In this document: positions 1 to 64,000 of the stretch, in pieces
How positions within the stretch are numbered: the first letter of the stretch is position 1
Layout of the letters: each line of letters opens with the position of its first letter
Assembly: GCF_000027125.1 (NCBI RefSeq)
Contig: NC_017626.1
Length of the DNA: 64,000 nt
From: Escherichia coli 042
GTDB lineage: Bacteria; Pseudomonadota; Gammaproteobacteria; Enterobacterales; Enterobacteriaceae
Reading direction: 5' to 3' (one strand)
Made by a program: the position numbers and the translations under genes
Notes under the pieces: model-generated
Databases searched by the model: none
Told to the model about the DNA's origin: nothing
The model's input: only the letters and a program-made list of their open reading frames with translations

Positions 1-10214: not shown

Positions 10215-11483
10215 ATGTATGATTTTGTGATTATTGGCGGTGGCATCATCGGCATGTCGACCGCCATGCAACTGATTGATGTCTACCCGGACGCCCGCAT
10301 TGCGTTGCTGGAAAAAGAGTCCGGCCCGGCCTGTCACCAGACGGGCCACAACAGCGGCGTGATCCATGCCGGGGTTTATTACACGCCCGGTAGCCTGAAG
10401 GCACAGTTTTGCCTGGCGGGAAACCGCGCCACCAAAGCCTTTTGCGATCAAAACGGCATTCGCTATGACAACTGCGGCAAGATGCTGGTCGCCACCTCTG
10501 AACTCGAAATGGAACGGATGTGCGCGTTGTGGGAACGTACGGCGGCGAATGGTATCGAGCGCGAGTGGCTAAACGCCGAGGAACTGCGCGAGCGCGAACC
10601 GAATATCACCGGGCTCGGCGGCATTTTTGTGCCGTCCAGCGGCATTGTCAGCTATCGCGAAGTGACGGCGGCGATGGCAAAAATCTTCCAGGCCAGAGGC
10701 GGCGAGATTATTTATAACGCCGAAGTCAGCGCCCTCAGTGAGCATAAAAACGGCGTGGTGATACGTACCCGTCAGGGCGGTGAATATGAAGCATCGACGC
10801 TGATTAGCTGTTCCGGGCTGATGGCTGACCGGCTGGTGAAAATGCTCGGCCTCGAACCGGGCTTTATTATCTGCCCGTTCCGTGGCGAGTATTTCCGCCT
10901 TGCGCCGGAGCATAACCAGATTGTTAACCACCTGATTTACCCCATTCCCGACCCCGCGATGCCATTTTTGGGCGTGCATCTCACCCGCATGATCGATGGC
11001 AGCGTGACCGTCGGGCCAAACGCGGTGCTGGCTTTTAAACGCGAAGGCTATCGCAAGCGCGATTTCTCGTTTAGTGACACGCTGGAGATTTTAGGCTCGT
11101 CGGGGATTCGCCGGGTGCTGCAAAACCATCTACGCTCAGGATTGGGCGAGATGAAAAACTCGCTGTGCAAAAGCGGCTATCTGCGGCTGGTGCAAAAATA
11201 TTGTCCCCGGCTTTCGTTAAGCGATCTCCAGCCCTGGCCCGCCGGTGTGCGGGCGCAGGCGGTATCGCCGGACGGCAAGCTGATTGACGATTTTCTGTTT
11301 GTCACCACCCCGCGCACGATCCACACCTGCAATGCGCCCTCCCCGGCAGCGACATCAGCAATTCCTATTGGTGCGCATATTGTCAGCAAGGTACAAACGC
11401 TGTTGGCAAGCCAGAGTAACCCCGGACGCACGCTGCGAGCGGCACGTAGTGTGGATGCCTTACACGCCGCATTTAATCAATAA
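10215..11483 (+). CDS. lhgO: L-2-hydroxyglutarate oxidase/dehydrogenase (FAD-dependent)
   Basis: MYDFVIIGGGIIGMSTAMQL... FAD-binding GxGxxG motif; synteny csiD-lhgO-gabD. Confidence 0.93.
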   Translation: MYDFVIIGGGIIGMSTAMQLIDVYPDARIALLEKESGPACHQTGHNSGVIHAGVYYTPGSLKAQFCLAGNRATKAFCDQNGIRYDNCGKMLVATSELEMERMCALWERTAANGIEREWLNAEELREREPNITGLGGIFVPSSGIVSYREVTAAMAKIFQARGGEIIYNAEVSALSEHKNGVVIRTRQGGEYEASTLISCSGLMADRLVKMLGLEPGFIICPFRGEYFRLAPEHNQIVNHLIYPIPDPAMPFLGVHLTRMIDGSVTVGPNAVLAFKREGYRKRDFSFSDTLEILGSSGIRRVLQNHLRSGLGEMKNSLCKSGYLRLVQKYCPRLSLSDLQPWPAGVRAQAVSPDGKLIDDFLFVTTPRTIHTCNAPSPAATSAIPIGAHIVSKVQTLLASQSNPGRTLRAARSVDALHAAFNQ

Positions 11484-11505
11484 CCTTTGAAAACAGGACG
11501 TAACA

Positions 11506-12954
11506 ATGAAACTTAACGACAGTAACTTATTCCGCCAGCAGGCGTTGATTAACGGGGAATGGCTGGACGCCAACAATGGCGAGGTCATCGACGTCACCAA
11601 TCCGGCGAACGGCGACAAGCTGGGTAGCGTACCCAAAATGGGCGCTGATGAAACCCGCGCCGCTATCGACGCCGCCAACCGCGCTCTGCCCGCCTGGCGT
11701 GCGCTCACCGCCAAAGAACGCGCCAACATTCTGCGCAACTGGTTCAATTTGATGATGGAGCATCAGGACGATTTAGCGCGCCTGATGACCCTCGAACAGG
11801 GTAAACCGCTGGCTGAAGCGAAAGGTGAAATCAGCTACGCCGCCTCCTTTATTGAGTGGTTTGCTGAAGAAGGCAAACGCATTTATGGCGACACCATTCC
11901 TGGTCATCAGGCCGATAAACGCCTGATTGTTATCAAGCAGCCGATTGGCGTCACCGCGGCTATCACGCCGTGGAACTTCCCGGCGGCGATGATTACCCGC
12001 AAAGCCGGTCCGGCGCTGGCGGCAGGCTGCACGATGGTGCTGAAACCTGCCAGTCAGACGCCGTTCTCTGCGCTGGCGCTGGCGGAACTGGCGATTCGCG
12101 CAGGCGTTCCGGCTGGCGTATTTAACGTGGTCACCGGTTCGGCGGGCGCGGTCGGTAACGAACTGACCAGCAATCCGCTGGTGCGCAAGCTGTCGTTTAC
12201 CGGCTCGACCGAAATTGGCCGCCAGTTAATGGAACAGTGCGCGAAAGACATCAAGAAAGTGTCGCTGGAGCTGGGCGGCAACGCGCCGTTTATCGTCTTT
12301 GACGATGCCGACCTCGACAAAGCCGTGGAAGGCGCACTGGCCTCGAAATTCCGCAACGCCGGGCAAACCTGCGTCTGCGCCAACCGTTTATATGTGCAGG
12401 ACGGCGTGTATGACCGCTTTGCCGAAAAATTACAGCAGGCGGTGAGCAAACTGCACATCGGCGACGGGCTGGAGAAAGGCGTCACCATCGGGCCGCTGAT
12501 TGATGAAAAAGCGGTAGCAAAAGTGGAAGAGCATATTGCCGATGCGCTGGAGAAAGGTGCGCGTGTGGTTTGCGGCGGTAAAGCACACGAACGCGGCGGC
12601 AACTTCTTCCAGCCGACCATTCTGGTGGACGTTCCGGCCAACGCCAAAGTGTCGAAAGAAGAGACATTCGGCCCCCTCGCCCCGCTGTTCCGTTTTAAAG
12701 ATGAAGCCGATGTGATCGCGCAAGCCAATGACACCGAATTTGGTCTTGCCGCCTATTTCTACGCCCGTGATTTAAGCCGCGTCTTCCGCGTGGGCGAGGC
12801 GCTGGAGTACGGCATCGTCGGCATTAATACTGGCATTATTTCCAATGAAGTGGCCCCGTTCGGTGGCATTAAAGCCTCGGGTCTGGGTCGTGAAGGTTCG
12901 AAGTATGGCATCGAAGATTACTTAGAAATCAAATATATGTGCATCGGTCTTTAA
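11506..12954 (+). CDS. gabD: Succinate-semialdehyde dehydrogenase (NADP+)
   Basis: 482-aa aldehyde dehydrogenase; synteny. Confidence 0.95.
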   Translation: MKLNDSNLFRQQALINGEWLDANNGEVIDVTNPANGDKLGSVPKMGADETRAAIDAANRALPAWRALTAKERANILRNWFNLMMEHQDDLARLMTLEQGKPLAEAKGEISYAASFIEWFAEEGKRIYGDTIPGHQADKRLIVIKQPIGVTAAITPWNFPAAMITRKAGPALAAGCTMVLKPASQTPFSALALAELAIRAGVPAGVFNVVTGSAGAVGNELTSNPLVRKLSFTGSTEIGRQLMEQCAKDIKKVSLELGGNAPFIVFDDADLDKAVEGALASKFRNAGQTCVCANRLYVQDGVYDRFAEKLQQAVSKLHIGDGLEKGVTIGPLIDEKAVAKVEEHIADALEKGARVVCGGKAHERGGNFFQPTILVDVPANAKVSKEETFGPLAPLFRFKDEADVIAQANDTEFGLAAYFYARDLSRVFRVGEALEYGIVGINTGIISNEVAPFGGIKASGLGREGSKYGIEDYLEIKYMCIGL

Positions 12955-12967
12955 CTGGAGAACGCGA

Positions 12968-14248
12968 ATGAGCAGCAATAAAGAGTTAATGCAGCGCCGC
13001 AGTCAGGCGATTCCCCGTGGCGTTGGGCAAATTCACCCCATTTTCGCTGACCGCGCGGAAAACTGCCGGGTGTGGGACGTTGAAGGCCGTGAGTATCTTG
13101 ATTTCGCGGGCGGCATTGCGGTGCTCAATACCGGGCACCTGCATCCGAAAGTGGTTGCGGCGGTGGAAGCGCAGTTGAAAAAGCTGTCGCACACCTGCTT
13201 CCAGGTGCTGGCTTACGAACCGTATCTGGAGCTGTGCGAGATTATGAATCAGAAGGTGCCGGGAGATTTCGCCAAAAAAACGCTGCTGGTTACGACCGGT
13301 TCCGAAGCGGTGGAAAACGCGGTGAAAATCGCCCGCGCCGCCACCAAACGCAGCGGGACCATCGCCTTTAGCGGTGCATATCACGGGCGCACGCATTACA
13401 CGCTGGCGCTGACCGGCAAGGTGAATCCGTACTCTGCGGGCATGGGACTGATGCCTGGGCACGTTTATCGCGCGCTTTATCCTTGCCCGCTGCACGGCAT
13501 CAGTGAAGATGACGCTATCGCCAGCATCCACCGGATCTTTAAAAATGACGCCGCGCCGGAAGATATCGCAGCCATCGTGATTGAGCCCGTTCAGGGCGAA
13601 GGCGGTTTCTACGCCGCGACGCCAGCCTTTATGCAGCGTTTACGCGCTCTGTGTGACGAGCACGGGATCATGCTGATTGCCGATGAAGTGCAGAGCGGCG
13701 CGGGGCGTACCGGCACGCTGTTTGCGATGGAGCAGATGGGCGTTGCGCCGGATCTTACCACCTTTGCGAAATCGATCGCAGGCGGCTTCCCGCTGGCGGG
13801 CGTCACCGGGCGCGCGGAAGTGATGGATGCCGTCGCTCCAGGCGGTCTGGGCGGCACCTATGCCGGTAACCCGATTGCCTGCGTGGCTGCGCTGGAAGTG
13901 TTGAAGGTGTTTGAGCAGGAAAATCTGCTGCAAAAAGCCAACGATCTGGGGCAGAAGTTGAAAGACGGATTGCTGGCGATAGCCGAAAAACACCCGGAGA
14001 TCGGCGATGTACGCGGGCTGGGAGCGATGATTGCCATCGAGCTGTTTGAAGATGGCGATCACAGCAAACCGGACGCCAAACTCACCGCCGAGATCGTGGC
14101 GCGTGCTCGCGATAAAGGCCTGATTCTTCTCTCCTGCGGCCCGTATTACAACGTGCTGCGCATCCTTGTACCGCTCACCATTGAAGACGCTCAGATCCGT
14201 CAGGGTCTGGAGATCATCAGCCAGTGTTTTGATGAGGCGAAGCAGTAG
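12968..14248 (+). CDS. gabT: 4-aminobutyrate aminotransferase (PLP-dependent)
   Basis: 426-aa class-III aminotransferase; synteny. Confidence 0.95.
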   Translation: MSSNKELMQRRSQAIPRGVGQIHPIFADRAENCRVWDVEGREYLDFAGGIAVLNTGHLHPKVVAAVEAQLKKLSHTCFQVLAYEPYLELCEIMNQKVPGDFAKKTLLVTTGSEAVENAVKIARAATKRSGTIAFSGAYHGRTHYTLALTGKVNPYSAGMGLMPGHVYRALYPCPLHGISEDDAIASIHRIFKNDAAPEDIAAIVIEPVQGEGGFYAATPAFMQRLRALCDEHGIMLIADEVQSGAGRTGTLFAMEQMGVAPDLTTFAKSIAGGFPLAGVTGRAEVMDAVAPGGLGGTYAGNPIACVAALEVLKVFEQENLLQKANDLGQKLKDGLLAIAEKHPEIGDVRGLGAMIAIELFEDGDHSKPDAKLTAEIVARARDKGLILLSCGPYYNVLRILVPLTIEDAQIRQGLEIISQCFDEAKQ

Positions 14249-14257
14249 CACCGCACC

Positions 14258-14425
14258 CATGCCGGAGGCGACGCTGCGCGTCTTGTCCGGCCCACGAAAA
14301 TGTAGGTCGGATAAGGCGTTTACGCCGCATCCGACATTCGGCGCACCATGCCGGAGGCGACGCTTTGCGTCTTGTCCGGCCTACGAGAATCCAGGTCGGG
14401 TAAGGCGGAGCCGCTCTCCGGCAAA
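14258..14425. repeat. REP/BIME-type extragenic palindromic repeats, two near-identical units
   Basis: Unit catgccggaggcgacgct[g/t]cgcgtcttgtccggcc... occurs twice, plus gccgcatccgacattcggcg; typical E. coli REP sequence. Confidence 0.8.
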
Positions 14426-14511
14426 AAGAATCAATAACAATTAAACGCGTGACCCGACGCGGGAAATGTCGGGGCGCTCTCCCAAGTGACACACTTTCGA
14501 GAGGATTCAGG

Positions 14512-15912
14512 ATGGGGCAATCATCGCAACCACATGAGTTAGGCGGCGGGCTGAAGTCACGCCACGTCACCATGTTGTCTATTGCCGGTGTTATCGGCGC
14601 AAGTCTGTTTGTCGGTTCCAGCGTCGCCATCGCCGAAGCGGGCCCGGCGGTATTACTGGCCTATTTGTTCGCCGGATTACTGGTGGTTATGATCATGCGG
14701 ATGCTGGCGGAAATGGCGGTTGCCACGCCCGACACGGGTTCGTTTTCCACCTATGCCGATAAAGCTATTGGCCGTTGGGCGGGTTATACCATCGGCTGGC
14801 TGTACTGGTGGTTTTGGGTACTGGTTATCCCGCTGGAAGCCAACATCGCCGCCATGATCCTGCACTCGTGGGTTCCAGGCATTCCCATCTGGTTATTTTC
14901 CCTCGTCATTACCCTCGCCTTAACTGGCAGTAATTTATTAAGCGTTAAAAACTACGGCGAATTTGAATTCTGGCTGGCGCTGTGCAAAGTCATCGCTATC
15001 CTGGCCTTTATTTTCCTTGGTGCAGTCGCAATTAGCGGTTTTTACCCTTATGCCGAAGTGAGCGGGATCTCAAGATTGTGGGATAGCGGCGGCTTTATGC
15101 CCAACGGCTTCGGTGCGGTATTAAGCGCGATGTTGATCACCATGTTCTCGTTTATGGGCGCAGAAATTGTCACCATTGCCGCCGCGGAATCCGACACGCC
15201 GGAAAAACATATTGTCCGCGCCACCAACTCGGTTATCTGGCGTATCTCTATTTTCTATTTGTGTTCTATTTTTGTCGTTGTGGCATTAATACCGTGGAAT
15301 ATGCCGGGGCTGAAAGCCGTTGGATCTTATCGCTCGGTTCTGGAATTGCTCAATATTCCCCATGCGAAATTAATCATGGACTGCGTGATATTACTTTCCG
15401 TAACCAGTTGCCTGAACTCGGCGCTGTATACCGCTTCCAGAATGCTCTACTCCTTAAGCCGTCGCGGTGATGCTCCCGCGGTAATGGGTAAAATCAACCG
15501 CAGTAAAACCCCGTATGTGGCGGTATTACTCTCCACCGGCGCGGCATTTTTAACGGTGGTGGTGAACTATTACGCGCCTGCGAAAGTGTTTAAATTTCTT
15601 ATCGACAGCTCCGGCGCTATCGCCCTGCTGGTTTATTTAGTCATCGCCGTTTCACAATTGCGGATGCGTAAAATTCTGCGAGCAGAAGGAAGCGAAATTC
15701 GCCTGCGGATGTGGCTTTATCCGTGGCTCACCTGGCTGGTCATCGGTTTTATAACCTTTGTGTTGGTAGTGATGCTATTCCGCCCGGCGCAACAGTTAGA
15801 AGTGATCTCCACCGGTTTATTAGCGATAGGGATAATCTGTACCGTGCCAATTATGGCTCGCTGGAAAAAGCTGGTATTGTGGCAAAAAACACCCGTTCAT
15901 AATACGCGCTAA
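14512..15912 (+). CDS. gabP: GABA permease (APC family)
   Basis: MGQSSQPHELGGGLKSRHV...; GAGG 8 nt upstream of the ATG at 14512. The ORF-track start at 14449 is an extension. Confidence 0.93.
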   Translation: MGQSSQPHELGGGLKSRHVTMLSIAGVIGASLFVGSSVAIAEAGPAVLLAYLFAGLLVVMIMRMLAEMAVATPDTGSFSTYADKAIGRWAGYTIGWLYWWFWVLVIPLEANIAAMILHSWVPGIPIWLFSLVITLALTGSNLLSVKNYGEFEFWLALCKVIAILAFIFLGAVAISGFYPYAEVSGISRLWDSGGFMPNGFGAVLSAMLITMFSFMGAEIVTIAAAESDTPEKHIVRATNSVIWRISIFYLCSIFVVVALIPWNMPGLKAVGSYRSVLELLNIPHAKLIMDCVILLSVTSCLNSALYTASRMLYSLSRRGDAPAVMGKINRSKTPYVAVLLSTGAAFLTVVVNYYAPAKVFKFLIDSSGAIALLVYLVIAVSQLRMRKILRAEGSEIRLRMWLYPWLTWLVIGFITFVLVVMLFRPAQQLEVISTGLLAIGIICTVPIMARWKKLVLWQKTPVHNTR

Positions 15913-15932
15913 TAATGATCAGGAGTCACACC

Positions 15933-16595
15933 ATGACCATTACGTCTCTGGATGGCTATCGCTGGCTGAAGAACGATATTATTCGCGGAAACTTTCAACC
16001 GGATGAAAAATTACGGATGAGTTTGCTGACATCGCGTTATGCACTTGGCGTTGGGCCGTTGCGGGAAGCGCTTTCGCAACTGGTAGCAGAACGACTGGTC
16101 ACGGTGGTGAATCAAAAAGGGTATCGGGTGGCGTCTATGTCAGAGCAGGAACTGCTCGATATTTTCGACGCCCGCGCCAATATGGAAGCGATGCTGGTCA
16201 GTCTGGCGATTGCCCGCGGTGGGGATGAGTGGGAGGCAGACGTTCTCGCAAAAGCGCATCTGCTCAGTAAGCTGGAAGCCTGTGACGCCAGCGAGAAAAT
16301 GCTTGATGAGTGGGATCTGCGTCATCAGGCGTTTCATACTGCAATTGTGGCGGGCTGTGGTTCTCACTATTTGCTGCAAATGCGTGAACGGTTGTTTGAT
16401 CTGGCGGCGCGCTATCGATTTATCTGGCTGCGGCGAACAGTGCTTTCGGTGGAAATGCTGGAAGATAAACACGATCAGCACCAGACCCTGACTGCGGCGG
16501 TACTGGCGCGAGATACCGCGCGCGCCAGTGAGTTAATGCGCCAGCATTTACTGACGCCAATTCCCATTATCCAGCAGGCAATGGCTGGCAATTAA
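15933..16595 (+). CDS. csiR: GntR-family repressor CsiR
   Basis: MTITSLDGYRWLKNDIIRG...; 220 aa; synteny after gabP. Confidence 0.9.
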   Translation: MTITSLDGYRWLKNDIIRGNFQPDEKLRMSLLTSRYALGVGPLREALSQLVAERLVTVVNQKGYRVASMSEQELLDIFDARANMEAMLVSLAIARGGDEWEADVLAKAHLLSKLEACDASEKMLDEWDLRHQAFHTAIVAGCGSHYLLQMRERLFDLAARYRFIWLRRTVLSVEMLEDKHDQHQTLTAAVLARDTARASELMRQHLLTPIPIIQQAMAGN

Positions 16596-17045
16596 CTACT
16601 CTTCAGGAATACGCAACACTTGCCCCGGGTAAATTTTATCCGGGCTTTTTAGCATCGGTTTATTCGCTTCGAAGATTTTATTGTACAGATTGGCGTTACC
16701 GTAGACCTGTTTGGAAATGGCACTCAGAGTGTCGCCAGACTTAACGGTATAAAACTGGCTGGCAGTGGCTGGTGTCGCCGTTTTCACCTGATCATCGACA
16801 CTGGCAATACCGGAAATATTCCCCACCGCAACAAGGATTTTCTCCTTTGCCTCCTGACTCAGGCCATCACCCGTGACCGTCGCTTTGCCGTCGGCGATTT
16901 GAATGTTCACTTTATCGGCATCAGGTATACCGGTTTTGTTCAGATGCTCCTGCACCTTCTTCGCCTGATCGTCTTTATCGTGCTGACCTGTAACCGCGTC
17001 CCAGAGTTTTTCTCCGGCATCTTTCACAAAATTGAACAGACCCAT
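16596..17045 (-). CDS. kbp: K+-binding protein Kbp/YgaU (BON + LysM domains)
   Basis: [18 protein letters not shown]... to ...GQVLRIPEE; 149 aa. Confidence 0.92.
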
Positions 17046-17128
17046 AGCTACCTCATTCGTTAACGGAAACACTCAGAAAGTGTAGCAGAGGAACGCGGCG
17101 CGTTAACGCCGCGGGGGTGAGGACAGGT

Positions 17129-17287
17129 TTAATCGCGGGTTTGCACCCAGAAAGCGTGAATCAAACCGGGGATATACCCAAGCAGTGTCAGCAGAATATT
17201 AATAATGAACGCCCAACCGAACCCTTTACCGAGCAGCACGCCGAGCGGCGGCAGAATGATGGTGATGACGATTCTCCAGAAACCCAT
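17129..17287 (-). CDS. yqaE: Small membrane protein YqaE (Pmp3/UPF0057 family), 52 aa
   Basis: Hand translation MGFWRIVITIILPPLGVLLGKGFGWAFIINILLTLLGYIPGLIHAFWVQTRD; below the ORF-track size cutoff. Confidence 0.85.
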   Translation of the reverse strand: MGFWRIVITIILPPLGVLLGKGFGWAFIINILLTLLGYIPGLIHAFWVQTRD

Positions 17288-17469
17288 ATGTACTCCCTAT
17301 AAGAAAATTACTCATTGTTTAAAAAGAGATTTTATCTCTTAAGCGTAGTAATTTTAGCGGAGCCTGCCAGTTTCAGCTTACGCTTTTACTCTCATTTACG
17401 CTGCTGATGCTGGCATATGTTATATTTTTAGTTTAGAGTTTACTTAATTTAGAAAATGCTTAAATAACT

Positions 17470-17769
17470 ATGACTGAACTCGCGCAATTACAGGCTAGTG
17501 CCGAACAGGCAGCGGCCTTATTGAAAGCAATGAGCCACCCTAAACGGTTGCTGATTCTGTGCATGCTTAGCGGTTCCCCCGGCACCAGTGCGGGAGAGCT
17601 GACGCGCATTACCGGACTGAGTGCCTCTGCGACATCACAGCATCTCGCTCGTATGCGGGACGAAGGGCTTATCGACAGCCAACGGGATGCCCAACGCATT
17701 CTATATTCCATTAAAAATGAGGCGGTAAATGCCATTATCGCCACCCTGAAAAATGTCTATTGTCCGTAA
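17470..17769 (+). CDS. ygaV: ArsR-family transcriptional regulator
   Basis: 99 aa; HTH with LSGSPGTSAGELTRITGLSASATSQHLARMRDEGL. Confidence 0.9.
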   Translation: MTELAQLQASAEQAAALLKAMSHPKRLLILCMLSGSPGTSAGELTRITGLSASATSQHLARMRDEGLIDSQRDAQRILYSIKNEAVNAIIATLKNVYCP

Positions 17770-17778
17770 GGAGTCACT

Positions 17779-18303
17779 ATGGCTTTGACAACCATTTCGC
17801 CGCATGATGCACAAGAATTAATCGCACGCGGCGCAAAGTTAATCGATATTCGTGACGCTGATGAATATCTTCGTGAACATATTCCTGAAGCAGATCTGGC
17901 TCCATTATCCGTGCTGGAACAGTCAGGTCTTCCGGCTAAATTACGTCGCGAGCAAATTATATTCCACTGCCAGGCAGGTAAACGCACCAGTAATAACGCT
18001 GATAAATTAGCAGCGATTGCCGCACCCGCAGAAATCTTTTTACTCGAAGATGGGATTGATGGCTGGAAAAAAGCAGGATTGCCCGTTGCGGTAAATAAGT
18101 CTCAACCCTTGCCGTTAATGCGCCAGGTGCAGATCGCCGCGGGTGGTTTAATATTAATCGGCGTTGTACTGGGTTATACCGTAAATAGTGGTTTCTTCTT
18201 ATTAAGCGGCTTTGTTGGTGCCGGGTTACTGTTTGCAGGAATTAGCGGTTTTTGTGGGATGGCAAGGTTGTTAGATAAGATGCCGTGGAACCAACGAGCT
18301 TGA
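17779..18303 (+). CDS. ygaP: Membrane rhodanese-domain sulfurtransferase
   Basis: 174 aa; rhodanese active-site Cys (FHCQAGKR) and C-terminal transmembrane helices. Confidence 0.9.
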
Positions 18304-18349
18304 GAAGCGACGCCGGACGCGCCATAGCAGCGACATCCGGCCTCAGTAA

Positions 18350-18754
18350 TTAGATCAGGAAATCGTCGAGAGATTTACCTTCTGCCAGCGCCTGAGCGAT
18401 TGGCTTCGGTGTACGGCCCTGACCGGTCCAGGTTTTAGTTTCACCGTTAACATCGGTGAATTTATATTTTGCCGGACGCGGCTGGCGTTTTTTACCAGCG
18501 CGTGGTGCAGCAGCAGAGCTATTACCCAATAACTCTTCCGGGTTAATTCCGTCAGCTTTCATCAGCTCCAGCCAGGTGCTAATTTTTTCCTGGCGCTCTG
18601 CCAGTTCACGCTGCTGCTGTTCTTCTTCTTCACGTCTTTCTTTAGTGACAACCCTGAATTTTTCGAGCATTTCTTCAAGAACGTCAATGGAGAATTCGCG
18701 AGCCATCGCACGGAGAGTGCGAATGTTATTTAAACTTTGTAACATTACGGACAT
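18350..18754 (-). CDS. stpA: H-NS paralogue StpA, nucleoid-associated protein
   Basis: 134 aa; [21 protein letters not shown]... H-NS-family sequence. Confidence 0.93.
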
Positions 18755-19421
18755 AATAAAGAAAACCTTTTAACGCCAAAACAAAAAAGTATTTCGTCGC
18801 GTAGTGTAAGCGATCACTTATTATATTTCCACAAAATTTAATCTATTTACAGTCCTGCGCGAGATTATTTCAGCTGTTATTTTCTGAAACTCTCAGAATA
18901 ATTTCAAGATTATATATTAGCCATTTTGATGAGTAATTTAGATTATTGGTGAACAGAGCGGCGCTCTCTGCTCGCTAATTCCGCAAGCCTGACAAAACCG
19001 AAGTGAATAAAAATGCAATATAACAGAATAAAAGAAAACACCCCTCACTGGTGCTTTCTGCTGTTAATGTACATTTTCTGGCATAAAAAATGCTGTAAAT
19101 GACCCGGTCACGACATACACCGAATTCTCTACGCTTATAGCGTTACCTCACCCCCAAACTTTCATTAGTTAAATTAAAGGTAATCTCATATCTAATTGAT
19201 TTAATTGAAAATAAATCATATCGGCATGTAAAAATCCACAATGTACAAAAAACGCGCCGTTACGGAATATTTTATCTACAAAAACTGACTAAATAAAAAT
19301 TTTTCACTAATTGATTAGTCATAGCTAGCGATATACGCTATGCGAAAATGCAGATGGCAATGAGATCCACTGTTTTCATCTCCATTAACATCCCATTACG
19401 CTTTTATTAAGGAGCATTAGC

Positions 19422-19871
19422 ATGTTCTCACCGCAGTCACGCTTGCGTCATGCAGTTGCAGATACGTTCGCGATGGTTGTTTACTGTTCTGTCGTGAACA
19501 TGTGTATTGAAGTTTTCCTCTCCGGAATGAGCTTCGAACAGTCTCTTTATTCCAGATTGGTAGCGATTCCGGTGAACATCTTAATTGCATGGCCATACGG
19601 TATGTACCGCGATCTGTTTATGCGCGCAGCACGCAAAGTTAGCCCGTCGGGCTGGATAAAAAATCTGGCGGATATCATGGCTTATGTGACGTTCCAGTCA
19701 CCGGTGTATGTGGCGATCTTGTTAGTGGTGGGCGCAGACTGGCATCAGATTATGGCGGCGGTCAGTTCAAACATCGTTGTTTCGATGTTGATGGGGGCGG
19801 TTTATGGCTACTTCCTCGATTATTGCCGCCGACTGTTTAAAGTCAGCCGTTACCAGCAGGTAAAAGCCTGA
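19422..19871 (+). CDS. alaE: L-alanine exporter AlaE
   Basis: 149-aa membrane protein [21 protein letters not shown]...; long AT-rich upstream region. Confidence 0.9.
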
Positions 19872-19907
19872 GCCTTCTTTTCGCGACTGGCATCGCCAGT
19901 CGCGTCT

Positions 19908-20252
19908 TTAACTGGCTTCGCCAAATAAACCATTCAAATAACGTTCAAGCGCAACACGCGAACTAAAGCCATGGGGGATACCGTAATGCTCATGACGTTC
20001 ACCCGCTAAATAGAGCGGAAATTGCTGGTAATGATCGCAAGTTTTAATATCGGAAGCGGGTTCAGCCAGTGTCGAACTACGTTCTTTTAATGTTGGATGA
20101 ATTACCAGGGCGGTACGTCCCATTCGTGCTTCACGATTAACATAGACATAATTTTCCCCACGGCGGTAACCATACGCTTTCTGGGTTACCACATCGACAG
20201 TAAAACCGACTTTTTCAAGTACGCGCGCCACCTCGTCTGGTCGTAAATACAT
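19908..20252 (-). CDS. ygaC: DUF2002-family protein YgaC
   Basis: 114 aa; synteny. Confidence 0.85.
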
Positions 20253-20403
20253 ATTTGATCCTCGTTATTATCAACCGCGGGCCTACCTTACCTGATTGCG
20301 CATTCACAACGCTTTCAGAAAAGTCCATAAAGCCGCGATGAACCTCAGTTAAGAAAATTATGGTCTACACTGAAAATTACATCGAATTCTAATGGGGGAT
20401 CAT

Positions 20404-20733
20404 ATGTTTAACCGACCGAACCGCAACGACGTCGATGATGGCGTGCAGGATATCCAGAATGATGTCAATCAATTAGCTGACAGCCTCGAATCTGTATTGA
20501 AGTCCTGGGGCAGCGACGCCAAAGGGGAAGCCGAAGCCGCTCGTAGTAAAGCGCAGGCTCTACTGAAAGAAACCAGAGCGCGAATGCATGGTCGTACTCG
20601 CGTCCAGCAAGCCGCGCGCGATGCCGTTGGCTGCGCGGATTCTTTTGTTCGTGAAAGACCCTGGTGTAGCGTGGGTACAGCAGCTGCGGTTGGTATTTTT
20701 ATCGGCGCACTGTTAAGCATGCGCAAATCGTAG
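20404..20733 (+). CDS. ygaM: ElaB/YqjD-family ribosome- and membrane-associated protein YgaM
   Basis: MFNRPNRNDVDDGVQDIQNDV... with C-terminal transmembrane anchor; 109 aa. Confidence 0.9.
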   Translation: MFNRPNRNDVDDGVQDIQNDVNQLADSLESVLKSWGSDAKGEAEAARSKAQALLKETRARMHGRTRVQQAARDAVGCADSFVRERPWCSVGTAAAVGIFIGALLSMRKS

Positions 20734-20754
20734 TGCAATAATGATATTAAATAC

Positions 20755-20781
20755 GCGTCTTTGACCCCGAAGCCTGGCTTC
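20755..20781 (+). terminator. Rho-independent terminator (ccccgaagcc / gcttcgggg stem, then T6)
   Basis: Perfect GC-rich hairpin followed by TTTTTT directly after ygaM. Also abuts the 3' end of the convergent MocR-type gene. Confidence 0.8.
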
Positions 20782-20789
20782 GGGGTTTT

Positions 20790-22124
20790 TTAGCTTAAGG
20801 CTTTACGTAATTGTTGTGCTACCTGTCGCGCCATACCTTCGTTAACGATATTAGTAAACGAGAGCAGTAATCCACCTTCCCCACTTGAACGGATACGCCA
20901 GTCGCTAAGTGCCTGCACCGCAAGGCCTGCAGCATTGGCTTTACGCGCATGGGCAATATCATCGCCTATCATTCTGATCACCATCTGGATACCACCTTTC
21001 TGCGGCACAACCTGAAATCCTTGCTGCGTCAACGCTTGCTCAATCCATTGCCGACGTTGAGCATAATGCTGACGCATTTTCTTCAGATGCCGCCAGAAAT
21101 GCCCCTCGCGAAGAAAGTCTGCCAGTGTGTTCTGCCATAGAACAGGTACCGCACATGGAGCCAGTGACGCCTGGTGGCGGAATTGTGCAATTTGCTTCAC
21201 CGGCAACACCAGCCACGCACAGCGCAATGCAGGAAATAGCGCTTTGCTGAATGTTCCGGCATAAATTACCCGCTGCGGTGCGTCGAGACTTTTTAACGCC
21301 GGTAACGGCTTACCGTGATAGCGAAACTCACTGTCATAATCATCTTCAATAATCCATGCCTGACTACGATCTGCCCATTCCAGTATCTGATGCCTGCGCG
21401 CTAAAGAGAGCGCCACACCCAGCGGACTTTGGTGTGCTGGTGTTATCAGGGCAAAACGCGCATCAGGATAATTTTGTATTCCGCTTGTGATATCCAGTCC
21501 ATTGTCATCAACCGGCACAGGCAAAATTTCCACATCATGGCGAGTGACAATCGGGCGAATCAGTGGAAAGCCGGGATCTTCTATCCACATCCCGTTTCCC
21601 GGTTTCGCCAGCGCGTGCAGAATTAAAGCTATTGAGGCCGCATAACCGTGAGTGATAAAGACCTGCTCTGGCTGACAATCAATCCCACGTGAAACGCGTA
21701 AGTAATCAACTATTGCCTCGCGCAACGCCACCTCACCGCAGACATCGCCTAACGCCAAATCAAAGCGCGTCTGGGTACGAAGGCGACGCCCCATCACCCG
21801 CGCCCACAGCTCTCGCGGAAAGAGATCGAGTGCGGGTAATCCCATTTGAAATGGCAACGGTTGCTGACTTTCACCGGCAAAAGCTAAAACTTGTACAGTA
21901 GATTGTTGCGGATATATCCGCTCACTGACAAATGTGCCAGCCTGTCCCCGCCTGATCAGCCATCCTTGCGCCACCAGCTCAGCATACGCATTTTCGACAG
22001 TGGATCGAGACACCCCCAGCTCCTGCGACCAGGTACGACTTGAAGGCAGCCTTGCGCCGGGTTTCAGTTCCCCTTGCTCAATAGCCGTTTTTAACTGACG
22101 GGCGATATCCTGATAGCGCGGCAT
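20790..22124 (-). CDS. MocR/GabR-family regulator (GntR-type wHTH fused to a PLP-dependent aminotransferase-like domain)
   Basis: N-terminal HTH (SRTWSQELGVSRSTVENAYAELVAQGWL) and a C-terminal fold-type-I domain with the PLP-lysine motif GTFSKALFPALR. Not in the K-12 order ygaM-nrdH as I recall it. Confidence 0.8.
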   Translation of the reverse strand: MPRYQDIARQLKTAIEQGELKPGARLPSSRTWSQELGVSRSTVENAYAELVAQGWLIRRGQAGTFVSERIYPQQSTVQVLAFAGESQQPLPFQMGLPALDLFPRELWARVMGRRLRTQTRFDLALGDVCGEVALREAIVDYLRVSRGIDCQPEQVFITHGYAASIALILHALAKPGNGMWIEDPGFPLIRPIVTRHDVEILPVPVDDNGLDITSGIQNYPDARFALITPAHQSPLGVALSLARRHQILEWADRSQAWIIEDDYDSEFRYHGKPLPALKSLDAPQRVIYAGTFSKALFPALRCAWLVLPVKQIAQFRHQASLAPCAVPVLWQNTLADFLREGHFWRHLKKMRQHYAQRRQWIEQALTQQGFQVVPQKGGIQMVIRMIGDDIAHARKANAAGLAVQALSDWRIRSSGEGGLLLSFTNIVNEGMARQVAQQLRKALS

Positions 22125-22211
22125 ATGGTCTGCTTTTTTAGGTAATTTATGGCTCTCTTTAGCAGTCCATTATAGTGCTACATTGCGGGCGTTAATAAGA
22201 GGAGAAACTGT

Positions 22212-22643
22212 ATGACTACATTACGTCAGCCTTACTACGAACTTAGCCCGGCAGTGTATAACGCACTAGTGCAGGCCAAAACGGCACTGGAAAATAGCAC
22301 GCTGGATACCACGTTGATGGAGTTAGTTTATTTGCGCGTCTCGCAAATCAACGGCTGCGCATTTTGTCTGGAGATGCACAGCAAAGCATTGCGCAAATCC
22401 GGCGTGCCACAGCACAAACTGGACGCCCTGGCAGGTTGGCGCGTAAGCCATCATTTTGATGAACGCGAGCGGGCGGCGCTGGCATGGGCGGAATCGGTAA
22501 CCGAAATTGCCAGAACCCATGCGGAAGACGAGGTTTATCAGCCTTTGCTTGAGCATTTCAGCGCAGCAGAGATCAGCGACTTAACGTTTGCCATCGGGCT
22601 GATGAATTGTTTTAACCGTCTGGCCGTTTCCATGCGGATGTAA
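22212..22643 (+). CDS. Carboxymuconolactone-decarboxylase family / AhpD-like protein
   Basis: 143 aa with a CxxCxxxH motif (GCAFCLEMH) as in the AhpD core; divergent from the MocR-type gene. GAGG upstream of the ATG. Confidence 0.75.
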   Translation: MTTLRQPYYELSPAVYNALVQAKTALENSTLDTTLMELVYLRVSQINGCAFCLEMHSKALRKSGVPQHKLDALAGWRVSHHFDERERAALAWAESVTEIARTHAEDEVYQPLLEHFSAAEISDLTFAIGLMNCFNRLAVSMRM

Positions 22644-22851
22644 CTTCTTGATGCCGGGTATTCGCCCGGCAAAAAAACACAAAATCCCCTACCCCGTTGA
22701 GCCATTCATCGGTGGCGTAATCAATCTAAAATTCCCATATCTTGTATGGTTGAATCTTTTTTCAACTACATCTAGTATCTCTGTATCAACAGAGATACAA
22801 CCCGACGCGTATCATCGCGCCGTATCTTCATTTTAAACGGAAATACGAATC

Positions 22852-23097
22852 ATGCGCATTACTATTTACACTCGTAACGATTGCGTTCAGTGCCACGCCA
22901 CCAAACGGGCGATGGAAAACCGGGGCTTTGATTTTGAAATGATTAATGTCGATCGCGTTCCTGAAGCGGCAGAAGCGCTGCGTGCTCAGGGCTTTCGTCA
23001 GTTGCCGGTTGTGATTGCAGGCGATCTTAGCTGGTCTGGTTTCCGTCCGGACATGATTAACCGTCTGCATCCAGCGCCACACGCGGCCAGTGCATGA
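22852..23097 (+). CDS. nrdH: Glutaredoxin-like protein NrdH
   Basis: 81 aa; CVQC redox motif; followed by nrdIEF. Confidence 0.93.
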
Positions 23098-23495
23098 GCC
23101 AGCTCGTCTACTTCTCCAGTAGCTCCGAAAATACGCAGCGTTTTATCGAACGTTTAGGACTGCCCGCGGTGCGCATCCCGCTCAATGAGCGGGAACGGAT
23201 TCAGGTAGACGAGCCTTACATCCTGATCGTGCCCTCTTACGGCGGCGGCGGTACGGCTGGCGCAGTGCCACGACAGGTCATTCGCTTTTTAAACGACGAG
23301 CACAACCGGGTGTTGCTGCGCGGCGTTATTGCTTCGGGTAATCGCAACTTTGGTGAGGCGTATGGCCGCGCCGGAGATGTGATAGCCCGGAAATGCGGCG
23401 TGCCGTGGCTGTACCGCTTTGAACTCATGGGTACGCAAAGCGATATCGAAAACGTTCGTAAAGGAGTAACCGAATTTTGGCAACGACAACCGTAG
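23094..23495 (+). CDS. nrdI: Flavodoxin-like NrdI (class Ib RNR maturation)
   Basis: [22 protein letters not shown]...; ATGA overlap with the nrdH stop. Confidence 0.92.
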
Positions 23496-25621
23496 AACGC
23501 CTGACGCAGGAAACGATGGATTATCACGCTCTGAATGCGATGCTTAACCTTTACGATAGTGCAGGTCGCATTCAGTTCGATAAAGACCGCCAGGCCGTTG
23601 ACGCCTTTATTGCGACGCATGTGCGTCCGAACAGTGTGACCTTCAGTAGCCAACAGCAGCGCCTGAACTGGCTGGTCAACGAAGGTTACTATGATGAAAG
23701 CGTTCTTAATCGGTACTCTCGCGACTTTGTCATTACGCTGTTTGCCCACGCACACACCAGCGGTTTTCGTTTCCAGACATTCCTCGGGGCATGGAAGTTT
23801 TACACCAGCTATACGCTGAAAACATTCGACGGTAAGCGTTATCTGGAAGATTTTGCCGATCGCGTCACGATGGTGGCGCTGACGCTGGCACAAGGCGATG
23901 AAACACTGGCGACGCAGCTCACTGATGAGATGCTGTCAGGACGCTTTCAGCCAGCCACGCCGACATTCCTCAACTGCGGTAAGCAGCAGCGCGGCGAACT
24001 GGTTTCCTGTTTTCTACTGCGTATTGAAGACAATATGGAGTCGATTGGCCGGGCGGTAAATTCCGCACTGCAACTGTCGAAACGCGGCGGCGGCGTAGCA
24101 TTTTTGCTGTCGAATCTGCGAGAAGCGGGCGCGCCAATTAAACGTATTGAAAATCAATCTTCTGGCGTGATTCCGGTGATGAAAATGCTGGAAGACGCAT
24201 TTTCCTATGCCAACCAGCTCGGCGCGCGTCAGGGTGCTGGCGCAGTCTATTTACATGCCCATCATCCCGATATTCTGCGTTTTCTCGATACAAAGCGGGA
24301 AAATGCCGACGAGAAAATCCGCATTAAAACACTGTCGCTGGGCGTGGTGATCCCGGATATCACTTTCCATCTGGCAAAAGAGAATGCGCAGATGGCACTG
24401 TTTTCGCCTTATGACGTTGAGCGGGTTTATGGCAAGCCGTTTGCTGATATCGCCATCAGTGAACACTATGCCGAACTGGTTGCCAATGAACGCATCCGCA
24501 AAAAATACATCAACGCCCGTGATTTCTTCCAGCGACTGGCAGAAATCCAGTTTGAGTCCGGCTATCCCTACATCATGTATGAAGACACGGTTAACCGTGC
24601 TAACCCTATCGCCGGGCGCATAAATATGAGCAATCTCTGCTCAGAAATTTTGCAGGTTAACAGCGCCTCAGAGTATGACGAGAATCTCGACTATGCCCGC
24701 ACAGGCCATGATATTTCCTGCAATTTAGGTTCGTTGAATATTGCCCACACCATGGATTCCCCCGACTTTGCCCGCACGGTAGAGACTGCCATGCGCGGTT
24801 TAACGGCAGTATCAGATATGAGTCATATCCGCAGCGTGCCGTCCATCGAAGCCGGAAATGCCGCCTCGCACGCCATCGGCCTGGGGCAGATGAATTTACA
24901 CGGTTATCTGGCGCGAGAAGGCATCGCTTATGGATCGCCGGAAGCACTGGATTTCACTAATCTCTATTTCTATACCATCACCTGGCACGCACTGCGTACC
25001 TCGATGTTGCTGGCGCGCGAACGCAGTGAAACCTTCGCCGGGTTCAAACAGTCACGCTATGCCAATGGTGAATATTTTAGCCAATATCTGCAAGGGAACT
25101 GGCAGCCGAAAACGGCGAAAGTTGGCGAACTGTTTACCCGTAGCGGTATTACGTTACCTACCCGTGAGATGTGGGCGCGGCTGCGCGACGACGTGATGCG
25201 CTACGGCATTTACAACCAGAATCTTCAGGCGGTGCCGCCAACCGGTTCTATCTCTTATATCAACCATGCTACGTCGAGTATTCATCCGATTGTGGCGAAA
25301 GTAGAGATACGCAAAGAGGGCAAAACAGGACGCGTTTACTACCCTGCCCCGTTTATGACTAACGAGAATCTGGCGCTGTATCAGGACGCTTACGAAATTG
25401 GCGCAGAAAAGATCATCGACACTTACGCGGAAGCGACTCGCCATGTCGATCAGGGGCTGTCGCTGACGCTGTTTTTCCCCGATACCGCCACCACTCGCGA
25501 TATCAACAAAGCGCAGATTTACGCCTGGCGCAAAGGTATCAAAACGCTCTATTACATCCGCCTGCGTCAGATGGCGCTGGAAGGCACTGAAATTGAAGGC
25601 TGCGTCTCGTGTGCACTTTAA
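23477..25621 (+). CDS. nrdE: Class Ib ribonucleotide reductase alpha subunit
   Basis: 714 aa; [27 protein letters not shown]...; TTG start overlapping the nrdI 3' end. Confidence 0.95.
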
Positions 25622-26590
<969 letters not shown>

Positions 26591-26850
26591 GGGTGTTATT
26601 TTTCAAAAATATCACTACCCGCAGCAGGGAAATAATTCCCACCAAATAGCTTTTTATCACGCAAATATTTTGTGGTGATCTACACTGACACTCTGTTGCA
26701 TTATTCGCCTGAAACCACAATATTCAGGCGTTTTTTCGCTATCTTTGACAAAAAATATCAACTTTTCTCGATTTGCTCTCAGCCCTTATATCATGGGAAA
26801 TTCCGGCGATTTGCTCACATCAATATTCATGCCACATTTGCCATCAGGGG

Positions 26851-26878
26851 TTGCCTCAGATTCTCAGTATGTTAGGGT
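26851..26878 (+). promoter_or_regulatory. proU promoter: -35 TTGCCT (26851-26856), 16-bp spacer, -10 TAGGGT (26873-26878)
   Basis: Hexamers and spacing read directly; match the proU promoter as I recall it, ~70 bp upstream of proV. Confidence 0.7.
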
Positions 26879-26946
26879 AGAAAAAAGTGACTATTTCCAT
26901 TGGGTAATGTATCGACATAAACAAATAACAGGAATCTTTCTATTGC

Positions 26947-28149
26947 ATGGCAATTAAATTAGAAATTAAAAATCTTTATAAAATATTTGGTGAGCATCCA
27001 CAGCGAGCTTTCAAATATATCGAACAAGGACTTTCAAAAGAACAAATTCTGGAAAAAACTGGGCTATCGCTTGGCGTAAAAGACGCCAGTCTGGCCATTG
27101 AAGAAGGCGAGATATTTGTCATCATGGGATTATCCGGTTCGGGTAAATCCACAATGGTACGCCTTCTCAATCGCCTGATTGAACCCACCCGCGGGCAAGT
27201 GCTGATTGATGGTGTGGATATTGCCAAAATATCCGACGCCGAACTCCGTGAGGTGCGCAGAAAAAAGATTGCGATGGTCTTTCAGTCCTTTGCCTTAATG
27301 CCGCATATGACCGTGCTGGACAATACTGCATTCGGTATGGAATTGGCCGGAATTAATGCCGAAGAACGCCGGGAAAAAGCCCTTGATGCACTGCGTCAGG
27401 TCGGGCTGGAAAATTATGCCCACAGCTACCCGGATGAACTCTCTGGCGGGATGCGTCAACGTGTGGGATTAGCCCGCGCGTTAGCGATTAATCCGGATAT
27501 ATTATTAATGGACGAAGCCTTCTCAGCACTCGATCCATTAATTCGCACCGAGATGCAGGATGAGCTGGTAAAATTACAGGCGAAACATCAGCGCACCATT
27601 GTCTTTATTTCCCACGATCTCGATGAAGCTATGCGTATTGGCGACCGAATTGCCATTATGCAAAATGGTGAAGTGGTACAGGTCGGCACACCGGATGAAA
27701 TTCTCAATAATCCGGCGAATGATTATGTCCGTACCTTCTTCCGTGGCGTCGATATTAGTCAGGTATTCAGTGCGAAAGATATTGCTCGCCGGACACCGAA
27801 CGGCTTAATCCGTAAAACCCCCGGCTTCGGCCCGCGTTCGGCACTGAAATTATTGCAGGATGAAGATCGCGAATATGGCTACGTCATCGAACGCGGTAAT
27901 AAGTTTGTCGGCGCAGTGTCTATCGATTCGCTTAAAACCGCGTTAACGCAGCAGCAAGGTCTTGATGCGGCGCTGATTGATGCGCCGTTAGCGGTCGATG
28001 CACAAACGCCTCTTAGCGAGTTGCTCTCTCATGTCGGACAGGCCCCCTGTGCGGTGCCCGTGGTCGACGAGGACCAACAGTATGTCGGCATCATTTCGAA
28101 AGGAATGCTGCTGCGCGCTTTAGATCGTGAGGGGGTAAATAATGGCTGA
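26947..28149 (+). CDS. proV: Glycine betaine/proline ABC transporter ATPase (with C-terminal CBS domains)
   Basis: 400 aa; Walker [13 protein letters not shown] signature LSGGMRQR. Confidence 0.95.
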
Positions 28150-29206
28150 TCAAAATAATCCGTGGGATACCACGCCAGCGGCGGACAGTGCCGCACAGTC
28201 CGCAGACGCCTGGGGTACACCGGCTGCTGCACCGACTGACGGCGGTGGTGCTGACTGGCTGACCAGTACGCCTGCGCCAAACGTCGAGCATTTTAATATT
28301 CTCGATCCGTTCCATAAAACGCTGATCCCGCTCGACAGTTGGGTCACTGAAGGGATCGACTGGGTCGTTACCCATTTCCGTCCCGTCTTCCAGGGCGTGC
28401 GCGTTCCGGTTGATTATATCCTCAACGGTTTCCAGCAATTGCTGCTGGGTATGCCAGCGCCAGTGGCGATTATCGTTTTCGCTCTCATCGCCTGGCAGAT
28501 TTCCGGGGTCGGAATGGGCGTGGCGACGCTGGTTTCGCTGATTGCCATCGGCGCAATCGGTGCCTGGTCACAGGCAATGGTTACTCTGGCGCTGGTGCTA
28601 ACCGCCCTGCTGTTCTGTATCGTCATCGGTTTGCCGTTGGGGATCTGGCTGGCGAGAAGTCCACGAGCGGCGAAAATTATTCGTCCACTGCTTGATGCCA
28701 TGCAGACCACGCCAGCGTTTGTTTATCTGGTACCAATCGTCATGCTGTTTGGTATCGGTAACGTGCCGGGCGTAGTGGTGACGATCATCTTTGCTCTGCC
28801 GCCGATTATCCGTCTGACAATTCTGGGGATTAACCAGGTTCCGGCGGATCTGATTGAAGCCTCGCGCTCATTCGGTGCCAGCCCGCGCCAGATGCTGTTC
28901 AAAGTTCAGTTACCGCTGGCGATGCCGACCATTATGGCGGGCGTTAACCAGACGCTGATGCTGGCCCTTTCTATGGTGGTCATCGCCTCGATGATTGCAG
29001 TCGGCGGGCTGGGTCAGATGGTACTTCGCGGTATCGGTCGTCTGGATATGGGGCTTGCCACCGTTGGCGGCGTCGGGATTGTGATCCTCGCCATTATCCT
29101 CGACCGCCTGACGCAGGCCGTTGGGCGCGACTCACGCAGTCGCGGCAACCGTCGCTGGTACACCACTGGCCCTGTTGGTTTGCTGACCCGCCCATTCATT
29201 AAGTAA
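28142..29206 (+). CDS. proW: Glycine betaine/proline ABC transporter permease
   Basis: 354-aa membrane protein; overlaps the proV end. Confidence 0.95.
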
Positions 29207-29263
29207 CTCTGCACTTGCCCGGTGACGCCGGGCATTATCACCCTGCCAAAAAAAGGAATAACA

Positions 29264-30256
29264 ATGCGACATAGCGTACTTTTTGCGACAGCGTTTGCCA
29301 CGCTTATCTCTACACAAACTTTTGCTGCCGATCTGCCGGGCAAAGGCATTACTGTTAATCCAGTTCAGAGCACCATCACTGAAGAAACCTTCCAGACGCT
29401 GCTGGTCAGTCGTGCACTGGAGAAATTAGGTTATACCGTCAATAAACCCAGCGAAGTGGATTACAACGTTGGCTACACCTCGCTTGCTTCCGGCGATGCA
29501 ACCTTCACCGCCGTGAACTGGACGCCGCTGCATGACAACATGTACGAAGCTGCCGGTGGCGATAAGAAATTTTATCGTGAAGGAGTATTTGTTAACGGCG
29601 CGGCACAGGGTTACCTGATCGATAAGAAAACTGCCGACCAGTACAAAATCACCAACATCGCGCAACTGAAAGATCCGAAGATCGCCAAACTGTTCGATAC
29701 CAACGGCGACGGTAAAGCGGATTTGACTGGCTGTAACCCTGGCTGGGGCTGCGAAGGTGCGATCAACCACCAGCTTGCCGCGTATGGACTGACCAATACC
29801 GTGACGCATAATCAGGGGAACTACGCAGCGATGATGGCTGACACCATCAGTCGTTACAAAGAGGGTAAGCCGGTGTTTTACTACACCTGGACGCCGTACT
29901 GGGTGAGTAACGAACTGAAACCGGGGAAAGATGTGGTCTGGTTGCAGGTGCCGTTCTCCGCACTGCCGGGCGATAAAAATGCCGATACCAAACTGCCGAA
30001 TGGCGCGAATTACGGCTTCCCGGTCAGTACCATGCATATCGTTGCCAACAAAGCCTGGGCCGAGAAAAACCCGGCAGCAGCGAAACTGTTTGCCATTATG
30101 CAGTTACCAGTGGCAGATATTAACGCCCAGAACGCCATTATGCATGACGGCAAAGCCTCAGAAGGCGATATTCAGGGCCACGTTGATGGCTGGATCAAAG
30201 CCCACCAGCAGCAGTTCGATGGCTGGGTGAATGAGGCGCTGGCAGCGCAGAAGTAA
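29264..30256 (+). CDS. proX: Glycine betaine/proline periplasmic binding protein
   Basis: [28 protein letters not shown]... signal peptide; 330 aa. ORF-track start 29222 is an extension. Confidence 0.93.
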
Positions 30257-30708
30257 ATATTGATAACCGCGCAGATAATGCTCATGTGAGTAAAACAATT
30301 GCAGCGATGGTTTTAATCCGGCTGAAAATCGATGAGACGTTTTCTGAAGGCCGGGGCGACGCGCAGGGATGCGCGGCGAGGGCGCGTCTTACAGGGATGT
30401 TACCTCGCGCCCGTACCCGATAGCCGTAAGAAATAAGTCGAATGTACCGCGTAGCGGCGATTTTGTGCCAAAAGCCTGGGTCGCCAGGGCGGTGGCGACT
30501 GAGCCACCCTGGCACGTTCACCAGCAAAATAGTGACAAAGTAGCTATAATCTGGAAGTGAACGTAACATTTGCCTTAGTGGCATATTTCACCTTCAAATA
30601 CCCTCTCCCCATTACCCGCACATTTTAACAATCTATCTTTCGCCCCATATTCATAAACATCCGCTATTATTGATTCCCAGCTTAATCATCACCTGATGAA
30701 CAAAAATA

Positions 30709-31893
30709 ATGACTAAAACAAACCATGAGCTTAGCCCGGCGCTGATCGTGCTGATGTCTATCGCCACCGGTCTGGCGGTAGCCAGTAACTATTACGCCCA
30801 GCCATTACTCGACACCATCGCGCGTAACTTTTCCCTTTCCGCCAGTTCGGCGGGCTTTATTGTTACCGCCGCGCAGTTGGGCTATGCCGCAGGTCTGCTG
30901 TTTCTTGTTCCCCTCGGTGATATGTTTGAACGCCGCCGCCTGATTGTCTCGATGACCTTACTGGCAGCGGGCGGTATGTTAATCACTGCCAGCAGTCAGT
31001 CACTGGCGATGATGATCCTCGGTACGGCATTGACCGGTTTATTCTCGGTCGTGGCACAAATTCTGGTTCCGCTGGCAGCGACGCTGGCTTCACCAGACAA
31101 ACGCGGCAAAGTGGTCGGCACCATTATGAGCGGGCTGCTGTTGGGGATCTTGCTGGCACGAACCGTTGCCGGGTTGCTGGCAAACCTCGGCGGCTGGCGC
31201 ACCGTCTTTTGGGTTGCCTCGGTGTTAATGGCACTGATGGCGCTGGCATTATGGCGTGGTCTGCCACAAATGAAATCAGAAACCCACCTCAACTACCCAC
31301 AGTTGCTTGGTTCCGTTTTCAGCATGTTTATCAGCGATAAAATTCTGCGCACCCGCGCGTTGCTGGGCTGCCTGACCTTTGCCAACTTCAGCATTCTCTG
31401 GACCTCAATGGCCTTTTTGCTTGCCGCTCCACCTTTTAACTACAGCGATGGTGTAATTGGTCTGTTTGGACTTGCGGGAGCTGCCGGAGCGTTGGGTGCT
31501 CGTCCGGCGGGCGGTTTTGCCGATAAGGGTAAATCGCACCACACCACTACTTTCGGTCTGCTGCTGCTATTACTTTCATGGCTGGCGATCTGGTTTGGCC
31601 ACACTTCCGTACTGGCGTTGATTATCGGCATCCTGGTGCTGGATCTCACCGTGCAGGGCGTGCATATCACTAACCAGACGGTAATTTATCGAATACACCC
31701 TGATGCGCGTAATCGCCTGACCGCAGGTTACATGACCAGCTACTTTATTGGCGGTGCCGCCGGTTCGCTAATTTCAGCCTCAGCCTGGCAACATGGCGGT
31801 TGGGCTGGCGTTTGTCTGGCTGGCGCGACGATTGCCCTGGTTAACTTACTGGTCTGGTGGCGAGGTTTTCATCGTCAGGAAGCTGCAAATTAA
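30709..31893 (+). CDS. ygaY: MFS-superfamily transporter, intact 394 aa
   Basis: 12-TM-like hydrophobic profile; position after proX matches the ygaX/ygaY locus, which I recall as pseudogene fragments in K-12. Confidence 0.7.
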   Translation: MTKTNHELSPALIVLMSIATGLAVASNYYAQPLLDTIARNFSLSASSAGFIVTAAQLGYAAGLLFLVPLGDMFERRRLIVSMTLLAAGGMLITASSQSLAMMILGTALTGLFSVVAQILVPLAATLASPDKRGKVVGTIMSGLLLGILLARTVAGLLANLGGWRTVFWVASVLMALMALALWRGLPQMKSETHLNYPQLLGSVFSMFISDKILRTRALLGCLTFANFSILWTSMAFLLAAPPFNYSDGVIGLFGLAGAAGALGARPAGGFADKGKSHHTTTFGLLLLLLSWLAIWFGHTSVLALIIGILVLDLTVQGVHITNQTVIYRIHPDARNRLTAGYMTSYFIGGAAGSLISASAWQHGGWAGVCLAGATIALVNLLVWWRGFHRQEAAN

Positions 31894-32016
31894 GCAATCA
31901 GCAACCGTTTTCGTGGCTTTACACTTATAAGGGTGTTAAGAAGCCCATCAGTCTGATAAGGTTAAGATATTCATTCAGTCTATTTATAATATTAACAATC
32001 GTTAAGCGTACACTCT

Positions 32017-32754
32017 ATGGAAAGCCCTACTCCACAGCCTGCTCCTGGTTCGGCGACCTTCATGGAAGGATGCAAAGACAGTTTACCGATTGTTATTAGT
32101 TATATTCCGGTGGCCTTTGCGTTCGGTCTGAATGCGACCCGTCTGGGATTCTCTCCTCTCGAAAGCGTTTTTTTCTCCTGCATCATTTATGCAGGCGCGA
32201 GCCAGTTCGTCATTACCGCGATGCTGGCAGCCGGGAGTAGTTTGTGGGTTGCTGCACTGACCGTCATGGCAATGGATGTTCGCCATGTTTTGTATGGCCC
32301 GTCACTGCGTAGCCGTATTATTCAGCGTCTGCAAAAATCGAAAACCGCCCTGTGGGCATTTGGCCTGACGGATGAGGTTTTTGCCGCCGCAACCGCAAAA
32401 CTGGTACGCAATAATCGCCGCTGGAGCGAGAACTGGATGATCGGCATTGCCTTCAGTTCATGGTCATCGTGGGTATTTGGTACGGTAATAGGGGCATTCT
32501 CCGGCAGCGGCTTGCTGCAAGGTTATCCCGCCGTTGAAGCAGCATTAGGTTTTATGCTTCCGGCACTCTTTATGAGTTTCCTGCTCGCCTCTTTCCAGCG
32601 CAAACAATCTCTTTGCGTTACCGCAGCGTTAGTTGGTGCCCTTGCAGGCGTAACGCTATTTTCTATTCCCGTCGCCATTCTGGCAGGCATTGTCTGTGGC
32701 TGCCTCACTGCGTTAATCCAGGCATTCTGGCAAGGAGCGCCCGATGAGCTATGA
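32017..32754 (+). CDS. ygaZ: AzlC-family branched-chain amino acid (L-valine) exporter subunit
   Basis: 245-aa membrane protein; overlaps ygaH. Confidence 0.9.
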
Positions 32755-33079
32755 GGTTCTGCTGCTTGGGTTACTGGTTGGCGCGGCGAATTATTGCTTC
32801 CGCTATTTGCCGCTGCGCCTGCGTGTGGGTAATGCCCGCCCAACCAAACGTGGCGCGATAGGCATATTGCTCGACACCATTGGCATCGCCTCGATATGCG
32901 CTCTGCTGGTTGTCTCTACCGCACCAGAAGTGATGCACGATACACGCCGTTTCGTGCCCACGCTGGTCGGCTTCGCGGTACTGGGTGCCAGTTTCTATAA
33001 AACACGCAGCATTATCATCCCAACACTGCTTAGCGCGCTGGCCTACGGGCTCGCCTGGAAAGTGATGGCGATTATATAA
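32744..33079 (+). CDS. ygaH: AzlD-family L-valine exporter small subunit
   Basis: 111 aa; 4-bp-class overlap with ygaZ. Confidence 0.9.
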
Positions 33080-33169
33080 CCCACAAGAATCATTTTTCTA
33101 AAACAATACATTTACTTTATTTGTCACTGTCGTTACTATATCGGCTGAAATTAATGAGGTCATACCCAA

Positions 33170-33700
33170 ATGGATAGTTCGTTTACGCCCATTGAACAAA
33201 TGCTAAAATTTCGCGCCAGCCGCCACGAAGATTTTCCTTATCAGGAGATCCTTCTGACTCGTCTTTGCATGCACATGCAAAGCAAGCTGCTGGAGAACCG
33301 CAATAAAATGCTGAAGGCTCAGGGGATTAACGAGACGTTGTTTATGGCGTTGATTACGCTGGAGTCTCAGGAAAACCACAGTATTCAGCCTTCTGAATTG
33401 AGTTGTGCTCTTGGATCATCCCGTACCAACGCGACGCGTATTGCAGATGAACTGGAAAAACGGGGTTGGATCGAACGTCGTGAAAGCGATAACGACCGTC
33501 GTTGCCTGCATCTGCAATTAACGGAAAAAGGTCACGAGTTTTTGCGCGAGGTTTTACCGCCGCAGCATAACTGCCTGCATCAACTCTGGTCCGCGCTCAG
33601 CACAACAGAAAAAGATCAGCTCGAGCAAATCACCCGCAAATTGCTCTCCCGTCTCGACCAGATGGAACAAGACGGTGTGGTTCTCGAAGCGATGAGCTAA
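33170..33700 (+). CDS. mprA: MarR-family repressor MprA (EmrR)
   Basis: 176 aa; first gene of mprA-emrA-emrB. Confidence 0.93.
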
Positions 33701-33826
33701 CGCGTCATCTCGCTCAAAAATCCAGATTTATAAAAGAAAAAATGACTGGCCAGCATCGCAACATGCTGGCCTTTTTGGCAAGCAGGTCGGCTCAGCCGAT
33801 GAGTTAAGAAGATCGTGGAGAACAAT

Positions 33827-34999
33827 ATGAGCGCAAATGCGGAGACTCAAACCCCGCAGCAACCGGTAAAGAAGAGCGGCAAACGTAAGCGTCTGCTCCT
33901 CCTTCTCACCTTGCTCTTTATAATTATTGCCGTAGCGATAGGGATTTATTGGTTTTTAGTACTGCGTCATTTCGAAGAAACCGATGACGCATACGTGGCA
34001 GGGAATCAGATTCAAATTATGTCTCAGGTGTCTGGCAGCGTGACGAAAGTCTGGGCCGATAACACCGATTTTGTAAAAGAAGGCGACGTGCTGGTCACTC
34101 TCGACCCGACAGATGCTCGCCAGGCATTTGAAAAAGCCAAAACTGCACTGGCTTCCAGCGTTCGCCAAACCCACCAACTGATGATTAACAGCAAACAGTT
34201 GCAGGCGAATATTGAGGTGCAAAAAATTGCCCTCGCGAAAGCACAAAGCGACTACAACCGCCGTGTGCCGCTGGGCAATGCCAACCTGATTGGTCGCGAA
34301 GAGCTGCAACACGCCCGCGACGCCGTCACCAGTGCCCAGGCACAACTGGACGTCGCTATTCAACAATACAATGCCAATCAGGCGATGATTCTGGGGACTA
34401 AACTGGAAGATCAGCCTGCCGTGCAACAGGCTGCCACCGAAGTACGTAACGCCTGGCTGGCGCTGGAGCGTACCCGTATTGTCAGTCCGATGACCGGTTA
34501 TGTCTCCCGCCGCGCGGTACAGCCTGGGGCGCAAATTAGCCCAACGACGCCGCTGATGGCGGTCGTTCCAGCCACCAATATGTGGGTGGATGCCAACTTT
34601 AAAGAGACGCAGATTGCCAATATGCGTATCGGTCAGCCGGTCACCATCACCACCGATATTTACGGCGATGATGTGAAATACACCGGAAAAGTGGTTGGTC
34701 TGGATATGGGCACAGGTAGCGCGTTCTCACTGCTTCCGGCGCAAAATGCGACCGGTAACTGGATCAAAGTCGTTCAGCGTCTGCCTGTGCGTATTGAACT
34801 GGACCAGAAACAGCTGGAGCAATACCCGCTGCGTATCGGTTTATCCACGCTGGTGAGCGTCAATACCACTAACCGTGACGGTCAGGTACTGGCAAATAAA
34901 GTACGTTCCACACCGGTAGCGGTAAGCACCGCGCGTGAAATCAGCCTGGCACCTGTCAATAAACTGATCGACGATATCGTAAAAGCTAACGCTGGCTAA
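33827..34999 (+). CDS. emrA: Multidrug efflux membrane fusion protein EmrA
   Basis: MSANAETQTPQQPVKKSGKRKRLLLLL...; 390 aa. Confidence 0.95.
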   Translation: MSANAETQTPQQPVKKSGKRKRLLLLLTLLFIIIAVAIGIYWFLVLRHFEETDDAYVAGNQIQIMSQVSGSVTKVWADNTDFVKEGDVLVTLDPTDARQAFEKAKTALASSVRQTHQLMINSKQLQANIEVQKIALAKAQSDYNRRVPLGNANLIGREELQHARDAVTSAQAQLDVAIQQYNANQAMILGTKLEDQPAVQQAATEVRNAWLALERTRIVSPMTGYVSRRAVQPGAQISPTTPLMAVVPATNMWVDANFKETQIANMRIGQPVTITTDIYGDDVKYTGKVVGLDMGTGSAFSLLPAQNATGNWIKVVQRLPVRIELDQKQLEQYPLRIGLSTLVSVNTTNRDGQVLANKVRSTPVAVSTAREISLAPVNKLIDDIVKANAG

Positions 35000-35015
35000 T
35001 CCAGAGGTGCGTGTG

Positions 35016-36554
35016 ATGCAACAGCAAAAACCGCTGGAAGGCGCGCAACTGGTCATTATGACGATTGCGCTGTCACTGGCGACATTCATGCAGGTGCTGG
35101 ACTCCACCATTGCTAACGTGGCGATCCCCACTATCGCCGGGAATCTGGGCTCATCGCTCAGCCAGGGAACGTGGGTAATCACTTCTTTCGGGGTGGCGAA
35201 TGCCATCTCGATCCCGCTTACCGGCTGGCTGGCAAAGCGCGTCGGGGAAGTGAAACTGTTCCTCTGGTCAACCATCGCCTTTGCTATTGCGTCGTGGGCG
35301 TGTGGTGTCTCCAGCAGCCTGAATATGCTGATCTTCTTCCGCGTAATTCAGGGGATTGTCGCCGGGCCGCTGATCCCGCTTTCGCAAAGTCTATTGCTGA
35401 ATAACTACCCGCCAGCCAAACGCTCGATCGCGCTGGCGTTGTGGTCGATGACGGTGATTGTCGCGCCAATTTGCGGCCCGATCCTCGGCGGTTATATCAG
35501 CGATAATTACCACTGGGGCTGGATATTCTTCATCAACGTGCCAATTGGCGTGGCGGTGGTGTTGATGACACTGCAAACCCTGCGCGGACGTGAAACCCGC
35601 ACCGAACGGCGGCGGATTGATGCCGTGGGGCTGGCACTGCTGGTTATTGGTATAGGCAGCCTGCAGATTATGCTCGACCGCGGTAAAGAGCTGGACTGGT
35701 TTTCATCACAGGAAATTATCATCCTTACCGTGGTGGCGGTGGTGGCTATCTGCTTCCTGATTGTCTGGGAGCTGACCGACGATAACCCGATAGTCGATCT
35801 GTCGTTGTTTAAGTCGCGCAACTTCACCATCGGCTGCTTGTGTATCAGCCTCGCGTATATGCTCTACTTCGGCGCGATTGTTCTGCTGCCGCAGTTGTTG
35901 CAGGAGGTCTACGGTTACACGGCGACCTGGGCGGGGCTGGCTTCTGCGCCGGTAGGGATTATTCCGGTGATCCTGTCGCCGATTATCGGTCGCTTTGCGC
36001 ATAAACTGGATATGCGGCGGCTGGTAACCTTCAGCTTTATTATGTATGCCGTCTGCTTCTACTGGCGTGCCTATACCTTTGAACCAGGTATGGATTTTGG
36101 CGCGTCGGCCTGGCCGCAGTTTATCCAGGGTTTTGCGGTGGCCTGCTTCTTTATGCCGCTGACCACCATTACGCTGTCTGGTTTGCCACCGGAACGACTG
36201 GCGGCAGCATCGAGCCTCTCCAACTTTACGCGAACGCTGGCGGGGTCTATCGGCACCTCGATAACCACTACCATGTGGACCAACCGCGAGTCGATGCACC
36301 ATGCGCAGTTGACTGAGTCGGTAAACCCGTTCAACCCGAATGCCCAGGCGATGTATAGTCAACTGGAAGGGCTTGGGATGACGCAACAGCAGGCATCAGG
36401 CTGGATTGCCCAGCAGATCACCAATCAGGGGCTGATTATTTCCGCCAATGAGATCTTCTGGATGTCAGCCGGGATATTCCTCGTCCTGCTGGGGCTGGTG
36501 TGGTTTGCTAAACCGCCATTTGGCGCAGGTGGCGGCGGAGGTGGTGCGCACTAA
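35016..36554 (+). CDS. emrB: Multidrug efflux MFS pump EmrB (14-TM), ending in a Gly-rich tail
   Basis: MQQQKPLEGAQLVIMTIALSLATF...; 512 aa. Confidence 0.95.
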   Translation: MQQQKPLEGAQLVIMTIALSLATFMQVLDSTIANVAIPTIAGNLGSSLSQGTWVITSFGVANAISIPLTGWLAKRVGEVKLFLWSTIAFAIASWACGVSSSLNMLIFFRVIQGIVAGPLIPLSQSLLLNNYPPAKRSIALALWSMTVIVAPICGPILGGYISDNYHWGWIFFINVPIGVAVVLMTLQTLRGRETRTERRRIDAVGLALLVIGIGSLQIMLDRGKELDWFSSQEIIILTVVAVVAICFLIVWELTDDNPIVDLSLFKSRNFTIGCLCISLAYMLYFGAIVLLPQLLQEVYGYTATWAGLASAPVGIIPVILSPIIGRFAHKLDMRRLVTFSFIMYAVCFYWRAYTFEPGMDFGASAWPQFIQGFAVACFFMPLTTITLSGLPPERLAAASSLSNFTRTLAGSIGTSITTTMWTNRESMHHAQLTESVNPFNPNAQAMYSQLEGLGMTQQQASGWIAQQITNQGLIISANEIFWMSAGIFLVLLGLVWFAKPPFGAGGGGGGAH

Positions 36555-36564
36555 GTACAACTAA

Positions 36565-36590
36565 GCCAGTTCATTTGAACTGGCTTTTTT
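36565..36590 (+). terminator. Rho-independent terminator after emrB (gccagttca / tgaactggc, then T6)
   Basis: 9-bp stem followed by TTTTTT. Confidence 0.8.
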
Positions 36591-36617
36591 CAATTAATTG
36601 TGAAGATAGTTTACTGA

Positions 36618-37133
36618 CTAAATGTGCAGTTCCTGCAACTTCTCTTTCGGTAGCGCCAGCTCTTCGTTGCTGTTGATGCGTACGTCACGTTCCAGAATGC
36701 TACGCGCAATATCCTGTGCTTCCTGCAACGAGTGCATCTGGTAAGTGCCACACTGGTAGACGTTCAGTTCCGGGATCTGATTCTGATCCTGCACTTTCAG
36801 CACGTCTTCCATTGCCGCTTTCCAGGCATCAGCGACACGCTGCTCATCTGGCGTACCAATCAGACTCATATAAAAACCGGTGCGGCAGCCCATTGGCGAG
36901 ATATCGATAATCTCTACACCATTACCGTTAAGATGGTTACGCATAAAACCAGCAAACAGGTGCTCCAGGGTATGGATCCCTCTTTCTGGCATCACTTCTT
37001 TGTTCGGCACGCAGAAGCGCAGATCGAACACGGTGATTGCGTCGCCATGCGGGGTGTTCATTGTTTTCGCCACCCGAACTGCAGGCGCTTCCATCCGGGT
37101 ATGATCGACTGTGAAGCTATCTAACAACGGCAT
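36618..37133 (-). CDS. luxS: S-ribosylhomocysteine lyase (AI-2 synthase)
   Basis: 171 aa; [14 protein letters not shown]...; HTLEH metal-binding motif. Confidence 0.95.
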
Positions 37134-37168
37134 TTAGCCACCTCCGGTAATTTTTTTAAAAATTTTCT

Positions 37169-37195
37169 GAACTCTTTCTTCCCAGGCGAGTCTGA
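37169..37195 (+). promoter_or_regulatory. Sigma-E type promoter for micA: -35 GAACTC, 16-nt spacer, -10 TCTGA
   Basis: Hexamers read directly, 7 nt upstream of the MicA 5' end; matches the sigma-E consensus (GGAACTT-N16-TCTGA). Confidence 0.7.
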
Positions 37196-37201
37196 GTATA
37201 T

Positions 37202-37274
37202 GAAAGACGCGCATTTGTTATCATCATCCCTGAATTCAGAGATGAAATTTTGGCCACTCACGAGTGGCCTTTTT
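37202..37274 (+). ncRNA. micA: sRNA MicA (SraD), a sigma-E-dependent Hfq-binding antisense regulator of outer-membrane protein mRNAs
   Basis: GAAAGACGCGCATTTGTTATCATCATCCCTGAATTCAGAGATGAAATTTTGGCCACTCACGAGTGGCCTTTTT recognised; terminal hairpin ggccactc/gagtggcc plus T-run; lies in the luxS-gshA intergenic region. Confidence 0.9.
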
Positions 37275-37282
37275 CTTTTCTG

Positions 37283-38866
<1,584 letters not shown>

Positions 38867-38911
38867 TTAATTAGCATAACTGTAATGGTGACCATATGTG
38901 CAGGCCTACAA

Positions 38912-39340
38912 TTAGTGCCACCACATCATGCCCTGAACGGTCGCTGCTGCAACTGCAACATAGCGTAACGCTTTACCAAGGCACAAAAAAAAGATTACTG
39001 GCCCCCAGGAGATGCGCATCCATCCCGCTAACAGACACAGTAAATCGCCAACCACGGGCATCCAGCTTAATAATAGCGTGACTGCACCATAGCGTTTCAG
39101 CCAGCCGGTAGCTTTCTCTTGCCAGCGCGATGTTTTACGCAATGGAAAGAAACGCCCAAGGATAACGTTAGTTAACCCTCCAAGGCTATTACCCATTGTT
39201 GCTGTTAAAACTAAAACCCAGGGATGACTGATCCCGGAAAGCAACATTGCCACCAGCACGACTTCGGAGTTGCCGGGTAATAGTGTAGCGCTGAGAAAAC
39301 TACTGGCAAACAACGAGAAAAGCGATAACGCTTCACTCAC
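38912..39340 (-). CDS. yqaA: DedA/SNARE-associated family inner membrane protein YqaA
   Basis: 142 aa; synteny. Confidence 0.88.
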   Translation of the reverse strand: MSEALSLFSLFASSFLSATLLPGNSEVVLVAMLLSGISHPWVLVLTATMGNSLGGLTNVILGRFFPLRKTSRWQEKATGWLKRYGAVTLLLSWMPVVGDLLCLLAGWMRISWGPVIFFLCLGKALRYVAVAAATVQGMMWWH

Positions 39341-39903
39341 AGCAAGCGAACATCCACGGCGTCCATACCTGCTGCACGGGCCGCCTGAATACCGAAATCG
39401 GCATCTTCAAAGACCACACACTGCGTCGGTTGCACGCCCATACGCTGCGCGCACAACAAAAATGTGTCTGGCGCAGGTTTATGATGTTTGACGTGATCGG
39501 CAGCGACGACGGCGTCAAAATAATGGCGTAACCCCAGGTGCGCCAGCAATGCCTCAGCGATGGCGCTTTCACTCCCCGTTCCTACAGCCATTGGGCGACG
39601 ACCATGCCAACTTTTCACCACTTCGACAAGAGGAAGCGGCTCGACACTATCCAGCAGCATACTTCTTACTGCTTCTGTTTTTTCACGCGCTAACGCATGC
39701 GGGTCGAGATCGGCCTGATTCAGCTCAATAATCGCCTGAGCAATACGCCAGGTGGGCGAGCCATTAAGCGCAATCATCGCCTGAACATCGTACTGAAGAC
39801 CGTAGTGCCCTAATACTTCGCGCCACGCTTTACGGTGTGTAGGCTCCGTATCCAGGATTGTGCCATCCATATCAAAAATTAAACCTGCATAACGCTCGTA
39901 CAT
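39337..39903 (-). CDS. yqaB: HAD-superfamily sugar phosphatase YqaB
   Basis: 188 aa; HAD motif I FDMDGTILDT. Confidence 0.9.
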   Translation of the reverse strand: MYERYAGLIFDMDGTILDTEPTHRKAWREVLGHYGLQYDVQAMIALNGSPTWRIAQAIIELNQADLDPHALAREKTEAVRSMLLDSVEPLPLVEVVKSWHGRRPMAVGTGSESAIAEALLAHLGLRHYFDAVVAADHVKHHKPAPDTFLLCAQRMGVQPTQCVVFEDADFGIQAARAAGMDAVDVRLL

Positions 39904-40046
39904 GGTCTTCTCGCAAGTCGAAAAATATGACGCTACTTTAGCGTAATTGCTTGATTTTGTCGCTGATGGAGAAGGAGAAGAAAATTCAGGAAATGGATAA
40001 AGTAGTTATTTAGAAATGAGATATTTTTGAAGGAAATTTTTTGGAG

Positions 40047-40182
40047 AATATGGGCATCCGGGAGGATGACTCACTGGCGTTCGCCCTTCAGGCCGTTGCT
40101 GGCGCAACGTTATCCACCCAGGTGCTGGTGGTTATTACCACCATCTCTTCCATACTTTCATTGCTGAAAGTTACGGAGAATA
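40047..40182 (-). repeat. Long spacer element copy A: degenerate 3'-end fragment of tRNA-Arg (gggcatccgggaggatg) plus a ~116-bp structured element
   Basis: Aligns along its length with element copy B (40603-40737), with scattered substitutions. Confidence 0.7.
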
Positions 40183-40259
40183 TGGTGCATCCGGGAGGAT
40201 TCGAACCTCCGACCGCTCGGTTCGTAGCCGAGTACTCTATCCAGCTGAGCTACGGATGC
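40183..40259 (-). tRNA. tRNA-Arg (anticodon ACG), 77 nt
   Basis: Reverse complement GCATCCGTAGCTCAGCTGGATAGAGTACTCGGCTACGAACCGAGCGGTCGGAGGTTCGAATCCTCCCGGATGCACCA. Confidence 0.93.
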
Positions 40260-40322
40260 ATCGGGAAAATTTATTTTACTGCTGATATTGATATCGCTAC
40301 TAAAGCCATATCAAGTAAGAGA

Positions 40323-40399
40323 TGGTGCATCCGGGAGGATTCGAACCTCCGACCGCTCGGTTCGTAGCCGAGTACTCTATCCAGCTGAGCTACGGATGC
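40323..40399 (-). tRNA. tRNA-Arg (anticodon ACG), 77 nt
   Basis: Identical to the other tRNA-Arg copies; 63-bp short spacer before it. Confidence 0.93.
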
Positions 40400-40461
40400 A
40401 TCGGGAAATTTATTTTACTGCTGATATTGATACCGCTACTAAAGCCATATCAAGTAAGAGA

Positions 40462-40538
40462 TGGTGCATCCGGGAGGATTCGAACCTCCGACCGCTCGGT
40501 TCGTAGCCGAGTACTCTATCCAGCTGAGCTACGGATGC
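40462..40538 (-). tRNA. tRNA-Arg (anticodon ACG), 77 nt
   Basis: Identical copy; 62-bp short spacer before it. Confidence 0.93.
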
Positions 40539-40602
40539 ATCGGGAAACTTACTTTACTGCAGATTTTTTGATACCGCTACTAAAGCCGTATCAAGTAAGA
40601 GA

Positions 40603-40737
40603 TGGTGCATCCGGGAGGATTACTCGCCTTGCGGCTCGCCCTTCGGGCCGTTGCTAAAGCAACGTTATCCTCCCTGGTGCCTGCGGTTATTACCGCCACC
40701 TCTTCCATACCTTCATCGCTAAAGGTTACGGAGAATA
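40603..40737 (-). repeat. Long spacer element copy B: 19-nt duplicate of the tRNA-Arg 3' end (40603-40621) plus a ~116-bp structured element
   Basis: tggtgcatccgggaggatt equals the first 19 nt of each tRNA footprint. The element contains the palindromes cgttgct-aa-agcaacg and gcgg-ttatta-ccgc. Confidence 0.75.
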
Positions 40738-40814
40738 TGGTGCATCCGGGAGGATTCGAACCTCCGACCGCTCGGTTCGTAGCCGAGTACTCTATCCAGC
40801 TGAGCTACGGATGC
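40738..40814 (-). tRNA. argV: tRNA-Arg (anticodon ACG), 77 nt; the copy adjacent to serV
   Basis: Identical copy, 3 bp from tRNA-Ser. Confidence 0.9.
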
Positions 40815-40817
40815 AAA

Positions 40818-40910
40818 TGGCGGTGAGGCGGGGATTCGAACCCCGGATGCAGCTTTTGACCGCATACTCCCTTAGCAGGGGAGCGCCTTCAGCCTCTCGG
40901 CCACCTCACC
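40818..40910 (-). tRNA. serV: tRNA-Ser (anticodon GCU), 93 nt with long variable arm
   Basis: Reverse complement GGTGAGGTGGCCGAGAGGCTGAAGGCGCTCCCCTGCTAAGGGAGTATGCGGTCAAAAGCTGCATCCGGGGTTCGAATCCCCGCCTCACCGCCA. Confidence 0.92.
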
Positions 40911-41225
40911 ACACGCCTCTTACGAGTGCTTCGAAGAACTTGTTTATCGCTCATCGTCGCTGCGTGGCGCACATATTACTTTCTGAGACTTATAAGTCAA
41001 ACAATTTTTCCCACACTTTTATCGTTTGCACACTTCACGCTCAATTAGTCTGTAAAAACGTCAAAAAGAGTGTTTTATCAACAGAAAAACGGAGGTCTGT
41101 CAGATAGCAGTAATGCAAAAAAATGGAGACTTAAGTTGAATGAACGGGAGTAAAGCGAAAAGACAATGGAGTGAAGAAGAAATTTTGAGGGTGCGTCTCA
41201 CCGATAAAGATGAGACGCGGAAAGA

Positions 41226-41411
41226 TTAGTAACTGGACTGCTGGGATTTTTCAGCCTGGATACGCTGGTAGATCTCTTCACGGTGAACAGAAACTTCCTT
41301 CGGGGCATTTACGCCAATACGTACCTGGTTGCCCTTTACCCCTAAAACTGTCACGGTGACCTCATCCCCAATCATGAGGGTCTCACCAACTCGACGAGTC
41401 AGAATCAGCAT
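41226..41411 (-). CDS. csrA: Carbon storage regulator CsrA (RNA-binding global regulator)
   Basis: 61 aa; [61 protein letters not shown]. Confidence 0.97.
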
Positions 41412-41645
41412 TCTTTGCTCCTTGAAAGATTAAAAGAGTCGGGTCTCTCTGTATCCCGGCATTATCCATCATATAACGCCAAAAAGTAAGCAATGACAAA
41501 CACATTACATGTAAGCAGTCATGGCATTACATTCTGTTAAACCTAAGTTTAGCCGATATACACAACTTCAACCTGACTTTATCGTTGTCGATAGCGTTAA
41601 TGCGAATGCCGTGAAGCGAGTCCACGGCATTGCCTGACGCTTATA

Positions 41646-44276
41646 TTATTGCAATTTCGCGCTGACCCAGCCTTTCACACTGGCTAACGCTGCAGGTAAG
41701 GCCGCAGCATCCGTACCACCGGCTTGCGCCATGTCAGGACGTCCACCACCCTTGCCGCCCACCTGCTGAGCGACCATACCAATCAGTTCCCCTGCTTTCA
41801 CACGATCTGTGACGTCCTTAGATACGCCTGCAATCAGAGAAACCTTACCTTCGACTACCGTTGCCAGCACGATAATTGTCGACCCCAGCTGATTTTTTAA
41901 ATCGTCAACCATGGTACGCAACATTTTCGGCTCAACACCGCTAAGCTCGCTAACCAACAGCTTAACACCATTAACATCAATTGCCTTACTGGAAAGATTT
42001 GCGCTCTCCTGTGCGGCAGCTTGTTCTTTAAGCTGTTGTAACTCTTTTTCCAGCTGACGCGTACGTTCCAGTACTGAGCGCACTTTATCAGCCAGATTAT
42101 TGCTATCGCCTTTCAGCAGATGCGCGACTTCGCTTAAGCGATCGCTGTCTGCATGAACGGTGGCGATAGCGCCTTCTCCGGTTACCGCTTCGATACGACG
42201 AACGCCTGCAGCAGTACCCGATTCAGAGATGATGCGGAACAGACCAATATCACCGGTGCGGCTTGCGTGAGTACCGCCACACAGCTCGGTGGAGAAATCG
42301 CCCATGCTCAGCACGCGTACGCGCTCATCATACTTCTCGCCGAACAGCGCCATCGCACCTTTCGCTTTCGCCGCTTCGAGATCCATGATGTTGGTTTCGA
42401 TCGGCAAGTTACGGCGAATCTGTGCGTTCACCAGGTCTTCGACCGCACGAATCTCTTCTGGTTTCATCGCTTCGTTGTGTGAGAAGTCGAAGCGCAGCAC
42501 TTTGTCGTTAACCAGTGAACCTTTCTGCGATACATGAGTACCCAGAACCTGGCGCAGCGCAGCGTGCATCAGGTGCGTTGCGGAGTGATTCAGACGAATA
42601 CGGGCGCGACGAGCTTCATCAACATCAGCCTGCACCGCGTCGCCCACTTTCAGAGAACCCGCAGCAAGTTTACCGATGTGACCAATCGCCTGGCCGTATT
42701 TCTGCGTATCTTCCACCGCAAAGGAGAAGTTAGTGCCTTTCAGTTCGCCTTTATCACCAACCTGACCGCCGGATTCCGCATAGAATGGCGTTTGATCCAG
42801 CACGACCACAGCTTCCTGGCCTGCATTGATGGCATCAACCGCTTTACCATCAACAAACAGCGCGGTCACTTTGCCGTTCAGTTCCAGATGGTCATAGCCT
42901 TTAAATTCAGATGCACTGTCAACACGGATCATTGCGTTGTAATCGGCACCAAAGCCGCTGGCTTCGCGCGCGCGACGACGCTGCTCTTCCATTGCTGCTT
43001 CGAAACCAGCTTCGTCAACTTTGATGTTGCGCTCACGACAAACATCAGCCGTCAGGTCAACCGGGAAGCCATAGGTGTCGTACAGACGGAAAGCCGTTTC
43101 ACCATCCAGCGTATCACCAGAAAGTTTTGCCAGCTCTTCATCCAGCAGCGCCAGACCGCGCTCCAGAGTACGGGCAAACTGCTCTTCTTCAGTCTTCAGC
43201 ACCTGCTCAACCTGCGCCTGCTGGCGTTTCAGGTCTTCACCCGCAGAGCCCATTACGTCGATCAGCGGACCAACCAGTTTGTAGAAGAAGGTTTCTTTCG
43301 CGCCCAGCATATTGCCGTGACGCACTGCGCGACGAATGATACGACGCAGTACATAACCACGGTTTTCATTGGACGGCATTACGCCATCCGCGATCAGGAA
43401 CGCACAAGAACGAATGTGGTCAGCGATTACGCGCAGCGATTTATTGCTCAGATCGGTCGCGCCAGTGACTTTCGCTACCGCCTGGATCAGCGTGCGGAAC
43501 AGGTCGATGTCATAGTTAGAGTTAACGTGTTGCAGCACCGCAGCAATACGCTCCAGACCCATACCGGTATCTACAGACGGCTTCGGCAGCGGTTCCATCG
43601 TGCCATCTGCCTGGCGGTTGAACTGCATGAAGACGATGTTCCAGATCTCAATGTAGCGATCGCCGTCTTCTTCCGGACTTCCCGGAGGGCCACCCCAAAT
43701 GTGGTCGCCGTGATCGTAGAAGATTTCGGTGCACGGGCCGCACGGACCAGTGTCACCCATCTGCCAGAAGTTGTCAGATGCGTATGGCGCACCTTTGTTA
43801 TCGCCGATGCGAATAATACGTTCGCGCGGGATCCCTACTTCTTTTTCCCAGATTTCGTAGGCTTCGTCGTCGCTTTCATAGACGGTAACCCACAGACGCT
43901 CTTTCGGCAGGGCAAACCATTTTTCGCTGGTCAGCAGTTCCCATGCAAACTGAATGGCATCGTGTTTGAAATAGTCGCCGAAGCTGAAGTTGCCCAGCAT
44001 TTCGAAGAAGGTATGGTGACGCGCGGTGTAACCGACGTTTTCCAGGTCGTTGTGTTTACCACCCGCACGCACGCAGCGTTGGGAAGTGGTAGCGCGGGAA
44101 TAATTACGCTTGTCGAGCCCAAGGAACACATCCTTGAACTGGTTCATCCCGGCGTTGGTAAACAACAAAGTTGGGTCGTTATGGGGTACCAGGGAGCTGC
44201 TGGCAACTACCTGATGTCCCTTACTATGGAAAAAGTCGAGAAACGCCTGACGGATCTCAGCGGTGCTCTTGCTCAT
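41646..44276 (-). CDS. alaS: Alanyl-tRNA synthetase
   Basis: 876 aa; [24 protein letters not shown]... Confidence 0.97.
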
Positions 44277-44403
44277 AATTATCCTGAAATCAAGCTAACG
44301 AAATATCGCCACCAGCTCCAGCGTGTCTTAACCGCCGGGCTGGTAACTGAAAAGTGGGAATAAGATAAGTTTTCTTGACTGGGAAGTAAAATACCGTATG
44401 CGT

Positions 44404-44904
44404 TCAGTCGGCAAAATTTCGCCAAATATCCTGGATATCTTCCATCAGATAGCCACGATAGAGCAGAAAACGCTGGATCTTAACTTTTTCTGAAAAGACA
44501 GTTGGCAAAGGTTCGCCATATTTTCGCGTCGCCTGATCGCGCGCCAGTGCGCACCAGTCGATGTCACATTCACGCATCGCTTTTTCTGTCGCTTCGCGGG
44601 AAATACCTTTCTGATTCAGTTCCTGACGAATACGCGCAGGTCCATAACCTTTGCGGCTACGGCTGGCGATAAAGCGCGCCACAAATCGGCTGTCATCGAG
44701 ATAGCCATGTTCATGGCACCAGGCAATAACGCGCTCGTAATCTTCTGCCGTGGCATCAATCTCTTCCGGGCCATTTTTGCCCATAATCGGTGCCGCGAGT
44801 TTACGTCGCAGTTCTTGCTCACTGTGATCGCGCACCGCCAGAATGCGTACCGCACGATCCAACAGGCGAGCATATGCCGGGCGACGGGACGTTGATTCTG
44901 TCAT
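44404..44904 (-). CDS. recX: RecA regulator RecX
   Basis: 166 aa; directly downstream of recA. Confidence 0.93.
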
Positions 44905-44922
44905 GGCATATCCTTACAACTT

Positions 44923-44954
44923 AAAAAAGCAAAAGGGCCGCAGATGCGACCCTT
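44923..44954 (-). terminator. Hairpin between recA and recX on the minus strand (aagggtcgcatctgcggccctt, then TTGCTTTTTT)
   Basis: Inverted repeat with one mismatch plus a T-run; consistent with a partial terminator that allows readthrough into recX. Confidence 0.6.
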
Positions 44955-44972
44955 GTGTATCAAACAAGACGA

Positions 44973-46113
<1,141 letters not shown>

Positions 46114-46611
46114 TCAAGTGTTTTGTAGAAATTGTTGCCACAAGGTCTGCAATGCATACGCAGTAGCCTGACGACGTACCGCATCACGGTCACCGCTGAA
46201 GCATTCCCGCCGGGTAATGCCTTCACCACGGGCAGTGGCAAAAGCAAACCAGACGGTGCCGACAGGCTTCTCTTCACTGCCGCCATCCGGCCCGGCGATA
46301 CCACTAATAGACACAGCATAATCAGCACGAGCCGCTTTCAGTGCGCCTATCGCCATTTCCACCACGACAGGCTCGCTCACCGCGCCATGCTGCGCCAGCG
46401 TCTCTTCACGTACGCCGATCATTTGCGCTTTGGCTTCGTTACTGTAGGTGACAAATCCGCGTTCAAACCAGGCGGAACTGCCGGCAATATCGGTAATCAC
46501 TTTCGCTACCCAACCGCCGGTACAAGACTCAGCAGTTGTTACGGTTGCGCCACGGGCTTTCAGCGCCTGCCCAACCTGTTCGCTTAACTGCATCAGTTCA
46601 CTGTCAGTCAT
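46114..46611 (-). CDS. pncC: NMN amidohydrolase PncC (CinA-like C-terminal domain)
   Basis: MTDSELMQLSEQVGQALKARGATVTTAESCTGGW...; 165 aa. Confidence 0.92.
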   Translation of the reverse strand: MTDSELMQLSEQVGQALKARGATVTTAESCTGGWVAKVITDIAGSSAWFERGFVTYSNEAKAQMIGVREETLAQHGAVSEPVVVEMAIGALKAARADYAVSISGIAGPDGGSEEKPVGTVWFAFATARGEGITRRECFSGDRDAVRRQATAYALQTLWQQFLQNT

Positions 46612-46755
46612 CACAACCTCTGTCAGTCAAAAATTTATGCCGGACAAGATAGCACTTTCGTCAGGAAGATGGTGTTGGCGTTGCAATTTTACGAGGAGGA
46701 TTCAGAAAAAAGCTGATTAGCCAGAGGGAAGCTCACGCTCCCCTCTTGCAAATAG

Positions 46756-47841
46756 TTACTGCACGCGCGCCAGCGCCACGGCTTGTCCTAACTGCCAGAC
46801 CGCCATTGCGTAATGGGTACTGTGGTTGTAACGGGTGATGGTGTAGAAGTTCGGCAGACCGTACCAGTACTGGTAACCGGTACCGACATCCAGACGCAGC
46901 AGGCTGGCTTGTTGATGGTTGCCCAGCGGCTGCTGTGGCGTTAAACCTGCCGCGGCAAGCTGCGAAATGCTGTACCTGGTTTTGAAGCCATTTGGCAAGC
47001 CTGGAGCCTGACCGTTTGCCATCACCGCAACCTGATCACCTTTCACCCAGCCGTGCGCTTTGAAATAGTTCGCCACGCTACCGATCGCATCAACCGGATC
47101 CCACAGGTTGATATGCCCGTCGCCGCTGAAATCTACCGCATATTGTTTGTAAGACGACGGCATAAACTGTCCGTAGCCCATCGCCCCGGCAAAGGAACCT
47201 TTCAGATTGAGCGGATCGTCCTGCTCATCGCGCGCCATCAGCAGGAAAGTTTCCAGCTCGCCAGAGAAATACTCCGCGCGGCGTGGGTAGTTAAATGACA
47301 GCGTTGCCAGCGCATCGAGGATACGGGTTTTCCCCATCACGCGCCCCCAGCGGGTTTCAACGCCGATAATCCCGACGATAATTTCCGGCGGTACACCATA
47401 CACCTGCCACGCGCGATTCAACGCATCTTCATACTGATTCCAGAAAACCACACCGTTCTGCACGTTGTCCGGCGTAATAAATTTTTTGCGATAACGCAGC
47501 CATGCGCCGTTCGGACCTGATGGCGGTTTCACCGATGTGGTTGGTGCCTGGTTATCCATCAGCCGCAGTACCGAATCCAGACGTTTCGCCTGGGAGAGAA
47601 TTTCCTGCAACTGCTGACGATCGAAACCGTGTTTGTTCACCATTTTGTCGATGAACTGCTGGGCATTCGGGTTATTAGCGAAATCGCCGCCCATCTGCAT
47701 CACATTGTGCTGCGGCTCAAGCAGGAAGCCGCCAGACGGCGTTCCGGTGGTCGTTTCAGTCTCAGTAGGTTTTGGCTTGCTGCTACAGGCGGCAAGCAAC
47801 ACAAAAAGGGGAAGCAATGTTACATAACGACGCTTGAACAT
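46756..47841 (-). CDS. mltB: Membrane-bound lytic murein transglycosylase B (lipoprotein)
   Basis: MFKRRYVTLLPLFVLLAACSSK... lipobox; 361 aa. ORF-track start 47946 is an extension. Confidence 0.92.
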   Translation of the reverse strand: MFKRRYVTLLPLFVLLAACSSKPKPTETETTTGTPSGGFLLEPQHNVMQMGGDFANNPNAQQFIDKMVNKHGFDRQQLQEILSQAKRLDSVLRLMDNQAPTTSVKPPSGPNGAWLRYRKKFITPDNVQNGVVFWNQYEDALNRAWQVYGVPPEIIVGIIGVETRWGRVMGKTRILDALATLSFNYPRRAEYFSGELETFLLMARDEQDDPLNLKGSFAGAMGYGQFMPSSYKQYAVDFSGDGHINLWDPVDAIGSVANYFKAHGWVKGDQVAVMANGQAPGLPNGFKTRYSISQLAAAGLTPQQPLGNHQQASLLRLDVGTGYQYWYGLPNFYTITRYNHSTHYAMAVWQLGQAVALARVQ

Positions 47842-48005
47842 GAGGGGTCCATTTAACAGATTCAACCAGGGGCAAGTATGGTAAAGCATCACGCCCCGCA
47901 CAAGGAAGCGGTAGTCACTGCCCGATACGGACTTTACATAACTCAACTCATTCTCCTCGCTATCCTTTTATTGAAACTTTCAAGTTAAAATATTTATCTT
48001 TCATT

Positions 48006-48021
48006 TTGCGATCAAAATAAC
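48006..48021. promoter_or_regulatory. Candidate cAMP-CRP site upstream of srlA: TGCGA-tcaaaa-TAACA
   Basis: Two half-sites, each one mismatch from TGTGA/TCACA, with 6-bp spacing, ~80 bp upstream of srlA. Confidence 0.4.
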
Positions 48022-48078
48022 ACTTTTAAATCTTTCAATCTGATTAGATTAGGTTGCCGTTTGGTAATAAAACAATAA

Positions 48079-49616
<1,538 letters not shown>

Positions 49617-49626
49617 AGGCTGAAAC

Positions 49627-50781
<1,155 letters not shown>

Positions 50782-50788
50782 TTAACAG

Positions 50789-50850
50789 CGGAGATCCGTT
50801 AAGGATCTCCGCGAGACTAATAAAATGCCTGATGCGCTACGCTCATCAGG
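50789..50850 (+). repeat. Two stem-loops between srlD and gutM (cggagatcc-gttaa-ggatctccg and gcctgatg...catcaggc, REP-like)
   Basis: Two perfect 8-9 bp inverted repeats, neither followed by a T-tract. Confidence 0.5.
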
Positions 50851-50886
50851 CATACAGGACTTCCGCCACTACATTAAGGAAAAGTT

Positions 50887-51246
50887 ATGGTATCCGCACT
50901 CATCACCGTCGCCGTTATCGCCTGGTGTGCGCAACTGGCCTTAGGCGGTTGGCAAATTTCTCGTTTTAACCGTGCCTTCGACACACTATGCCAGCAAGGG
51001 CGGGTTGGCGTGGGCCGTTCCAGCGGGCGCTTTAAACCGCGGGTCGTGGTCGCCATCGCCCTGGACGATCAGCAACGCATCGTCGACACCTTGTTTATGA
51101 AAGGACTGACCGTCTTCGCCCGACCACAAAAAATTCCCGCAATTACCGGTATGTATGCGGGTGATTTACAGCCCGATGTGATCTTTCCCCATGATCCACT
51201 ATCACAGAATGCTCTATCATTGGCGCTTAAACTGAAACGTGGATAA
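50887..51246 (+). CDS. gutM: Glucitol operon activator GutM
   Basis: 119 aa; synteny. Confidence 0.9.
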   Translation: MVSALITVAVIAWCAQLALGGWQISRFNRAFDTLCQQGRVGVGRSSGRFKPRVVVAIALDDQQRIVDTLFMKGLTVFARPQKIPAITGMYAGDLQPDVIFPHDPLSQNALSLALKLKRG

Positions 51247-51312
51247 TTTCGTTGTGAATGTTACTTGCTTGCGAAGTTATCATTTTGAAACCTAAATCAG
51301 GTAATCACGCCC

Positions 51313-52086
51313 ATGAAACCTCGTCAGCGTCAGGCCGCCATTCTGGAGTATCTGCAAAAGCAGGGTAAATGCTCGGTTGAAGAATTGGCGCAATACTTTG
51401 ACACCACAGGCACAACCATTCGCAAAGATCTGGTCATTCTGGAACATGCCGGAACCGTCATTCGTACTTATGGCGGAGTGGTGTTGAATAAAGAGGAATC
51501 CGATCCGCCTATCGATCATAAAACACTCATCAACACCCACAAGAAAGAGCTGATTGCAGAAGCTGCCGTTAGTTTTATCCATGATGGCGATTCGATCATT
51601 CTTGATGCTGGCAGTACCGTTTTGCAGATGGTTCCCCTGCTCTCGCGCTTTAATAACATCACAGTGATGACCAACAGCCTGCATATCGTCAATGCGCTAT
51701 CCGAACTGGATAACGAACAAACTATCCTGATGCCAGGCGGAACATTTCGTAAAAAATCGGCCTCATTTCACGGGCAACTGGCAGAGAATGCCTTCGAGCA
51801 TTTCACCTTCGATAAATTGTTTATGGGCACCGACGGCATCGATCTCAATGCGGGCGTAACCACGTTCAACGAGGTTTATACCGTCAGTAAGGCAATGTGC
51901 AATGCCGCGCGCGAAGTGATTTTGATGGCGGACTCATCAAAGTTTGGTCGTAAAAGCCCCAACGTAGTTTGCAGTCTTGAAAGCGTCGATAAGCTAATTA
52001 CCGACGCAGGTATCGATCCAGCGTTTCGTCAGGCGCTGGAAAAGAAAGGGATCGATGTGATCATAACCGGAGAGAGCAATGAGTGA
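51313..52086 (+). CDS. srlR: DeoR-family glucitol operon repressor
   Basis: 257 aa; DeoR HTH. Confidence 0.93.
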
Positions 52087-53044
52087 AGCACTACTGAACG
52101 CGGGACGTCAGACGTTAATGCTGGAGTTGCAGGAAGCAAGCCGTTTACCGGAACGTCTGGGCGATGATTTTGTTCGCGCCGCCAATATCATCCTGCACTG
52201 CGAAGGCAAAGTGGTGGTTTCGGGAATTGGCAAATCGGGCCACATTGGTAAGAAAATCGCCGCAACGCTTGCCAGCACCGGCACTCCTGCCTTTTTTGTC
52301 CATCCGGCAGAAGCACTGCACGGCGATCTGGGGATGATTGAAAGCCGCGATGTGATGCTGTTTATCTCTTACTCCGGTGGCGCGAAGGAACTGGATCTGA
52401 TTATTCCGCGTCTGGAAGATAAATCTATCGCGCTGCTGGCGATGACCGGCAAACCGACGTCACCGCTGGGCCTGGCGGCGAAAGCGGTGCTGGATATCTC
52501 CGTAGAACGCGAAGCCTGTCCGATGCACCTTGCGCCGACCTCCAGCACCGTCAATACCCTGATGATGGGTGACGCGCTGGCGATGGCGGTCATGCAGGCG
52601 CGCGGATTTAATGAAGAAGATTTTGCCCGCTCCCACCCCGCCGGGGCACTGGGCGCTCGCTTGCTGAATAAAGTGCATCATCTGATGCGCCGTGATGACG
52701 CTATCCCGCAGGTAGCGTTAACCGCCAGCGTGATGGATGCGATGCTGGAACTCAGCCGCACCGGTCTGGGGCTGGTGGCGGTATGTGACGCTCAACAACA
52801 GGTACAAGGCGTCTTTACCGACGGCGATTTACGTCGCTGGCTGGTTGGCGGAGGCGCACTCACCACGCCAGTTAATGAAGCGATGACGACAGGCGGCACC
52901 ACATTACAGGCGCAAAGCCGTGCCATCGACGCCAAAGAGATCCTGATGAAGCGCAAAATCACTGCCGCACCGGTGGTAGATGAAAACGGCAAACTCACCG
53001 GCGCAATTAACTTGCAGGATTTCTATCAGGCCGGGATTATTTAA
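52079..53044 (+). CDS. gutQ: D-arabinose-5-phosphate isomerase (SIS + tandem CBS)
   Basis: 321 aa; synteny. Confidence 0.93.
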
Positions 53045-54555
53045 TCCTTCAATCCCAGACGTTTCGCCAGCCGATGCAGGTTGGCGACGTCAGTTTCCAG
53101 CATCCGCGCGCAGGCAGCCCAGTTGTGATGATTTTGTGCCAGTGCCTGGCGAATGGTTTCACGCTGGAACGCTTCTGTCGCTTCACGCAGATTTTGCTTA
53201 ACAACGGGCACCGCCGCCGCTTCTGGCGGCGGCAACGTCACCTCAGGAAAAGCAAAATGTTGCGCCTCAAGAATCACTTCATCGCCGCTGCGAGTGGCTC
53301 TCGCCAGCACTACCGCCCGATGAATAGCATGTTCCAGTTCGCGCACGTTTCCCGGAAAACTGTAGTGTTGCAGTAAATTTCGCGCCCCGGCGCTTAATAC
53401 CACGCGGGAGAGCCCCAGCCGCAAACGACACTGCTCGCAGAAATACCCCGCCAGCAGAATGACATCATCGCCCCGCTCACGCAGCGGCGGCACCGAAAGT
53501 GGAAACACGCTCAGGCGATGAAACAAATCGGCGCGGAATCGCCCTGCCAGCACCTCTTCGCGTAAGTCGCGGTTAGTCGCCGCCAGCACGCGCACATCGA
53601 CCCGCAAACTGCGGTCATCGCCAACACGCTGAATATCGCCATACTGCAACACTCGCAGCAGCTTGGCCTGCAATGCCAACGACAACTCGCCGATCTCATC
53701 CAGAAACAGCGTGCCGTTATCCGCCATTTCAAACTTCCCGCTGCGGTTACTGATAGCGCCAGTAAACGCCCCTTTCACATGCCCGAACAGTTCACTTTCC
53801 GCCACACTTTCCGGCAGTGCGGCACAGTTGAGATAGACTAGCGGATTCACCGCCCTTGGCGAGGCTTCATGAATCGCTTTCGCCACCAGCTCCTTACCGG
53901 TTCCCGTCTCACCGCTGATTAAGACGTTGAGATCGGACGCCGCCACAATCTCAATCTCTTTTTTTAATTGCGTCATACCTGGCGACAGACCGATCATCTG
54001 CGTCTGTTTCACCGCTTCAAACGGCGCGGTATCGCCTGGCAGCATATTCTGGCTTTCCAGTTGTTCAATCAGCAACGCATTGCTTAACGCTCCCGCCGCC
54101 AGCGCAGCAATCAGCCGTAACTCTTCGTCGCTGAAAACATCGAACTGATCGGGCTGCATCCCGTCGAGCGTCAATGCGCCGATCAGGTTTTGCCCGGCAA
54201 ACAACGGCAGACCAACACAGGCGTGAACCTTCAGACTCTCCTGCCCGGGAATCAAACCGTCATAGGGATCGGGCAATTCGCTGTCTGCGGGAAAGCGCAC
54301 CACATCACCCGCGCGGGCAATCGCTTCCAGCCGTGGATGCCCTTCCAGCGCAAAGCGTCTACCGAGTACATCCTTCGCCAGCCCGTCGATGGCAAGCGGA
54401 ATAAACTGCCGCGAGTCGTAACGTAGCAACGCAGACGCATCGCACTCCAGCACCTGACGCAGCGTGGTGATCAGGCGCTGAAAACGATCCTGATGACCAA
54501 TCCCACGCTGCAATTCGATGGCGATATTCGCCAGCACATCAACGGAAAAACTCAT
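53041..54555 (-). CDS. norR: Sigma-54-dependent NO-responsive activator NorR (GAF-AAA+-HTH)
   Basis: [25 protein letters not shown]...; GAFTGA motif; 504 aa. ORF-track start 54630 is an extension. Confidence 0.93.
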
Positions 54556-54566
54556 CTTTGCCTCAC

Positions 54567-54623
54567 TGTCAATTTGACTATAGATATTGTCATATCGACT
54601 ATTTGATTGATAGTCATTTTGAC
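54567..54623. promoter_or_regulatory. Three NorR enhancer sites (GT-N7-AC): GTCAATTTGAC, GTCATATCGAC, GTCATTTTGAC
   Basis: Three spaced copies at 54567-54577, 54589-54599 and 54613-54623 in the norR-norV intergenic region. Confidence 0.85.
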
Positions 54624-54678
54624 TACTCATTAATGAGCATAATTTTATTTATAGAGTAAAAACAATTAGATAAAAAAC

Positions 54679-54694
54679 TGGCACGCAATCTGCA
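54679..54694 (+). promoter_or_regulatory. Sigma-54 promoter of norVW (TGGCAC-N6-TGCA; GG and GC elements 12 nt apart)
   Basis: tggcacgcaatctgca, ~50 bp upstream of norV. Confidence 0.8.
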
Positions 54695-54741
54695 ATTAGC
54701 AAGACATCTTTTTAGAACACGCTGAATAAATTGAGGTTGCT

Positions 54742-56181
54742 ATGTCTATTGTGGTGAAAAATAACATTCATTGGGTTGGTCAACGTGACTGGGAAGTGCG
54801 TGATTTTCACGGTACAGAATATAAAACGCTGCGCGGCAGCAGCTACAACAGCTACCTCATCCGCGAAGAAAAAAACGTGCTGATCGACACCGTCGACCAT
54901 AAATTCAGCCGCGAATTTGTGCAGAACCTGCGTAATGAAATCGATCTGGCGGATATCGATTACATCGTGATTAACCATGCAGAAGAGGACCACGCCGGGG
55001 CGCTGACCGAACTGATGGCGCAAATTCCCGATACGCCGATTTACTGTACTGCCAACGCTATCGACTCGATAAATGGTCATCACCATCATCCGGAGTGGAA
55101 TTTTAATGTGGTGAAAACTGGCGACATGCTGGATATCGGCAACGGCAAACAGCTCATTTTTGTCGAAACGCCAATGCTGCACTGGCCGGACAGCATGATG
55201 ACTTACCTGACAGGCGACGCGGTGCTGTTCAGTAACGATGCTTTCGGTCAGCACTACTGCGATGAGCATCTGTTCAATGATGAAGTGGATCAGACGGAGC
55301 TTTTCGAGCAGTGCCAGCGTTACTACGCCAATATCCTGACGCCGTTCAGCCGCCTGGTAACGCCGAAAATTACCGAGATCCTCGGCTTTAACTTACCAGT
55401 CGATATGATAGCGACCTCTCACGGCGTGGTATGGCGCGATAACCCGACGCAAATTGTCGAGCTGTACCTGAAATGGGCGGCGGATTATCAGGAAGACAGA
55501 ATCACCATTTTCTACGACACCATGTCGAATAATACCCGCATGATGGCCGATGCTATCGCCCAGGGGATTGCGGAAACCGACCCGCGCGTAGCGGTGAAAA
55601 TTTTCAACGTCGCCCGAAGCGATAAAAACGAAATCCTGACCAATGTCTTCCGCTCAAAAGGCGTGCTGGTTGGCACTTCGACGATGAATAACGTGATGAT
55701 GCCGAAAATCGCCGGGCTGGTGGAGGAGATGACCGGATTACGCTTCCGTAACAAACGCGCCAGTGCTTTCGGCTCTCACGGCTGGAGCGGCGGTGCGGTG
55801 GATCGTCTTTCCACACGCCTGCAGGATGCAGGTTTCGAAATGTCGCTTAGCCTGAAAGCCAAATGGCGACCGGACCAGGACGCGCTGGAGTTATGCCGTG
55901 AACACGGTCGCGAAATCGCCCGTCAGTGGGCGCTCGCGCCGCTGCCGCAGAGCACGGTGAATTCGGTGGTTAAAGAAGAAACCTCTGCCACCACGACGGC
56001 TGACCTCGGCCCACGGATGCAGTGCAGCGTCTGCCAGTGGATTTACGATCCGGCAAAAGGCGAGCCAATGCAGGACGTTGCGCCAGGAACGCCGTGGAGT
56101 GAAGTCCCGGATAACTTCCTGTGCCCGGAATGCTCCCTTGGCAAAGACGTCTTTGACGAACTGGCATCGGAGGCAAAATGA
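54742..56181 (+). CDS. norV: Anaerobic nitric oxide reductase flavorubredoxin
   Basis: 479 aa; C-terminal rubredoxin CxxC...CxxC. Confidence 0.95.
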
Positions 56182-57311
56182 GCAAAGGCATTGTGATCAT
56201 TGGTTCGGGCTTCGCCGCCCGCCAACTGGTGAAAAATATTCGCAAACAGGACGCCAGTATTGCATTAACCCTGATTGCCGCCGACAGCATGGATGAGTAC
56301 AACAAACCGGATCTCAGCCATGTTATCAGCCAGGGGCAACGTGCCGATGACCTTACCCGCCAGACGGCGGGTGAATTTGCCGGGCAGTTTAATCTGCGCC
56401 TGTTTCCGCACACCTGGGTGACGGATATCGATGCCGAAGCCCATGTGGTGAAAAGCCAGAATAATCAGTGGCAATACGACAAGTTAGTGCTGGCAACTGG
56501 TGCCAGTGCCTTTGTCCCGCCAGTGCATGGGCGTGAGTTAATGCTGACATTAAATAGTCAGCAAGAGTATCGCGCCTGTGAAACGCAACTGCGGGATGCC
56601 CAACGCGTGTTGATTGTTGGCGGTGGCTTGATTGGGAGCGAACTGGCGATGGATTTTTGTCGGGCAGGCAAAGCGGTCACGCTGATCGACAACGCTGCCA
56701 GTATTCTGGCGTCGTTAATGCCACCGGAAGTAAGCAGCCGCTTGCAGCATCGGTTGACGGAGATGGGCGTTCATCTGCTGTTAAAATCTCAGTTGCAGGG
56801 GCTGGAAAAAACAGATTCTGGCATTCTGGCAACGCTGGACCGCCAGCGTTGCATCGAAGTGGATGCGGTAATTGCCGCCACCGGGCTGCGCCCGGAAACC
56901 GCCCTGGCACGACGCGCCGGGCTGACGATTAATCGCGGCGTTTGCGTCGATAGTTATCTGCAAACCAGTAATGCCGATATTTATGCGCTGGGCGATTGCG
57001 CGGAAATTAACGGTCAGGTATTGCCGTTCCTCCAGCCGATTCAACTTAGCGCGATGGTGCTGGCAAAAAATCTTCTCGGCAATAACACGCCGCTGAAACT
57101 CCCGGCGATGCTGGTGAAAATCAAAACGCCGGAATTACCGCTGCATCTGGCAGGCGAAACCCAGCGTCAGGATTTACGCTGGCAAATTAATACCGAACGC
57201 CAGGGAATGGTGGCGCGCGGTGTTGACGATGCTGACCAGCTTCGCGCCTTTGTGGTCAGTGAGGATCGGATGAAAGAGGCGTTTGGATTGTTGAAAACGT
57301 TGCCGGTGTAG
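56178..57311 (+). CDS. norW: NADH:flavorubredoxin reductase
   Basis: 377 aa; overlaps the norV stop. Confidence 0.95.
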
Positions 57312-57334
57312 GTGGGCTACTGTGCCCAAAATGT

Positions 57335-57420
<86 letters not shown>

Positions 57421-57438
57421 GTCCAAATGCAACACGCT

Positions 57439-59691
57439 TTATCCGTTCTGGACTTCACCCGCTAACCAACGCGCCGCAGCAATAACCCCCTGCCCCAGAG
57501 ACAAGCCGCCATCACCCGCCGGTAAACTCTGCGGAAAGAGTAATGTGAAATCAGCGAGATAATGCGCCAGACGTGCACGCAGCAAACGGTTATGAATAAC
57601 TCCGCCGCTAAATACCAGTGTAGTGATACCGCGCATCGTGGCCTGCTCACGCATCAACGCGGCAAAACCCTGCGCCAGCGCATCATGAAATGCCCACGCG
57701 CGTTGATTAACCGGTGCCTGCCAGTTCAGCCACTGCTGCCAGAAAGTGGCGAGATCCAGTTGATTGTCCACCAGCGGTATCGTCACCGGATGCGTCACTC
57801 CGTCGCATGAGGCTGCGAGCGCCTCCAGAGCACAAGCCGCTTCACCTTCATAACTTAACGTGGCTGGCGCACAGCCCAGTGCCGCCGCCACAGCATCGAA
57901 CAAACGCCCACACGATGACGCCAGCGGCGCGTTAATTCCACGCTCAATGGCCCGCGCCAGCACGCTCCAGTTTTGCTGTTGCACACTTGCCGTTTCAGGG
58001 TAATTCTGCCACTCCGGCACAAAGCGCAGGCACTGCGCCAGCAGGTTACGCCACGGCTGCTTCGCCGCCAAATCGCCCCCAGCAAGCGCCACCGCTGGCA
58101 AGCCGCCCAGGTGCTGGCATTCGCGATAGTTCACCCGCAGGCACTCGCCGCCCCATAAAGCGCCGTTCTCCCCCATACCGATACCGTCGAGCGTCAACGC
58201 AATGACATCACCGCCATCCAGCGGCCAGTGATGTTCTGCCAGACACGCCGCTGCGTGGGCATGATGATGCAGCACCGTTTGTGTCGGCAGATTCATTTCG
58301 CGCGCCCACTGGCTGGAGACATAGCCCGGATGCGCGTCATGCACAACGTATTGCGGGGTGAAATCGTAGATGTTTTGCATCAGGCGTAACGCTTCGCGCC
58401 ACTGCATCTGGATGCCATCGTCACTTAAATCGCCCAGATGCTGACTCAACACCGCTTGTTCACCGCGCATCAGGCAGAAGGTATTTTTCAGATCTGCGCC
58501 GAGACACAGCACAGGCGGAACATTTTTAAATCCCGGAGGCAAAGCCAGCGCATCCGGCACATACCCCCGCGAACGGCGCAGCATTTCGCCGCTTTCGCGC
58601 ACCACTGAATCATCCATCCGCTGCACGATGTCGCGGTTATGTAGCAAGAATCCGTCGGCAATGCCCTGCAAATCCGCCAGCGCCTGTTCGTTGCTGATAG
58701 CCGGAGGTTTGCCGCTCAGGTTGCCGGAGGTCATCACCAGCGGACATTGCAGTTCCTGTAATAGCAAATGCTGAAGCGGATTCGCAGGCAACATCACCCC
58801 AACTTCGTTAAGGCCAGGGGCGATATTGTCACAAAGTTCAGGAACGTATTTTTTATCCACCAGCACAATCGGCGCGGCGGGCGTGGTAAGCAACTGACGG
58901 GCAGCGTCTGGTAAACCTTCTGCCACTGGCAACATAACTGCCAGCGGTTTCGCCGGGCGATGTTTGCGCGCCCGAAGTGTCGCCACCGCGTTACTGTTAC
59001 GCGCATCGCAGGCAAGATGAAATCCGCCAATCCCTTTGATGGCGACAATCTTGCCCGCTTTTAGCTGTGCGATAGCCGCCTGTAATGCCGCCTCTTGTTC
59101 CGCATGTTCACCATGACTTACCCATTCAAGATGCGGGCCACACTCCGGGCAGGCCACCGGCTGGGCGTGGAAGCGACGATCGAGCGGGTCGCGGTACTCT
59201 TTGTCACAAGCCGGACACAACGGAAACGCCGCCATCACGGTAAATGGGCGGTCGTAAGGCATGGCGCGAATAATGGTGAAACGCGGGCCGCAGTGAGTAC
59301 AGTTGATAAACGGATAACGATAACGCCGCTCGCCAGGGGTATTCATTTCAGCAAGACAGGCAGGGCAAGTAGCGGCATCGGGAACAATTTGCGTATTCAT
59401 GGTGCCGCCTGTGCTCTGGCGGATAGTGAACTCAGTGGGCAGTTGTGACCAGATAAACGGCTCACGCTCGACGCTATCAATACGCGCCAGCGGCGGGCAG
59501 TGCTGATGCAACTGCACAAGAAACGTTTCCGGATCTTCCAGCAGCCGGACTTCCACGCCATCGCCGTCATTACAGACATCGCCGTGAAGATTTAATTGCT
59601 GTGCCAGCTGCCAGACAAACGGACGAAAACCGACGCCCTGCACTTTGCCACGAATACGCAGCTGGACACCGCAAGATGTGTTTTTTGCCAT
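57439..59691 (-). CDS. hypF: [NiFe]-hydrogenase maturation carbamoyltransferase HypF
   Basis: [30 protein letters not shown]...; 750 aa. ORF-track start 59763 is an extension. Confidence 0.93.
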
Positions 59692-59843
59692 TGAGTTATT
59701 CCCGCCATCATGAATTGCGTAACCCGCCCAGCCGGACACGACAGCGTCGCATCCGGCAGTCACAGGTCGGCGATACCGCCCGCTCTGTATTCTACGAATA
59801 TTTCCGGGAATTCCTTTGATGCCAGAACAGTTCTGTAAGATTT

Positions 59844-60371
59844 TTAGAACATCAGCGCCGTACGGCGACGTTTTTCTGCGCTCAGTTGTTCAAGTTTATT
59901 ACGATCGACACAAATCAGCGCATGGGTCGGGCAAGCCGCCATACACGCCGGGCCGTCTTCACGATGGTTACAGAGGTCGCATTTATTGGCTTCGGCTTTG
60001 TCAGCCCGTACATTCAGCCCTGCACCGCTGTTGCGAATCACCGGACGTACCACTACTTCCATCGCGCCATACGGGCAAGCCACAACGCAGGTTTTGCAAC
60101 CAATGCAACGTTCCTGCATCACATGAACAAACCCTTTATCACGGCTGATAGCACCATTCGGGCAGACGTTAGCGCACGGTGCATCTTCACACTGACAGCA
60201 GACTGTTGCCGTAGAAATGTTCACACCTTTAATGACATGGATTCGCGGTAAAAAAGTTTCCGGGGTCAGCGATGCACAGTCCTGATTCTCCTGATGAGAA
60301 ACCACGCACGCCACTTCACAGGTACGGCAACCAATACATTTACTCGCGTCAGCAATGATGAAACGGTTCAT
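59844..60371 (-). CDS. hydN: 4Fe-4S ferredoxin-type electron transport protein HydN
   Basis: [22 protein letters not shown]...; multiple CxxCxxCxxxCP motifs; 175 aa. Confidence 0.92.
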
Positions 60372-60519
60372 CAAATTCTCCAGCAATGACAGTTAATGCG
60401 CCGATACATTCACAAATCATGCCAGTTTTTAATTTACTGTTATTTAAGGAAATTAATTTCTGTAATGCAGGAAAAACGATGTCATCGACACTAGTGACGA
60501 TGACATGTGATGACAATGT

Positions 60520-61530
60520 TTATTGCGAAAGAGCAATGAGTGAGTCGCGGCGGATCAGTTTTCCGCTGAAGGTTTTCGGCGGTGAGAAATCCCCACCATC
60601 GAGCATAAAAATCAGCCGTCCAATAATTTCCTGAATCATCTCAGTTACCGGAATTTTTACGCTGGAGAGCGCCGGAACGGTGTAGGGGGCTATAGCGATA
60701 TCATCGAATCCGATAACTGACACCTGCTCTGGCACCGCTACGCCGCGCTCGTGTAACGCTTTCATCGCACCTATCGCCATATCGTCGTTACTGGCAACTA
60801 ACGCGCTAAATTTAGCCCCACGTTCGAGCAACGTTTCTACCCCTTCGGCCCCGCTGGAGGGCGTCCATTTACCGTTAGCGATAAGTTTTTCATTGAGCGC
60901 AATACTATGCTGCGCCAGCGCGTCTTTATACCCGGCAAGACGTTCAATGCTGGTGGGAGAATCCATCGAGCCGGTAAGGAAAGCAATCTCCTGATGTCCG
61001 GCGTTTATCAACTCTGCCACGGCGTTAAAGCTGGTCTGTTTATGATCGCACCAGACGCTATGGCTGCTGTTTTTGCGCAGGCGGCGATTAAGCACCATTA
61101 TCGGCTGACTGTGTGCGTCAATGATGTCATCAATCTCATCCACGCTTAAAAAACGCGGGTAAATCATAATGGCGTCGCAGCGCAAATCCAGCAGATACTG
61201 AATCGCCTGGCGCTCTTCTTCGGCGCTATGTTTACCATCTGCCAATAGCAACTGTCGCCCTTTCTCTTCCGCCATTCGCGCGGCATGAAACAGTAATTCA
61301 CTCAAATAAATGCCGTGGTAAAGCGTGTTGGTCACTACCAGCCCCAGCGTCTGGGTACTTTTCGCCGACAGATTGCGGGCCAGCAAATTTGGGCGATAAC
61401 CGCTCTCTTCTACCGCCTGAAACACGCGATCTTTAGTCTCCTGGCTGACGTAGCCATTACCTGAAAGCACGCGGGAAACGGTCGCTTTTGAAACCCCGGC
61501 GCGCTTCGCCACTTCCAGCATCGTCGTCAT
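60520..61530 (-). CDS. ascG: LacI/GalR-family repressor AscG
   Basis: MTTMLEVAKRAGVSKATVSRVLSG... HTH; start position approximate. Confidence 0.9.
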   Translation of the reverse strand: MTTMLEVAKRAGVSKATVSRVLSGNGYVSQETKDRVFQAVEESGYRPNLLARNLSAKSTQTLGLVVTNTLYHGIYLSELLFHAARMAEEKGRQLLLADGKHSAEEERQAIQYLLDLRCDAIMIYPRFLSVDEIDDIIDAHSQPIMVLNRRLRKNSSHSVWCDHKQTSFNAVAELINAGHQEIAFLTGSMDSPTSIERLAGYKDALAQHSIALNEKLIANGKWTPSSGAEGVETLLERGAKFSALVASNDDMAIGAMKALHERGVAVPEQVSVIGFDDIAIAPYTVPALSSVKIPVTEMIQEIIGRLIFMLDGGDFSPPKTFSGKLIRRDSLIALSQ

Positions 61531-61616
61531 CATTTTCATCCCTTTACACGCAATTAACGCAGTGTACTGCACCGTTTGCCGATTGTCCTTGCGCAATCGG
61601 CGGGAAAAATATTCAG

Positions 61617-61705
61617 GTGACCGGTTTCACAAATATAAAAAATGAACAATTAACTCTCTTGCTTATTTAGTGACAACTATTCATGATTTTATGAAACCGG
61701 TTTCT
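61617..61705. promoter_or_regulatory. Two candidate AscG operators: GTGACCGGTTTCAC (61617-61630) and TGAAACCGGTTTCT (61692-61705)
   Basis: Two palindromes sharing the core ACCGGTTTC in the ascG-ascF intergenic region; the second contains the perfect palindrome gaaaccggtttc. Confidence 0.65.
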
Positions 61706-61789
61706 TAATTCCGTTTCAGCATCGGCATTTTTCCGTCACGTCGACTGATAACAACTACATCTACCCTACTGATAACAGGATAAAATCCG

Positions 61790-64000
<2,211 letters not shown>

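What the first reader, a model, noticed from the sequence alone, without database searches (positions are those of the whole stretch)
20755..22851. Divergent MocR-type regulator / AhpD-like pair inserted between ygaM and nrdH
In K-12 as I recall it, ygaM is followed directly by nrdH. Here ~2 kb intervene, encoding a MocR/GabR-family regulator (wHTH plus PLP-binding aminotransferase fold, lysine in GTFSKA) on the minus strand and, divergently, a 143-aa AhpD-like protein with CxxCxxxH. MocR regulators usually sense a PLP-reactive small molecule and control the adjacent divergent gene, so this looks like a self-contained sensor-effector module of unknown ligand. It sits immediately upstream of the nrdHIEF promoter and might influence it.
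Basis: partly seen in the sequence, partly recalled or inferred. Interest (0 to 1): 0.6.

Follow-up and report, generated by a model that had tools for sequence, protein, structure and literature searches.

The report
Ancestral MocR regulator/AhpD-like pair lost in K-12
This is an ordinary, already-catalogued two-gene module (a PLP-binding MocR regulator and the small thiol enzyme it probably controls) that is ancestral at this spot in enteric bacteria and was deleted in K-12, not inserted here.

Summary
A 444-aa MocR/GabR-type regulator (20790-22124, minus strand) and a divergent 143-aa AhpD-like CMD protein (22212-22643, plus strand) lie between ygaM and nrdH. The PLP lysine and the CxxCxxxH motif are both intact.

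The "insertion" reading is wrong. The same order, ygaC-ygaM-MocR-CMD-nrdHIE, occurs in E. albertii, Citrobacter, Pseudocitrobacter, Cedecea, Pluralibacter, Shimwellia and Rahnella. K-12 keeps a remnant of the sequence downstream of the CMD gene.

Among 5426 complete E. coli genomes:
- 1387 carry the pair, including CFT073, E2348/69 and O157:H7.
- 4033 share one identical K-12-type junction.

The "self-contained module" idea is supported. The 87-bp divergent region holds a conserved 46-bp operator of two direct boxes plus one inverted box. It overlaps both face-to-face promoters and matches the PdxR/GabR layout.

Salmonella STM2803 with a COG2128 (AhpD-family) target was already listed as a predicted MocR regulog in 2016. 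The structurally solved relative PA0269 is a hexamer with weak cysteine-dependent peroxidase activity. Ligand and substrate remain unknown.

Low interest; already-known kind.

The parts
20763..20787 (+). ygaM intrinsic terminator hairpin. The left edge of the segment missing in K-12-type genomes lies just after it, at about 20791/20792.
   Evidence: Terminator scan. K-12 homology ends at window ~20791.
20790..22124 (-). MocR/GabR-subfamily regulator gene, 444 aa: GntR-type wHTH plus a fold-type-I aminotransferase-like PLP domain.
   Evidence: Full-length match to B. clausii PdxR (7pq9, E=1e-62) and B. subtilis GabR (4n0b, E=5e-55).
21243..21245 (-). Codon of Lys294, the predicted PLP Schiff-base lysine in GTFSKA.
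   Evidence: Aligns with GabR K312 and PdxR K309. D261, Y263, S293 and R301 are also conserved (residue roles from PMC10450172).
22125..22132 (+). Operator box 1, ATGGTCTG (direct). It abuts the MocR start codon.
   Evidence: At least 90% conserved across 23 taxa in the intergenic alignment. Part of the composite motif.
22133..22148 (+). Conserved A/T-rich spacer (CTTTTTTAGGTAATTT) between boxes 1 and 2.
   Evidence: The T-run is conserved. It parallels the curvature-inducing A/T tract of the PdxR target DNA (PMC10450172).
22149..22156 (+). Operator box 2, ATGGCTCT (direct, 24 bp after box 1). It overlaps the -35 position of the CMD promoter.
   Evidence: The 24-bp spacing is constant from E. 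coli to Vibrio, Colwellia and Pseudomonas.
22163..22170 (+). Operator box 3, CAGTCCAT, which is the inverted copy (ATGGACTG).
22171..22177 (.). Overlapping face-to-face -10 elements: TATAGT on the + strand (22171-22176, CMD gene) and TATAAT on the - strand (22177-22172, MocR gene).
   Evidence: Read directly from the sequence. The block CCAT.ATAGTGcTA is conserved in all taxa. The promoter assignment is inferred and was not called by the consensus scan.
22199..22204 (+). Shine-Dalgarno GAGGAG of the CMD gene.
   Evidence: Conserved in all aligned taxa.
22212..22643 (+). AhpD-like CMD-family protein gene, 143 aa. Residues E37, C49, C52 and H56 are present; F51 replaces the Tyr/His of the proton relay.
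   Evidence: It is 41% identical, without gaps, to PA0269 (2ijc/2o4d).
22653..22670 (+). GC hairpin after the CMD gene, followed by an A-run rather than a T-run. Its 3' half and the next ~27 nt (22664-22697) survive as a remnant in K-12-type genomes.
22731..22778 (+). Neighbouring nrdHIEF promoter core, which is not part of the module. It comprises NrdR-box-like 22731-22746 and 22763-22778 (32 bp apart), -35 TTGAAT at 22750-22755 and -10 TAGTAT at 22773-22778.
   Evidence: Conserved in carriers, K-12 and other genera. Box spacing as described in PMC2892513. Element names are inferred from the consensus.

Best explanation
This is a vertically inherited, self-contained regulator-effector pair. 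It is ancestral at the ygaM-nrdH position in Enterobacteriaceae. One deletion of about 1.87 kb removed it in the lineage that gave K-12 and about three quarters of sequenced E. coli. Shown: the regulator is a PLP-competent MocR/GabR-type protein. Shown: the 87-bp divergent region carries a deeply conserved 46-bp operator, box 1 ATGGTCTG, an A/T tract, box 2 ATGGCTCT, then inverted box 3 CAGTCCAT. Inferred: the MocR dimer binds this operator. Box 3 lies just downstream of the regulator's own TATAAT, so the protein would repress its own promoter. Box 2 sits over the poor -35 of the CMD promoter, so the protein would control that promoter in an effector-dependent way. By analogy with PdxR and GabR, it would switch between the direct pair (boxes 1+2) and the inverted pair (boxes 1+3) when a ligand reacts with, or occupies, the PLP site. 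The sole target in E. coli is a small, probably ring-forming AhpD-like thiol oxidoreductase (C49-x-x-C52, H56, E37). Its most likely job is to reduce a peroxide, disulfide or electrophile-derived species. In Pseudomonas the orthologous regulator faces an operon of a GNAT acetyltransferase, an AzoR-like flavoprotein and this CMD protein. That context points to amine, quinone or electrophile detoxification rather than vitamin B6 synthesis. The ligand and substrate are not identified.
For: - Gene identities.
- PLP residues K294, D261, Y263, S293 and R301 align with the PLP-site residues of PdxR and GabR.
- Ancestry: the same gene order occurs in E. albertii, three Citrobacter, Pseudocitrobacter, Cedecea, Pseudescherichia, Shimwellia, Pluralibacter, several Enterobacter spp. 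and Rahnella.
- K-12 remnant: the K-12 intergenic sequence aligns to window 22664-22697.
- E. coli dimorphism: 4033 genomes share one K-12-type junction at >=99% identity, against 1387 carriers.
- Purifying selection: dN/dS 0.03-0.11.
- Operator footprint: three boxes are >=90% conserved in 23 taxa while the surrounding intergenic DNA is unalignable.
- Operator specificity: the composite pattern occurs once in the 64-kb window, at 22126-22170. It occurs at the expected place and orientation in 36 of 79 related loci, with only 2 other matches in 1.42 Mb searched.
- The same architecture, with the 24-bp box 1 to box 2 spacing, is seen in Hafnia, Budvicia, Vibrio, Colwellia and Pseudomonas.
- Literature: the 'two direct plus one inverted' layout is the commonest MocR motif. 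STM2803, CKO_04020 and Spro_3719 are listed as regulating COG2128, and PA0268 as regulating PA0269 (PMC5320631). PdxR binds a 48-bp target with motifs 1 and 2 direct, motif 3 inverted, and an A/T tract (PMC10450172).
- PA0269: hexamer with weak NEM-sensitive H2O2 reduction (PMC3141380).
- Pseudomonas operon content.
Against: - No binding, expression or enzymatic data exist for this protein pair.
- Both promoters are inferred. The consensus scan did not call them because the -35 hexamers are poor.
- Whether the regulator activates or represses the CMD gene is not determined.
- The relay residue Tyr50 of PA0269 (His in M. tuberculosis AhpD) is Phe51 here, which may weaken or change the chemistry.
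- About 111 genomes keep the CMD gene but have lost the regulator's N-terminal half. So the regulator is dispensable and the module may be decaying.
- A Salmonella STM2804::cat insertion was used as a neutral marker in mouse competitions (PMC3723669).
Confidence: 0.62

Rival explanations
1. Recent insertion: the pair is a horizontally acquired islet that landed between ygaM and nrdH in this strain's lineage.
For: It is absent from K-12 and from 4033 of 5426 complete E. coli genomes. The MocR/ygaM segment is unusually divergent between the B2-type and O157-type alleles (dS 0.41 and 0.33, against 0.06-0.14 in the flanks). That divergence could reflect recombination.
Against: The same position and orientation occur in E. 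albertii and in about 20 other enterobacterial genera or species. No mobility genes, tRNA or flanking repeats were seen. K-12 retains a degraded piece of the CMD-downstream hairpin and the adjacent 27 nt. Identity falls off with phylogenetic distance (90% E. albertii, about 75% Citrobacter, about 65% others), as expected for vertical descent.
Confidence: 0.03
2. It is PdxR, as newer RefSeq/PGAP annotations call it: a PLP-level sensor regulating vitamin B6 biosynthesis or salvage.
For: NCBIfam NF052282 'PdxR' scores 407.7 bits against a cutoff of 320. The best solved relative is B. clausii PdxR. The PLP site is conserved. The operator architecture resembles that of PdxR.
Against: No pdxS/pdxT or other B6 gene is adjacent. 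The divergent gene is an AhpD-like protein. Every CMD-linked MocR tested passes the same cutoff with 413-428 bits (Pseudomonas, Vibrio, Bradyrhizobium, Hafnia, Citrobacter and a Bacillota MAG). One of them scores higher on the rhizopine-MocR model, so the model does not discriminate function. The 2016 regulon survey places STM2803 and its relatives in a separate group from PdxR.
Confidence: 0.1
3. The CMD protein works with the adjacent class Ib ribonucleotide reductase system. Transcription from the MocR-controlled promoter would read through into nrdHIEF, or the CxxC protein would exchange electrons with NrdH.
For: The CMD gene is on the same strand as nrdH and 208 bp upstream of it. No canonical intrinsic terminator was found between them, only a hairpin followed by an A-run. 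The adjacency is conserved across Enterobacteriaceae and Rahnella. In Salmonella a functional nrdHIEF Fur box was mapped 309 bp upstream of the transcription start (PMC2892513). By geometry that would lie inside the CMD-homologue coding region.
Against: nrdHIEF has its own conserved promoter with NrdR boxes in both carriers and non-carriers. Three quarters of E. coli lack the pair. Relatives outside this clade (Hafnia, Budvicia, Pectobacterium, Pseudomonas) have the MocR-CMD pair without nrd genes nearby. Conserved adjacency is explained by vertical inheritance.
Confidence: 0.08
4. The small protein is a true gamma-carboxymuconolactone decarboxylase (PcaC) for aromatic catabolism.
For: It matches Pfam CMD (PF02627), and RefSeq names it 'carboxymuconolactone decarboxylase family protein'.
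Against: It has the AhpD core CxxC...H motif, which gamma-CMD enzymes lack (PMC3141380). No PcaC model appears among the NCBIfam hits. No pca genes are nearby.
Confidence: 0.02

Closest known systems
Salmonella Typhimurium STM2803 with a COG2128 target ('Spro_3719 - Enterobacteriales' MocR regulog; Suvorova & Rodionov 2016, PMC5320631)
   Same: A MocR regulator predicted to control a single adjacent COG2128 (AhpD-family) gene. STM2804 lies about 5 kb from stpA (PMC3723669), as the CMD gene does here. Citrobacter, Klebsiella, Enterobacter and Serratia members are listed in the same regulog.
   Different: E. coli was represented only by K-12, which lacks the pair, so this member was not listed. 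The regulog is an in-silico prediction with no experimental follow-up.
Pseudomonas aeruginosa PA0268 (MocR) / PA0269 (AhpD-like; PDB 2ijc, 2o4d, 7xw1)
   Same: The same pairing of a MocR regulator with a COG2128 protein. PA0269 aligns over its full length without gaps (41% identity). E37, C49, C52 and H56 match its E36, C48, C51 and H55.
   Different: It is a different orthologous group in the 2016 survey, and its regulon also includes a cupin (COG1917). Tyr50 of PA0269 is Phe51 here. Only PA0269 has a structure (hexamer) and a weak peroxidase assay.
Bacillus clausii PdxR with its pdxR-pdxST intergenic operator (PMC10450172)
   Same: It is the best structural relative of the regulator (E=1e-62). 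The PLP lysine and site residues are conserved. The operator of about 46-48 bp has two direct motifs, one inverted motif and an A/T tract, and lies between divergent promoters.
   Different: The target there is PLP synthase pdxST and the effector is PLP itself. Here the target is an AhpD-like protein and there are no pdx genes. The box sequences are unrelated.
Bacillus subtilis GabR-gabTD
   Same: The same domain architecture. The proposed logic is also the same: an autorepressor that controls the divergent gene from sites overlapping its -35, with the effector acting through the PLP site.
   Different: The position aligned to GabR Arg207 is Leu188 here. I recall Arg207 as a GABA-carboxylate contact; this rests on my memory of the GabR literature and was not tested. 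The targets there are a transaminase and a dehydrogenase.
Mycobacterium tuberculosis AhpD
   Same: The CMD fold, with a CxxC plus His/Glu relay.
   Different: AhpD is a larger trimeric protein encoded next to ahpC and reduces AhpC. Here there is no ahpC neighbour, and the AhpD model TIGR00777 scores 30.9 against a cutoff of 192.

Membership tests
MocR/GabR subfamily of GntR regulators | N-terminal GntR-type winged helix-turn-helix | tested here: met
   Pfam GntR covers residues 4-66, E=1.4e-17.
MocR/GabR subfamily of GntR regulators | C-terminal fold-type-I aminotransferase-like domain joined by a linker | tested here: met
   Pfam Aminotran_1_2 covers residues 126-386, E=1.8e-25. Full-length alignments to GabR and PdxR structures.
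MocR/GabR subfamily of GntR regulators | PLP Schiff-base lysine and PLP-anchoring residues | tested here: met
   K294 aligns with GabR K312 and PdxR K309. D261, Y263, S293 and R301 align with PdxR D276, Y278, S308 and R316.
MocR/GabR subfamily of GntR regulators | Operator made of direct and/or inverted repeats next to its own gene | tested here: met
   Boxes at 22125-22132, 22149-22156 and 22163-22170 are conserved in 23 taxa. The composite motif is locus-specific. Actual protein binding was not testable.
MocR/GabR subfamily of GntR regulators | PLP binding and effector-dependent DNA binding | not testable with these tools
   Needs purified protein, spectroscopy and EMSA.
PdxR (NCBIfam NF052282; name used by PGAP) | HMM score above the curated cutoff | tested here: met
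   407.7 bits against a cutoff of 320.
PdxR (NCBIfam NF052282; name used by PGAP) | Divergent or adjacent pdxST or other vitamin B6 genes as the regulated target | tested here: not met
   The neighbours are ygaM, the CMD gene and nrdHIE. None of the 22 enterobacterial loci showed anything other than the CMD gene divergent from the regulator.
PdxR (NCBIfam NF052282; name used by PGAP) | The model discriminates PdxR from other MocR groups | tested here: not met
   Six CMD-linked MocRs from distant taxa all score 413-428 bits. The Pseudomonas one scores higher on the rhizopine-MocR model.
AhpD-like / CMD superfamily (PF02627, TIGR00778 core domain) | CMD domain | tested here: met
   Pfam CMD E=5e-21. 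TIGR00778 scores 54.9 against a cutoff of 27.8.
AhpD-like / CMD superfamily (PF02627, TIGR00778 core domain) | CxxC with the His/Glu proton relay (five residues in AhpD and PA0269) | tested here: inconclusive
   E37, C49, C52 and H56 are present. The fifth residue (Tyr50 in PA0269, His132 in M. tuberculosis AhpD) is Phe51 here and in all Enterobacteriaceae aligned.
Bona fide AhpD (TIGR00777; partner of AhpC) | Family HMM above cutoff, and ahpC in the same operon | tested here: not met
   TIGR00777 scores 30.9 against a cutoff of 191.95. There is no ahpC within the locus.
Gamma-carboxymuconolactone decarboxylase (PcaC) | PcaC-type motif without CxxC, in a pca gene context | tested here: not met
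   CxxC is present. No PcaC model appears among the hits. There are no pca neighbours.
'Spro_3719/STM2803' MocR-COG2128 regulog (PMC5320631) | MocR gene divergent from a COG2128 gene in Enterobacterales | tested here: met
   supplementary table read.
'Spro_3719/STM2803' MocR-COG2128 regulog (PMC5320631) | Direct orthology to STM2803/STM2804 | not tested
   No Salmonella sequence was retrieved. Supported only indirectly: STM2804 lies about 5 kb from stpA, and Citrobacter orthologues are 75-77% identical.

The most novel reading that the evidence does not exclude
The MocR regulator senses an as yet unknown amine or electrophile through its PLP site. In carriers this drives both the AhpD-like thiol protein and, by read-through past a terminator-less hairpin, the class Ib ribonucleotide reductase operon nrdHIEF. 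A quarter of E. coli, including B2 uropathogens and O157:H7, would then have an extra stress input into dNTP synthesis that K-12 lost.
Probability: 0.07. Interest if true: 0.55.

Novelty: already known. Interest (0 to 1): 0.17.

Why it matters
It matters little for discovery. Both gene families are annotated in over a thousand E. coli genomes, and the regulator-target pairing was predicted by comparative genomics in 2016.

Four points may be practically useful:
- K-12 is the derived state here, so K-12-based views of the nrdHIEF upstream region do not apply to B2 or O157 strains.
- The exact 46-bp operator is now mapped for anyone who wants to de-orphan this MocR.
- About 111 natural isolates lack the regulator's DNA-binding half but keep the target gene, which is a ready-made comparison.
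- The newer RefSeq label 'pdxR' for this gene is probably an over-annotation.

Tried and rejected
- Rfam scan of 20300-23200 at E<=1: only a sub-threshold chance hit.
- Generic repeat finder on the intergenic region: it missed the 8-bp boxes and gave only a chance 10-mer. The boxes emerged only from phylogenetic footprinting.
- Consensus promoter scan: nothing in 22125-22211, and no terminator after the CMD gene.
- Full-text searches for MocR with 'carboxymuconolactone decarboxylase' or with AhpD: zero papers.
- Locus-tag search: it found only the use of STM2804 as a neutral marker site.
- PA0269 in the HOCl/HOSCN and sulfane-sulfur papers: mentioned only as an alignment partner or in a proteome list, with no functional clue.
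- Fur-box scan: the only 13/19 match near nrdH in K-12 lies just after the ygaM stop. Its counterpart in the window (20737) is 2.1 kb from nrdH. Published models rate Fur sites in this region as weak, so I drew no conclusion.
- Considered and rejected: a mobile-element origin, a PcaC decarboxylase role, and a true AhpD/AhpC partnership.
- Not run: structure prediction (close solved homologues exist) and the large protein-database searches (the answer did not depend on them).
Full report
**Observation.**
- ORF listing gives ygaM (20392-20733, +), a 444-aa ORF on the minus strand (20790-22124), a 143-aa ORF on the plus strand (22212-22643) and nrdH (22852-23097), followed by nrdI and nrdE.
- The 444-aa protein has a GntR-type wHTH (residues 4-66, E=1.4e-17) and a class I/II aminotransferase domain (E=1.8e-25).
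- It aligns over its full length to the solved MocR-type regulators PdxR of B. clausii (7pq9, E=1e-62) and GabR of B. subtilis (4n0b, E=5e-55).
- In those alignments the lysine of GTFSKA (K294, codon 21243-21245) matches GabR K312 and PdxR K309. D261, Y263, S293 and R301 match PdxR residues that the structural paper names as lining the PLP site.
- The 143-aa protein matches Pfam CMD (E=5e-21) and the AhpD core-domain model TIGR00778 above its cutoff.
- It carries C49-A-F-C52-L-E-M-H56.

**Distribution in E. coli.**
- The 1.85-kb segment holding both genes is found in 1387 of 5426 complete E. coli genomes. It is always chromosomal and always single copy.
- It comes as two allele classes. One is >=99% identical to the window (1007 genomes, including CFT073, E2348/69 and APEC O2:K1). 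The other is about 92% identical (365 genomes, essentially O157:H7 and relatives).
- The K-12-type ygaM-nrdH spacer of 247 bp is present as one contiguous match in 4033 genomes, almost all at >=99% identity.
- The species is therefore cleanly dimorphic, and all non-carriers share one junction.
- A third state exists. About 111 genomes have a 589-bp deletion between the microhomologies CATCATGG and CATATGG. It removes the regulator's first ~194 codons, including the wHTH, but leaves the operator and the CMD gene intact. RefSeq marks the remnant as a pseudogene.

**Insertion or deletion?**
A scan of one genome per species returned 79 loci encoding relatives of the regulator. I mapped the window's neighbouring proteins onto them.
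- The order nrdE-nrdI-nrdH-CMD / MocR-ygaM-ygaC-alaE-stpA is found in E. albertii, the E. coli species representative, Pseudocitrobacter, Cedecea, Pseudescherichia vulneris, Shimwellia, Pluralibacter, several Enterobacter spp. and Rahnella.
- Three Citrobacter species have the same order but without ygaM.
- Regulator identity declines with phylogenetic distance: 90% in E. albertii, about 75% in Citrobacter and about 65% in the others.
- K-12 homology runs to window ~20791 and resumes at 22664-22697 with GCCTGGTGAATCACAAAAATCCCCCTACCCCGT. That is a degraded copy of the 3' half of the hairpin after the CMD gene plus the next 27 nt.
- The pair is therefore ancestral at this site, and K-12 carries a deletion of about 1.87 kb.
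- Both genes are under purifying selection in every comparison, with dN/dS 0.03-0.11.

**Operator.**
I aligned the divergent intergenic region from the window and 22 enterobacterial loci. Most of it is unalignable, but one block is >=90% conserved:
- box 1, ATGGTCTG (22125-22132);
- a T-rich spacer;
- box 2, ATGGCTCT (22149-22156, 24 bp after box 1);
- box 3, CAGTCCAT (22163-22170), which is the inverted complement ATGGACTG;
- then CCAT.ATAGTGcTA.

A regular expression for the composite motif hits once in the 64-kb window on either strand, at 22126-22170. It hits 36 of 79 related loci at the expected place and orientation, with only two other hits in 1.42 Mb searched. Hafnia, Budvicia, Vibrio, Colwellia and Pseudomonas show the same three boxes with the same 24-bp spacing.

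'Two direct boxes plus one inverted' is the commonest MocR operator type in the 2016 survey. It is also the layout of the 48-bp PdxR target, which has an A/T tract between motifs 1 and 2.

The conserved block after box 3 reads TATAGT on the plus strand (22171-22176) and TATAAT on the minus strand (22177-22172). I infer these are face-to-face -10 elements. Box 2 then covers the very poor -35 of the CMD promoter, and box 3 lies just downstream of the regulator's own -10. This promoter assignment is inferred; the consensus scanner did not call it.

**The effector gene.**
- The closest solved structures are PA0269 of P. aeruginosa (2ijc, 2o4d, 7xw1; E=3e-31) and Atu0492.
- Identity to PA0269 is 41% over 141 residues without a gap.
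- PA0269 is a ring hexamer with weak, NEM-sensitive H2O2 reduction. Its proposed relay is E36, C48, Y50, C51 and H55 (PMC3141380).
- Here E37, C49, C52 and H56 are kept, but the middle residue is Phe51. It is also Phe in all Enterobacteriaceae aligned.
- The protein fails the model for true AhpD (30.9 against a cutoff of 192). It has no ahpC neighbour, and it is not a PcaC-type decarboxylase.

**Wider family and literature.**
- The supplementary tables of Suvorova & Rodionov 2016 list a 'Spro_3719 - Enterobacteriales' regulog. In it STM2803 (Salmonella LT2), CKO_04020, Ent638_0497, a Klebsiella gene, ECA2654 and Spro_3719 each regulate a COG2128 (AhpD-family) gene.
- The same tables list a 'PA0268' regulog (PA0268 regulating COG2128 plus a cupin). 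COG2128 occurs in 53 MocR regulons overall.
- E. coli was represented there only by K-12, which has two MocRs and lacks this one.
- STM2804 is described elsewhere as a gene of unknown function about 5 kb from stpA. It was used as a neutral marker insertion site.
- In Pseudomonas loci whose regulator is 47-48% identical to the window's, the divergent operon is GNAT acetyltransferase (PF00583), then an AzoR-like flavoprotein, then the CMD protein.
- That content suggests handling of amines, quinones or electrophiles.

**Mechanism.**
- Shown: the domain architecture, the intact PLP site, the conserved locus-specific operator and its position relative to both start codons, vertical inheritance and purifying selection.
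- Inferred: the dimer binds the operator, represses its own gene through box 3, and controls the weak CMD promoter through box 2. It would switch between the direct (1+2) and inverted (1+3) binding modes when a ligand acts at the PLP site, as described for PdxR and GabR.
- Inferred: the CMD protein is a thiol-dependent reductase.
- Unknown: the sign of regulation, the ligand and the substrate.
- The position aligned to GabR Arg207 is Leu188. I recall Arg207 as a GABA-carboxylate contact, which would argue against a GABA-type ligand. That residue role rests on my memory of the GabR literature and was not tested.

**Relation to nrdHIEF.**
- The nrdH promoter core is conserved in carriers, in K-12 and in other genera. 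It comprises two NrdR-box-like 16-mers 32 bp apart, TTGAAT, a 17-bp spacer and TAGTAT. The box spacing agrees with PMC2892513.
- The pair lies upstream of it.
- The CMD gene is followed by a GC hairpin with an A-run, not a canonical terminator. Read-through therefore cannot be excluded, but nothing shows it.
- The 50 nt just upstream of the -35 differ markedly between K-12 and all Escherichia carriers.

**Annotation note.**
Newer RefSeq records call the regulator 'pdxR'. It does exceed the NCBIfam cutoff (407.7 against 320). So do six CMD-linked MocRs from Pseudomonas, Vibrio, Bradyrhizobium, Hafnia, Citrobacter and a Bacillota MAG (413-428 bits). None of the enterobacterial loci has a pdx gene next to the regulator. 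The name is generic rather than evidence of function.

**Verdict.**
- The 'insertion' interpretation is wrong; this is an ancestral pair deleted in K-12.
- The 'self-contained sensor-effector module' idea is well supported in silico and was already predicted for the Salmonella orthologue.
- It is an ordinary member of a known, experimentally uncharacterised MocR-COG2128 class. Interest is low.

Noticed in passing
window 21541-22127 (equivalent region in L082 around 1934-1946): About 111 complete E. coli genomes carry a 589-bp deletion between the microhomologies CATCATGG and CATATGG. It removes the regulator's start codon and first ~194 codons but keeps the operator and an intact CMD gene. These are natural regulator-null strains. 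Only four were inspected individually.
   Followed up: partly
window 20404-22124 compared with L002 (O157-type allele): Synonymous divergence between the B2-type (window) and O157-type alleles is 0.41 in the regulator gene and 0.33 in ygaM. It is 0.06-0.14 in ygaC, the CMD gene, nrdH and nrdI. This approaches the E. coli to E. albertii distance (0.69) and suggests an old polymorphism or a recombination patch.
   Followed up: partly
window 22698-22749 compared with L001 1937-1987 (K-12 type): The ~50 nt just upstream of the nrdH -35 in K-12-type genomes differ strongly from all Escherichia carriers. Their first part (CCCCGTCACGCTCAT) matches Citrobacter. The NrdR-box-1-like element is CTATATATTGTGT in K-12 and CCATATCTTGTAT in carriers. 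The K-12-type allele may have a more complex origin than a simple deletion.
   Followed up: partly
L002 1843-1960 (O157-type allele, between ygaM and the regulator's 3' end): The O157-type allele has about 93 extra bases after ygaM that look like a REP element (GCGTCAACGCCTTGTCCGCCTACAGGCC). They replace the Fur-box-like AATAATGATATTAAATACG found at window 20737 and just after ygaM in K-12.
   Followed up: no
window 20790-22124 (RefSeq annotation of the same gene in other genomes): Newer PGAP annotations name this gene 'pdxR' (pyridoxine biosynthesis regulator). All CMD-linked MocRs tested exceed that model's low cutoff, and no pdx gene is adjacent. The name is probably an over-annotation.
   Followed up: yes
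L022, L023, L026, L028, L031, L042 (Pseudomonas spp.), about 2350-3900: In Pseudomonas the orthologous regulator faces a three-gene operon: GNAT acetyltransferase, AzoR-like flavoprotein, AhpD-like CMD protein. The enterobacterial version has only the CMD gene.
   Followed up: partly
window about 22470-22480 (by geometry); Salmonella LT2 nrdHIEF upstream region: A published functional Fur box for Salmonella nrdHIEF lies 309 bp upstream of the transcription start (PMC2892513). By geometry that would be inside the STM2804 (CMD homologue) coding region. No Fur-like sequence is seen at the corresponding place in the window. The Salmonella DNA was not retrieved.
   Followed up: no
L004, L005, L006 (Citrobacter spp.), about 5333-5460: These Citrobacter loci keep the regulator, the CMD gene and nrdHIE but have no detectable ygaM between the regulator and ygaC. 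This is an independent small loss in the same neighbourhood.
   Followed up: no

Follow-up and report, generated by a model that had tools for sequence, protein, structure and literature searches.

Two inverted repeats in the nrdHIEF promoter of an Escherichia coli strain and their relation to the NrdR, IscR and Fur sites

In this work we have analysed two inverted repeats located upstream of nrdH in a 64-kb stretch of E. coli DNA (the window, to whose numbering all positions refer). The reading that we consider quite probable as a whole is that both repeats lie in the known nrdHIEF promoter with its overlapping NrdR, IscR and Fur operators, the first one (palindrome 1) being an incidental symmetry and the second one (palindrome 2) most likely not being an operator. 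Positions 22644–22851 are in fact the well-studied E. coli promoter of this class Ib ribonucleotide reductase operon, a sigma-70 promoter. The sequence-only reading from which we started had placed the region upstream of nrdH under the control of NrdR, Fur and IscR and had proposed the two repeats as candidate operators; the control by the three regulators holds and genuine operator DNA underlies the first repeat, but neither symmetry is likely to be an operator of its own. The finding is therefore ordinary, as the operators were already known and palindrome 2 is a lineage-specific sequence without a supported function.

The nrdHIEF locus, its alleles and its promoter

The 22600–22900 region is 99.7% identical to many E. 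coli chromosomes, the matched features being nrdH and a carboxymuconolactone decarboxylase family gene. In the window nrdH starts at 22852 and is followed by nrdI, nrdE, nrdF and proV. From 22750 to the nrdH ATG the sequence is identical to that of K-12 save at 22796, with a strong divergence of the two alleles further upstream. The boundary of this divergence is located at NrdR box 1 and the -35 hexamer; box 1 and the upstream region with a mapped Fur peak consequently differ between the E. coli alleles. CFT073, which also has T at 22796, is closer to the window, since between 22672 and the nrdH start the sole difference is at 22746. With respect to K-12, the 20790–22750 segment is a presence/absence polymorphism: a gene for a MocR-like regulator and the decarboxylase family gene lie here between ygaM and nrdH, and K-12 is devoid of both. 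CFT073 and Salmonella also have the decarboxylase family gene before nrdH, and the window-type upstream sequence is found in about 1063–1387 of ~5420 E. coli genomes. We have also collected the nrdH loci of 80 Enterobacteriaceae species representatives and aligned their upstream regions (82 sequences), and the conservation values given below refer to this alignment. The features of the region are the following (strand given where one applies):

22700–22734, stretch to which the MG1655 Fur ChIP-exo peak P87, the upstream one, maps (PMC10164565 supplement); the window allele differs from K-12 here
22729–22753, probable IscR type II site, AAAT-TCCCA-TATCTTG-TATGG-TTGA, with its core at 22733–22749 and its right half TATGG at 22745–22749
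22732–22747, NrdR box 1, TTCCCATATCTTGTAT, from its alignment to the published K-12 box TTGCTATATATTGTGT
22735–22749, palindrome 1, CCATA-tcttg-TATGG, with 5-nt arms and a 5-nt gap; it comprises NrdR box 1 positions 4–16 and a conserved GG
22748–22762, NrdR linker of 15 bp, from the alignment to the published K-12 oligonucleotide
22750–22755, + strand, putative -35 hexamer TTGAAT, from the consensus; inside the NrdR linker
22763–22778, NrdR box 2, CAACTACATCTAGTAT, identical to the published K-12 box 2; it holds the -10 hexamer
22773–22778, + strand, putative -10 hexamer TAGTAT, within NrdR box 2
22775–22798, palindrome 2, GTATCTCTGT-atca-ACAGAGATAC, with arms at 22775–22784 and 22789–22798 that are 100% complementary and a 4-nt gap
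22803–22822, + strand, GC-rich stem-loop CGACGCG-tatcat-CGCGCCG in the nrdH 5' UTR, conserved across Enterobacteriaceae
22839–22879, + strand, ribosome-binding and start region, GGAAATACGAATCATG, near-invariant; it overlaps the downstream Fur ChIP-exo peaks

Regarding the promoter elements, the TTGAA of the proposed -35 hexamer is 90–100% conserved in the 82 sequences and lies 17 bp from TAGTAT. The TTGAAT/TAGTAT pair matches at just 8 of 12 positions and was not called by a promoter scan. Because the -10 hexamer would be at 22773–22778, transcription is expected to start near 22785, in the loop of palindrome 2, and the nrdH leader, which we take to be 67 nt long, agrees with such a start. These three assignments (-35, -10 and start site) are all putative ones, read from the promoter sequence. 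The scan called an alternative promoter, TCAACA-18-TATCAT at 22786–22815, which we have rejected as both of its hexamers fall in species-variable columns. A small inverted repeat, GTTGA-N8-TCAAC (22749–22766), extends from the -35 hexamer into the first bases of NrdR box 2 and is not conserved in other genera.

NrdR, probable IscR and Fur sites around the first repeat

NrdR binding to the K-12 nrdHIEF promoter has been described on a 57-mer oligonucleotide, ACTAT-TTGCTATATATTGTGT-GGTTGAATCTTTTTT-CAACTACATCTAGTAT-CTCTG, in which a 15-bp linker separates the two 16-bp boxes and 5 nt flank them on either side. E. coli NrdR binds to it with a KD of 138 nM in the presence of ATP plus dATP; the boxes overlap the polymerase site (PMC12176259; Rozman Grinberg et al. 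2025). According to a mutational study, positions C4, A6, A8, T9, T11 and G13 of the boxes are highly conserved, and C4/G13 and A6/T11 matter for binding (bioRxiv 10.64898/2026.05.11.724285). Both window boxes carry all six of these bases. In the alignment of 82 sequences from 80 species representatives, conservation is 95–100% at the six key positions of box 1 and 90–100% over 22764–22778, in box 2. Furthermore, the NrdR core pair that starts at 22735 and 22766 is the sole pair with a spacing of 31–32 bp in the 64-kb window, in which 0.007 are expected. The features by which an NrdR operator is recognized, namely the key positions, a linker of 15–16 bp, the overlap with the promoter of a ribonucleotide reductase operon and the conservation in orthologs, are all found here. 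The K-12 nrdHIEF box pair itself was reportedly described by Rodionov and Gelfand in 2005 and by Torrents and coworkers (Torrents et al.) in 2007.

The window pair is like the K-12 pair in its locus, in the succession of a 16-bp box, a 15-bp linker and a 16-bp box, in the identity of box 2 and of the linker, and in its overlap with the -35 and -10 hexamers. Unlike K-12, it has the box 1 allele TTCCCATATCTTGTAT instead of TTGCTATATATTGTGT, which differ at positions 3, 5, 10 and 15, none of them reported to be critical. This non-K-12 allele keeps every critical position, and we consider the site a predicted NrdR operator, the KD given above belonging to the K-12 allele only. The window box 1 allele, as part of a 60-mer, was present in 1063 of 5426 E. 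coli genomes, and this form of box 1 is also that of Salmonella, Citrobacter and Enterobacter. The NrdR tetramer loaded with ATP plus dATP, for which repression has been shown in the literature, would occupy the boxes at 22732–22747 and 22763–22778, and the bound protein would occlude RNA polymerase, since one promoter hexamer (-35) is within the linker and the other (-10) within box 2.

The same DNA probably holds an IscR site as well. It has been described that IscR activates nrdHIEF from a type II site with an embedded -35, and that type II sites are formed by symmetric CCxYA half-sites with AT-rich flanks (PMC8561392). The site at 22729–22753, whose coordinates are probable ones obtained from a consensus match, agrees with the pattern at 7 of 8 positions of the core and at 14 of 16 of the extended pattern, and it is among the 10 best 25-mers of the 64-kb window, in which 62 positions reach 7/8 on the core, so that the match does not decide the matter by itself. 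The N7 spacing applied in this pattern is that of the hyaA site. With the type II sites of hyaA, sufA and ydiU (CCxYA-N7-TRxGG) agree the right half TATGG of the window site, the Y and the A of its left half, its AT-rich flanks and its abutting -35, given that TATGG (22745–22749) is directly followed by TTGAAT (22750–22755), as is characteristic of an IscR-activated promoter. Unlike the type II consensus, the left half begins with T instead of C (TCCCA here, TGCTA in K-12). In the 82 sequences 22736 is always a pyrimidine, 22746 is always a purine, and the GG at 22748–22749, which is outside NrdR box 1, is 95–99% conserved. The conservation of Y, R and GG exceeds what NrdR requires and supports the presence of an IscR site in these promoters. 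Apo-IscR would probably activate from the core at 22733–22749, with its right half next to the -35 hexamer.

Both repeats noticed in the sequence-only reading are present, although the first one is at 22735–22749 and not at 22736–22750. It had been left there unassigned; in fact it lies inside the published NrdR box 1 (PMC12176259) and shares its right arm, the TRxGG half, with the probable IscR type II site. Palindrome 1 is an incidental symmetry that results from the overlapping NrdR and IscR sites. Its axis, at 22742, differs from those of the NrdR (22739/22740) and IscR (22741) sites, its spacer is of 5 bp versus 7 bp in the IscR register, and its arm positions do not covary across the 82 sequences. 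We give hardly any credit to the alternative that CCATA-N5-TATGG is itself recognized by some regulator other than NrdR and IscR. It is true that CCCATATCTTGTATGG is identical in many genera and that the five pairs are all complementary in 37 of the 82 sequences, but each conserved base can be assigned to an NrdR key position, to the IscR half-site pattern or to the -35 hexamer. Moreover, the two arms change independently of each other, with C or T at 22736 opposite an unchanging G at 22748 and with A or G at 22746 opposite an unchanging T at 22738, and K-12, whose control by NrdR and IscR is documented, has just three of the five pairs on this axis. Five-base arms are also expected by chance, as Markov simulations gave 3.0 ± 2.3 repeats with arms of at least 5 nt and gaps of 0–12 nt per 208-nt intergenic region. 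The palindrome 1 motif, with at most one mismatch, is not enriched in the window either (3 found versus 1.5 expected).

Fur binding in this region is known from ChIP-exo, with peaks P87, P88 and P89 in MG1655 and P106 in CFT073 (PMC10164565). When mapped to the window, P88 corresponds to 22850–22879, P89 to 22860–22868 and the CFT073 peak P106 to 22853–22865, and none of the peaks published for these two strains falls on 22735–22749 or 22775–22798. For the conversion of the MG1655 peaks we assumed an offset of +1978 between genome versions. Peaks are found on the nrdH start codon in both MG1655 and CFT073, and the nrdH peak is intragenic in the other seven strains. According to the published ChIP-exo data, Fur would flank the NrdR/IscR core, at about 22700–22734 and at the nrdH start codon. 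The best match to the Fur 19-mer GATAATGATAATCATTATC in 22700–22851, both palindromes included, is 10/19, which is the background level (419 window positions reach at least 11/19), and just upstream none of the 80 species exceeds 12/19 to the Fur consensus. We have therefore rejected a Fur operator for either palindrome, on the basis of matches of at most 10/19, of the lack of a conserved upstream site and of the location of the peaks elsewhere. A Fur-related 8-mer taken from PMC3458845 is located at 22716–22723.

A Fur-like 19-mer (13/19) is present directly after ygaM, at 20737–20755 (1480–1498 in the K-12 locus, L001). This sequence is ~240 bp upstream of nrdH in K-12, and a published PnrdH cloning primer starts within it; here the two additional genes place this 19-mer ~2.1 kb away from nrdH.

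The second repeat at the putative transcription start

The second repeat had been placed at 22777–22796, a correct position for what is really a larger element, as the 10-nt arms extend it to 22775–22798. It spans the -10 element, the putative start (about 22785) and the first 14 transcribed bases. As single-stranded DNA it would fold with -9.2 kcal/mol (z = -7.0; 0 of 200 shuffled sequences were as stable), which is beyond chance locally. In a 64-kb stretch ~1.1 perfect repeats with arms of at least 10 nt are expected and the window contains 12 matches, nested registers of one palindrome being counted separately; the others look like terminator-type GC-rich hairpins and one LexA-box-like site. 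Within palindrome 2 only GTAT (22775–22778) is conserved, because it is the end of NrdR box 2 and of the -10 hexamer, and the G residues at 22783, 22792 and 22794 are present in 12–17% of the sequences. Outside Escherichia 0–8 of the 10 arm pairs are complementary, mostly 4–5, and no perfect repeat longer than 4 bp was found in this stretch in the non-Escherichia species; over the 80 species 41% of the alignment cells pair. All sampled Escherichia representatives do have an inverted repeat, with 7–10 of 10 pairs in the E. coli register (8 of 10 in E. whittamii).

The repeat is also variable inside E. coli. It is the T at 22796 that makes palindrome 2 perfect, an allele shared with CFT073. The exact window 60-mer with the perfect palindrome was present in 128 of 5302 matching E. 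coli genomes, including Nissle 1917; the K-12 form, in which G at 22796 leaves nine of the ten pairs, was present in 4841 of 5421. Among six sampled variant genomes three carried A22793T and one C22779T, both core-breaking changes, one carried the perfecting G22796T, and one had a non-critical change in NrdR box 2. At this place E. albertii (L006) has another perfect palindrome with 10-nt arms, TATCTCTCTG-gtaa-CAGAGAGATA. It is displaced by 1 bp with respect to that of E. coli, and a cluster of five substitutions leads to it in promoters that are almost identical elsewhere.

The reading that we find most likely is that palindrome 2 is a functionless quasi-palindrome, a TC/GA-rich sequence around the start site that is confined to Escherichia. 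Template-switch correction of quasi-palindromes is a known mutational process of E. coli that can make palindromes perfect without selection. Sites of quasi-palindrome mutation in this organism have reportedly been treated in the Ripley model and in studies from the Lovett laboratory. The window resembles such sites, as a single G to T at 22796, which could be templated by the A at 22777, would turn the K-12 form with 9 of 10 pairs into a perfect repeat, a type of change expected from the correction of imperfect inverted repeats by template switch. The cluster of changes in E. albertii, which yields another perfect palindrome, is also a likeness; unlike quasi-palindrome sites, two of its five changes are in the loop, where a template switch does not explain them. 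Selection for complementarity could have produced this second perfect palindrome, although recurrent template-switch correction would give the same outcome. We favour the neutral reading because of the arm-breaking alleles of E. coli and of the 8 of 10 pairs of E. whittamii. By our estimate it is rather improbable, all possibilities added together, that a functional operator or structure exists at palindrome 2.

One such possibility is that palindrome 2 is the operator of a dimeric regulator restricted to Escherichia, or an extra site of a known one, which would block nrdHIEF initiation over the -10/+1 region. The perfect 10-nt arms, the position, typical for repressors, and the presence of the repeat in all the sampled Escherichia representatives would fit with it. 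However, we consider it very unlikely, as the repeat is not conserved beyond Escherichia, in contrast to the invariant NrdR/-10 block next to it, both the arm sequence and the axis are altered in E. albertii, which a protein that reads bases would not tolerate, and the arm-breaking alleles of E. coli are at least as common as the perfect one. Furthermore, palindrome 2 matches none of the Fur, NrdR, IscR and LexA patterns, its motif does not recur in the 64-kb window, and the Fur ChIP-exo peak of CFT073 is ~70 bp away. The earlier proposal of the second repeat as a candidate operator is thus not sustained, given the 0–8 of 10 pairs found beyond Escherichia and the missing match to the three regulators. 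The sequence of palindrome 2 was not found in print in the literature that could be searched.

We have also rejected two particular versions of the operator. A third NrdR box would need the C.A.AT.T.G core, which palindrome 2 does not contain. It does contain a CTGT...ACAG inverted repeat like that of a LexA box, but with a spacer of 4 bp (CTGT-N4-ACAG) instead of 8 (CTGT-N8-ACAG). The perfect palindrome ATACTGTATGCTCATACAGTAT at 46093–46114 has the CTGT-N8-ACAG form of LexA and is presumably the recA operator.

The other possibility is that palindrome 2 has been kept for a hairpin or cruciform, formed in the melting promoter DNA or in a read-through RNA, that would tune initiation, pausing or transcript stability. 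We see only a slim chance for this. In its favour, E. coli and E. albertii share the complementarity and not the sequence, the hairpin predicted for the single strand is a strong one, and the hairpin at 22652–22671, after the upstream gene, is followed by an A-run and not by a T-run, which makes read-through into nrdH conceivable. Against it, the putative start (about 22785) is in the loop and the nrdH mRNA would consequently not include the left arm, the fold of the 5' UTR is no more stable than that of shuffled sequences (z = -1.15) and belongs to no Rfam family, and across the 80 species pairing is limited to the 41% of cells given above. Moreover, E. whittamii has just eight of the ten pairs, core-broken E. 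coli alleles are common, and templated mutation can perfect palindromes with no need of selection. An RNA element at palindrome 2 has also been rejected, since to the absence of an Rfam match and the z value of the UTR fold are added the absence of a consensus structure from RNAalifold and of support from covariation.

The wider proposal that palindrome 2 is an Escherichia-only structure-forming element, kept for its complementarity and either modulating nrdHIEF initiation or read-through or recruiting an undescribed regulator, is likewise improbable in our opinion. If the structure-forming reading were true, a functional variant would be represented by the infrequent perfect allele with T at 22796, which CFT073 and Nissle 1917 carry.

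Some other observations concern the sequences next to palindrome 2. The hairpin 22652–22671, TGCCGGGTATTCGCCCGGCA, located after the decarboxylase family gene and followed by an A-run, is unlike a canonical terminator, and read-through from there towards nrdH is possible. In 22775–22826 there are four copies of GTATC on the + strand (22775, 22783, 22809 and 22822) and one GATAC (22794, in this allele only), and the sequences CGTATCATC and CGTATCTTC repeat 13 nt apart. This whole pattern is confined to Escherichia. A downstream GUAUC is the predicted pairing partner of the 5' AGAGAUAC in the leader fold.

Conserved leader elements and meaning for nrdHIEF control

The leader contains a stem-loop that is conserved beyond the genus, at 22803–22822, whose arm columns are 83–98% conserved in the 82 sequences and in which 77% of the cells pair. 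Compensatory changes are few: CG to UA, CG to GC, and an A-U in place of the A.C mismatch of E. coli in 8 species; two Citrobacter have CGATG...CATCG. A U-rich tract follows the stem-loop in Salmonella and Citrobacter. We have rejected a leader terminator at this place, as the scan made no call on the + strand in either E. coli or Salmonella. RNAalifold predicted no structure for 22803–22822 and no Rfam family matched it, and to the best of our knowledge no function has been described for this stem-loop. Downstream of it, 22839–22851 is 93–100% conserved in the 82 sequences, far above the rest of the leader. In 68% of the species there is an in-frame ATG 15 nt upstream of the nrdH start, which is ACG in E. 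coli.

The outcome of this analysis is a base-level map of the action of NrdR, IscR and Fur on the nrdHIEF promoter of this strain, in which the perfect form of palindrome 2 corresponds to a minority allele that shows no sign of conservation. Should palindrome 2 nevertheless be functional, it would represent a genus-specific layer of control on the back-up (manganese-dependent) ribonucleotide reductase that is used under iron starvation and oxidative stress.

Follow-up and report, generated by a model that had tools for sequence, protein, structure and literature searches.

An intact ygaY in Escherichia coli 042, broken in the K-12 lineage by a 7-bp loss, encodes a YnfM-family MFS transporter and candidate exporter

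Introduction

YnfM (TCDB 2.A.1.36.1), an MFS transporter with 12 transmembrane helices (TM), has been described as a CCCP-sensitive glutarate exporter in Escherichia coli BL21 and C. glutamicum, and deleting ynfM alone abolished glutarate export in BL21 (PMC12622518). Under the same TCDB heading, the YnfM (acriflavin-sensitivity) family, Hassan et al. (2017) list "YgaY of Escherichia coli, P76628, 2.A.1.36.3, Unknown" (PMC5417439). Other described transporters to which YgaY can be compared through solved structures are SotB (YdeA; PDB 6KKI, 6KKJ, 6KKK, and 6KKL), a DHA1 sugar/IPTG efflux protein, and MdfA and NorA, both DHA1 multidrug:H+ antiporters.

In E. coli K-12, ygaY is a pseudogene, and the literature has used it as a neutral integration site and as a pseudogene control. 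Shimada 2014 still names the locus "(ygaXY)" (PMC3946193), and no function for ygaY is reported in the literature on the gene or on its older locus names. In K-12, H-NS bridges ygaY DNA to the downstream regulatory element (DRE) of proU, and ygaY is transcribed at a low level, with a moderate increase after salt shock for which the authors invoke read-through. Both the bridge and the salt response are properties of the DNA and the transcript, measured on a pseudogene. That ygaY is intact elsewhere and a pseudogene in K-12 is already on record in RefSeq and the literature. Here, we describe the intact gene of E. coli 042, the mechanism and spread of the K-12 lesion, and what the protein might transport.

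Results and Discussion

The ygaY locus in E. coli 042

The window analyzed is a stretch of 64,000 nucleotides from E. coli 042 (contig NC_017626.1 of assembly GCF_000027125.1), in which proV, proW, and proX lie upstream of ygaY. The features referred to below are as follows, in window coordinates.

29264 to 30256, plus strand: proX, which closes the proVWX (proU) operon and is the upstream neighbor of ygaY (from the ORF translation and the RefSeq annotation of orthologous loci)
30620 to 30708, plus strand: conserved stretch of ~90 bp directly upstream of ygaY, the presumed site of its promoter and translation-initiation signals
30709 to 31893, plus strand: ygaY, intact ORF with an ATG start, 394 aa; 12-TM MFS transporter (TCDB 2.A.1.36.3, YnfM family)
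30961 to 30975, plus strand: site of the K-12 lesion (codons 85 to 89), where the window reads GGCAGCGGGCGGTAT, an imperfect repeat
31962 to 31990, plus strand: ygaZH promoter, TTAAGA-17-TATAAT, in the ygaY-ygaZ spacer (scan match, 10/12)
32017 to 33079, plus strand: ygaZ-ygaH, AzlC/AzlD-type L-valine exporter, downstream neighbors of ygaY (in the ORF list, ygaZ at 32017 to 32754 and ygaH at 32744 to 33079)
33170 to 33700: emrR/mprA, and from 33827: emrA, both beyond ygaH (ORF list)

A sequence-only reading of the window had proposed a single intact 394-aa frame with an MFS-like profile, placed after proX and before ygaZH, where K-12 carries a disrupted ygaX/ygaY, and had called the substrate of its product uncharacterized; each of these points was borne out. 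The ATG-initiated ORF spans exactly 30709 to 31893 on the plus strand, the ORF coordinates and the orthologous loci in RefSeq agree on its neighbors, and the TCDB entry for the substrate reads as quoted above. The translated protein is identical to RefSeq WP_000169332.1 and to the protein of strain AF40. It matched Pfam MFS_1 (PF07690) at an E value of 2.6e-41 (142.2 bits; gathering cutoff, 33.4) and also scored over the cutoff of MFS_4 (32 versus 26.3 bits), and it had 7,883 homologs at E values of ≤1e-10. Because of the MFS_1 match, these homologs, and dN/dS ratios of 0.017 to 0.041 (see below), the frame is not a chance ORF. In K-12 MG1655, a near-identical sequence occupies the same slot between proX and ygaZ, as expected of an ortholog. 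We conclude that the window ORF is the intact, ancestral ygaY of Escherichia and that it encodes a 12-helix MFS transporter with cytoplasmic termini.

Protein fold and family placement

An AlphaFold2 (AF2) model of YgaY, built from a 60-sequence alignment, had a mean pLDDT of 94.1 and a pTM of 0.92, with 12 long helices in two six-helix halves and a central amphipathic linker helix at residues 196 to 209. The predicted cytoplasmic loops contain 17 Lys and Arg residues and the periplasmic loops 2; therefore, both termini are cytoplasmic. In a Foldseek search of this model against the PDB, DHA1 exporters came first: SotB (TM-score, 0.84 to 0.90; RMSD, 2.4 to 2.7 Å), MdfA (0.83 to 0.86), and NorA (~0.80). 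A family profile run against PDB sequences recovered SotB (E = 4.6e-15) and EmrD (E = 2.2e-14), both essentially full length, and PDB sequence matches to YgaY also included the glucose symporter GlcP. SotB is the best solved-structure match by both profile and fold, but its identity to YgaY is 16 to 17%; MdfA and NorA share the fold at an identity of only 14 to 18%.

Full-length similarities in NCBIfam were to SotB, Cmx/CmrA, Bcr/CflA, MxcK, and EmrD. No equivalog cutoff was reached for SotB (63 bits, against a cutoff of 401), Bcr/CflA (50), EmrD (37), Cmx (52), NepI (18), or AraJ (19), with cutoffs ranging from 200 to 584 bits. The strongest NCBIfam match was to TIGR00895 (aromatic acid/H+ symporters; E = 1e-21), over residues 20 to 187 of the N-domain. 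All full-length sequence and fold matches of YgaY were exporters. By BLASTP, YgaY was 26% identical to K-12 YnfM over 376 aa (E = 2e-20), and this full-length homology, together with the TCDB listing, places it in the YnfM family (2.A.1.36). The YgaY subfamily comprises 1,142 representative 50%-identity clusters at E values of ≤1e-30. The homolog names that we looked up were all generic ("MFS transporter" or "predicted MFS family arabinose efflux permease"), and none was informative.

Origin of the K-12 lesion

The pseudogene ygaY of MG1655 (b2681; UniProt P76628) is annotated between proX and ygaZ at positions 2808316 to 2809493 of NC_000913.3 (1,178 bp) and was once split into ygaX (b2680) and ygaY (b2681); in a DH1 derivative, the locus is annotated as "MFS transporter, frameshifted." Its nucleotide identity to the window gene is 96.6%. 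A global alignment over 1,185 bp contained 40 substitutions, almost all of them synonymous, and one 7-bp indel, the K-12 gap corresponding to gene nucleotides 255 to 261 (window positions 30963 to 30969). The intact frame is thus broken in K-12: frame 0 is terminated at codon 89, and the remaining protein sequence is encoded, unaltered, in the +2 frame, which accounts for the old two-ORF annotation. When the shifted frame is used downstream of the lesion, T4P is the sole amino acid difference between the window and K-12.

The site of the gap is a short tandem repeat that varies among alleles. In phylogroup-A-type alleles, the 7-bp tandem repeat is perfect (two copies of GCGGCAT or of GGCGGCA), with HS and BL21 reading CT-GGCGGCA-GGCGGCA-TG and EBJ001 reading CTG-GCGGCAT-GCGGCAT-G. 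The repeat in the window is imperfect (GGCAGCG GGCGGTA) and presumably slips less readily, whereas K-12 lacks the 7 bp and retains one tandem unit. Over the full 1,185 bp, the K-12 allele differs from the EBJ001-type allele only by the absence of one GCGGCAT unit and by one single-nucleotide polymorphism (SNP; nt 516), which identifies the lesion as a very recent slipped-strand loss of one unit from a perfect repeat. Replication slippage in codons 85 to 88 removed one 7-bp copy, and ygaY was lost from K-12 recently. Taken jointly, the identity of the gene and this mechanism of the K-12 lesion are close to certain.

Distribution of the lesion and selection on the intact gene

We counted full-length matches to a 48-nt probe centered on the K-12 junction in 5,426 complete genomes. 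The junction was present in 354 of them, and the remaining partial probe matches were accounted for by intact repeat alleles. Eight carriers sampled at even steps were all K-12 laboratory derivatives (ER1709, NCM3722, an MG1655 evolution clone, a conjugation recipient, TG1, J53, a strain described as "laboratory developed," and MG1655), and on these 8 of the 354 carriers the lesion does not extend beyond the K-12 lineage. The 1.6-kb ygaY region was found at ≥80% coverage in 5,412 of the 5,426 genomes, always on the chromosome and as a single copy. Since the locus is present in 5,412 genomes and the lesion in 354, the intact state is the species norm, K-12 is the exception, and the intact copy is not peculiar to the window.

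The copies that we inspected in AF40, HS, BL21, EBJ001, and Z1323CEC0014 were intact, and the only inspected non-K-12 copy that was not came from the seawater isolate PCP06021, in which a deletion from ygaY codon 53 into ygaH leaves the initial 159 bp of ygaY joined to ygaH. Full-length 394-aa proteins are recorded for S. flexneri, S. sonnei, E. fergusonii, E. albertii, and E. marmotae, and the full-length Citrobacter ortholog is 93% identical. Nei-Gojobori dN/dS ratios of ygaY ranged from 0.017 to 0.029 between alleles of E. coli; the comparison with Citrobacter gave 0.041, matching the value for the neighboring ygaZ (0.040). These ratios indicate that ygaY is under strong purifying selection in nature.

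Gene context and expression

In a promoter and terminator scan of positions 30150 to 32150, the ygaZH promoter was the only signal found; the scan recovered no ygaY promoter and no terminator of proX or ygaY. The hexamers of the ygaZH promoter are identical to those of its constitutive RpoD promoter in Shimada 2014 (PMC3946193). Within the conserved region directly upstream of ygaY (30620 to 30708), there was no consensus sigma-70 promoter and no strong Shine-Dalgarno sequence. Probably, ygaY is weakly transcribed in its own right, and osmotic shock would add some read-through from proU. We discounted a mini-ORF of 6 codons (30696 to 30716) that overlaps the start of ygaY, as the upstream sequence in Citrobacter is unrelated.

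The order nrdEF-proVWX-ygaY-ygaZH-emrR-emrAB was kept in the one Citrobacter ortholog checked. Homologs at 45 to 57% identity from Corticimicrobacter, Gilliamella, Bacillus altitudinis, Salinisphaera, and a metagenome lay in unrelated neighborhoods, and no recurrent partner gene was found around these five. Flavin oxidoreductase genes near three of the five and a divergent TetR gene near one were judged too weak to serve as a functional clue. The earlier hint that an osmoprotectant importer on one side and an amino acid exporter on the other might inform on the substrate found no support in these comparisons, given the separate ygaZH promoter and the unrelated neighborhoods of the homologs. 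The location of ygaY next to proU and ygaZH tells nothing about its function.

Motifs and conserved residues

The TM2-TM3 loop of YgaY contains a variant of motif A (GDMFERRRL; G70-DMF-E74-R75-R76-R77-L) in which Arg replaces the second Gly; as a result, it is recognized by a relaxed regular expression but not by a strict one. An echo of this motif occurs in the C-domain (GGFADKGK; G268-GFA-D272-K-G-K), and both copies are conserved in the family. Antiporter motif C (G-x3-G-P-x2-G-G) is absent from TM5, which reads GTIMSGLLLGILLARTVAGLL, and there is no GP dipeptide anywhere in YgaY. The membrane-spanning part of TM1 (residues 10 to 30) has no Asp or Glu, D35 being located in a short helix after TM1, toward the TM1-2 loop, and TM4 (residues 99 to 126) has no motif-B Arg. 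In contrast to YgaY, which lacks both motif C and acidic residues in TM1, MdfA uses its TM1 acidic residues. Membership in the canonical DHA1 family (TCDB 2.A.1.2) was rejected on these three absences and on the NCBIfam cutoffs.

Residue conservation was assessed across homologs at 35 to 57% identity (the 60-sequence alignment). Near-invariant polar residues in the helices were Y28, Y29, and Q31 (TM1); Q56 and Y59 (TM2); Q117 (TM4); R151 (TM5); D312, Q316, N322, and Q323 (TM10); and R336 and Y341 (TM11), with conservation of 98% for R151, 90% for D312, 90% for N322/Q323, and 100% for R336. R151 aligned with an Arg in YnfM and with Leu/Pro in SotB, so that YnfM has both the 12-TM architecture and the TM5 Arg in common with YgaY. 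D312, N322, and Q323 are not common to SotB or YnfM: D312 aligned with Gly in SotB, and YnfM carries Ser/Ala/Ser where TM10 of YgaY has Asp312/Asn322/Gln323. The two genes also differ in their surroundings, as ynfM has a divergent LysR regulator gene, ynfL, whereas ygaY has no adjoining regulator.

Proposed function

A proton-coupled, alternating-access MFS exporter is favored because of the fold, the full-length relatives, which are exporters only, and the family placement beside YnfM. YgaY would be a secondary exporter operating by the MFS rocker switch, in which near-invariant D312 (TM10), with Gln316, Asn322, and Gln323, may form the protonation and substrate site, and R151 (TM5) may be a substrate contact or a bridge between the two domains. 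The protonation sites of NorA include the TM10 Asp D307, in the same helix as D312 of YgaY when the two are compared at the helix level only, and PDB entry titles for NorA name E222 and D307 mutants. Because the conserved residues predicted to face the cavity, as placed from general MFS helix geometry, are polar (Tyr/Gln/Asn/Arg/Asp), a small hydrophilic or anionic metabolite would be expected over hydrophobic drugs. Our confidence that the substrate is a small polar or anionic metabolite is nevertheless low.

We assign a probability of roughly 0.55 to the whole explanation, namely, that ygaY is an intact ancestral gene, lost from K-12 by slippage, that encodes a proton-coupled exporter of the YnfM family. 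Export as the direction of transport, argued by analogy with the characterized relatives, is somewhat better than an even bet. A Bacillus homolog is encoded divergently from a TetR regulator gene, a typical efflux arrangement. Counted against the exporter model are the missing motif C, TM1 acid, and TM4 Arg, the failure to reach any equivalog cutoff, and the fact that SotB and YnfM lack D312, N322, and Q323. A role as a redundant glutarate exporter was considered and rejected, at least for YgaY as expressed in BL21, where ygaY is intact and yet deletion of ynfM abolishes export.

More tentatively, and with the odds against it, YgaY and the ~1,100 clusters found at E values of ≤1e-30 might represent a distinct branch of the YnfM family that exports a specific polar or anionic metabolite. 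The signature proposed for this branch, equally tentative, is the TM5 Arg together with TM10 Asp-x3-Gln-x5-Asn-Gln and the absence of motif C.

Alternative explanations

YgaY could instead be an importer, taking up either a nutrient by proton symport or a metal, the latter as in the CuiT function claimed for the Salmonella YnfM ortholog. The absence of canonical motif C would fit an importer, as would the top NCBIfam match (TIGR00895, the N-domain of aromatic acid/H+ symporters), the presence of GlcP among the PDB sequence matches, and the report of the YnfM homolog STM1486 as a Cu importer (PMC13101709). However, the symporter matches span only the N-terminal half, the part that is generically conserved in the MFS, whereas the matches that extend over the full length are to exporters, and neither in Escherichia nor in Citrobacter does ygaY adjoin catabolic genes or a substrate-responsive regulator; we regard import as unlikely. 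Slightly less likely still is a classical DHA1 multidrug pump for hydrophobic or cationic drugs, which would be in keeping with the site near emrR-emrAB. MdfA, NorA, and SotB do lead the fold matches, NCBIfam similarity extends to Bcr/CflA, Cmx, and EmrD, and the TCDB family is named for acriflavin sensitivity. Against this stand the absence of three drug-antiporter features (motif C, an acidic TM1 residue, and an Arg in TM4), scores far under every drug-pump equivalog cutoff, and conserved helix residues that are polar (Tyr/Gln/Asn) where MdfA has a typically hydrophobic lining. Moreover, ygaZH separates ygaY from emrR, with no apparent operon link to emrR-emrAB.

That YgaY works with its neighbors, on osmoprotectants with ProU or in branched-chain amino acid export with YgaZH, is highly improbable. 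The gene order from nrdEF through emrR is kept between Escherichia and Citrobacter, and both the moderate transcript rise after hyperosmotic shock and the H-NS bridge between the proU DRE and ygaY DNA in K-12 could be taken as signs of such a link. Yet ygaZH is driven by its own constitutive promoter, the authors of the transcript data put the rise down to read-through, in a measurement made on a pseudogene, and none of the five homologs examined at 45 to 57% identity adjoins ProU-like or AzlCD-like genes. ProU and ygaZH, furthermore, are functional in K-12 without YgaY. The least probable alternative, to which we attach almost no weight, is that ygaY is a dispensable relic heading for loss across E. 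coli, with K-12 merely the first sequenced case. Normal growth of K-12 without YgaY and the ygaY-to-ygaH deletion in a natural isolate (PCP06021) would be consistent with such decay, but omega values of 0.02 to 0.04 are as low as that of ygaZ, and the locus is kept almost throughout the genomes searched, with every inspected copy outside K-12 intact except that of PCP06021. The recorded full-length Shigella proteins and the restriction of the lesion to the K-12 lineage likewise argue against a relic.

Implications for work in K-12

Beyond bookkeeping, the finding that a working ygaY is present in nearly all E. coli and broken in the K-12 laboratory lineage has little import. What the present analysis adds is the exact mechanism of the lesion, the loss of one 7-bp unit, with one further SNP separating K-12 from a living allele; the restriction of that lesion to the K-12 lineage; and the strong constraint on the intact gene, together with a distinctive conserved set of Arg, Asp, Gln, and Asn residues. 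Results obtained in K-12 are uninformative on the function of YgaY. If YgaY does belong to a distinct branch of exporters, transporter screens in K-12 (the Keio collection, ASKA, and orphan-transporter metabolomics) would be blind to it, because K-12 lacks the protein, and a real export function of wild E. coli may have gone undiscovered. Repairing the 7 bp in K-12 ygaY would provide a cleanly isogenic pair of strains in which to look for the substrate.

A possible structured RNA element in the proX-ygaY spacer

The spacer between proX and ygaY varies among strains: it is 191 bp long with a single REP-like unit in K-12, 291 bp long with two such units in HS and BL21, and 452 bp long in the window and in AF40, where it contains an unrelated segment of ~360 bp. 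The last ~90 bp before the ATG are the only part of the spacer common to the window, K-12, HS, Z1323CEC0014, and AF40. The ~360-bp segment is present at full length in 547 genomes and is never annotated. Its core (window positions 30317 to 30525) has ~82%-identical copies in the convergent asmA-yegH spacer of ~1,400 other genomes, and these copies lie in opposite orientation in two strains. An exact 26-nt stretch of the core occurred once in the window and, among 100,044 species-representative genomes, only in Escherichia species and one MAG.

The Rfam model TwoAYGGAY (RF01731) matched the segment over the full model but below the gathering score of 43, at 28.2 bits for the window and 31.5 bits for the asmA-yegH paralog. 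RNAs of the TwoAYGGAY type are predicted CsrA binders of unknown function (PMC2864571, PMC4333381). The match aligns two adjacent hairpins in the spacer element, with the loops CAGGGAUG; both loops read AGGGAU in the window, and the paralogs have AUGGAU in hairpin 1 and AGGGAU in hairpin 2. The stem of hairpin 1 differs entirely between the window and the paralog with its pairing kept, including three compensatory pairs. Across nine copies, which are few and closely related, 13 predicted pairs showed compensatory changes. It is plausible that the segment is a small structured RNA element, a TwoAYGGAY-like candidate restricted to Escherichia; its GGA loops are on the strand of proX and ygaY.

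Polymorphism of the proX-ygaY spacer

The spacer between proX, the last gene of the proU operon, and the intact MFS transporter gene ygaY varied in length among E. coli genomes (window 30257-30708 versus 5126-5316 in locus L002 and 979-1269 in locus L004), and its contents differed between alleles. The REP units found in other strains are replaced in the window by an unannotated structured element of ~210 nt.

Spacer types and parts of the structured element
K-12 spacer: 191 bp, one REP-like unit
HS and BL21 spacer: 291 bp, two REP-like units
Window spacer: 30257-30708, 452 bp, with an element unrelated to the REP-like units
Structured element: window 30317-30525, ~210 nt, GGA loops on the proX/ygaY strand, unannotated
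Element core: window 30327-30455
Hairpin 1: window 30357-30378
Hairpin 2: window 30380-30412
3' hairpin: window 30483-30513

The element carries two predicted GC hairpins side by side with CAGGGAUG loops, and compensatory changes were present at 13 predicted pairs among the nine closely related copies compared. Its full-model match to the Rfam family TwoAYGGAY was below threshold (28.2 bits; gathering score, 43). CsrA binding to TwoAYGGAY RNAs has been predicted in the literature. A search of the region 3' of proX in the window for a terminator-like hairpin followed by a T-run found none, so read-through from proU into ygaY may differ among spacer types.

Distribution and paralogs of the element

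The element-bearing segment was full length in 547 E. coli genomes, and, among 100,044 species-representative genomes, the exact 26-nt core was found in Escherichia species only, apart from one MAG. Copies ~82% identical to the core occupied the asmA-yegH spacer of ~1,400 other genomes, including ST131 strain 4224 (L017 2501-2710) and isolate 602 (L018 2501-2707). Relative to asmA and yegH, the paralog is in opposite orientations in these two strains, which suggests independent insertion or inversion, a mobile-element-like behavior. In both strains the copy is co-oriented with its upstream gene, in a 3'-UTR-like position. Beside the copy in strain 4224 (L017 2760-2832) lies a subthreshold Rfam match (33 bits; gathering score, 59.5) to naRNA4/CssrE, a nucleoid-associated RNA derived from REP.

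Variation and natural disruption of ygaY

Synonymous divergence between ygaY of the window (30709-31893, plus strand) and the HS and EBJ001 alleles was 0.13 to 0.15 (dS), and only 207 of 5,418 genomes had at least 99% identity to the window over the ygaY region. By within-species standards the allele is thus fairly divergent, which places the window in a minority lineage. The closest match over this region was AF40, an isolate from a UK rectal swab (99.8%). Among the copies inspected, the only disrupted ygaY besides that of K-12 was in E. coli PCP06021 from Galapagos seawater, in which a natural deletion removed all of ygaZ and most of ygaY, leaving ygaH fused to the 5'-most 159 bp of ygaY (L007 4093-4555).

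Flavin-dependent oxidoreductase genes (Oxidored_FMN or FMN_bind_2) were beside or near ygaY homologs in three of five distant contexts (L009, L010, and L013), and the Bacillus altitudinis homolog (L014) was flanked by a divergent TetR regulator; these cases are too few for interpretation.

Region upstream of the ygaY start

A mini-ORF of six codons (ATG AAC AAA AAT AAT GAC TAA; window 30696-30716) overlaps the ygaY start codon and is shared by the E. coli alleles, though not conserved in Citrobacter. No clear Shine-Dalgarno sequence preceded either start. The 90-bp region directly 5' of the ygaY start was conserved apart from a tandem duplication of 11 bp, TTGATTTCCAG, that E. coli Z1323CEC0014 carries within it (L008 ~1570-1603). 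In the same strain, RefSeq calls a 59-aa "hypothetical protein" over REP sequence on the opposite strand.

Follow-up and report, generated by a model that had tools for sequence, protein, structure and literature searches.

A known small RNA gene, micA, between luxS and gshA in Escherichia coli: packing of the locus and its conservation across Enterobacterales

The window analysed here, a 64,000-nucleotide stretch of the Escherichia coli 042 genome, contains the luxS and gshA genes side by side on the minus strand, with an intergenic gap of 149 bp. This gap harbors a promoter of the sigma-E type and a short structured RNA, which lies between the two genes on the strand opposite to both (Table 1). 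Comparison of the whole window with Rfam 15 recovered a match to the MicA family (RF00078) at 37202-37273 (+), whose score of 83.9 bits exceeds the gathering score of 41 (E = 1.4e-11) and which covers the model from its first to its last position (1-75 of 75). Between 37100 and 37300 (201 bp) the sequence is 100% identical to E. coli K-12 MG1655, whose coordinates correspond to those of the window plus 2,777,600; for the surrounding 801 bp the best RefSeq match is 99.9% identical, not 100%. The curated MG1655 record (NC_000913.3) lists the ncRNA micA at 2814802-2814874, equivalent to 37202-37274, with the same spacing to luxS and gshA as in the window; the comparison with published MicA/SraD coordinates proposed in the preliminary description thus shows agreement. 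The host strain of the window is not K-12; at this locus it shows no difference from the MicA/SraD gene of K-12 (b4442, RF00078), being the same gene with the same neighbours, spacings, promoter and terminator.

Table 1. Coordinates of the features at the luxS-micA-gshA locus, in window numbering
Feature	Position	Strand	Basis
luxS CDS (S-ribosylhomocysteine lyase, 171 aa), ATG at 37133	36618..37133	-	ORF list; MG1655 luxS 2814218-2814733
Putative luxS Shine-Dalgarno sequence GGAGG	37141..37145	-	Read from sequence; ~80% conserved (114 enterobacterial sequences)
AT-rich element TAATTTTTTTAAAAATTTTCT upstream of the micA -35 box	37148..37168	+	Read from sequence
micA sigma-E-type -35 box GAACTC	37169..37174	+	Sequence, conservation, published 16-bp spacer
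micA sigma-E-type -10 box TCTGA	37191..37195	+	Sequence, conservation, PMC1851643
MicA (SraD) small RNA, 5' end G37202	37202..37277	+	RF00078, MG1655 annotation, Term-seq, fold
Single-stranded 5' seed, predicted to pair with the ompA translation-initiation region	37208..37225	+	RNAduplex; unpaired in Rfam consensus
Long luxS 5' leader antisense to micA	37215..37465	-	PMC2956633; start base and primers checked in window
MicA stem-loop 1	37224..37245	+	Rfam consensus structure, minimum-free-energy fold
MicA intrinsic terminator: hairpin and U-rich tail	37252..37279	+	Terminator scan, invariant stem
gshA 3' untranslated tail, Term-seq end in the MicA hairpin loop	37261..37282	-	PMC7815308
gshA CDS (glutamate-cysteine ligase, 518 aa, TTG start), stop TGA 37285-37283	37283..38839	-	ORF list; MG1655 gshA 2814883-2816439

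MicA has been known since 2001. We assign the plus-strand segment from 37202 to ~37277 to micA, the gene of the MicA (SraD) small RNA, and regard this as the best explanation of the region as a whole, with a probability of about 97%; none of the results speaks against it. The sequence, the locus and the arrangement are already known and published, and they are conserved; the preliminary description was right to call the arrangement a known one. The support obtained here comprises identity, geometry, conservation and seed complementarity, and the sigma-E dependence, the action through Hfq, the processing by RNase III and the mapped RNA ends come from the literature.

The 3' end of MicA is placed at slightly different positions by the different sources: at 37273 by the Rfam match, at 37274 by the RefSeq annotation of MG1655, at 37275 by the preliminary description with its 74-nt RNA, and at 37277 by Term-seq, which detected this end (2814877) in all three of the growth conditions (Adams et al. 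2021, PMC7815308 supplementary file 1). These ends leave respectively 9, 8, 7 and 5 nt before the gshA stop codon. Hence, the distance of 8 nt given in the preliminary description is correct with the RefSeq end, and its own 74-nt RNA would leave 7 nt.

The list of open reading frames includes an ATG-initiated frame of 48 aa at 37200-37346 (+), so that a small protein, instead of a non-coding RNA, could be considered as the product of the region. This frame is rejected because its ATG (37200-37202) straddles the transcription start, such that the MicA RNA does not carry the A and the U of the start codon. The frame also crosses the terminator and continues antisense into gshA, its stop codon is not contained in an RNA that ends at 37277, and the region matches a covariance model of a structured RNA with the E-value given above. 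The likelihood of a protein-coding role is accordingly negligible.

The micA promoter is laid out as GAACTC, a 16-nt spacer, TCTGA and a 6-nt discriminator leading to the transcription start at G37202. It thus combines a -35 element containing AAC, a 16-bp spacer, a -10 element of the form TCnnA with its invariant C, and about 6 bp to +1, and it is positioned exactly 6 bp upstream of the MicA 5' end defined by the covariance model. A promoter GAACTC-N16-TCTGA pointing away from luxS had been proposed at the outset; its coordinates hold, and its geometry matches that described by Udekwu and Wagner (2007), who reported a 16-bp spacer, a 6-bp discriminator and a -10 box identical to that of rpoH P3 (PMC1851643). 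The same study described a conserved AT-rich element that precedes the -35 box, the absence of detectable MicA in a delta-rpoE strain and the induction of MicA by rpoE overexpression (PMC1851643). Within the AT-rich element, the T-run at 37151-37157 is 80-100% conserved in an enterobacterial alignment of 114 sequences. When 106 unique upstream sequences, representing ~117 Enterobacterales species, were compared without gaps and anchored at +1, AAC at -32 to -30 and TC..A at -11 to -7 were found in 105 of them, and the T, C, T and final A of the -10 box were invariant in 105-106 of the 106. The bare motif, counted with up to one mismatch, does not exceed chance in the 64-kb window, with 1 occurrence against 0.61 expected and at least one occurrence in half of the shuffled sequences; what supports the promoter is hence its position, its conservation and the literature. 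From this promoter micA would be transcribed in the direction away from luxS.

MicA is predicted to fold into two hairpins (-20.5 kcal/mol, z = -2.94), with an A/U-rich linker and a Rho-independent terminator with a U-tail, a predicted Hfq-binding module. Among the 114 sequences, which were collected by an exact 25-nt MicA seed, variation is confined to the loops, with no change in the terminator stem or stem-loop 1; since the stems are invariant, the hairpins offer no information from covariation. When MicA nucleotides 1-30 were queried with RNAduplex against the ompA leader, taken from MG1655 as ompA lies outside the window, nucleotides 7-30 paired with the leader just upstream of the AUG at -23.2 kcal/mol, and 9 of 500 shuffled sequences gave an equally good duplex. 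The result is in line with the known interaction between MicA and ompA. Assisted by Hfq, the unpaired 5' portion of MicA would pair with the ribosome-binding regions of ompA and of other envelope mRNAs, and such pairing would shut these mRNAs down during envelope stress.

RybB and MicL, two other sigma-E-dependent, Hfq-binding small RNAs of enterobacteria, share with MicA the class of promoter, a 5' seed and a Rho-independent terminator that also serves as the Hfq-binding site, and all three lower the synthesis of outer-membrane proteins or lipoproteins under envelope stress. RybB and MicL are unrelated to MicA in sequence and are located at other loci, and of the three only MicA is also antisense to the leader of a neighbouring gene.

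The phyletic spread of the locus was assessed by a scan with the 5' 25-mer of MicA, which was required to match exactly, taking one genome per species. It yielded 120 Enterobacterales loci, in which the conservation of MicA nucleotides 3-27 is given by construction, from genera including Escherichia, Salmonella, Citrobacter, Enterobacter, Yersinia, Serratia, Rahnella, Erwinia, Pantoea, Edwardsiella, Hafnia and Tatumella. The order luxS (-), micA (+), gshA (-) is retained in every one of these loci with enough flanking sequence. In 113 of 114 loci, 8-27 nt separate the end of the terminator stem from the gshA stop codon, most often 13 nt, as in E. coli; in loci with 8-10 nt the stop codon abuts the U-tail. 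On the other side, the distance from the MicA +1 to the luxS ATG is 68-91 nt in most loci and rises to 124-180 nt in Kluyvera, Pseudocitrobacter, Pluralibacter and Superficieibacter, where extra DNA lies between the luxS ribosome-binding site and an intact micA promoter block. Given the narrow range of the former distance and the wide range of the latter, the abutment on the gshA side is much more constant than that on the luxS side.

The extra DNA amounts to 55-110 bp, is lineage-specific, and was seen in three loci of Kluyvera, two of Pseudocitrobacter, three of Pluralibacter and an unclassified relative (RIT691), two of Superficieibacter and one further locus (L014); some of these inserts are predicted to form hairpins. 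Two records from the scan deserve separate mention. 'Martelella alba' BGMRC 2031 (NZ_SZPQ01000001.1) is placed in the Alphaproteobacteria by the NCBI taxonomy, yet it carries a typical Enterobacterales luxS-micA-gshA locus with a LuxS that is 86.6% identical to the E. coli protein, and the record is probably misclassified or contaminated. In Enterobacter sp. EA-1 (CP025776.1) the MicA 25-mer is intact and the matches to the flanking genes are fragmentary (luxS aa 43-113 at 60% identity and gshA aa 1-394), owing perhaps to frameshifts introduced during assembly or to pseudogenes.

On the luxS side, the start codon lies exactly 35 bp from the micA -35 hexamer, in keeping with the ~35 bp to the left, on the other strand, estimated in the preliminary description, and is preceded by a GGAGG that we infer to be its ribosome-binding site. 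Three luxS mRNA species, P1, P2 and R3, have been reported (Udekwu 2010, PMC2956633). The first of these starts with a G at -332, equivalent to 37465, from a sigma-S-type promoter inside gshA (PMC2956633). In the window, base 37465 (-) is a G, a sigma-S-type -10 box TATGAT preceded by a C is present at 37478-37473 (-), and the primers KU41A and KU33 of that study map to 37465 and 37198-37217. Both P1 and P2 read antisense through micA, and R3, the shortest species, has its 5' end near 37215 (luxS -82), overlaps MicA by 14-15 nt, and depends on MicA and RNase III for its accumulation (PMC2956633). The earlier remark that a longer luxS leader would be antisense to MicA is therefore established, and indeed understated the case. 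Since luxS is thus also transcribed from within gshA (start 37465), its long leaders are perfectly complementary to MicA, which together with RNase III processes them to the shorter form. A sigma-70-like site at 37224..37195 (-), ATGATA-18-TATACT, was considered as a proximal luxS promoter and rejected, as such sites occur at chance frequency (1 found, 1.1 expected) and it does not fit the published 5' end of R3 near 37215.

These relationships allow the alternative that the main role of MicA is exerted in cis, as an antisense regulator of luxS and possibly of gshA, with the targets in trans being secondary. Its perfect complementarity to all mapped luxS leaders, the dependence of R3 accumulation on MicA and RNase III, and the synteny conserved across Enterobacterales are all compatible with such a role. 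However, overexpression of MicA caused no detectable change in LuxS protein (PMC2956633), a review calls the effect of MicA on luxS unclear (PMC4618604), and the part of MicA that is most conserved is the ompA-pairing seed, albeit in a sample selected through an overlapping 25-mer. Furthermore, the 55-110 bp inserted between luxS and the micA promoter in the four genera named above have left micA undisturbed. Given the above observations, we consider a primarily cis-acting MicA improbable. GadY, located at the 3' end of gadX, is an example of a chromosomal cis-antisense RNA that is processed by RNase III. MicA differs from cis-antisense RNAs of this kind in that its well-established targets are trans-encoded, and a consequence of cis pairing for the LuxS protein is unproven.

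At its distal end luxS converges with emrB, and between the two (emrB ending at 36554 and luxS at 36618) a hairpin of the form AAGCCAGTTCA-TTTG/CAAA-TGAACTGGCTT at 36563-36586 scores as terminator-like on both strands in the terminator scan. A Term-seq 3' end on the luxS strand at 36559 lies 5 nt from the emrB stop codon (PMC7815308). Together, the hairpin and the luxS-strand end close to emrB indicate that luxS is tightly boxed in at both ends.

On the gshA side, the MicA terminator hairpin GGCCACTCACGAGTGGCC at 37252-37269 has the composition GGCCAC-TCAC-GAGTGGCC and is followed at 37270-37279 by the U-rich tail TTTTTCTTTT; the terminator scan reports it on the plus strand only. Transcription of micA would stop at this hairpin and U-tail, a few nucleotides before the stop codon of the convergent gshA gene. 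As the stem begins only 14 nt past that stop codon, gshA transcription is forced into the hairpin. A Term-seq 3' end at 2814861 (-), equivalent to 37261, is listed as 'primary' for gshA and antisense to micA in LB at OD 0.4 (PMC7815308 supplementary file 1), this being one of the three growth conditions and the only one in which it was seen. It falls within the hairpin loop, not at the base of the stem, and overlaps the MicA 3' end at 37277 by 17 nt. The mapped ends of the convergent transcripts (37277 on the plus strand, 37261 on the minus strand) hence overlap at the hairpin, the minus-strand end lying in the loop and being known from a single condition. Read on the minus strand, the hairpin precedes AAAAUUUC, which contains no U-tract, and is not recognised by the terminator scan; termination in both directions is for this reason unsupported. 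Of the claim in the preliminary description that the MicA hairpin is sequence shared with the gshA 3' end, the overlap in sequence (17 nt) is thus borne out, and the notion of a common terminator is not.

The segment 37252-37279 might nevertheless be viewed as primarily a bidirectional intrinsic terminator common to gshA and micA, which would explain the tight packing of the two genes. The necessity for gshA to be transcribed into the hairpin, the 17-nt overlap of the Term-seq ends of the two strands (PMC7815308), the invariant stem, whose distance from the end of gshA is constrained in 113 of 114 loci, and the neighbouring emrB/luxS hairpin, which does score on both strands, could all be accommodated by this proposal. 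Bidirectional or overlapping terminators of convergent genes indeed resemble this locus in having convergent 3' ends that overlap within one hairpin. They differ from it in the following respects: a U-tract was found on one strand of the MicA hairpin and not on both, with a plus-strand tail of TTTTTCTTTT against a minus-strand tail of AAAATTTC; the gshA end is located within the loop and not past the stem; and read-through on the minus strand has been documented, as luxS P1 transcripts demonstrably pass through the hairpin (PMC2956633). With AAAAUUUCAUC following the hairpin on the minus strand and the scan detecting it on the plus strand only, the location of the gshA end in the loop, in one of three conditions, is easier to reconcile with processing or a collision of polymerases than with intrinsic termination. 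Nothing specific on a bidirectional terminator of micA and gshA came up in a literature search. We therefore judge a common terminator to be rather unlikely, and favor the identification of the hairpin as the terminator of MicA.

Two further published signals lie on the gshA side of this hairpin. A very strong 3' end at 37314 (-) (2814914, read count 305,886) appears in the Term-seq data in LB at OD 2.0 only (PMC7815308); it is internal to gshA, 31 nt upstream of its stop codon and 181 nt upstream of luxS, and is not preceded by a hairpin followed by a U-tract. Its distance of 37 nt from the MicA 3' end might fit a head-on collision of polymerases or the processing of the luxS P1 leader. The Rho-termination table of the same study contains a bicyclomycin-sensitive region at 2815245 (+), equivalent to 37645 and antisense to gshA (PMC7815308), which implies plus-strand transcription to ~370 nt past the MicA terminator, by read-through or from another start.

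The constancy of the gshA-side spacing, the invariant stem and the tolerance of 55-110-bp insertions on the luxS side invite a more speculative suggestion, namely that the abutment of the MicA terminator on the gshA stop codon is itself under selection, with convergent micA transcription, or pairing of MicA with the 3' tail of gshA, setting the 3' end of the gshA mRNA. Candidates for such ends would be the one at 37261 in the loop, in exponential phase, and the strong one at 37314, in stationary phase. We hold this to be very unlikely; if it were true, colliding polymerases or cleavage by RNase III would link envelope stress to glutathione synthesis.

Of 5426 complete E. coli genomes, 5421-5423 contain micA at an identity of 95% or above. 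Among 60 RefSeq E. coli records, sampled evenly down the ranking and including a pipeline-annotated copy of K-12 MG1655, none carries a micA feature, and the record of strain C4 likewise has none. The warning in the preliminary description that this RNA is easily missed by ORF-based annotation thus proved apt, given the near-universal presence of the sequence. As micA is missing from the feature tables, it can be disturbed inadvertently when the 5' end of luxS or the 3' end of gshA is deleted or joined to a reporter; in Salmonella, phenotypes of luxS deletions in biofilms have been traced to such a disturbance of micA (PMC4618604). The practical value of the present results lies in this caution about annotation, and they carry little weight as a discovery.

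A natural counterpart of such disturbances was encountered in E. coli R13 (NZ_CP107151.1), in which a 39-bp deletion equivalent to 37184-37222 has taken out the micA -10 box together with the start site and the initial 21 nt of MicA (the ompA-pairing seed), leaving the -35 box and the terminator in place. Judging from the elements lost, this is probably a micA-null allele. Beyond luxS, this genome encodes an RNA ligase family protein and an ATP-binding protein in place of emrB.

The comparison with Rfam also recovered other RNA genes in the window. A match to naRNA4 (RF02564), a REP-derived nucleoid-associated RNA, lies at 14305-14381 (+) and scores 70.4 bits against a gathering score of 59.5. 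On the minus strand, a cluster of five tRNA genes spans 40186-40910, four of them with identical scores and with spacings of ~140-275 nt, and a lone tRNA gene is located at 5998-6070.

Follow-up and report, generated by a model that had tools for sequence, protein, structure and literature searches.

The serV-arg array and its spacers

Within the 64,000-nt stretch of Escherichia coli 042 DNA analyzed here (the window), ARAGORN and Rfam called one gene for tRNA-Ser(GCT) and four for tRNA-Arg(ACG), each of them on the minus strand (Table 1). The operon is bordered by csrA, immediately upstream of it, and by yqaB. A prior reading made from the sequence alone had called the four tRNA-Arg genes identical, and direct comparison confirmed this. 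In transcription order, the spacers between these genes measure 199, 62, and 63 nt. The sequence-only reading had described the long spacer as a 19-nt duplicate of the tRNA 3′ end plus an element of ~116 bp. Both parts are present, but the description was incomplete, as the 199 nt consist of the 116-nt element, the 19-mer, and a further 64 nt of short-type spacer. The module in this long spacer (copy B) and a second one beyond the last tRNA gene (copy A) are copies of an already known family, the tRNA-linked repeats (TLRs). These were reportedly first described by Egan and Landy in 1978 and catalogued by Rudd in 1999.

By consensus scan, promoter-like and terminator-like sites flank the whole array, copy A included, with the former ~60 nt upstream of serV. 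Because the terminator-like hairpin lies 3′ of copy A, this copy falls within the predicted transcript. Copy A had previously been placed upstream of the first tRNA gene, but since the genes run on the minus strand, it is in fact a 3′ trailer following the last one. The accompanying claim that it carries only a degenerate fragment of the tRNA end was correct, the fragment being CAUCCUCCCGGAUGCCCA.

Table 1. Features of the array in transcription order, followed by the parts of TLR copy B
Feature	Position in window	Strand	Basis or remark
Promoter-like site, TTGACT, 16-nt spacer, TAATAT	40973..41000	-	Consensus scan only
tRNA-Ser(GCT), serV equivalent, operon gene no. 1	40818..40910	-	ARAGORN; Rfam tRNA 56.8 bits
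tRNA-Arg(ACG) no. 1, argV position	40738..40814	-	ARAGORN, Rfam
TLR copy B, raV equivalent: 116-nt element + exact 19-nt copy of tRNA-Arg 3′ end	40603..40737	-	
Short-type spacer, distal part of ITS1, 64 nt	40539..40602	-	
tRNA-Arg(ACG) no. 2	40462..40538	-	ARAGORN, Rfam
Short spacer ITS2, 62 nt, without TLR	40400..40461	-	
tRNA-Arg(ACG) no. 3	40323..40399	-	ARAGORN, Rfam
Short spacer ITS3, 63 nt, raZ position, without TLR	40260..40322	-	
tRNA-Arg(ACG) no. 4, argQ position	40183..40259	-	ARAGORN, Rfam
TLR copy A, raQ equivalent, 3′ trailer copy	40050..40182	-	R1 111.7 bits
Terminator-like hairpin then U-run, downstream of trailer copy	39930..39944	-	Consensus scan only
Copy B, hairpin H1	40700..40735	-	MFE; sequence differs between genera, inner stem covaries
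Copy B, hairpin H2, GCGG-UAAUAA-CCGC	40683..40696	-	
Copy B, closing helix 5′ strand GCACCAGGGAGGAU	40667..40680	-	Complementary to tRNA-like 3′ end
Copy B, arm 1, CGUUGC-UUUA-GCAACG	40649..40664	-	Common to tyrT RtT repeats
Copy B, arm 2, GCCC-GAA-GGGC	40638..40648	-	
Copy B, arm 3, GCC-GCAA-GGC	40626..40635	-	
Copy B, exact copy of tRNA-Arg positions 58-76, AAUCCUCCCGGAUGCACCA	40603..40621	-	Closing helix 3′ strand + ACCA overhang

The exact 19-mer AATCCTCCCGGATGCACCA occurs five times against a chance expectation of 0.02, four times within the tRNAs and once at 40603-40621. This last occurrence and the one at 40738-40756 form 19-bp direct repeats that bracket the element of copy B. Each module begins immediately behind a tRNA gene, the first base of copy B being the base after tRNA-Arg no. 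1 and that of copy A the base after tRNA-Arg no. 4. Copy B ends in 19 nt that match the 3′ end of the upstream gene at 19/19 positions; the tRNA-like end of copy A is degenerate (CATCCTCCCGGATGCCCA), its arm 3 is altered, and the two copies are identical at 113 of 135 positions. In the 64-kb window, an arg-derived covariance model built from 141 homologues (R1) matched only at 40603-40737 (141.8 bits, E = 5e-34) and 40050-40182 (111.7 bits). In other species, the 19-mer recurs with at most four mismatches in 89 of 103 long spacers, and the tRNA-like end is intact (19/19) in most of the copies that lie in spacers, with greater degeneracy in those that form trailers.

Fold, covariation, and conservation

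Compared with shuffled sequence, copy B (MFE −60.3 kcal/mol, z = −5.3) and copy A (−55.0 kcal/mol, z = −5.0) both fold with unusual stability, as do homologues in eight other genera (z = −1.8 to −4.7). A short spacer does not stand out in this way (z = −1.45). The fold supported by covariation comprises two variable hairpins, H1 and H2, followed by a conserved 78-nt domain 3 that is closed by pairing between its 5′ strand and the tRNA-like end.

In a structure-blind MAFFT alignment, 84.3% of cells pair, compared to 31–47% when the partners are slid, and the covariation score is 0.176 vs. at most 0.088. None of 500 shuffles reached the observed value, although this control overstates significance because the homologues are phylogenetically related. 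A model-based alignment gave a similar picture; overall, 84–86% of cells were paired and the score was 0.18–0.20 vs. at most 0.09 (141–150 homologues). Selection on RNA structure, as first proposed from the two window copies, is borne out by the 84–86% pairing against 31–47% in slid controls and by the shuffles. The consensus structure for these counts was supplied by hand and not by RNAalifold. Since the MAFFT alignment does not match up the structures in the variable 5′ half, that program detected no more than arm 1 and a portion of arm 3. Pairs changed on both sides numbered 26–28, only slightly above the slid controls (17–29), and across H2 and domain 3 we counted 156 G-U against 118 A-C combinations, a difference that does not tell which strand is the structured one.

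The individual helices varied in their support. At the inner-stem pairs of H1, the alternatives AU/CG/UG/UA and AU/UA/GU/GC were found, but the outer part was poorly supported and the whole helix was 66% paired. H2 showed two-sided changes at all five of its pairs (e.g., AU in 65 sequences and GC in 51), with 88% of cells paired. In the closing helix, where 95% of cells paired, the 5′ strand is nearly invariant across genera, and the changes seen are mostly from G-C or A-U to G-U, with double changes at three pairs; this helix was part of the MFE structure in only 61% of 141 homologues. Arm 1 was 99.4% paired with swaps of GC to AU and UA to CG in several genera, and it is flanked by a covariation of A.G to G.A (121 vs. 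12 sequences, Fisher p = 4e-13). The stem of arm 2 is almost invariant and shows little covariation, while its loop varies in sequence and length. In arm 3, the middle pair is GC in 75 sequences, CG in 52, and UA in 6, and the outer pair is GC in 112, AU in 21, and GU in 10.

Real covariation became visible only in the comparison of many genomes and not between the two copies in the window. The pair cgttgc/gcaacg, offered initially as compensatory, is a loop change on an invariant stem. The second example, which lies in H2, contains one genuine U-A to C-G swap, but two further changes break pairs. A rival pairing within the element, between its first 8 nt and GGAGGAUA, would compete with the closing helix; at 82% paired vs. 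61–74% in slid controls, and with a score of 0.132 vs. 0.128, it was unsupported by covariation. We also rejected a pseudo-tRNA, as the 78-nt domain was called by neither ARAGORN nor the Rfam tRNA model.

Across 72 loci in the Enterobacterales, mean identity was 85% in domain 3, compared to 56% in H1 and H2 and 59% in the short spacers. These alignments show the arg-operon copies to carry a core that is apparently under purifying selection. An R1 search returned 171 matches in 100 sources; at loci L057, L071, and L092, tandem element-element copies occur with no tRNA between them. At least one copy was present in 59 of 76 complete species-level arrays, with none in the other 17, and domain 3 was matched in 5358 of 5426 E. 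coli genomes.

Relation to known repeats and turnover among strains

[quoted passage not shown] 2021, PMC8144298). The names raV, raZ, and raQ derive from the entry “delta(argY/Z/Q, raQ/Z/V)” in the strain table of that study (PMC8144298). Both copies in the window sit just 3′ of a stable-RNA gene in a tRNA operon and are homologous to other TLRs, having a core in common with the tyrT repeats. Their orthology to raV, raZ, and raQ is indicated by conserved synteny (csrA, serV, arg array, yqaB), by the same position directly after tRNA-Arg genes, and by the 131 of 135 positions (97%) at which copy B matches the K-12 copy after argV. Copy A is identical to the K-12 trailer copy at 118 of 133 positions (89%). 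Unlike K-12, strain 042 has no copy after the third tRNA-Arg gene (the raZ position), and the CCA end of its trailer copy is degenerate. None of the RefSeq records we inspected annotates the arg-operon copies, and we found no account of the arg spacers in literature on the argVYZQ operon and rttR. Our own additions to what is known of the family are the covariation-supported fold, the conservation contrast of domain 3, and the exact presence or absence of the module at each spacer position.

Their common core marks the arg-operon copies as distantly paralogous to the tyrT RtT repeat. With the Rfam RtT model (RF00391), which matches both window copies over this core, copy B scores 29.2–33.2 bits, copy A 21.5 bits, and copies from other genera 34–41.5 bits; at the gathering score of 45 the window contains no match, so the arg copies fall under the membership threshold, and they go unannotated. 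In the opposite direction, R1 matches four of four tyrT RtT units at 28–30 bits (E about 1e-6). The core common to the two families reads A[A/G]CGUUGC..GCAACG[G/A]CCCGAAGGGCGA..GAGUAAUCC. The closing helix has been re-matched between them, with GGGGAAGGAU/AUCCUUCCCC in the Tyr repeats and GGGAGGAU/AUCCUCCC in the Arg repeats; this latter helix corresponds to the outer helix of RF00391, in which Rfam pairs GgGaaGG with CCuuCcC.

The 178-bp RtT repeats of the tyrT-tyrV operon thus resemble the arg copies in their three-hairpin core, the junction GAGUAAUCC, and a closing helix that uses the copied tRNA end, as well as in architecture (tRNA, repeat, tRNA, then tandem repeats). However, the RtT closing helix encloses two hairpins (GAGAAC..GGUUCGA and CUCGAGCG..) that the arg copies lack, and the arg copies instead have two unrelated hairpins upstream of the closing helix. 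The ends of the arg copies match tRNA-Arg, whereas RtT ends match tRNA-Tyr, and RefSeq annotates only the tyr copies, as an RtT sRNA processed from the tyrT transcript. At the tyrT locus of strain SK1144, the repeats are absent.

The sequence-only reading also proposed that the array had been rearranged relative to K-12, for which it gave the order long-short-long. That order is right, with a trailer copy in addition, and our comparison of strains showed such rearrangement to be a frequent polymorphism in the species. At every spacer position the module is either precisely present or precisely absent, and long and short spacers at a given position share its distal signature. For example, the 64-nt distal sequence of ITS1 makes up the entire first spacer in O157 Z1836, ST131 MB1341, and SCPM-O-B-8794. 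Over alaS-recA and in the trailer copy, strain 118UI matches the window at 100% identity, yet its spacers are long-long-long vs. long-short-short in the window. At the ITS2 position it has a 197-nt spacer with the distal 62 nt identical to ITS2 of the window, and at the ITS3 position, where both K-12 and 118UI have 198 nt, the distal 63 nt of the 118UI spacer are identical to ITS3 of the window. Strain 95JB1 shows an exact loss of the trailer copy, and ST131-type strains have the trailer copy only.

At the DNA level, losses occur by deletion exactly between the 19-bp direct repeats, and restoration probably by conversion or unequal exchange among near-identical tRNA-spacer units. Together, exact deletion and such restoration would yield a mosaic of long and short spacers. 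These single-copy differences among natural E. coli amount to ready-made near-isogenic comparisons.

Possible origins and roles of the module

We consider it likely that the window carries raV- and raQ-equivalent TLRs that turn over through their repeats, are transcribed with the tRNAs as a folded module, are processed as their relatives are, and persist as dispensable passenger RNA. Judging by operon position, the module would be co-transcribed with the tRNAs. The 5′ strand GCACCAGGGAGGAU and the copied tRNA end would then form a stack resembling an acceptor/T-stem, with an ACCA overhang and three small hairpins enclosed. Since rtT is known to emerge from tRNA processing as a stable, discrete RNA, a processed spacer RNA from the arg array is plausible by analogy. 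As with rtT and RrB, a tRNA-like terminus followed by a genuine post-tRNA spacer would allow the 3′ boundary to be set by RNase E and 3′ exonucleases, freeing an RNA of roughly 130 nt. The literature we covered yielded no Northern blot, RNA-seq, or CLIP results on the arg copies.

Our best guess is that this would be a passenger RNA whose closing helix also ties up the additional tRNA 3′ strand, sparing neighboring pre-tRNAs from misfolding, and whose conserved core may act as a binding platform for a partner. Any function must be dispensable given that a strain deleted for all 22 TLRs has been constructed (PMC8144298), that ST131-type strains keep only the trailer copy, and that 17 of 76 arrays have none. 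Described in 1978 and catalogued in 1999, TLRs still have no assigned function, and the sole phenotype claimed for a tRNA-operon copy has been withdrawn. This was a role of rtT in the stringent response, reportedly proposed by Bosl and Kersten in 1991. The claim was retracted, TLRs have no known function according to the authors who note this (PMC8144298), and we dropped this role. The comparative data presented here, a selected core and a fold that incorporates the copied tRNA end, should make TLR function easier to test.

Among other explanations, we disfavor a neutral relic, an att-site origin, and a small protein. It is decidedly unlikely that the modules are relics of tandem duplication and unequal crossing-over with no RNA role, kept similar by concerted evolution only. 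Free gain and loss between closely related strains, the dispensability of the element, and a tRNA-like end probably homogenized against the neighboring tRNA would all fit this explanation. Yet concerted evolution within genomes cannot slow divergence between genera, as seen in the non-tRNA part of domain 3 (85% vs. 56–59% identity), the stems covary, and the same core is kept beside at least 16 other tRNA types. Very improbable is the footprint of site-specific integration, or of a miniature element mobilized in trans, with the tRNA as attL and the 19-bp copy as attR. The segment from T-loop to CCA is a classical crossover region for tRNA-targeting integrases, and the direct repeat spans this interval, from T-loop position 58 to the CCA end, leaving an intact tRNA on one side and a partial 3′ copy on the other, as at attL/attR. 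Exact presence or absence and relatives beside 16 tRNA types with ends mostly 19/19 to the host tRNA also point this way. However, the interval is only 116 bp, there is no integrase, other recombinase, or mobile-element gene nearby (the neighbors are yqaB and csrA) and no island cargo, and tandem copies occur without an intervening tRNA. The 19-mer is, moreover, one strand of a conserved, covarying helix in a folded RNA, and only 4 of 27,177 matching places lie on plasmids. TLRs also follow 5S rRNA genes (PMC8144298). The att-site suggestion of the sequence-only reading is not supported.

A regulatory RNA derived from the spacer, acting by base pairing or protein titration as 3′ETS-leuZ or RrA, RrB, and RrF do, seems quite improbable, though its location in a tRNA-operon spacer and its stable fold are compatible with one. 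According to reports by Lalaouna et al. in 2015, the sponges 3′ETS-leuZ and ITS-metZW use short single-stranded seeds to pair with RyhB and RybB on Hfq. They resemble the TLR in being processing by-products from transcribed spacers of tRNA operons, but the TLR is highly structured, repeated, and terminated by a copy of the tRNA 3′ end. Neither H1 nor H2 (56% identity) offers a conserved seed sequence, the conserved part is mostly helical, and apart from small loops and junctions the homologue alignment shows no unpaired stretch that is conserved. RrA, RrB, and RrF are assigned, by Rudd and by Stenum et al., to the same repeat family as other TLRs. They follow the 5S rRNA genes in rrnA, rrnB, and rrnD (PMC8144298) and, by description, likewise copy the 3′ end of the upstream stable-RNA gene and are processed from a stable-RNA operon transcript. 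They differ from the arg copies in lying between two terminators, in their GGA motifs, and in their in vitro binding of Hfq and CsrA (PMC8144298). The position of csrA directly upstream of the operon would suit a similar role, but the 19 tRNA-operon TLRs scored <0.01 as predicted CsrA binders (PMC8144298), and we came across no data on binding of the arg copies by Hfq, ProQ, or CsrA. Finally, we give almost no credence to a small arginine-rich protein like that of the Tpr frame in the tyrT repeats. The transcribed strand of copy B does contain a 42-codon ATG ORF (40580-40708), with a 21-codon version in copy A. But the frame has its ATG and stays open through the element in only 47 of 138 homologues, the core contains an in-frame stop in 34, ATC replaces ATG in two K-12 copies, and by inspection it is not the frame that tpr uses in the tyrT repeat.

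Beyond the passenger-RNA reading that we prefer, the TLR/RtT core may be an autonomous structured RNA module that colonizes the 3′ flanks of many stable-RNA genes in diverse bacteria, copying their terminal 18–19 nt and evolving a complementary 5′ strand to give a mimic of a tRNA minihelix, whether as a mobile processing-parasite or as a regulator or decoy of 3′ maturation; we think this unlikely. One metagenome scan found relatives with the same core next to 16 or more further tRNA types. The last 19 nt of these relatives matched the host tRNA at 19/19 positions in 56 of 74 cases and at 18/19 in 5 more. In the metagenomic relatives, pairing of the 5′ region was stronger with the tRNA end of the same copy (−15.6 kcal/mol) than with ends taken from elsewhere (−11.8 kcal/mol, p = 8e-8), in a test that cropped part of the closing strand in arg-type copies. 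By type, the Gln and Tyr relatives and some of the Arg and Val ones showed this preference clearly, and those of Ser, Thr, Lys, and Pro weakly.

Layout and identity of the repeats in the tRNA-Arg array

All genes of the serV/tRNA-Arg array and its associated features lie on the minus strand (see table). The array neighbours csrA, alaS, recA and yqaB, and several E. coli strains are 100% identical over 3 kb. The sequence-only reading had described a mosaic array of identical tRNA-Arg genes, with a copy of the tRNA end in the long spacer, and comparison within the window confirmed both the mosaic and the identity of the four genes. The 199-nt spacer contains the 116-nt element and the exact copy of the last 19 nt of the tRNA (AATCCTCCCGGATGCACCA) that had been proposed, but it also includes a short-type spacer of 64 nt. 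Within the 64 kb, this 19-mer is confined to the four tRNAs and one further site, against a chance expectation of 0.02. The trailer copy (copy A) matches the spacer copy (copy B) at 113 of 135 positions; its degenerate tRNA-like end had been recognized correctly, but it lies downstream of the last tRNA rather than upstream of the first.

Features of the serV/tRNA-Arg array and of other parts of the window
Feature	Position	Strand	Remark
Promoter-like site	41000-40973	-	upstream of tRNA-Ser(GCT)
tRNA-Ser(GCT)	40910-40818	-	3-nt gap before first tRNA-Arg
tRNA-Arg(ACG) no. 1	40814-40738	-	then 199-nt spacer
First 8 nt of element	40730-40737	-	UAUUCUCC
Part of closing strand	40667-40674	-	GGAGGAUA
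19-nt tRNA-end copy	40621-40603	-	in 199-nt spacer
tRNA-Arg no. 2	40538-40462	-	then 62-nt spacer
Short spacer	40400-40461	-	small hairpin
tRNA-Arg no. 3	40399-40323	-	then 63-nt spacer
Short spacer	40260-40322	-	small hairpin
tRNA-Arg no. 4	40259-40183	-	then 133-nt structured trailer
Copy A (133-nt trailer)	40182-40050	-	degenerate tRNA-like end
Terminator-like hairpin	39944-39930	-	~105 nt past trailer, before yqaB
Plastid-ycf2 matches	40183-40814	+	antisense to each tRNA-Arg
ATG frame in repeat	40580-40708	-	42 codons
ATG frame in repeat	40088-40153	-	21 codons
MicA sRNA	37202-37273	+	RF00078, 83.9 bits
naRNA4/CssrE match	14305-14381	+	RF02564, 70.4 bits
tRNA-Met(CAT)	5995-6070	-	lone gene

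Neither copy matched an Rfam family at its gathering score, and the arg copies were unannotated in every RefSeq record inspected. In a permissive Rfam scan, both matched RF00391 (RtT) at 21-33 bits (gathering score 45), and homologues of the arg copies in other genera reached 41.5 bits. In the Rfam consensus of RtT, the core AaCGucGC..GCgaCGgCCCGaAGggCGAgG..CGAgUaAUCC precedes the tRNA-Tyr end; the arg element shares this core but continues into the tRNA-Arg end, with the closing helix re-matched to the host tRNA (GGGGAAGGAU/AUCCUUCCCC in tyr RtT, GGGAGGAU/AUCCUCCC in the arg copies). The K-12 tyrT locus has the order tyrV, RtT, tyrT, RtT, RtT, RtT, each 178-nt unit terminating in the last 19 nt of tRNA-Tyr. 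RefSeq labels all four units "RtT sRNA, processed from tyrT transcript", and a covariance model derived from the arg copies detected 4/4 (E ~1e-6). The arg copies are a reduced variant without two hairpins present inside the RtT closing helix, which is why they score below the RF00391 threshold.

The arg-array feature is a member of an already described family, the tRNA-linked repeats (TLRs), which Egan & Landy first observed in 1978 and Rudd catalogued in 1999 (Stenum et al. 2021, PMC8144298). [quoted passage not shown] Characterization has been limited to the three TLRs of rRNA operons (RrA, RrB and RrF), which bind Hfq and CsrA in vitro; the remaining 19 are predicted non-binders of CsrA, and the repeated end was suggested to be an RNase E recognition context (PMC8144298). 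The strain table for the delta-22-TLR strain includes "delta(argY/Z/Q, raQ/Z/V)" (PMC8144298), which identifies the arg-operon copies as raV, raZ and raQ; the window holds the raV (copy B) and raQ (copy A) equivalents, without raZ.

Sub-threshold Plastid-ycf2 matches opposite the tRNA-Arg genes (33.4 bits; gathering score 65.7) are considered artefacts caused by tRNA-like sequence within that model. The short spacers carry a small hairpin of their own (GAUAUGGCUUUAGUAGCGGUAUC), whose stem varies between genera yet stays complementary (e.g. CAGUGUUGCGGCAUGAUGAGUGACAUU; 49 short spacers aligned, overall identity 59%); their fold in the window is weak (z -1.45).

Fold and covariation

Copy B is predicted to fold into two hairpins, H1 and H2, and then a 78-nt domain (domain 3) closed by pairing of GCACCAGGGAGGAU with the tRNA-end copy AUCCUCCCGGAUGC, which leaves an ACCA overhang and encloses three small hairpins. 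Covariation supports this modelled fold. When 141 distinct copies were aligned with MAFFT without regard to structure, 84.3% of cells formed a standard pair vs 31-47% when partners were slid, and the covariation score was 0.176 vs 0.088 or less in the control. These values were attained in 0 of 500 shuffles, a generous control given that the copies are related, and a model-based alignment gave similar results. Double-change pairs were only slightly more numerous than in slid controls. Arm 1 was 99.4% paired, several genera having GC replaced by AU or UA by CG, and alternatives were also found for pairs in arm 3 (GC 75, CG 52, UA 6) and H2 (AU 65, GC 51). Because its 3' strand is fixed, the closing helix changed mostly to G-U wobble, with double changes in three pairs; it was in the minimum free energy (MFE) structure of 61% of copies. 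Support for the outer part of H1 was not good.

Selection on RNA structure had been proposed from differences between the two window copies, which alone are insufficient to establish it; covariation across the 141 copies does argue for it. The cgttgc..gcaacg stem, read as compensatory, differs in its loop alone, while the second example contains one true U-A to C-G swap along with two changes that disrupt pairing.

The bases flanking arm 1 (columns 80 and 101 of A1, the alignment of arg-operon copies) were A.G in 121 copies and G.A in 12, with few intermediates (Fisher p = 4e-13). The same alternation beside arm 1 of the tyrT repeats suggests a non-canonical pair at this junction in both families. 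The element begins with 8 nt, UAUUCUCC, that can pair with GGAGGAUA of the closing strand. The competing fold formed in this way wins by MFE in ~39% of homologues, and covariation gives it no support.

Conservation and relatives beside other tRNAs

A scan for the serV/argV junction in a single genome from each bacterial species, a search unbiased regarding the element, returned at least 120 loci. Among the loci listed, spacers of ~190-200 nt mix with short ones in every order and occur in Escherichia, Citrobacter, Enterobacter, Klebsiella, Raoultella, Cedecea, Siccibacter, Franconibacter, Pluralibacter, Kluyvera, Leclercia, Lelliottia, Trabulsiella, Buttiauxella and Erwinia. At least one copy was present in 59 of the 76 complete arrays listed, Salmonella had the trailer copy only, and Serratia gave weak matches. 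Across 72 loci, mean identity was 56% for H1 and H2 and 59% for short spacers, compared to 85% for the non-tRNA part of domain 3 and 94.5% for the tRNA-like end. Within-genome concerted evolution cannot explain such slow divergence of the core from genus to genus, so purifying selection acts on the core.

Metagenomes scanned with the core pattern also returned at least 120 loci. Among the matches listed, the core lay 80-165 nt downstream of at least 16 tRNA types: Ser (GGA, TGA, GCT, CGA), Gln (TTG, CTG), Pro (TGG, CGG), Tyr, Asn, Lys, Val, Thr (CGT, TGT) and Arg (ACG, CCG). In these matches, the 19 nt from AATCC agreed with the last 19 nt of the upstream tRNA at all 19 positions in 56 of 74 cases, and another 5 agreed at 18/19; several of the other cases appear to reflect a shifted call of the tRNA end. 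Sequence 5' to the core formed stronger pairing with its own tRNA end than with the ends of other tRNAs (-15.6 vs -11.8 kcal/mol, Wilcoxon p = 8e-8), a preference that stood out for Gln, Tyr and some of the Arg and Val copies and was weak for Ser, Thr, Lys and Pro. These relatives extend a hallmark already reported for K-12 and establish no new principle. At four metagenome loci beside Ser, Gln and Pro tRNAs (L127, L133, L212 and L223), an intrinsic-terminator-like hairpin and U-run stand between tRNA and core, similar to the published rrnB T1-rrB-T2 layout; copies behind such a hairpin would be transcribed only by read-through.

Strain mosaic and proposed working

Ten E. coli arrays showed several orders of long spacers with the element (L) and short spacers without it (S): L-L-L (118UI, XH987), L-S-L (K-12, SMN013SH2), L-S-S (the window, 2012C-4502), S-S-L (SCPM-O-B-8794), S-S-S (ST131 MB1341), S-S-partial (102 nt; O157 Z1836) and L-L with three tRNAs and no trailer copy (95JB1). 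The long-short-long order given for K-12 was correct (198, 62 and 198 nt). The window does differ from it, by one missing copy, after the third tRNA-Arg, and K-12 has a trailer copy too. A 62-64-nt signature specific to each spacer position is kept with or without the element; the spacers of 118UI after tRNA-Arg no. 2 and no. 3 equal the short spacers of the window plus the 135-nt module, its trailer copy and alaS-recA being identical to the window; and in 95JB1 the sequence usually 3' of the trailer pseudo-end directly abuts the last tRNA. The polymorphism is therefore exact and recent: the element together with its 19-mer is either present or absent between the 19-bp direct repeats. Loss may occur by slippage or recombination between these repeats, and gain or shuffling by conversion or unequal exchange among tRNA-spacer units.

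Of 5426 complete E. coli genomes, 5358 contained a detectable domain 3, the best match being only 80-90% identical in ~1500 of these; ST131 MB1341, the inspected example of this class, has the trailer copy alone. In E. coli IH5 (NZ_CP168269.1), yqaB is followed not by the array but by yjdM and a crfC pseudogene, which suggests a chromosomal rearrangement with a breakpoint there. The tyrT locus appears likewise variable in repeat content, as E. coli SK1144 has two tRNA-Tyr genes 33 nt apart, then desaturase genes, and no RtT annotated.

The module lies within the operon and would be co-transcribed with the tRNAs. Because the same UCUCUUACUUGAU sequence follows the pseudo-end and the real tRNAs, RNase E and exonucleases may form its 3' end at the tRNA-like terminus, by analogy with RtT and RrB. 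The arg-array element is a structured RNA that is probably processed, and this part of the original interpretation stands, as does recombination within the array, although the feature belongs to a known family. Its role may be dispensable; our best guess is a passenger RNA whose closing helix would also mask the additional copy of the tRNA 3' strand and whose conserved core would bind a partner. The contrast in conservation between the core and the flanking spacer argues against a neutral relic. The flanking direct repeats had also been likened to an att-site footprint, which is disfavoured by the small size of the element, the lack of a recombinase, the tandem element-element copies at three loci (L057, L071 and L092) and the base pairing of the 19-mer. 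There is little to support the analogy with spacer-derived sRNA sponges.

A small protein encoded by the element was rejected, as an open frame with ATG is kept in just 47 of 138 copies and 34 have in-frame stops. The two sense-strand ATG frames in the window repeats are reminiscent of the Tpr frame in tyrT repeats, but the arg frames are not conserved across homologues.

Elsewhere in the window, the MicA match fits the E. coli luxS/gshA neighbourhood, a lone tRNA-Met(CAT) gene is present, and the naRNA4/CssrE match (gathering score 59.5) belongs to a nucleoid-associated non-coding RNA family.
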